Source: a virus | Taxonomy: Duplodnaviria; Caudoviricetes | DNA length: 26,922 nt | Direction: 5' to 3' (one strand) | Virus record (IMG/VR): IMGVR_UViG_3300020045_006138 | Span: 1-26,922 of that record | Shown here: positions 1 to 26,922 of the stretch, in pieces | Layout: every line of letters begins with the position of its first letter | Position numbering within the stretch: position 1 is the first letter of the stretch | Notes under the pieces: model-generated | Databases searched by the model: none | What the model was told of the DNA's origin: nothing | Seen by the model: the letters and a program-made list of their open reading frames with translations, nothing else | Program-made: the position numbers and the translations under genes

Positions 1-1
1 C

Positions 2-727
2 GGGAAGAGTATAGATATTGAAAGAAGATTTGTTAGTTACAAAAAACTAAGGTGCAAAGAACAACCAGCTATTTATAATTCCCTTTTAAAATACGGAACA
101 GACACTCATATTTTTGAAGTAATTGAAGAATGTGAAGTAAATCAGTTAAATCACAAAGAGCGTCATTATCAGGAATTGAATTTTGTATTAGGGCTAAATG
201 GACTTAATTGTGTTCTTACGTCTTGCAAGGATAAAAGCGGTACTATATCTAATGAATCAAAACAAAGAATGTCTGAAGCATGGGTTTTTAGAAACAGCTC
301 GGAAGAAACAAGATTAAAATTAGCTTTGGCTTGGAAAGGCAGAAAACACACTGAAGAGTCTAAAATCAAAATGAGCATGGCTCAAAGAAACAGAAGCGAA
401 TCCACAAGACAAAAATTAAGAATAGCTAATATTGGTAAAAAGATGTCTGTCGAATCTAGAAGCAAAATGAGCTTGTCACGCATAGGTACAAAAATATCTC
501 CAGAAACTAAAATTAAAATGAGCAAAGCTTCGTTGGGGGTTAAAAAATCAAAAGAAGCTTGTGTAAATATGGCTAAAGCAAAAAGTAAATTAGTTTTAGA
601 TATGAATTCAGGCGTTTATTATAATTCTGCAAAAGAAGCTTCTATTTATTTGAATATAAATTGGTGTACGTTAAGGAATAAAATGTCCGGAAACAGAAAA
701 AATGACACAGGTTTAATTTACGTATAA
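2..727 (+). CDS. GIY-YIG homing endonuclease with NUMOD3 repeats and C-terminal NUMOD1-like HTH (5'-truncated by window)
   Basis: Frame is open from base 2 (GKSIDIERRFVSYKKLRCKEQPAIYNSLLKYG...FEVIEEC...KERHYQ), typical of the GIY-YIG domain after the YIG motif. It continues with repeated KHTEESKIKMS/KKMSVESRSKMS/KISPETKIKMS (NUMOD3-like) and GVYYNSAKEASIYLNI. The ORF-track start at 176 is internal. Confidence 0.85.
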   Translation, partial: GKSIDIERRFVSYKKLRCKEQPAIYNSLLKYGTDTHIFEVIEECEVNQLNHKERHYQELNFVLGLNGLNCVLTSCKDKSGTISNESKQRMSEAWVFRNSSEETRLKLALAWKGRKHTEESKIKMSMAQRNRSESTRQKLRIANIGKKMSVESRSKMSLSRIGTKISPETKIKMSKASLGVKKSKEACVNMAKAKSKLVLDMNSGVYYNSAKEASIYLNINWCTLRNKMSGNRKNDTGLIYV

Positions 728-728
728 C

Positions 729-2618
729 ATGGATCAAGAATATTTAATATTGAATCCATTCAAAAGAGGACTAAAACCAATTGAAAACATTACAGTATCT
801 GAATGGGCTGATAAGTATCGATTCTTGTCTTCAGTATCAGCTTCTGAACCTGGGAGGTTTAGAACAGACCGTGTTCCATATATTCGAGAGATTGCGGATA
901 ATCTAAGTAAACAATCTGATGTTTGGAAAGTAATAGTAATGAAAGGTGCGCAATTAGGATTGACCGAGTTAGGTAATAATTGGATTGGAAGCATAATGGA
1001 TATTAATCCAGGACCCACAATTATGGTTATGCCAACTGAGGATGCCGTAAAGAAAAATTCAAGAACAAGGATAACTCCTATGATAAACGCAACGCCTTCT
1101 CTTAAGTCTAAAATTAAGGCCGCAGGAAGTAAAGACGCAAATAACACGATAACTAATAAAGAATTTGATGGTGGTGTGCTTATAATGATAGGTGCAAATA
1201 GTCCGGTAGGTCTTTCAAGCACGCCAGCCGGTAATATTTTTTTAGATGAGTGCGATCGTTATCCTCATTCAGCTGGCGGAGAGGGAAGTCCTTTGGATTT
1301 AGCCGAAGCCAGAGCCTCTACATTTTCAAATAAAAAAATATTTTTAATTTCCACGCCTACAAATGAAGGAGAATCCATCATTGAGGCTGAATTTTTGGAG
1401 GGAGATCAGCGATATTTTAATGTTCCTTGTGTTCATTGTGGAGAAAAATTTGTTCTGAAATTCGAGTATTTGACCTATGATGAAAGTGACCCAGAAACAA
1501 CACGTATGGCGTGCCCAGAGTGTGGCGGGCTTCATGAAGAGAAACACAAAACGTTTATGTTGCTAAATGGGGAATGGATTCCAACCACAAAACCCACTGA
1601 TCCATTGATTAGAAGTTATCATATTTCCAGTTTATATTCTCCAGCCGGATGGCTATCTTGGGTTCAGGTTGTTAGGAAATTTTTAAAAATAAAAGGCGAT
1701 GTAAACAAAGAAAAAACGTTTCAAAACACTGTTCTTGGAAATAGTTATAAAATAAAATCAGACGCACCAGACAGCGAAAATCTCTACAACCGTCGGGAAG
1801 AATATCCAATTGGAACTATTCCAGAAGGCGTTTATTTTTTAACTATGGGCGTGGATGTTCAAGGCGATAGAATCGAAGGCGAAGTGGTCGGGTGGGGTCG
1901 TGGTCGTGAATCTTGGTCAATAGAGTATTTTGTTTTCGTTGGAGATACTTCTAAGCCAGAAGTTTGGGAATTGCTTTCGAATCAAATTACAAAGCAATAT
2001 GAATGCGGATATAATATGATGTCGATAAATTTAACCTGCGTGGATGCTGGTTATAAAACCTCAACTGTTTACGATTTCGTTTCAAAGTTTTCATATTCGA
2101 AAGTAATACCGATAATGGGGCGTGATTCCGTAAAAGATGTTATGGTTTCGCCTCCAAGAGCGTACAACGTCTCAAAAGCAGGTAAAAAAATAGAAGGTCG
2201 TAAAATATGGTATCTTGGAACAGGATTGTTGAAATCTGAATTATATGGATTTCTGAAATTAAAACCTACTGAAATTGAAGGCAAAAACGGAATGTTTGAG
2301 GTTTATCCAGAAGGATATTGTCACTTTCCGCAATATGATAGGTATTATTTTAAGATGCTGACAGCTGAACAACAGGAACAAGTTATAAATAAAAAAGGAT
2401 TTGCAGAATATCAATGGACAAAGAAATCAGGAGCAAGAAACGAGGCGTTAGATGTTAGAAACTACGCCCGTGCCGCTGCTTATATCATCGGAATTGACCG
2501 TTTTAAAACGGATACTTGGGACAAAATCAAAGCACAAAGCACGGTAATTGTTGAAAAATTAAAAGAATCGAAGGCTCCAGAAAAAAAAGAACCCAAAAAA
2601 AGAAGTGGATATTGGTAA
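729..2618 (+). CDS. terL: terminase large subunit, lambda GpA family
   Basis: TVSEWADKYR N-terminus, Walker A-like MKGAQLGLTE, Walker B IFLDECDRY, ISTPT, CxxC pairs (CVHCG, CPECG), nuclease GVDVQ and RNEALD motifs. Confidence 0.96.
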   Translation: MDQEYLILNPFKRGLKPIENITVSEWADKYRFLSSVSASEPGRFRTDRVPYIREIADNLSKQSDVWKVIVMKGAQLGLTELGNNWIGSIMDINPGPTIMVMPTEDAVKKNSRTRITPMINATPSLKSKIKAAGSKDANNTITNKEFDGGVLIMIGANSPVGLSSTPAGNIFLDECDRYPHSAGGEGSPLDLAEARASTFSNKKIFLISTPTNEGESIIEAEFLEGDQRYFNVPCVHCGEKFVLKFEYLTYDESDPETTRMACPECGGLHEEKHKTFMLLNGEWIPTTKPTDPLIRSYHISSLYSPAGWLSWVQVVRKFLKIKGDVNKEKTFQNTVLGNSYKIKSDAPDSENLYNRREEYPIGTIPEGVYFLTMGVDVQGDRIEGEVVGWGRGRESWSIEYFVFVGDTSKPEVWELLSNQITKQYECGYNMMSINLTCVDAGYKTSTVYDFVSKFSYSKVIPIMGRDSVKDVMVSPPRAYNVSKAGKKIEGRKIWYLGTGLLKSELYGFLKLKPTEIEGKNGMFEVYPEGYCHFPQYDRYYFKMLTAEQQEQVINKKGFAEYQWTKKSGARNEALDVRNYARAAAYIIGIDRFKTDTWDKIKAQSTVIVEKLKESKAPEKKEPKKRSGYW

Positions 2619-2649
2619 TATTTATTTGTAATATAAATTTATCAAGGTT

Positions 2650-2670
2650 TTTTATTATATTTACAAAAAT
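2650..2670 (+). promoter_or_regulatory. recurring promoter-like motif TTTTATTATATTTACAAAAAT
   Basis: Identical 21-mer at 12483-12503 and near-identical at 9767-9788; TAnnTTTA variant of the Bacteroidota -7 element; lies just upstream of gpW. Confidence 0.6.
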
Positions 2671-2677
2671 TTTCGTT

Positions 2678-2902
2678 ATGGCTTGTACTCAATATACTTT
2701 AATACAATATCAAACCTTAAGTGATGCTATAGTTTCTGGTGCGTTAGAAGTTCAGTATGGAGATAAAACTGTAAAATATCGCTCATTAGATGAAATGATT
2801 CGTATTCAAACTATGATGAAAAACTGTTTATTTCCAGAACAAAACACGAATAACGGTCGAAAATTTGCCAGTTTTTCGAAAGGAACTAATAGATGCCGAT
2901 AA
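2678..2902 (+). CDS. head-tail joining protein, lambda gpW-like
   Basis: LSDAIVSGALEVQYGDKTVKYRSLDEM motif between terL and portal; start reassigned to ATG 2678 (74 aa). Confidence 0.88.
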   Translation: MACTQYTLIQYQTLSDAIVSGALEVQYGDKTVKYRSLDEMIRIQTMMKNCLFPEQNTNNGRKFASFSKGTNRCR

Positions 2903-2919
2903 TCGATTAAATAAAAAAT

Positions 2920-4431
2920 ATGAACCTATTAGATAAAACAATATCGGCATTTAGTCCAGAATTAGGAGCGAAGAGAGCGAAATTTAGAGCTGTTGAGAAA
3001 ACTATCCAAAACAGCATAAGAGCGTACGAAGGAGCGACTAAATCAAGGCGTGGCGACGGATGGACAGCCTACAACACATCAGAAAATGCAAACAGCGATA
3101 TTCAGAAAAGTTTAAAAACTTTACGAGATCGTTCCGTGGATGGTTATAAAAATAATGCCTCTATTTTTAAGGCAATTAGAACCATTCAAAATAATGTTAT
3201 AGGTACAGGAATTATGCCAACCCCTGTTTCAGTTTCTGGAGAATCCAAACTAACCAAAAACGAAATCCAAAAAATTAAAGACGAATGGAAAGCTTGGGCA
3301 GAATCAGTGGAATGTGATTTTGACGGGTTTTTTACACAATATGGTTTGCAGTCTCTTATTATGCGAAACGTGGCAATGCAGGGTGAAATTTTTATTTTAA
3401 AACGCAGGGATTCTTCCAGCCGACACCCTATTAAATTGCAGGTATTGGCACCGCATATGGTTGACCATACCAAGAATTCGTATATGATTACCGAGCGTGC
3501 AGGAAACTACGTTGTACAAGGCGTAGAATTCAACAGCCAAGGTAAACGTGTTGGATATTGGGTTTTCGACTATAACCCAAACAATGAATATACAATGAAA
3601 TTGGCGCCAAATTTTGTCAGTTCAGATGATATGATTCACGTGTTTTACAAAGAATTTCCAGAACAAGTGCGAGGCGTGCCGTTCGGAACAGCTACAATGT
3701 TATCGATGCGTGATTTAGCCGATTATAAAGACGCTCAATTGATGTTGCAGAAAGTGTCAGCCTGTCACGTAGCGTTTACCACTAAACAGGAATCAGGTGA
3801 CGGGTTGGACGGGTTAGACACGGTAACTGGACAAGAGATTGACAGAATGGAACCGGGTATAATCGAACGTCTTGCTCCAGGTGAAACCGTAACTTTCAAT
3901 AATCCTCCAACGCCTTCAAGTTTTTCAGAATACGTTTCTAAAAATCAGCAAGAAAACGCAGCAGGTTACGGAATTACCTATGAACAATTAACAGGCGATA
4001 TGGGTAACGTGAATTTTTCCAGCGGTCGTATGGGATGGATTGAAGCACAACGACAAATTGAAGACTGGCAGTACAATATGTTTATTCCTCAATTTTGTGA
4101 TAAAATATGGCTTTGGTTTATTGAGGGCTTGAAAATTAAAATGATTCTGAACAAAAATGCTCAAGCCGAATGGACACCACAAGGACGTGAAATGATTGAC
4201 CCAGTTAAAGAAATGAACGGTTTGATTTTAGAATTAAAATCAGGTTTAATTTCTTGGACAGAGGCGTGCAAGCGTAGAGGTTATAATCCAGATACTCTTT
4301 TAGAGCAAATCAAAACTGATAAAGCGATGTTTGAAACTGCAGGAATTAATGTTGAGTGGATAATTCAGGAAGCTGAATTAGATATTGAAGAACTGTCTGC
4401 AAATCAGATAAAAAATCAGGTTAAAAAATAA
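2920..4431 (+). CDS. portal protein, lambda family
   Basis: 503 aa; RAYEGA, LRDRS, EQVRGVP, YEQLTGD-VNFSSGRMG and IDPVKE motifs; follows terL and gpW. Confidence 0.95.
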   Translation: MNLLDKTISAFSPELGAKRAKFRAVEKTIQNSIRAYEGATKSRRGDGWTAYNTSENANSDIQKSLKTLRDRSVDGYKNNASIFKAIRTIQNNVIGTGIMPTPVSVSGESKLTKNEIQKIKDEWKAWAESVECDFDGFFTQYGLQSLIMRNVAMQGEIFILKRRDSSSRHPIKLQVLAPHMVDHTKNSYMITERAGNYVVQGVEFNSQGKRVGYWVFDYNPNNEYTMKLAPNFVSSDDMIHVFYKEFPEQVRGVPFGTATMLSMRDLADYKDAQLMLQKVSACHVAFTTKQESGDGLDGLDTVTGQEIDRMEPGIIERLAPGETVTFNNPPTPSSFSEYVSKNQQENAAGYGITYEQLTGDMGNVNFSSGRMGWIEAQRQIEDWQYNMFIPQFCDKIWLWFIEGLKIKMILNKNAQAEWTPQGREMIDPVKEMNGLILELKSGLISWTEACKRRGYNPDTLLEQIKTDKAMFETAGINVEWIIQEAELDIEELSANQIKNQVKK

Positions 4432-4443
4432 ATTCAAAAATCG

Positions 4444-4472
4444 TTGTATAATTCAAAAAAATTATATATTTG
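4444..4472 (+). promoter_or_regulatory. Bacteroidota-type promoter for the capsid gene
   Basis: TTG (4444-46), 18-nt spacer, TATATTTG (4465-72); overlaps a 10-bp direct repeat AATTCAAAAA (4431, 4450). Confidence 0.6.
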
Positions 4473-4510
4473 TAAAACGTAATAGTGTGATAAAAAACAT
4501 AATCTAAATT

Positions 4511-6508
4511 ATGCCAGAGATAAAAAAAATAGTTAAGCAATTACCGACACAGCGCACCCGTGCTGAATTCAAAGCGGAAAGTTTTAACGAAACAGATAGG
4601 ACTGTTGAGGTTGTTTTTGCAACTGAAACAGCCGTTCGCACATACGACTGGGACGAAGGAATGATAGACGAGGTTCTTGTTTGCGACCCAATGAGCGGAG
4701 ATTTATCCCGTTTAAATTCTGGAGCACCAGCCTTGGATAATCACAACCGCTATGGCAGCACAGCCGAAAACGTTGTGGGTGTCGTTTCAGATGCCCGTTT
4801 CGAAAACGGTGTAGGTGTTGCAAAAATTCGTTTTGGAAACTCAGAAAACGATACTAACTTGATGAACAAAGTTCGTGACAAGATTGTCACTGGCGTATCC
4901 GTTGGGTATAATGTTTACGAATACCAAGTGACCAGAACCGAGGGTAAAAACCCCGTTTACAAAGCCACAAGGTGGGAAGCTACCGAGATTTCATTTACGC
5001 CTGTGCAAGCCGACAGAAATAGCCGTGTTCGTTCAGAGAATGACACTAACGAGGTTACAATAAATGAAGAAATTCCAGTTGTTGAAGAAACTATCGAGGA
5101 AATTCCACAAGAAAATAATATTAATTTAAATACAATAAAAATGACTGAAGAGGAAAAAGCTGCTTTGGAATTGGCTAACAAGGCCAAGGAAACGGCAACA
5201 CGTTCAGCAGCTGCAACTGAAGAGCGTGCTAGAATTAAAGGTATTTCAGCACATTGCCGAGCGTTAGGCTTGCCGCAATCAGTTGCCGATGCTTTAATCG
5301 AAGAAAATATAGACCTTGCAACCGCTGGACAGCGCGCATTGGTCGAATGGGAAAAATTGCAACCAGTAAACCCAAATCAATCTGTACAACAAGTACAAGA
5401 TGATGCAGACAAAACACGTTCAGCAATGACCAACGCATTAGTGTTGAGAATTACACCAAACGCTTCAACTGTTATGGGTGAAGAAAATGTGAGAGCTGCT
5501 CAAGAGTTCAGAGGGATGTCTTTATTGAGACTTGCCGAGGAATCATTGACACGTTCTGGTGTTTCTGTTCGTGGTTTATCTTCAAGAGAAATTGCCAAAG
5601 GCGCTTTGGGTGCAAAAGTTCGTGGAGCGCACCACACAAGTGACTTCCCGTTATTATTGGTAGATTCGTTTACCAGAACTTTGAGAGCGCAATATGCATT
5701 GTACCCACGTACATTCGAAGCTTGGGCCAGACGTTCCACAATGCCAGATTTTAGAGAGATTACAAGAGTTCAGTTGTCTGGATTGATTGGTAATTTTGAC
5801 GAAGTTCAAGAGCTTGGAGAATACAAAGCCGGTACTTTGTCCGAAGCCTCAGAAAAATACAAACTTGCCAAATTTGGTAAAATTGTAGGTATTTCTTGGG
5901 AAGCCATCATTAATGATGATTTGAGCGCATTCACTAGAATTCCTCAAGCATTCGCAATGAAAGCCGCTCAGAAACAATCTGACTTGGTTTACGGAATTAT
6001 GACTGGAAACCCAACAATGGGAGATACTGTCGCTTTATGGAATGTTGCTACTCACAAAAATTACACCTCAACAGGTACAGCATTAAGCGAAGCTTCTTTG
6101 GATGTTGCTTATCAATTATTTAGAACTCAAAAATCAATTGAAGGCGACTTCTTAAATTTGGCTCCTAAATTTTTGATTGTTGGCCCGAAAAATGAATTGA
6201 TAGCCAGAAAATTGACTTCCACTAATTATACGCCTGCTAAGCAGACCGATATTTCTGTGGCCGCATTGACTGGATTGCAATTGATTGTTGAGCCACGTAT
6301 CACTGACTATGCTTGGTTCTTGGTTGCTGATCCTGCAATGATTGACACTGTGGAATATGCGTTCCTTGATGGTGAAGAAGAATTGTTCATCGAACAAAAA
6401 GAAGGCTTCGACGTTGACGCATTGCAAATCAAAGCGAGAATGGTGTTTGGAACTAAAGCAATTGACTTCCGTGGAATGTACAAAAATGCAGGTGCTGCAC
6501 CAGCATAG
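4511..6508 (+). CDS. fused prohead protease / scaffold / major capsid protein (HK97-type protease + Mu gpT-like capsid)
   Basis: N-terminal LDNH and GVSVGY...EISFTPVQAD protease motifs; acidic linker; helical EERARI region; C-terminal HHTSDFPLLL...AIINDDL...IDFRGMYKN capsid. Confidence 0.92.
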   Translation: MPEIKKIVKQLPTQRTRAEFKAESFNETDRTVEVVFATETAVRTYDWDEGMIDEVLVCDPMSGDLSRLNSGAPALDNHNRYGSTAENVVGVVSDARFENGVGVAKIRFGNSENDTNLMNKVRDKIVTGVSVGYNVYEYQVTRTEGKNPVYKATRWEATEISFTPVQADRNSRVRSENDTNEVTINEEIPVVEETIEEIPQENNINLNTIKMTEEEKAALELANKAKETATRSAAATEERARIKGISAHCRALGLPQSVADALIEENIDLATAGQRALVEWEKLQPVNPNQSVQQVQDDADKTRSAMTNALVLRITPNASTVMGEENVRAAQEFRGMSLLRLAEESLTRSGVSVRGLSSREIAKGALGAKVRGAHHTSDFPLLLVDSFTRTLRAQYALYPRTFEAWARRSTMPDFREITRVQLSGLIGNFDEVQELGEYKAGTLSEASEKYKLAKFGKIVGISWEAIINDDLSAFTRIPQAFAMKAAQKQSDLVYGIMTGNPTMGDTVALWNVATHKNYTSTGTALSEASLDVAYQLFRTQKSIEGDFLNLAPKFLIVGPKNELIARKLTSTNYTPAKQTDISVAALTGLQLIVEPRITDYAWFLVADPAMIDTVEYAFLDGEEELFIEQKEGFDVDALQIKARMVFGTKAIDFRGMYKNAGAAPA

Positions 6509-6517
6509 AGAAAATAA

Positions 6518-6547
6518 TTTGAGAGCGGTTTAATTATCGCTCTCAAA
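6518..6547 (+). terminator. stem-loop after capsid gene (weak terminator or mRNA 3' stabiliser)
   Basis: TTTGAGAGCGGT-TTAATT-ATCGCTCTCAAA, 12-bp stem with one G-U pair, no long U tract. Confidence 0.65.
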
Positions 6548-6583
6548 ATTTCAAACGAGTAAATTAATTTTAAAATATATAAA

Positions 6584-6898
6584 ATGAAAAATTACATTCA
6601 AAAAGGATGCACAATAGAGGTTGTGGCTGGTGGTGATGTTGCTTCTGGTTCAATTGTAACTGTTGGCGCAACTGCTGGAGTTTCAGCAGGAAACTATGTT
6701 TCTGGCGATACCGTGGTAGTGAATTTAGACGGTGTTTACGCTGTTGCTAAAGATGCTTCGGTTTTTGCCCAAGGCGCAAAAGTGTATATCGCTGCTGGAG
6801 CTGCTACTTCAACAGTATCAACAAACGTTTTCTTGGGTTACGCCCACGCTGCTGCCTTGACAGGTGATGCAACTGTAAACGTTCTTTTAGCGCGATGA
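6584..6898 (+). CDS. DUF2190-family capsid cement/decoration protein
   Basis: MKNYIQKG...SGSIVTVG...GVYAVAK...VNVLL; 104 aa directly after the capsid gene. Confidence 0.88.
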   Translation: MKNYIQKGCTIEVVAGGDVASGSIVTVGATAGVSAGNYVSGDTVVVNLDGVYAVAKDASVFAQGAKVYIAAGAATSTVSTNVFLGYAHAAALTGDATVNVLLAR

Positions 6899-7239
6899 AT
6901 ATTTTTGACTCACTTAAAAAACAGGCGTTCGATGTTGTAACTGACGTTATGGGATACAATGCCACGTGGTTAAGTGAGTCAAATTCATTTACTGCAAGAG
7001 TTGGTTTCAAAGACCCGTCCGAAAAGCAGGAACTTTCAGGAATTGATAGCTGGAATCCAGACGAACCGTTTATGGAATATCGAGTTGGTTTCTTTGAAAA
7101 CTTGAAAACGAGAGTTGACACAGGAAATTTGGAACACGTCACAATTGAAGGTATCGGTTATTTTGCCGTTGTCGAAATTAAGACGAAATACGATGGTGAA
7201 ACATTCGTAGCAAGATTACGTCACGCAATACCTGAATAA
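6895..7239 (+). CDS. head-tail joining/closure protein
   Basis: Position and size (114 aa), beta-rich C-terminus (YFAVVEIKTKYDGETFVARL); ATGA overlap with previous gene. Confidence 0.65.
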   Translation: MNIFDSLKKQAFDVVTDVMGYNATWLSESNSFTARVGFKDPSEKQELSGIDSWNPDEPFMEYRVGFFENLKTRVDTGNLEHVTIEGIGYFAVVEIKTKYDGETFVARLRHAIPE

Positions 7240-7241
7240 AA

Positions 7242-7757
7242 ATGAATTACGAAAACTTGGAAACCGAAATCGTGGCAAGATTAACACCGTTTGTAACAGT
7301 CGGAATCGCAGTTGAAAAACTCCCTGAATTGGAGGCTGACCGAAGCAAGCCATTGCCTACAAAAGCAAGGTTTACCGTAATTTATGCCGGTTCCGAATAT
7401 GGAAGTTCTTTGAGTACCGCTCAGATTTCACAAGAAGAAAAGATTTTTATTCAAGTTTTAATTGAAAGTACATTTTTGCGTGGTACACTTGGAGTTTATA
7501 ATTTAGCCAGCGTCTTGAAAAAAGCCCTTACTGGTTTTCAGCCTTCAGGATGTAGACGAATTCAAGTCACAAAACATCATACAATTGGAGGCGAAAACGC
7601 TGAAAAAATAAACAATTTGTGGAATTACAATGTTATTTTTCAGACAACAGCAGTTCACGTTGAAGACTTTGAAGAAGACTTAACTTGGGTTCTTGAAAAA
7701 ATTACACTTATTGATCGTCCGGATGGAGAAATCAATATTATCGAAATTACCGAATAA
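7242..7757 (+). CDS. Mu Gp37-like tail completion/terminator protein
   Basis: IVARL, VIYAGSEY, LKKALTGFQP, LWNYNVIF motifs; directly upstream of sheath. Confidence 0.75.
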   Translation: MNYENLETEIVARLTPFVTVGIAVEKLPELEADRSKPLPTKARFTVIYAGSEYGSSLSTAQISQEEKIFIQVLIESTFLRGTLGVYNLASVLKKALTGFQPSGCRRIQVTKHHTIGGENAEKINNLWNYNVIFQTTAVHVEDFEEDLTWVLEKITLIDRPDGEINIIEITE

Positions 7758-7778
7758 TTTAATTAATTAAAAAATAAT

Positions 7779-9191
7779 ATGGCCGCAAATTATCTACACG
7801 GTGTTGAAACCATAGAAGTTGACCAAGGCGCAAGACCTGTACAGGTAGTGAAGTCTTCGGTCATTGCATTGGTTGGACTTGCTCCAATTGGCACAAAAAA
7901 CGAGCCTATTTTGGTTTTATCACCAAACGATGCTACTCAATTCGGGCAACAATTGCCAGGATTCACTATTCCACAGGCTTTGGATGCTATTTTTAAACAA
8001 GGGCCAGCAACGGTAATTGTTGTAAATACGTTCGATTCTGTTACGAATACTGAACAAATTACTCTGGAATCACATACGATTACAGGTGGTAAATTAAAAT
8101 TGTCTGCCGCTCCAATCGGTGCGGTTACGGTATTTTTAACCGATGGCACCACACCGTTTACAGGTGTTTCTGGAACTGATTACAATATTGATGCTTTCGG
8201 TAATTTTACAGCATTGTCTGCTATTGCTGCTGAAAATTTAGTATTGAAATTCACTTTCAAAATATTTGATTCCGGAACCGTTACTTCTTCACAAATTATT
8301 GGAACAAATACGGCTGGAGTTCGTACAGGATCAAAATGTTTAGAATTGGTTTTCAATACTTTTGGATTTACTCCAAAAATCTTGATTGCTCCAGTTTATA
8401 TTGAATTAGTCGCAGTTGCAACTGAATGGATTGCGTTGGCTGAAAAATACCGTGCCATTGCACTTATTGATGCTCCTGTAACAACTACGGTATCACAAGC
8501 AATTGCAGGACGTGGTCCAGCGAGTACAATCAACTTCAAAACATCGAGTTACAGAGCGTATTTGTTATGCCCTCACTTGAAAGTTTATGATGCTGATTCA
8601 GATTCGAATGTAAATGCTCCTTACAGTCAGTTTATGGCTGGGGTTATGGCAAATGTAGATTTGAACGAGGGATATTGGGTTTCTCCATCGAATCACGAAA
8701 TCTTAGGAATTGTAGGTACTGAATATGTTGTAACCGCTTCGGTAAATGACGCTTCAACAGAGGCTAATTTATTGAATGAAAAAGGAATTACAACTACTTT
8801 CACAGGTTATGGAACTGGAACAAGAACATGGGGTAACCGTTCGGCTGCATTTCCTGTAAACACAGATCCAAAAAACTTTATCCCTATTCGTAGAATTGCC
8901 GATATTGTTCACGAATCATTGGAACAAGCTATGTTGCCGTTTATTGACAAGCCAGTAAATCAAGCCACGATTGATGCGATTAGAGATACTGGAAATGGTT
9001 TCTTTAGAACTTTAATCGGGCGTGGAGCTTGTTTATCAGGTTCAAAATGCGTTTATTCTGCTGATAATACAGCTAATGAGTTGGCACTTGGACACGTTAT
9101 TTTTGATCTTGTGTTTATGGGACCAACGCCAGCCGAAAGAATCACGTTTAAATCATATTTGGACGTGAATTTATTAACTCAAATCGTTTAA
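7779..9191 (+). CDS. contractile tail sheath protein (P2 FI-like)
   Basis: YLHGVETIEV, SVIALVG, GYWVSPSN, RTWGNRS, FIPIRRIAD, PTPAERITF. Confidence 0.96.
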   Translation: MAANYLHGVETIEVDQGARPVQVVKSSVIALVGLAPIGTKNEPILVLSPNDATQFGQQLPGFTIPQALDAIFKQGPATVIVVNTFDSVTNTEQITLESHTITGGKLKLSAAPIGAVTVFLTDGTTPFTGVSGTDYNIDAFGNFTALSAIAAENLVLKFTFKIFDSGTVTSSQIIGTNTAGVRTGSKCLELVFNTFGFTPKILIAPVYIELVAVATEWIALAEKYRAIALIDAPVTTTVSQAIAGRGPASTINFKTSSYRAYLLCPHLKVYDADSDSNVNAPYSQFMAGVMANVDLNEGYWVSPSNHEILGIVGTEYVVTASVNDASTEANLLNEKGITTTFTGYGTGTRTWGNRSAAFPVNTDPKNFIPIRRIADIVHESLEQAMLPFIDKPVNQATIDAIRDTGNGFFRTLIGRGACLSGSKCVYSADNTANELALGHVIFDLVFMGPTPAERITFKSYLDVNLLTQIV

Positions 9192-9195
9192 TCAG

Positions 9196-9717
9196 ATGCC
9201 ACAAATACAAGTAAATAGATTGACCAACGCCAACGTTTACGTTGATGGTCAATCGCAGTTAGGAAAAGCCGAAGAGGTTAATTTGCCAGACATTACGTTT
9301 ATGCTTTCAGAGCACAAGGCACTTGGAATGATTGGTAAATTTGAGTTGTTTTCCGGAATTGATAAATTGGAGGCAACAATAAAATGGAATGCATTTTACG
9401 CAGACGTTTTGAAAAAATTTGCAGACCCACGAAAAGCAATGAAATTGCAAATTCGTTCCAGTTTGGAAACACACGATTCCAACGGCTTAGTTGCCGAAGT
9501 TCCGTGTGTAGCGTATTTGACCGTTCAGGCGAAAAACTTCCCTGCTGGAAATTACAAGCAACACGACAACGTTGAGGCGACAAGTAAATTGACCTGTACG
9601 GCTTACAAGTTGGAGATTGACGGGGCAGAAGTAATTGATTACGATGCTTTGGCAAACATTTATTCAGTAGATGGAGTTGATATTTTTGCCACTTATCGTG
9701 CGAACATAGGAGGTTAA
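9196..9717 (+). CDS. major tail tube protein (P2 FII-like)
   Basis: NANVYVDG...GKAEEVNLP...GIDKLEA...YKLEIDG...VDGVD; follows sheath. Confidence 0.93.
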   Translation: MPQIQVNRLTNANVYVDGQSQLGKAEEVNLPDITFMLSEHKALGMIGKFELFSGIDKLEATIKWNAFYADVLKKFADPRKAMKLQIRSSLETHDSNGLVAEVPCVAYLTVQAKNFPAGNYKQHDNVEATSKLTCTAYKLEIDGAEVIDYDALANIYSVDGVDIFATYRANIGG

Positions 9718-9739
9718 TTAATTAAAAGAAAGGAGAATT

Positions 9740-9770
9740 AAACCGATACGTAATTGTATCGGTTTTTTTT
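9740..9770 (+). terminator. intrinsic terminator
   Basis: AAACCGATAC-GTAATT-GTATCGGTTT followed by T tract. Confidence 0.85.
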
Positions 9771-9788
9771 ATTATATTTACGAAAAAT
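9767..9788 (+). promoter_or_regulatory. recurring promoter-like motif TTTTATTATATTTACGAAAAAT
   Basis: Near-copy of the 2650/12483 motif, fused to the terminator T tract. Confidence 0.55.
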
Positions 9789-9812
9789 AATTTAATTTAA
9801 AACTTATCAAAA

Positions 9813-10010
9813 ATGGCAGAAAAAACAGATTACGAAATCAGTCAGGAAAACTGGGTAAAAGAACAGGAAAATTTAATTGATGTTATGCAGAATAATATTG
9901 ATTATTTGAAAAACGAAATACAACTAAAAACTATTTCGTTACAGTTGAACGTTATGTCTTTAAAGCACGAAAAGAAAGCTTTGGATAATTATTTATCAAA
10001 ACAAAAATAG
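9813..10010 (+). CDS. hypothetical coiled-coil protein (65 aa)
   Basis: ORF fills the gap between tube terminator and chaperone; A-rich leader; heptad-like pattern. Confidence 0.7.
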   Translation: MAEKTDYEISQENWVKEQENLIDVMQNNIDYLKNEIQLKTISLQLNVMSLKHEKKALDNYLSKQK

Positions 10011-10012
10011 CC

Positions 10013-10324
10013 ATGTCAGAACCTAAAAAAACATTACCAGCAAAAAAACCCACAACACTTGAAGGCATTGCTGACAGAAACATTTACCTTGAATTCGATT
10101 TACCAAGTGGTAAAAAATGCGTTATAAAACGCTTCAAAGGAAAACACGTACAGCAAGCGCAACGCCTTATGGATGCTAAATTAGGAGGCGAAGATTTTGC
10201 CGATTGTTTAGCTGCTATGCTTGTGGAGATAGATGGAAAGCCAGTTATTAAAGAGGATTTGCCAGAAATGGACGGAGTGGATTATTTAAAAATGATAACT
10301 CCTATTAATCAACTTTTTACATAA
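10013..10324 (+). CDS. tail assembly chaperone (P2 gpE / Mu gp41-like)
   Basis: 103 aa between tube and tape measure; LPSGK...KGKH...EDLPEMDGVDY. Confidence 0.85.
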   Translation: MSEPKKTLPAKKPTTLEGIADRNIYLEFDLPSGKKCVIKRFKGKHVQQAQRLMDAKLGGEDFADCLAAMLVEIDGKPVIKEDLPEMDGVDYLKMITPINQLFT

Positions 10325-10467
10325 CGCCAGAACAGTTAATTTTTCTGGCACACTTTTCAAGTACACCGCTAAACGTTATTTTTGAAATGGACGGAAACGA
10401 TATTCATTACTGGTTTGTTGAAGCGTTGAAGTTACACGAAAAAACGAACCCACCAGCAGAAACATAA
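10013..10467 (+). CDS. -1 frameshift-extended tail assembly chaperone (E+E'-like, ~151 aa)
   Basis: CTT TTT ACA TAA at 10313-24; the -1 frame is open for 49 codons (YITPEQLIFLAHFSSTPLNVIFEMDGNDIHYWFVEALKLHEKTNPPAET) to TAA 10465-67, resembling gpE'; hairpin at 10326-49. Confidence 0.8.
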
Positions 10468-10469
10468 AC

Positions 10470-10496
10470 CGCACCGATAACGGTTGCGATTTTTTT
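10470..10496 (+). terminator. probable attenuating terminator before tape measure
   Basis: CGCACCG-ATAA-CGGTTGCG (one bulge) then A and T7. Confidence 0.55.
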
Positions 10497-10508
10497 ATAT
10501 AAATAGAT

Positions 10509-12188
10509 ATGGCAAAAAAAACATTTGAAGTTGCGCTACTCCTTACAGCAAAGGATGAAGCAACACGCATTATCGCTGCTGCTGCTGCTCGACAACGGCA
10601 AATTATAGCAATGTCAGAGCGTGGAGACAGGGCTTTTGCAACGGGGAGAACTGCAGGAACTATTGGAATAGGAATTGCAGCCGCATTGGCATTACCGTTG
10701 AAAGCGGCTGCCGATATGGAATCAATGAATATCGCTTTGCAAACTTCTTTCCAGGGAAATCAAAAAGAAGCCAAAGCTGCTTTTGATGCAATTAATAAAT
10801 TCGCTGCAAAAACTCCCTATGGATTGGAAGAAGTCATGACTGGATTTATCAAGCTGAAAAATATGGGTCTTGATCCGTCCGAAGAGGCATTAACAGCTTA
10901 TGGAAATACAGCTTCAGCAATGGGTAAATCATTGAATGATATGGTTGAGGCGGTTGCCGATGCTGCAACAGGAGAGTTCGAGCGATTGAAAGAGTTTGGT
11001 ATAAAAGCCAAGTCCGAAGGCGAAAATGTGACGTTTATGTTCCAAGGCGTAAAAACTACGGTAGGTAAAAATTCCAAGGAAATTGAACAGTATCTGAAAT
11101 ACGTTGGAAATGTAAAATTTGCTGGAGGAATTGAAGCGCAATCGAAGTCTGTCAAGGGGATGCTTTCAACTTTGCGTGACGGTGTCGTAATGACCGCTTC
11201 CAAGGTCGGAACCGTGTTTATACCGAGGTTGAAAGAATTAATGAATCAAGTCACGCCTGTAATTGATAGGATTTCTAACTGGGTAAGCAAAAACCCTGGA
11301 CTAACCGAGGGGATTTTAAAAGCAGCAGCAGGCGCAATGGCTTTGAGTTTTGCAATTTCGGCAGCGGCTTTCGCATTTGGAGGTGTTTTTAAAGTGATTT
11401 CGGCAGGTATGGCAATAATGAATGCTTACCGAACTTTAATGATTACTGTAACGGCCGTTCAGACCGCAATGGCATTTTCTGCTATGTCTGGAGCGACTGG
11501 AATCGGAGTTTTGTCAGCAGCTTTAAAAGCGGCTAATTTAGCGTTCTTGACTTCGCCAATTTTTTGGGTAGTTGCTGCAATTGCGGTTTCTGCATTTTTG
11601 ATTATAAAATATTGGAAACCAATTTCTGCGTTCTTTAGCAATTTATGGACAGGAATTAAAGCGGTTTTTTGGAAAGCTATTGATTGGATCAAAGAATGGG
11701 GTTTATTATTTCTTGGACCGATTGGATGGATAATTAAAGCGTGGCAGTTAGTTCCAGATAAATTTAAAAATATCGGAACTGATATAGTAATGGGGCTTTG
11801 GAACGGAATAAAAGCAAAAGCGATGCAGTTGTTTGATTTCGTGAAAGGAATCGGTAAAGGCATAGCCAACGCATTTAAAACGGTTCTAGGCATCGCATCG
11901 CCTTCAAAAGTTTTTATGGATTATGGTGTAAATATAACCGAGGGAGCGCACAACGGAATTAAGAAAGGCGAATCGAAATTAGTCGGAGCTTCCAAAAATA
12001 TGGGTTCGTCGATAAAACCAGCGGCTTCGGGTCGTGGAGGTGGCGGTAATTCATCGGTAACCGTAAATTTTGCACCTGTAATTAATAGCGGTTCTGGCGA
12101 TGTGGCAACGCAGGTTAAAAATTTAATTCCTGAATTGATTCGACAAATTGAGGCGCAAATGCAAAGAAAAGCAAGATTAGCGTATTAA
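10509..12188 (+). CDS. tail tape measure protein
   Basis: FAAKTPYGLEEV...AVADAATGEFERLKEFGI tape-measure domain; Ala/Gly-rich region with periodic Trp/Phe; LGIASPSKVF. Confidence 0.95.
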   Translation: MAKKTFEVALLLTAKDEATRIIAAAAARQRQIIAMSERGDRAFATGRTAGTIGIGIAAALALPLKAAADMESMNIALQTSFQGNQKEAKAAFDAINKFAAKTPYGLEEVMTGFIKLKNMGLDPSEEALTAYGNTASAMGKSLNDMVEAVADAATGEFERLKEFGIKAKSEGENVTFMFQGVKTTVGKNSKEIEQYLKYVGNVKFAGGIEAQSKSVKGMLSTLRDGVVMTASKVGTVFIPRLKELMNQVTPVIDRISNWVSKNPGLTEGILKAAAGAMALSFAISAAAFAFGGVFKVISAGMAIMNAYRTLMITVTAVQTAMAFSAMSGATGIGVLSAALKAANLAFLTSPIFWVVAAIAVSAFLIIKYWKPISAFFSNLWTGIKAVFWKAIDWIKEWGLLFLGPIGWIIKAWQLVPDKFKNIGTDIVMGLWNGIKAKAMQLFDFVKGIGKGIANAFKTVLGIASPSKVFMDYGVNITEGAHNGIKKGESKLVGASKNMGSSIKPAASGRGGGGNSSVTVNFAPVINSGSGDVATQVKNLIPELIRQIEAQMQRKARLAY

Positions 12189-12190
12189 TG

Positions 12191-12225
12191 TTTGGTAGTT
12201 TAAAAATAATAATTATATTTGCGTA
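12191..12225 (+). promoter_or_regulatory. Bacteroidota consensus promoter (cassette 1)
   Basis: TTTG (12191-94), 19 nt, TATATTTG (12214-21); 31/35 identical to 14846-14880. Confidence 0.85.
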
Positions 12226-12241
12226 TAAAATAATAGAAATT

Positions 12242-12421
12242 ATGAAAGTAAAAATTGGAAATAAGATTTATGATTCAGAAAAAGAACCTATAATGTTAAT
12301 TTTGACAGACAAGGATAAAGAAAATATAAAGAATATGCATTCCGAAGCAACTAAATTTTGCTCTTATCCGGATGAAATGTTAGGTATAGACATTGAATTA
12401 TGGATGGATGACGATTGTTAG
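12242..12421 (+). CDS. hypothetical protein, moron-like cassette 1 (59 aa)
   Basis: MKVKIGNKIYDSEKEPIMLILT...WMDDDC; start reassigned to ATG 12242 downstream of the promoter; has its own terminator. Confidence 0.8.
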   Translation: MKVKIGNKIYDSEKEPIMLILTDKDKENIKNMHSEATKFCSYPDEMLGIDIELWMDDDC

Positions 12422-12435
12422 AAATGAACCTTGGA

Positions 12436-12468
12436 AAACCTCCTTAATTGGAGGTTTTTTTTATTTCA
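12436..12468 (+). terminator. intrinsic terminator (cassette 1)
   Basis: AAACCTCC-TTAATT-GGAGG-T8-ATTTCA; repeated at 15155-15186. Confidence 0.9.
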
Positions 12469-12482
12469 TAATGTATCTAAAA

Positions 12483-12503
12483 TTTTATTATATTTACAAA
12501 AAT
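12483..12503 (+). promoter_or_regulatory. recurring promoter-like motif TTTTATTATATTTACAAAAAT
   Basis: Identical to 2650-2670; would restart transcription after the cassette 1 terminator. Confidence 0.6.
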
Positions 12504-12510
12504 AAATTTT

Positions 12511-12639
12511 ATGAAAAACTTAAACAAAAAATTTATAATACTGTATTTTAATATAGGTGTTAATGTTATTGGGCTGCCTGAAATTCACAAACACGAAGTC
12601 GGTTATTTCAGCAAAAACGTTTCTAATTTTCATAAATAA
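12511..12639 (+). CDS. small hypothetical protein (42 aa), not in ORF track
   Basis: MKNLNKKFIILYFNIGVNVIGLPEIHKHEVGYFSKNVSNFHK; stop overlaps the next start (TAATG); ATG 7 nt after the promoter-like motif, same spacing as gpW. Confidence 0.5.
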   Translation: MKNLNKKFIILYFNIGVNVIGLPEIHKHEVGYFSKNVSNFHK

Positions 12640-13496
12640 TGTATGCACAATTAGGAAATATTCGTTTTGAAGGACTGAAAGGTTTTTCTAATTTCTCCCA
12701 CGAAAGAGGCGTGAATTATGCTCAACACGAATTAATTAACGGAAAACCTCGTTTACAAGCCGTTGGCGACAATCTCGACAGTATTTCATTTGGAATGTAT
12801 CTGCATTCTGAATTCACGAACCCAGAAGCCGATATTGATACGCTTAGAACCGCAATGCAAAACCGTGAAATTTTACCTTTGATTTTAGGCAATGGACGTG
12901 TTTTAGGTTTTTTCGTAATTCCGAGTTTTTCACAGGTAAATTCATTTACAGACCCGAAAGGAAATTTGATTGAAGTTACTGTATCGGTTGAATTACTTGA
13001 GAGTTTTACAGATGACCCACTTAGAGAAGCCGAATTACAAGCTATTCAACAAGCGTTTGCAACTTCCAACAGAAATTCAAACGTGCGATCCGTTTTGCCT
13101 GCCAAATTATCCAAAGGAATGACCGTTTCAACCGAAATTTCTAACATTCAAACATCGACTACCTTAACTGGAATTTACACCGCTAAAATAGCTGAAATTC
13201 CGAGTCGTTCAGAATATTGGAGTGGCAAGATAAACAAGTCACTTACTGATATTGAAGGCGGTTTGACTAATGTTCAATCGATATTATCCGATGCCTCGGA
13301 GTTGCAGGATATGGCTCAAAGTATGCCGGCAGCGATAAACGATGTTTATAACCGTGTTCAGGATATGAAAGCAGTTTTACCTATTTCTGACGTGAATTCA
13401 TTTAAAACGCTGAACCAACAATTGAATAGTTCGGTTTTAAATCTAAATTCGTCAAATTTAGAGATTTCAAATAATTCAATAATTCGCAGGATATAA
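12639..13496 (+). CDS. tail protein, P2 gpU-like tube initiator
   Basis: MYAQLGNIRF...YAQHELINGKPRLQAVGDNLD...GFFVI...VELLE, with a helical C-terminal extension. Confidence 0.88.
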   Translation: MYAQLGNIRFEGLKGFSNFSHERGVNYAQHELINGKPRLQAVGDNLDSISFGMYLHSEFTNPEADIDTLRTAMQNREILPLILGNGRVLGFFVIPSFSQVNSFTDPKGNLIEVTVSVELLESFTDDPLREAELQAIQQAFATSNRNSNVRSVLPAKLSKGMTVSTEISNIQTSTTLTGIYTAKIAEIPSRSEYWSGKINKSLTDIEGGLTNVQSILSDASELQDMAQSMPAAINDVYNRVQDMKAVLPISDVNSFKTLNQQLNSSVLNLNSSNLEISNNSIIRRI

Positions 13497-13717
13497 TGGA
13501 AAATTTCGTTGAATACGTGACTAAACAAGGCGACAGATGGGACACCATAGCCTTCAAAGCTTATGGGGATTCCACGCTTGTAAACGGAATTATTGAAGCG
13601 AATACCAGCATAATTATTTCGCCTATTTTAGAACCTGGTACACGTGTAATTGTGCCTATTTTAGAATCTGGAGAAATACAAATTGATAGTGAATTATTAC
13701 CACCTTGGAAACGATAA
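13496..13717 (+). CDS. tail protein X (P2 gpX, LysM-like)
   Basis: YVTKQGDRWDTIAFKAYGD...IIEAN...LPPWKR. Confidence 0.93.
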   Translation: MENFVEYVTKQGDRWDTIAFKAYGDSTLVNGIIEANTSIIISPILEPGTRVIVPILESGEIQIDSELLPPWKR

Positions 13718-13720
13718 TAA

Positions 13721-14845
13721 ATGAACGTACCAGCACCAAAATTTACCGTCTTATACAACAATAAAAACATAACTTCGGAAATATCGAAGTATATGCTTTC
13801 ATTGACATATACTGACAAGACCGAAGGCGAGAGCGACGAAATCGAAATCGAGGTGGAAGATGTTGATTTACGTTGGCAAAATAGCTGGTATCCAGAAAAA
13901 GGAGCAAAATTAACCGTATCGATAGAAAACTTAAAAACAGGCGTTTTTGAAATTGATGAAATTAACTTGGAAGGGCCGCCAGATGTTGTAACCATCCGAG
14001 GTATGGCAACAGGTATCGTGAACGATTTGCGAACCAAGAAATCAGATGCTCACGAAAACAAAACTTTGAAGCAAATAGCCGAAAAAGTTGCGTCCAAAAA
14101 TAAATTGATAATTCAAGGCGAGATTCCAGAAATAACATTCGGTCGTATCACCCAGAACAAAGAAACAGATTTGGGTTTTTTAAAGCGAATTTCACAGGAA
14201 TATGGGGTTTTGTTCGCTGTTCGTGAAAACACTATCACATTCACGTCTATTTATGACGTAGAAAAAAGAAATACCAGTTTTACCGTGGACAAATCCGAGA
14301 TTTCAAAATTTACATTCAAAGATAAAGCCGACGGAATGATAAAAACCGCATCGGTAAAATCGAAATCGGCTAAGAAAAACGAGCCTGTTACCGCTAATTT
14401 GGATTTTGAAAAATACAAACAGGAACAAGGATATTCAAGCGATACACCTGTGAATCAAGATGCAGGGATTACGCATACTAAAGCCGAAAACAAACAGCAA
14501 GCCGAAGCCAAAGCCAGAGCGATAATGCATCTTTCAGCATCTAACCAAATTGAAGGCAGTATTGATATTCAAGGCACCGTTTTAGCAGTTGCAGGAAATA
14601 ATGTTCAAGTGACTGGATTTGGTAAATTATCTGGAAAATTTCACATAAAATCAAGTTCCCATAAAATTGACAAATCGAGTGGTTACACGGTTTCTTTGGA
14701 AATGAAAAGACTAAATTTACCAACAAAAACCGAGCAAATTACCAAGAAAAAGAAAAAACAGCAGTCAAATAACGTGACCGTTAGAAATTTTAAATTTCCT
14801 GATAATAAATATCCTTACGGAAATCCAACAAAAATTCAGAATTAA
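13721..14845 (+). CDS. baseplate hub / late control protein D (P2 gpD-like)
   Basis: LTYTDKTEGESDEIEI, FEIDEINLEGPPD, TQNKETDLGFLKRI, HKIDKSSGYT. Confidence 0.92.
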   Translation: MNVPAPKFTVLYNNKNITSEISKYMLSLTYTDKTEGESDEIEIEVEDVDLRWQNSWYPEKGAKLTVSIENLKTGVFEIDEINLEGPPDVVTIRGMATGIVNDLRTKKSDAHENKTLKQIAEKVASKNKLIIQGEIPEITFGRITQNKETDLGFLKRISQEYGVLFAVRENTITFTSIYDVEKRNTSFTVDKSEISKFTFKDKADGMIKTASVKSKSAKKNEPVTANLDFEKYKQEQGYSSDTPVNQDAGITHTKAENKQQAEAKARAIMHLSASNQIEGSIDIQGTVLAVAGNNVQVTGFGKLSGKFHIKSSSHKIDKSSGYTVSLEMKRLNLPTKTEQITKKKKKQQSNNVTVRNFKFPDNKYPYGNPTKIQN

Positions 14846-14880
14846 TTTGTTAGTTTAAATTTAATTATTATATTTGCGTA
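14846..14880 (+). promoter_or_regulatory. Bacteroidota consensus promoter (cassette 2)
   Basis: TTTG (14846-49), 19 nt, TATATTTG (14869-76); 31/35 identical to 12191-12225. Confidence 0.85.
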
Positions 14881-14902
14881 ATATTAATTTAAAACTTATG
14901 TT

Positions 14903-15151
14903 ATGAGTAAATTTAGTAAAATAACAAGACATTGCTATATAGTTGAAAATCAAAATGGATTTAACAATGCTTTATATGATTATTTCAAAGACTATAAAAA
15001 AGAAAGCGTTAGAAAAATGGTTCAAGACTATCCTAAGTATTATCCCACAACTATCGTTATAGTAGATCAATCTTTTGAATGTAGTAGGGTGTATATAGAG
15101 TGTTTCGATATAAGAGATATTTCCCATCAATATCACGGGTTTTCCATTTAA
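14903..15151 (+). CDS. hypothetical protein, moron-like cassette 2 (82 aa)
   Basis: AT-rich ORF between gpD and gpV with its own promoter and terminator. Confidence 0.8.
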   Translation: MSKFSKITRHCYIVENQNGFNNALYDYFKDYKKESVRKMVQDYPKYYPTTIVIVDQSFECSRVYIECFDIRDISHQYHGFSI

Positions 15152-15154
15152 ATC

Positions 15155-15186
15155 AAACCTCCTTAATTGGAGGTTTTTTTATTTCA
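15155..15186 (+). terminator. intrinsic terminator (cassette 2)
   Basis: AAACCTCC-TTAATT-GGAGG-T7-ATTTCA; copy of 12436-12468. Confidence 0.9.
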
Positions 15187-15228
15187 AATCATATTATAAT
15201 TTATTCATTTTTTTTATATCTTTACAAA

Positions 15229-15900
15229 ATGCTAAGATTTGGAAACATAACCGAAGTTGACCCTGCCAAAGGATACGCCCGTGTGACGTTTACCGATGAC
15301 GGCATAGTTTCAGACTGGTTGCAAATTATTGTTAAAACAGCCTTAAACGATAAAGATTCGTTTACCTTCAATATAAATGAACAGGTGGCGTGTTTAATGG
15401 ATGAAAATAGCGAAGAAGGCGTAATTTTAGGAGCTATTTTTAACGATAAAAATTCTCCAAACGGTGGGGGAGTTGGAATTTTTAGAACCGTTTTCGATGA
15501 TAATTCAGTGATTGAGTACGATAGAAATTCACACAAATACACCTTGGATATTCAAGGCGAAATAAGCATAAAATCGAGTTCGACTGTAAATATTGAAGCG
15601 GTTACAGCTAATGTGAAGGCGAGCACAACGGCAAACGTGGAAGCATTAAATACAAACATTAAAGCCACAGCAATTGCGAAAATAGAAGCTCCAGTAATTC
15701 AATTAAACGGTGCTGTAGCGGTTTCGGGTGCAATCACGGTTTCGGGAACATTGACAGCTCCAGGAGGTGCCGCAATATCAGGAGATTTGAAAGCTACTGG
15801 AGACGTACAGGCTGGCTCAGGCGCAGGATTAGTTTCTCTTAAAACGCATAGGCATACAACAACAACAAACGGAAATCCAACTAGTACACCAATACCATAA
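15229..15900 (+). CDS. baseplate spike protein (P2 gpV-like)
   Basis: MLRFGNITEVDPAKGYARVTF...SDWL...EQVACL...GVILGAI; beta-helix repeats; C-terminal SLKTHRH (HxH metal tip). Start reassigned to 15229. Confidence 0.93.
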   Translation: MLRFGNITEVDPAKGYARVTFTDDGIVSDWLQIIVKTALNDKDSFTFNINEQVACLMDENSEEGVILGAIFNDKNSPNGGGVGIFRTVFDDNSVIEYDRNSHKYTLDIQGEISIKSSSTVNIEAVTANVKASTTANVEALNTNIKATAIAKIEAPVIQLNGAVAVSGAITVSGTLTAPGGAAISGDLKATGDVQAGSGAGLVSLKTHRHTTTTNGNPTSTPIP

Positions 15901-16334
15901 TGGCAACGAAATTAGAAGATATAAAAGCAACGAATTGGCAACTATCTAATCAAATGATTGGACAAGTTGTCGAGGGTATTGACGATATACGCCAATGTAT
16001 CGGTACTATTTTGACGAACACCAAAGGAAGTGACCCAATGAGGCCGTTATTCGGTTCTGATATTTGGCGATTTATCGACACGCCAATAAATACGGCTGTT
16101 GCTAATATTTCGGCCGAAATAATCGACTGCATCGGGAAATGGGAACAAAGGATTATCATCAAAGAATTGACTTATAATATTTCGGGAAGTAGAATTGATT
16201 TTGAATTAACTGCTGAATTATTGGAATCGGGTGAAATTACCCAAATATTATTTTTCATTGATAGACAAAAACAAATTGATCCCGCATCTATGGGCAGGGC
16301 ATTTAGTAATGGATTCGATTTTGGATTCTCTTAA
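15900..16334 (+). CDS. baseplate wedge subunit, gpW/gp25 family
   Basis: DDIRQCIGTILTNTKGSDPMRPLFGS...IGKWEQRI. Confidence 0.92.
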   Translation: MATKLEDIKATNWQLSNQMIGQVVEGIDDIRQCIGTILTNTKGSDPMRPLFGSDIWRFIDTPINTAVANISAEIIDCIGKWEQRIIIKELTYNISGSRIDFELTAELLESGEITQILFFIDRQKQIDPASMGRAFSNGFDFGFS

Positions 16335-16344
16335 ATTTTAAAAA

Positions 16345-16824
16345 ATGAGTACACCAACAGAAAGACAGAATCTAATAAATTCGCTAATAATCGACAACAA
16401 CACAGGACAGATTTCGCCAGCTAAAATGCGTGAAGTTTTAACAGCTTTGAATGTTGCTATCATTGTAACTGAACCATCGGGAGTTTCGGCAGTTTTGCCG
16501 TTGTCATATAGCAATTTTACAAATCAGTTTTCAATCGCTTTGGCGAGTTCATTGCAAGACGGGTATATTAGTAAAGAAGCGTTTTTAAAATTTGATACGG
16601 CAGCAACCGCCCCGCAAGCCAATAAAATCACTATCAAACATAAAGGCTGGTTTAATGGCGTGAAAAATACGTCTATTAATATCGAATTAGGCGATATTTG
16701 CCAAGGCTGGAATTCTGACCATACCGAATTTATGGAGGCTGGAAGATACATTTTATTGGGCGGAGACCAAGATTTTGAGAATTACGAAATACTAAGCTCT
16801 TATGGGGTGGCTTTAATACCTTAA
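16345..16824 (+). CDS. hypothetical protein, probably structural
   Basis: 159 aa in the tail operon; N-terminal INSLIIDNNTGQISPAKMREVL; product not recognised. Confidence 0.7.
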   Translation: MSTPTERQNLINSLIIDNNTGQISPAKMREVLTALNVAIIVTEPSGVSAVLPLSYSNFTNQFSIALASSLQDGYISKEAFLKFDTAATAPQANKITIKHKGWFNGVKNTSINIELGDICQGWNSDHTEFMEAGRYILLGGDQDFENYEILSSYGVALIP

Positions 16825-16845
16825 TTATTTTAATTATTTATTTTT

Positions 16846-19578
16846 ATGAAAAAATTTATTTTATTTTTTACCTTATTATTTGCAGGCATAACCGCCAATG
16901 CGCAGTATTCGCCTTCAAATAATTTAAACTATGTGAAACTTTTAAAGGCGCCTCCCGTTGGTTCTGCCGAAGATAGTATAATAGTTTATGATGGTTCGGA
17001 TTCATTTATAAAGATAGTGCCTAAATCAGCTGTAGTCGCTGGAAAAGAAAACACTTCGAACAAAACAAGTGCCGTCGTAAATTATAGCGAAACATTATAT
17101 ACTAATGAAAAAGCGGTACACGACGGGTTAAATCTAAAATTAAACATTTCAGATTTACCGACCAACTTAACCCTATACCCAACTACAACGGCAAGCGACG
17201 TAAGCGGCTATGTCGTAATGGTTACAGATATTCAAGATGTAAGGTATAATAGTACAGCGGTTGACGTAAGTACGCCTGCAATTACCACAACTTCGCAATT
17301 AGTATCACAAAGAATTTCAGATGCGGGCGTTTTAATCGGACAACCGGGCGTTTTTAATATTACGACTTTTGGAAACATTCGACATTTAAGCGGCTCAGGA
17401 ACAGCGACTTTTTTCTTTAGAGTTTACCACAGAGACGCAGCAGGCGTTGAAACTTTGATTTGTACCTCGAGCACTTCTAACCCTGTTACAAATGGCGGCT
17501 ATACTGAATTTTCAGCCTCGGGGGTTTGGAACGACGGAGATTTTGCCGCAACTGATAGGATTGTAATTAAAAGTTACGCTAATAGAATCGCGGGAGGTTC
17601 CGACCCTGTTTATCAATTTCAATTTGGAGGCGCTATTCCTGTTCGTACATTGTTACCTGTGCCGTTTTCGGTTGTGGATGCAGGGTATGAAATGAAAACT
17701 AATAAACAAAATTCATTAGCGGTTGATGGTAGCGGAATTAAATACCCAACAGTAGATTCAGTTAACGATAAACTAAAAACAGTTAATTCTTTCAACCCAA
17801 CAATAACGAAATGGGCTGGATTAGGAGATAGTATAACTGTAGGTATGGGGTCTACAGGCGGTAATACTAGTTATTTTAATATTATTTCAGATATGTTTCC
17901 TTTTATATCCACAACAAAAATTGCGGTATCTGGAGCCACTGTCGTACCCACAGTAGGTCACGCCCAATTAAGCGATTTGGTAGACGATGTGCCGATAGAT
18001 GCTAATTTAATAACAGTAATGATAGGTGTTAATGATTTTATTGAAGAAAGAAATGTAGGGGATGTTTACGAAGTTTCAACTAAAGATTATTCAGATTTAA
18101 ACCAAAATAACAGTTTTGCAGAAGCTTTTAGGTATAATTTAGAAACATTAAAAAATAACTTTCCACTTGCAAAAATTATAGTAATTACCCCAATCCAATC
18201 GACAATTGGATGGGATAGCACAATTCCTTTAAAATTATATGTTGATGTCGAAATAGAAATAGCTAATTTTCTTTCAATTCCTGTAATAGATGCTTATTCT
18301 AATTCAGGAGTGTATGGTGAATTTAGTCCTTATTTCGATGATACTGTGCATCCAAATGATTCTGGATATGCACTAATAGCCAAACAAGTTGTTACGGGAT
18401 TTATACATAATCCAGAAAATAAAGAAAGTTCTTTTTTTAATACCTTAAAAGTTGCTGACGGCGTTAGCTTCGGAAGGTCTGACCAATCCCAAAATGATAG
18501 TAATATAGTTTTTAAAGGATTAAGAGGCGTCGGGGTTAATGGTATATTAGAACTTTACCCTTATGGGTCGAACACCCCTAGCACTATATTAAGAGCTAGC
18601 GGAGTCGATATAGGGGGAGGGTTTTCATATTTTGACGCAGGGGGAGGAAATTATGGATTCGGTACAAAAACAGACAACGGAGTTGACAAAGTGCAAATAA
18701 ATGGTTCTGCATTAGTCAATAAACTAAAATACACAAGAAGCACAGACGTAAGTGGAACAGATTTAAACAATCTCGATGTTGCTGGATTCTATTGCGGAGA
18801 TACTATGTTAAACTCCCCTGACGGAACGGCAGGAGCTTTTTATATTACGGTCGAGCGTTACGAATTTGACCCGGCGCTTACACACCAGTTAGCTACTACT
18901 TTTTTCAGTAACACAATGTATTCAAGGGTTAAAGCAGGTTCGTGGGGGGCTTGGATGAAAATATCCTATACAGACTCCCCAACTCTCACAGGCACACCAA
19001 TAGCCCCAACAGCACCAGCAGGAACAAACACAACACAGATTGCTACAACGGCTTTTGTAAAAGAAAATACAGACGCTACTCAACATTGGACTAAATCAGG
19101 TTCAAATATCTACGCAAATAATTCAGGCAACGTAATGTTTGACCCCTATGGATTTGGAACGGGTTATAACTACACTACAAAATCAATTGTAGGATTTTGG
19201 ACTAATGGTTCTTTTACTAACGGTTCAATAGGTGTTACACAGAGCAACGACGGAGTAGCAATGTATCTAAGTTCTCTTAATGCTTGGATTTATGGTGGTA
19301 TAGGTAGAGATATGAATATCGGAACTTTAAAAACTGACGGAGTAATCAATAGTTCTATCAACAACATTAATAAAACAATCACAAGCAATGATAGATTTGA
19401 ATCTTTAGTACCTATTAAATTAAAAAGCTACACAGTAGCAACGTTGCCAACAGGAGTACAAGGGGATACCGCATTTGTAACAGATGCTCTGGCCCCATCG
19501 TATTTAGTAACAATAGTGGGTGGGGGTTCTATTGTGACGCCTGTATTTTTTAACGGTACCGTATGGGTAGCTCATTAA
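16846..19578 (+). CDS. tail fibre/spike-like protein with signal peptide, SGNH/GDSL hydrolase and knob-like domains
   Basis: MKKFILFFTLLFAGITANA-Q signal peptide; SGNH blocks GDSIT, AVSGA, IGVND, DTVHP; DLNNLDVAGFY...NSP...WGAW knob-like segment; fibre motif SPTLTGTPIAPTAPAGTNTTQIATTAFV. Confidence 0.8.
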   Translation: MKKFILFFTLLFAGITANAQYSPSNNLNYVKLLKAPPVGSAEDSIIVYDGSDSFIKIVPKSAVVAGKENTSNKTSAVVNYSETLYTNEKAVHDGLNLKLNISDLPTNLTLYPTTTASDVSGYVVMVTDIQDVRYNSTAVDVSTPAITTTSQLVSQRISDAGVLIGQPGVFNITTFGNIRHLSGSGTATFFFRVYHRDAAGVETLICTSSTSNPVTNGGYTEFSASGVWNDGDFAATDRIVIKSYANRIAGGSDPVYQFQFGGAIPVRTLLPVPFSVVDAGYEMKTNKQNSLAVDGSGIKYPTVDSVNDKLKTVNSFNPTITKWAGLGDSITVGMGSTGGNTSYFNIISDMFPFISTTKIAVSGATVVPTVGHAQLSDLVDDVPIDANLITVMIGVNDFIEERNVGDVYEVSTKDYSDLNQNNSFAEAFRYNLETLKNNFPLAKIIVITPIQSTIGWDSTIPLKLYVDVEIEIANFLSIPVIDAYSNSGVYGEFSPYFDDTVHPNDSGYALIAKQVVTGFIHNPENKESSFFNTLKVADGVSFGRSDQSQNDSNIVFKGLRGVGVNGILELYPYGSNTPSTILRASGVDIGGGFSYFDAGGGNYGFGTKTDNGVDKVQINGSALVNKLKYTRSTDVSGTDLNNLDVAGFYCGDTMLNSPDGTAGAFYITVERYEFDPALTHQLATTFFSNTMYSRVKAGSWGAWMKISYTDSPTLTGTPIAPTAPAGTNTTQIATTAFVKENTDATQHWTKSGSNIYANNSGNVMFDPYGFGTGYNYTTKSIVGFWTNGSFTNGSIGVTQSNDGVAMYLSSLNAWIYGGIGRDMNIGTLKTDGVINSSINNINKTITSNDRFESLVPIKLKSYTVATLPTGVQGDTAFVTDALAPSYLVTIVGGGSIVTPVFFNGTVWVAH

Positions 19579-19790
19579 TCATATATGTACAAGTTGCAAT
19601 TATCGCAGCAGGAAACCAAACCGAAACAATAGGCGAAGTATTTCCAATAATGCAACAGGATTTAAAAGAAAAAGAAATATCTTTGGGAGTGCCAAAGTTT
19701 GAGGCGCCCACAGAAGCGCCAAAACCGAAAATAAAACCGCCAACTTTTTGGCAAAAATTAATACTAACAATTAAAAAACTTTTCAGATGA
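19563..19790 (+). CDS. hypothetical protein (75 aa)
   Basis: Overlaps the end of the fibre gene; ATGA-coupled to the next ORF; Pro/Lys-rich linker and amphipathic C-terminus TFWQKLILTIKKLFR; start uncertain. Confidence 0.55.
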   Translation: MGSSLIIYVQVAIIAAGNQTETIGEVFPIMQQDLKEKEISLGVPKFEAPTEAPKPKIKPPTFWQKLILTIKKLFR

Positions 19791-19936
19791 AAAATTGGAA
19801 AACAAATTTGGCCGCATTGATTGTGGCGGGGATTGGAATTGCAACCGCTATGGGGTGGATAACTACTGAGGTTGGCGCGGCCATTGGAACTATCGCAGCT
19901 TCTTTAGGATTCGCGGTATCTGGCGATGCAAAGTAA
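19787..19936 (+). CDS. holin-like two-TM protein (49 aa), not in ORF track
   Basis: MKNWKTNLAALIVAGIGIATAMGWITTEVGAAIGTIAASLGFAVSGDAK; two hydrophobic helices; followed by a terminator. Confidence 0.75.
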   Translation: MKNWKTNLAALIVAGIGIATAMGWITTEVGAAIGTIAASLGFAVSGDAK

Positions 19937-19944
19937 AATAAATT

Positions 19945-19975
19945 ATTCCCGTTATTAATTTGACGGGAATTTTTT
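19945..19975 (+). terminator. intrinsic terminator
   Basis: ATTCCCGTTA-TTAATT-TGACGGGAAT then T tract; immediately followed by TATTTTTG (TAnnTTTG, 19977-84). Confidence 0.8.
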
Positions 19976-20007
19976 GTATTTTTGAAAGAACAAAATCCCT
20001 AAATAGA

Positions 20008-20304
20008 ATGAGTACCATATTAGAAGAAAAAGTTGACCGCTTAGAAAATCATTTTAAAGTTTATAAAACAGATACTCAAGACGTTAAAGAAGTGGTAAGG
20101 GACATTCGAAATCTACTTACAGGAACTGATTTAACGGGTAAAAAAGGAGTTATATTTGTTCTAGAATCTTTGGAGGCAAAAGTCGATAAATTAGAAGAAA
20201 AACAACTTTTAATAGACGAAAATATGTCTAATGTGAAATTCGTGGCAAAAGGTTTAATAACTGCTATTATTGGATTTTTCTTATGGCTTTTTACAAATAA
20301 ATAA
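20008..20304 (+). CDS. coiled-coil protein with C-terminal TM helix (XhlA/holin-like)
   Basis: MSTILEEKVDRLE...LEAKVDKLEEK...KGLITAIIGFFLWLFTNK; start reassigned to ATG 20008. Confidence 0.65.
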   Translation: MSTILEEKVDRLENHFKVYKTDTQDVKEVVRDIRNLLTGTDLTGKKGVIFVLESLEAKVDKLEEKQLLIDENMSNVKFVAKGLITAIIGFFLWLFTNK

Positions 20305-20309
20305 CATAA

Positions 20310-21416
20310 ATGGCACTACCAACACCGAATTTTATCGATAGGGACGCAACGACAATCATTAATGAAATGATTGCAGATTATGAGGCACGCACTGGCAGAA
20401 CTTTAGAGCCTGCACAGGTTGAAACGCTCTTGATTAATGCTTTTGCTTATCGTGAATTATTACTTAAAAATCAAATTCAAGACGCAAGCCTTCAAAACCT
20501 TGTAGATTATGCGCGCTTTCCGATGCTGGACAATTTAGGCGTTTTGGTTGGTGTAACTCGTTTACCTGCCGCATTGGCTCAAACAACGTTGTTACTGACG
20601 CTTGTAGCTGGTCACGGTGACGTTGTCATTCCTGCAGGTTTACGTGTAAGTTCTACCGATGGACGGGCAGTTTTTGAACTTGTCGAAGATACTGCTGTTT
20701 TAACTGGAATTGATACGGTTTCGGCTACATTCGTAGCGCAAACAGCTGGCAAATTATCTAATGATTACACTATCGACACAGTTTCGGTAATTTTAGACCC
20801 TCAACCCTATTTAGCTACGGCATCGAATACCGATGTTACTACTGGAGGTTCTGATGAAGAAATTGACGAACAATTGCGTGACCGCATAAAATTGGCTCCA
20901 AGTGCGTTTTCAAACGCAGGAAGTTATAAAGCTTATGAGTTCTGGGCAAAATCAACGTCGCCATTAATTATAGACGTTGCCGTGACAAATCCGATTCCTG
21001 GAACAGTTGAAATATTTCCATTGATGGCAAATTTAGCGACCACGCCAACGGAAATATTAGATGCTGTTTACGCTGTTTTGAGTGCTGATAGAATTAGACC
21101 GCTCACAGATACTGTTTTGGTAACTTCGCCAACTTCTGTTGATACCGCTATTACAGTCGGATTGATTTTATATGAAGGAACGGTGCAAGGTGATATTTTA
21201 CCCGTTGTAATAGCCAATTTGGAAGCGTTCAGGGATGGAAGAAGAAAATTGTTGGGTCAGGATATTGTAATTGACCAAATCAAGGCATTGTGTATGATTG
21301 ATGGGGTTTACAAAACAAACGTAACCGTGCCTGCAACTGATTTGGTGATTTCCGAAACGCAATTTGCAAACATCACAAGTATTAACGTTACCGTTACTGG
21401 TACTAACGTAGGGTAA
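20310..21416 (+). CDS. baseplate J/gp47 family protein
   Basis: LDNLGVLVGVTRLPA, GGSDEEIDEQLRDRI, AGSYKAYEFWA, IRPLTDTV. Confidence 0.95.
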   Translation: MALPTPNFIDRDATTIINEMIADYEARTGRTLEPAQVETLLINAFAYRELLLKNQIQDASLQNLVDYARFPMLDNLGVLVGVTRLPAALAQTTLLLTLVAGHGDVVIPAGLRVSSTDGRAVFELVEDTAVLTGIDTVSATFVAQTAGKLSNDYTIDTVSVILDPQPYLATASNTDVTTGGSDEEIDEQLRDRIKLAPSAFSNAGSYKAYEFWAKSTSPLIIDVAVTNPIPGTVEIFPLMANLATTPTEILDAVYAVLSADRIRPLTDTVLVTSPTSVDTAITVGLILYEGTVQGDILPVVIANLEAFRDGRRKLLGQDIVIDQIKALCMIDGVYKTNVTVPATDLVISETQFANITSINVTVTGTNVG

Positions 21417-21441
21417 TGAAATTCGCTGTATAAAATAAAAT

Positions 21442-22113
21442 ATGAGCCAAACAAACGAAAATATTTTAGCTGATTCCATTGCAGGCGTTCCGCATTTAGC
21501 GGCGTTCGATGCCATGGTAGCTGCACGTATGAACTCGATAGAACTCGAGGCTCTTTTAGTTTACGTTATAGATACCGTTTCAGCAAGTGCATTGCCAACC
21601 TTAGCACGTCAATTCGACGTGGAGGGATTTGTCGGTTATGGAGTAGCGACAAATGACGCACAGCGCAGGGAAATCATAAAACGTGCCATTGAATTGAAAC
21701 GATATATGGGTACCGTGTTCGCTATTCGTGAAGCTATGCGTATATGTGGCTACACAGATGCCGTTTTAACTGAGGGGATCGATATGGGAAATCCATTAAT
21801 TGATTGGGCGCGCTTTTCTATTGATTCGCAGTTAGGCGACACTGTTGGCCTTGATGGGGTTTCACAATCAAATTTGGCAAAACTAATTCGTGAGTATAAA
21901 AATGTTCGTTCCTATCTTGAAGGAATTTCATATAATTTAGCTATATTTGACACCATAGAACAGTTGTTTGACACGCTAAACATCACGTACGAAGCACCTC
22001 CAATATTTGATGATTTGGAGCATAAACGATTTTATTACGATGGTGTTTACAACTATGACGGCTCACAAAAATACCTCGAATCCAATGACTCATTAATAAT
22101 TTATATTTCATAA
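21442..22113 (+). CDS. baseplate/tail protein I (P2 gpI-like)
   Basis: ALPTLARQFDV, RREIIKRAIELKRYMGT, EYKNVRSYL; C-terminal YYDGVYNYDG. Confidence 0.88.
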   Translation: MSQTNENILADSIAGVPHLAAFDAMVAARMNSIELEALLVYVIDTVSASALPTLARQFDVEGFVGYGVATNDAQRREIIKRAIELKRYMGTVFAIREAMRICGYTDAVLTEGIDMGNPLIDWARFSIDSQLGDTVGLDGVSQSNLAKLIREYKNVRSYLEGISYNLAIFDTIEQLFDTLNITYEAPPIFDDLEHKRFYYDGVYNYDGSQKYLESNDSLIIYIS

Positions 22114-22115
22114 TT

Positions 22116-22550
22116 ATGGAAAAATTAACTATAAAAGGCGTATTTTATCTCGAAAAAATTTGCGCTAAAACAGGCGAAATTTTAGAGGTTTATACCGATA
22201 ATAATTTGGTTGTGAATGGCGGGCGTACCGCTGTTACCAACTTGCTTGGTGCAGCTACTTCTGGCAAGCAATTAACACAAATAGCGTTTGGGACAAATAA
22301 CACTTCGCCTGCTGGCTCGGATACAGCTATCACAGGAGCGTTCACAAAAGCACTCGGAGCAGTTTCGTATCCAACAATTTCAAGCGTGAAATTCGATTGG
22401 ACACTCGGAGCGTCAGAAGGTAACGGCTTGGGAATTCGTGAGGTTGGATTATTATGTACAGATAACACTCTTTTCGCTCGAAAAACACGTGAATTAATCA
22501 GTAAAAATTCAGATATTATTTTAAACGGAAGTTGGACAATTTCATTCTAA
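22116..22550 (+). CDS. tail/baseplate-associated protein (collar-like)
   Basis: NLVVNGGR...IAFGT...IREVGL...LFARK...WTISF, common after gpI in myoviruses. Confidence 0.75.
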   Translation: MEKLTIKGVFYLEKICAKTGEILEVYTDNNLVVNGGRTAVTNLLGAATSGKQLTQIAFGTNNTSPAGSDTAITGAFTKALGAVSYPTISSVKFDWTLGASEGNGLGIREVGLLCTDNTLFARKTRELISKNSDIILNGSWTISF

Positions 22551-22563
22551 TACTTTAAAAAAA

Positions 22564-23067
22564 ATGGCAAACGTAACAGAAACGTCGACTTGGGAAGATG
22601 GGATTTACCAATTAGAAACAACCGATCCTGTTGAAGGTGGTGCGGGTGGAATTTCCAACACTCAGGCTACGCAATTAGGGAATCGTACTAAATGGCTGTA
22701 TGATAGGATTGTGGATTTATTTAAATTCGCTCCAAAGAACAGAGGCTATATAAGCGGGGTTGACATAAATGGATTTACCGTAGGGCATTCTTATGCCGTA
22801 GGAGGAGACTTCACAGCCGCAATAATTACGCAAGACATAGCGCTTGCAGAAGTCGTTAGAATAACAATGTTAAACTCTATGGGTAATACTAATTATAAAG
22901 TAAATCCACCATCTATTCAGAGTTTAGGTACCTTAGACACTGATAATAATATTTTGCCAGTGGTTTATAAAATAATTTCGTCAACTCAATTTGATGTTAT
23001 TTTAGAAGAAATAAACACAGGAACTCAGAATTTAAGAATGCATTTTGACGTAATTTCATTAGACTAA
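22564..23067 (+). CDS. short tail fibre / fibre anchor protein
   Basis: N-terminal WEDGIYQLETTDPVEGGAGGISNTQATQLGNRTKWL baseplate-attachment motif; only 167 aa. Confidence 0.78.
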   Translation: MANVTETSTWEDGIYQLETTDPVEGGAGGISNTQATQLGNRTKWLYDRIVDLFKFAPKNRGYISGVDINGFTVGHSYAVGGDFTAAIITQDIALAEVVRITMLNSMGNTNYKVNPPSIQSLGTLDTDNNILPVVYKIISSTQFDVILEEINTGTQNLRMHFDVISLD

Positions 23068-23071
23068 TATT

Positions 23072-23599
23072 ATGGCAGACGTAAAAAAATTATCGCCTAT
23101 TTTGGCGAAATGGGAAGCGGGATTTGTAAACGATCCAACCGATAAAGGCGGGGCAACGAATATGGGTATCACAATTGGAACTTGGAGACAAATTGGCTAC
23201 GATAAGGATGGTGACGGTGATATAGACGTTGTAGATATTCGTTTACTTGACGAACACGACTTTGCGGCCGTTTTGAAAATATATTGGAACAAATGGCAGG
23301 CAAACAGATTAATAAACCAGTCTGTAGCTAATTTATTAGTTGACTGGGTTTACACTTCTGGAAAATGGGGTATCGTAATTCCTCAAAGAATTTTGAAAAT
23401 CGAACCTGATGGATTTGTAGGTAACCAAACAATTCTTGCCGTCAATTTGGTTGACCAAAAGAAATTTTTTGACGCTGTTTTTGAGGCTCGTAAAAAATTT
23501 TTCAATGACATTGTAAAAAATAACCCGTCACAGAAACGATTTATTAAGGGGTGGATAAACCGCCTAAATGATTTTAAATTCTCAGAAACCGATATTTAA
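23072..23599 (+). CDS. endolysin, glycoside hydrolase family 108 with C-terminal peptidoglycan-binding domain
   Basis: WEAGFVNDPTDKGGATNMGIT, DGFVGNQT, QKRFIKGWINR. Confidence 0.92.
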   Translation: MADVKKLSPILAKWEAGFVNDPTDKGGATNMGITIGTWRQIGYDKDGDGDIDVVDIRLLDEHDFAAVLKIYWNKWQANRLINQSVANLLVDWVYTSGKWGIVIPQRILKIEPDGFVGNQTILAVNLVDQKKFFDAVFEARKKFFNDIVKNNPSQKRFIKGWINRLNDFKFSETDI

Positions 23600-23615
23600 T
23601 TTATCGGTTTTTTTT
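23586..23615 (+). terminator. intrinsic terminator ending the late operon
   Basis: AAACCGATA-TTTAATT-TATCGGTTT plus T tract; endolysin stop codon lies in the loop. Confidence 0.85.
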
Positions 23616-23621
23616 ATACGC

Positions 23622-23646
23622 AAAAAACACGCCCTAAAGCGTGTTT
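23622..23646 (-). terminator. intrinsic terminator for leftward transcripts
   Basis: Minus strand AAACACGC-TTTAGG-GCGTGTTTTTT. Confidence 0.85.
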
Positions 23647-23677
23647 GATGACCAAAAAAATATCCAAAACTTATCGG
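23622..23677 (-). ncRNA. candidate small RNA (~55 nt)
   Basis: Minus-strand TTATATTTACAA motif (23689-23678) followed by CCGATAAGTTTTGGATATTTTTTTGGTCATC and the terminator; no ATG-started ORF on that strand. Confidence 0.4.
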
Positions 23678-23693
23678 TTGTAAATATAAGGAA

Positions 23694-24188
23694 TTATTTT
23701 AATTTATTGCGTAAATCTGAAATATTTACCATCAAGGCTGTTGAAATTGTTGTTGGCAAAAATGGCACGGCTTCTGGAAATTCAATCTCAACTCTTTTGA
23801 AGGTTCTCAAATTAAAAACAACATTTTCAATTTCAGCCTTCAATTTGAAGAATTCCGACTTTTTGTCCTTAATTTTATTCGCTAATTTAAGCAGTTTTTT
23901 TGCGTCAAATTCATTTGGAGAAAAACAATTTTTGTATGCTGGTAATTCTTTGTTGAAATTCAAAGTTTGCCATTCAAATCCGTTTCCAGTACATTGCAAT
24001 CCGCTTCTTGTTCTTACATAATAAGGGAATTTTTCGAACAATTGAAGCACTTCTTTTGGAACTGTTTTTAAATAAATTTCACTGAATTCATTTTCAAGTT
24101 CTTTTTTCAAATCTGCGATTTCTGTATTCTTTTTTTTGGTTAATTGAACCGCTACATTTTCGGCAATTTGTTTTGTTATTCTAGACAT
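23694..24188 (-). CDS. Nmad5-like protein (nucleotide-modification-associated domain 5)
   Basis: MSRITKQIAE N-terminus and C-terminal LRTFKRVEIEFPEAVPFLP resembling the family's T-x-K-x4-WPEA-x2-LP motif; recognised from memory. Confidence 0.55.
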   Translation of the reverse strand: MSRITKQIAENVAVQLTKKKNTEIADLKKELENEFSEIYLKTVPKEVLQLFEKFPYYVRTRSGLQCTGNGFEWQTLNFNKELPAYKNCFSPNEFDAKKLLKLANKIKDKKSEFFKLKAEIENVVFNLRTFKRVEIEFPEAVPFLPTTISTALMVNISDLRNKLK

Positions 24189-24300
24189 AATTTTTTTTTA
24201 TTTATTTAGTTTTTAATTAAAAATCATCTTCTTCATCGGTTGTTTCAGAAACAACAGTTTCAGGAACTGCAATTTCAGGTTCCACAACTTCGAAATTTTC

Positions 24301-24933
24301 TTAAACAACGGTTTCGGGTTGTTTTTCGGCAACGGTGTTATTTAGTTTTTCGATTACTGAATTGTTTGAAGGCATTTCAGTATAGCCAACATCCTGCACT
24401 TCATCTTGTGATTGCATTCCCATAAGCACGTCTGGACAGTGTAAACGTCCAAAAAAAGCGGCTGCACGGTATTGTAACATCAGTTCTGGCATAGTTTTCC
24501 ATTTAGATCCACTTTTCGACATCCATCCTTCGGCTGTTGCCATTGCAATTGAACATTCAGGTCCTTCAATTAATGTACCGTCTTGGCGTTTCGTGAACGC
24601 TCTACACGTTTGTTTGTCTTTCGACACATTGAATTGCAATGGCTCTAAAAATCGACCGCAGGAATTGATTAATGCGATAATAAACGAACTTCCCCAACTC
24701 GGTTTTCCGTGGATTACATTCATATTTTGCATAACCATTAAAGGAGACATTCCAACTCGGTTGGACATTTCCAAAGCAACAACGCAGTTTGGCAAATTTC
24801 CTTGGTAAGCCGTTGGAACCATTGTCGATTTTGCCAAAAGTCCTGCCATACGCTGGGCGTGTTCAAATGATTGCGAGGAATCGAATACTGATACTTGGTG
24901 AGTTGTTTGCAAACTCGGTAAATTATTTTCCAT
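24301..24933 (-). CDS. RecT-like single-strand annealing protein (probably extends to 24217 past an in-frame stop)
   Basis: LAKSTMVPTAYQG, SPLMVMQNMNVIHGKPSW, SKWKTMPELMLQYRAAAFFGRLHCPDVLMG; near RecE-like and SSB genes. Confidence 0.85.
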   Translation of the reverse strand: MENNLPSLQTTHQVSVFDSSQSFEHAQRMAGLLAKSTMVPTAYQGNLPNCVVALEMSNRVGMSPLMVMQNMNVIHGKPSWGSSFIIALINSCGRFLEPLQFNVSKDKQTCRAFTKRQDGTLIEGPECSIAMATAEGWMSKSGSKWKTMPELMLQYRAAAFFGRLHCPDVLMGMQSQDEVQDVGYTEMPSNNSVIEKLNNTVAEKQPETVV

Positions 24934-24970
24934 TGATAAGTTTTTTAAATTATTGATTATTTATTTTAGA

Positions 24971-25381
24971 TTAAAACGGTAAATCATCTTCTTCCTCTTC
25001 AAAATTAGCCGCCTGTTGTGTTGGCAACTGATTGAATTGAGAATTAGCTGGTGCTTGTGGATAAGTTGGCTGTGGAGCAGGTGTAGGACTCGCCACGTGC
25101 GTAGGTTGTACACTTGCAATTTTCCAACCTTGAATAGTGTTGAAGTAAACAGTTTCGCCTTGCGGATTTGTCCATTCGCGACCTCTCAAATTAATATCGA
25201 TATTTACTTTTTCGCCAACTTTGAAATTGTTAAGCAAATTACATTTATCCTGGACAAACTGCACCAAAATATGTTGTGGGTATTGTTCGTCAGTTGTGAC
25301 AACACATTCCCGTTTTTGAAAGCCAGAACTGCCAATATCTACAGTTTCTTTGATTTCTTTTAAAGTTCCTTCTATATTCAT
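24971..25381 (-). CDS. DUF3127-family single-stranded DNA-binding protein
   Basis: GFQKRECVVTTDEQYPQ...INLRGREW...YFNTIQGWKI; acidic tail EEEEDDLPF. Confidence 0.9.
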   Translation of the reverse strand: MNIEGTLKEIKETVDIGSSGFQKRECVVTTDEQYPQHILVQFVQDKCNLLNNFKVGEKVNIDINLRGREWTNPQGETVYFNTIQGWKIASVQPTHVASPTPAPQPTYPQAPANSQFNQLPTQQAANFEEEEDDLPF

Positions 25382-25416
25382 AATTATGTACGTTGGTCGC
25401 CACCATTAATTAATAT

Positions 25417-25629
25417 TTATTTTTTAGACAAAGCCTGTTTAATTAGCTTTATTTGAGTCTCAACGGAGAATCCGTTGTTGACGCCAATTTCTAATTCTTC
25501 GGCTAATTTAGATAACGAGATTCCGTTTTCTTCCATAAATTTCAAATAAGATGCCCAATCTTCATTGTCCATCCAACTTTCATAAAAAAGTTCTTTTAAT
25601 AAAATTTCAACTTCTTCTAAATAGCTCAT
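25417..25629 (-). CDS. hypothetical protein (70 aa)
   Basis: Co-oriented ORF filling the gap, A-rich leader. Confidence 0.7.
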   Translation of the reverse strand: MSYLEEVEILLKELFYESWMDNEDWASYLKFMEENGISLSKLAEELEIGVNNGFSVETQIKLIKQALSKK

Positions 25630-25636
25630 AATTTAT

Positions 25637-26437
25637 TTATTTATTAAACGCCCATTCAGGCAATGATACCTCACTTATTTTTTCATCGTAACCCTTCCAA
25701 ATTCCAGTTTTAAGGCATTCAACATACGTTTCACAGTTTCTTATGTATGTATCACGTCCTAACTGCATACTTCGATTGTCAAGGTAATGAATACCGATTT
25801 TGAACGGTTCCGTTTTTTCGATGTTCACAAAAACAAATCCTGCTTTATCTTGCCCAACTGTTTCAAGTCCATCAAGGTAAAACGGTGCTTGCTTATGATA
25901 ATTGTATTCCAGAACGGACTTAATGAAGCCTCTTTGAGTTGCATCTTCGGTTGTTTTTAAGTTAACAATTAACCCAGAGTTACTATCCAGCCAATCAGGA
26001 CGTATCTTGCAATTTGCACCCGTGTTTTGCTCTTGAAATTTGAATGTTTGTTCAGCTAAGCCATTTTCAAACAATAATTTTGCCGTTGGGTGTTTAAGGA
26101 TTGCATCACGCATACGCCTTACATTGTCGTAATCTTCGGGGTCGATTAATACCTGATTATTTTGCTGACACATTTCAGTTAGGTTTTGAAATTCAGCCTT
26201 GCCGATATTTGTCCGTTTGTTTATCGAAGGCATCACGACATAAGTTTTGTCGAAATCGTGTTTTTCAAGAACCGCAGAATGCAAAGCAGTTCCGAAAAGC
26301 ATTGCGGATGTTGTAGGTTTGATTTCTCGATCAGGTCGCAAATAATGCCACCAATAATCCAATGGGCTGGATTCGATCTTGTCTAAACCCGATTTTGAAA
26401 TACTCGAAGTGTCGGAGTGGTATTCTTGGTTAGTCAT
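25637..26437 (-). CDS. PD-(D/E)XK exonuclease, RecE/exonuclease VIII-like (DUF3799)
   Basis: YHSD..ISKSGLD, FGTALHSAVLE, CKIRPDWL...IVNLKT, YHKQAPFYLDG, FVFVNIEKTEPF. Confidence 0.9.
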   Translation of the reverse strand: MTNQEYHSDTSSISKSGLDKIESSPLDYWWHYLRPDREIKPTTSAMLFGTALHSAVLEKHDFDKTYVVMPSINKRTNIGKAEFQNLTEMCQQNNQVLIDPEDYDNVRRMRDAILKHPTAKLLFENGLAEQTFKFQEQNTGANCKIRPDWLDSNSGLIVNLKTTEDATQRGFIKSVLEYNYHKQAPFYLDGLETVGQDKAGFVFVNIEKTEPFKIGIHYLDNRSMQLGRDTYIRNCETYVECLKTGIWKGYDEKISEVSLPEWAFNK

Positions 26438-26921
26438 TGTTGTTAATTATTTTGTAATACTCACGAATAGCAATATAATTTGCATAAATTATTTTAAAAT
26501 CATCTGAATTTCTTTGAGTATCAAAAACATCATCACCTTCAAACCATAAATCCCAATCTTTAATAGATTTCTGTTTGCATCCTATTTTTATTTTATCATC
26601 ACAAATAGAAACGTCCCATTTGCAAAAGATAGGAAGGACTGCACCGCTAAGGACTGCACCGCTAAGGACTGCACCGCTAAGGACTGCACCGCTAAGGACT
26701 ACACCGCTAAGGACTGCACCGCTAAGGACTGCACCGCTAAGGTCTGCATTTCTAAGGTCTGCACCGCTAAGGACTGCACCGCTAAGGTCTGCATTTCTAA
26801 GGTCTGCACCGCTAAGGTCTGCATTTCTAAGGTCTGCAATGCTAAGGTCTGCTCTGCTAACGAATGCACTGCTAAGGTATGCACCGCTAAGGACTGCACC
26901 GGTAAGTTCTGCATTTCTGAC
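26430..26921 (-). CDS. pentapeptide-repeat protein (5'-truncated by window)
   Basis: Frame not in ORF track: (ADLRN/ADLSG/AVLSG)n then LPIFCKWDVSICDDKIKIGCKQKSIKDWDLWF...YYKIINNND-stop at 26430; overlaps the exonuclease start by 8 nt. Confidence 0.9.
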   Translation of the reverse strand, partial: VRNAELTGAVLSGAYLSSAFVSRADLSIADLRNADLSGADLRNADLSGAVLSGADLRNADLSGAVLSGAVLSGVVLSGAVLSGAVLSGAVLSGAVLPIFCKWDVSICDDKIKIGCKQKSIKDWDLWFEGDDVFDTQRNSDDFKIIYANYIAIREYYKIINNND

Positions 26922-26922
26922 G
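26634..26922. repeat. 15-bp tandem repeat, about 19 units
   Basis: Units AAGGACTGCACCGCT / AAGGTCTGCATTTCT and variants, encoding the pentapeptide repeats. Confidence 0.95.

Follow-up and report, generated by a model that had tools for sequence, protein, structure and literature searches.

Genomic setting

The stretch of DNA analysed here (26,922 nucleotides, hereafter the window) is a 26.9-kb linear virus record that carries lambda-like terminase and head genes, a contractile tail module and an endolysin, together with an exonuclease VIII-SSB-RecT operon that runs convergent to the rest. A flavobacterial host is suggested by the A-rich leaders devoid of Shine-Dalgarno (SD) sequences, by the TAnnTTT boxes and by weak similarity at the DNA level to phages of Flavobacterium and Tenacibaculum. 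Cultured phages match only in short pieces at 68-71% identity or in a sheath protein less than 60% identical, and a scan of bacterial genomes with the chaperone described below returned two weak, irrelevant Methylocystis matches and neither a prophage nor a host.

Promoters in the window fall into three -7 box classes (examples at 12214, 14869, 4465 and 15217): TTTGC precedes morons and early genes, TTTAC structural genes, and TTTGT the protease-capsid gene. Across 13 genomes, the TTTAC variant stands mainly before structural, packaging and primase genes, and TTTGC before early genes and morons. Two annotations deserve comment. The moron annotated at 12188 probably starts at 12242, and the RecT of the window (24301-24933, minus strand) has 210 aa, compared with 236-241 aa including an acidic tail in close relatives, and is therefore truncated here by a stop codon.

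Architecture of the putative small-RNA unit

The unit occupies positions 23688-23622 of the minus strand. Its parts and immediate neighbours are as follows.

23680..23688, minus strand: -7 box of the Bacteroidota sigma-A type, variant TATATTTAC, the predicted sRNA promoter (from an alignment of 23 copies)
23622..23675, minus strand: predicted small RNA of about 54-55 nt, folding as an open 5' arm plus one hairpin
23666..23675, minus strand: 5' seed GAUAAGUUUU, whose complement is the top C/G-containing leader word in the close group
23647..23665, minus strand: U-rich single-stranded continuation of the pairing arm, differing between copies in both length and sequence
23622..23646, minus strand: intrinsic terminator (hairpin 23646-23625, U run to 23622)
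23686..23690, minus strand: anti-seed CUUAU, predicted to cover the seed in read-through early mRNA
23586..23615, plus strand: terminator of the late (endolysin) operon, convergent, predicted to keep plus-strand transcription off the unit

A first-pass annotation of this DNA had described a candidate sRNA with a minus-strand promoter motif, a 5' seed and an intrinsic terminator, and these elements are indeed in place: TTATATTTACAA is present at 23689-23678 (minus strand), GATAAGTTTT lies at 23675-23666 (minus strand), and no ORF of at least 45 aa is found on the minus strand between box and terminator. The three plus-strand copies of the motif also exist, starting at 2655, 9772 and 12488, five bases away from the positions first given (2650, 9767 and 12483). 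With a fifth copy that had gone unrecorded (11937-11928, minus strand, within the tape-measure gene), TTATATTTAC occurs five times in the window versus 0.10 expected, a count reached in none of 100 shuffles. The box of the unit is a G-to-A variant of TAnnTTTG. According to PMC9723704, the -7 box of F. psychrophilum is located at -12..-5, which would place the +1 of the unit at 23676 or 23675 and the seed, therefore, at the extreme 5' end of a 54-55 nt RNA.

The terminator is probably common to the unit and the early operon. Thus, the caveat attached to the original proposal, namely that the segment might simply be the 3' UTR of that operon, probably describes one of its roles correctly, but it leaves the conserved box and the seed-target covariation unexplained. 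No Rfam family reached its gathering score in the window or in nine related loci. A plus-strand match to FuFi-1 (30 bits against a cut-off of 59.6) was composition-biased and was rejected, as was a guide of the RNA-guided nuclease type (dCas12f, PMC13472631), since no such family occurs among 76 proteins scanned in PHROGs.

Conservation of the unit

An endolysin scan yielded 80 loci, 17 of which carry the unit by pattern; a direct scan and a covariance model added more, giving 24 close copies in total, the window included. The promoter-seed pattern itself matched 33 viral stretches, of which 10 were dropped as coding or repeat matches lacking a terminator. The unit is kept in the 24 close loci whatever the upstream gene, which varies, and the eight close genomes have one strong covariance-model match each. 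Across 23 aligned copies, the -7 box differs at a single N position only, the two bases that precede the predicted +1 are free to vary, and the seed core GATARGTTT has a sole variable position, A/G. The terminator is paired in 207 of 207 alignment cells, with compensatory change at two pairs, and its U-G pairs are valid on the minus strand only, which fixes the strand.

Six sister lineages, with tail tubes 75-93% identical, have a box-arm-terminator arrangement at the same place but with other seeds, and a -7 box stands before the arm in every one of the seven lineages, with different genes upstream. More distant P2-like tail loci, most of them with SD-type leaders and four without a usable start, gave no matching unit, and five further records gave no eighth lineage. 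One related record rated complete (G001; L153-L155) joins an HK97-like head and long-tail module to the group's baseplate J/I, endolysin, small RNA and replication genes, and is either a recombinant that arose in nature or the product of faulty assembly.

Placement of the seed complement

The exact complement of the seed, AAAACTTATC, is found at both sites first claimed for it, 9799-9808 (plus strand) and 24944-24935 (minus strand, -11..-2 of recT). The seed itself (23666-23675, read on the plus strand) is the third and last copy in the window, versus 0.17 expected and none in 100 shuffles with as many. The reported 9-nt match at 14891-14899 is likewise real, and a further one had been missed (26248-26240, minus strand, inside the exonuclease gene). 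Among the 36 called leaders, the three sites originally singled out are the three that pair best (-14.5, -12.6 and -11.3 kcal/mol).

A genome-wide count had been proposed as a check, and the expected concentration at start regions is evident: in eight genomes, 21 of the 24 copies of AAAAC[CT]TATC outside the unit lie in sense orientation at -22..-10 of an ATG, a placement for which about 1.1% of positions qualify by the chance baseline. Two of the other three are in sense orientation at +13 and one is unassigned, none being antisense to a leader. The +13 copies belong to the endolysin gene of G003 and the helicase gene of G004, which are possible further targets. In distant loci (128; 1.7 Mb), 0 of 13 copies precede an ATG, and five sister genomes together have one copy in 181 kb. 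When words were ranked without reference to the seed, AAAACTTATC emerged as the top C/G-containing 8-, 9- and 10-mer in close-group leaders; it marks 11 of 196 N-terminal clusters in the close group versus 0 of 175 in sister phages, some families being split between clusters. The tagged genes include recT, primase-helicase, an endonuclease and several morons.

Predicted targets

The features of the window that bear on the predicted targets are the following.

9773..9781, plus strand: -7 box of the TTTAC class heading the chaperone cassette (by motif position)
9799..9808, plus strand: predicted target 1, leader of the tail-assembly-chaperone (TAC) cassette, here heading inserted ORF 9813 (14-bp duplex, -14.5 kcal/mol)
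9813..10010, plus strand: inserted ORF 9813, 65 aa, ending 2 nt before the chaperone start (coupling presumed)
10013..10324, with a -1 frameshift extension to 10467, plus strand: tail assembly chaperone (by position, extension and structure)
24935..24944, minus strand: predicted target 2, leader of the RecT-like gene at 24933-24301 (PHROG 561, E 1e-80)
14891..14899, plus strand: possible target 3, leader of moron ORF 14903-15151 (third of 36 leaders by pairing)

Tail assembly chaperones, whether of the P2 gpE/E+E' or the lambda G/GT type, have a -1 frameshift extension as their hallmark. ORF 10013 is assigned to them on several grounds: it stands between tube and tape measure; every close relative examined shows an open -1 extension some 50 codons long; Pfam Phage_TAC_7 is matched by 4 of 16 homologues, while the protein of the window itself matches no Pfam family; and the top Foldseek match is HK97 TAC 2ob9 (probability 0.98, E 0.025, TM 0.51). 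In 20 of 20 close tail-tube loci, AAAA[CT]TTATC lies 0-5 nt before the first ATG of the cassette, with C in 12 of them and a G-U-compatible U in 8; the seed G opposite this base is invariant in all 23 copies. G001 keeps the unit with an unrelated tail module, the leaders of which lack the motif. ORF 9813, for which no PHROG or Pfam family was found, is missing from most relatives; in these, the chaperone itself directly follows this promoter and leader. ORF 9813 is flanked by a near-repeat of TTATCAAAA (9990-10012 and 9799-9812), the 3' copy of which is the exact CTTATCAAAA in L114 and L124, and it may have entered by microhomology.

Of the 19 unit-bearing relatives in which a recT was matched, 17 retain the pairing at its leader, across two recT clades that are about 50% identical. 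In G007, the recT site has an A-C mismatch (-8.2 kcal/mol, with 163 of 500 shuffles as good), and L008 has the unit and no motif at recT; in G003, the seed, the recT site and the primase site have changed together. For moron ORF 14903, no homologue was found among the 80 loci searched.

Seed-target covariation

For the comparison between lineages, relatives, most of which share one dataset number, were grouped into seven by seed and tube identity, without a tree. Each arm was then paired with the leaders of each lineage by ViennaRNA duplexfold, and the assignments were permuted; starts were called by a simple script, and the duplexes are AU-rich and were scored without target accessibility. 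Covariation of seed and targets had been named as a check on the original proposal, and for the chaperone leader it is seen, the true assignment being the best of all (1/5040 with seven lineages, and the best of 720 with six). In an automatic run over 32 protein families, the chaperone again came first (1/5040; about 0.006 after correction), and the families next after chaperone, primase and helicase stood at about 0.03. The chaperone result remains at 1-25/5040 over 20 window settings and at 1/720 when any one lineage is dropped, and the lineages L139 and L295, found after the idea had been noted, both fit. Seen singly, the signal is less tidy: for two lineages a foreign leader scores equal to or better than the own one, the chaperone leader ranks 1, 8, 10, 3, 12, 2, 1, 15, 4 and 13 among the 36-59 leaders of its own genome, and the own duplex is unremarkable against shuffled arms in G006 (72/500) and G015 (75/500).

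The primase and helicase leaders each reach 1/24, the best possible with four lineages, and are probable further targets on these sequence comparisons. As a family-wide target recT was rejected (209/720 permutations across lineages), and recT tracks the seed only in the lineage of the window. Pairing of the second half of the arm with the exonuclease start was also rejected (84/720 and 407/720). In several lineages, the U-rich extension adds further pairs to the predicted duplex. The complementarity to distant leaders, being conserved and covarying, is as expected of a trans-acting base-pairing sRNA, a class marked also by a discrete transcript and by pairing-dependent changes in target expression. 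Because seed and target leaders change together across seven lineages, the unit likely acts as an RNA brake on production of the target proteins.

The anti-seed upstream of the box shows a modest tracking of its own seed in the same test (91/5040), and the variable pair between seed and anti-seed is kept in 20 of 23 copies. Predicted openness of the seed is lower in the read-through RNA in all 15 folded cases (of 17 units), in one of them marginally, and the effect is weak in the window itself. On these folds, pairing with the anti-seed likely masks the seed wherever it forms part of the long early mRNA, so that the 3' end of the early mRNA would not be a regulator.

Proposed mechanism and alternatives

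Taken as a whole, the unit is probably a trans-acting phage sRNA that has its own Bacteroidota-type promoter and whose open 5' end pairs with the leader of the TAC cassette and with several replication and recombination leaders, thereby blocking ribosome loading. The RNA would start at 23675 or 23676, and its open 5' end would pair with roughly the final 20 bases ahead of the start codons. In this phylum, adenines of the region around -14..-2 set initiation, as stated in PMC6847099; a duplex over about -14..-2 of an SD-less leader could thus prevent ribosome loading. Repression rather than activation is suggested by the overlap with the initiation region, by the example of GibS and FopS and by the two target leaders that were folded, which are nearly unstructured, making repression more likely. 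Pairing at the RNA level is favoured over a DNA operator by the strict sense placement, the mid-operon sites and the G-U-skewed variation.

The timing and role of the RNA are less secure. Late expression fits the promoter class of the unit, as TTTAC boxes stand mostly before structural and packaging genes and before primase, and the RNA is therefore probably made late. The favoured reading, at somewhat less than an even chance, is that the RNA serves as a late brake which limits chaperone output and turns down replication and recombination genes. In such a scheme the RNA would rise with the late-class promoters, chaperone output would be limited to a pulse or a set level, and synthesis of primase-helicase and RecT would be turned down as well. 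Of the original proposal, comparative evidence supports an independent sRNA that pairs in trans with SD-less leaders, but not its use as an early-to-late switch: the target that every one of the seven lineages shares is a late leader, that of the chaperone, and recT is a target only in the window's lineage, so a plain early-to-late switch does not fit.

The same RNA and the same pairing could also serve another end. Were the RNA already present at the outset of infection, or produced during a carrier state, it would give a C4-like immunity in the form of a kin-specific lock on the lytic cycle: the resident phage, and any incoming phage that shares its seed, would have replication and tail assembly shut off. 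The targets do span replication, recombination and tail assembly, the promoter is near the host sigma-A consensus, and the seeds are lineage-specific, as are the target-specific loops in C4 (PMC5320573). We nevertheless consider this unlikely, because the box is of the TTTAC class of late genes, not the TTTGC class of early genes, and because no integrase was found among 54 mostly non-structural proteins scanned in two near-complete genomes (26 of 56 ORFs in G004 and 28 of 63 in G001).

A protein might read the motif instead, either as a DNA operator half-site, with the inverted copies forming the operator, or as the site of an RNA-binding translational regulator. A lineage-specific protein of changing specificity would also yield covariation by lineage; moreover, the inverted repeat spans the promoter, a Cro-like HTH protein is encoded, and the A-C mismatch in G007 suits a tolerant site. 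Set against this are sites that lie strictly in sense, 0-12 nt from the ATG, including those of mid-operon recT and of primase, which have no promoter nearby, a repeat spacing that ranges from about 9 to 26 nt across lineages, and variation skewed to G-U-compatible changes, and an RNA-binding protein would leave the antisense copy at the transcript +1 unexplained. Such a protein site therefore appears less probable still than the C4-like lock.

It is a little more improbable again that the segment amounts to no more than the early operon's 3' UTR and terminator, with pairing either in cis with the recT leader or by chance between U-rich and A-rich sequences. Between the early operon and the unit, the window shows no other terminator, and leaders are A-rich in this phylum (PMC6847099). 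Yet this reading accounts neither for the -7 box that stands before the arm throughout the seven lineages, nor for a best-tracking target on another transcript, 13.9 kb off, nor for the 31 other families that show no comparable own-lineage match. Most improbable of all is that the RNA promotes or protects its leaders, by stabilising 5' ends or aiding SD-less initiation: the seed and the chaperone cassette do share a promoter class, and a late RNA that represses a late gene needs an extra assumption, but the two folded leaders offer no hairpin to open, the duplexes extend over -14..-2 and, in certain lineages, over the AUG as well, and it is from here that GibS and FopS exert repression (PMC11697453 and PMC7366714).

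Relation to known systems

For the trans-acting RNA proposed here, the closest parallels in layout are FopS and GibS of Bacteroides thetaiotaomicron, which, according to PMC11697453 and PMC7366714, pair with the initiation regions of SD-less mRNAs and repress them. The unit has in common with them a single-stranded 5' seed, a Rho-independent terminator and, in the case of FopS, a sigma-A-type promoter, and the same sources mention one Caudovirales phage that carries a FopS sequence. FopS has 12-15 multicopy paralogues there, whereas the unit is single-copy in each genome. Unlike FopS and GibS, it has predicted targets among the phage's own structural and replication genes, and its seed is rewritten by lineage along with the target. 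Binding to the RRM protein RbpB is a further mark of that family. Neither FopS nor GibS appears among 18 Rfam matches with E up to 10, although Rfam 15 may not hold a FopS model. The unit is FopS/GibS-like in layout, though probably not a member, and C4-like in logic.

C4 of P1 and P7, as described in PMC5320573, likewise acts in trans near ribosome-binding sites of phage mRNA through a phage-specific pairing sequence; it comprises three stem-loops, is cut by RNase P, pairs through loops and maintains lysogeny. In contrast, the unit has one hairpin and a linear 5' seed and is accompanied by no integrase among the proteins scanned, and no Rfam match to C4 or three-stem-loop fold was found in the window.

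Phage RNAs that repress phage genes include OOP, sar, aQ, STnc6030 and PAK_P4as15, which PMC12197685 describes as antisense to single target genes; among them, STnc6030 represses a structural gene, that of the tailspike, and gives superinfection exclusion. Unlike these cis-antisense RNAs, which overlap their targets on the opposite strand, the unit is intergenic, with predicted targets at distances of 1.3 kb and 13.9 kb, and would reach several leaders via a short seed. PreS of lambda and VpdS of VP882 are trans-acting phage sRNAs that tune the lytic cycle, as the unit may do, but according to the same source they are Hfq-dependent, act largely on host functions and belong to phages of Proteobacteria, whereas the predicted targets here are phage leaders in an SD-less host. 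In the open-access literature, no such RNA was found described for Bacteroidota phages or for a tail chaperone.

Control in trans of several of a phage's own genes by its RNA is rare among described cases, and seed-target coevolution across lineages, seldom visible for sRNAs, is represented here by seven natural pairs. If confirmed, the unit would indicate that SD-less leaders can carry regulatory tags and that chaperone dosage is a control point of tail assembly, and it would offer a 55-nt scaffold for programmable knock-down in flavobacteria.

Wider reach

A broader and more speculative idea, which we think rather doubtful, is that re-programmable anti-leader RNAs are general in Bacteroidota phages, each lineage having a private tag in the leaders of a chosen regulon (tail chaperone, primase, helicase, recombinase) and a 55-nt RNA that begins with the complement of this tag. 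Leaders would be free to take such tags, as they have no Shine-Dalgarno sequence to preserve. Were this true, seed codes could serve as timing circuits and kin-specific exclusion groups.

The same box-arm-terminator layout, here with the seed UUAGUGUGGUG, is seen in an unrelated phage family.

L190:627, L192:8797, L203:5231, L214:7734 and L216:3648, minus strand: units of the unrelated family (also in L204, L208, L212 and L240)

In five loci, the complement CCACACUA is found in the leaders or first codons of one to four called genes per locus, including an exonuclease-VIII-like gene; no Rfam match to the unit was obtained in L190 or L216.

Several relatives have other structured elements near the tail genes. 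A separate short cassette, in which a promoter is followed by a structured RNA and a terminator, lies between tube and chaperone (L112:10520-10670, L115:4585-4750, and after the tube in L126 and L127) and has no Rfam match in L112 or L126. In L126 (about 3100-3210) and L127, a tRNA-like sequence for which ARAGORN makes no call is located in the chaperone 5' UTR, upstream of the tagged leader, and L426 has a tRNA-like sequence at the same place. Finally, a sister phage carries another box-arm-terminator unit between the tape measure and the next tail gene (L284:1160, plus strand).
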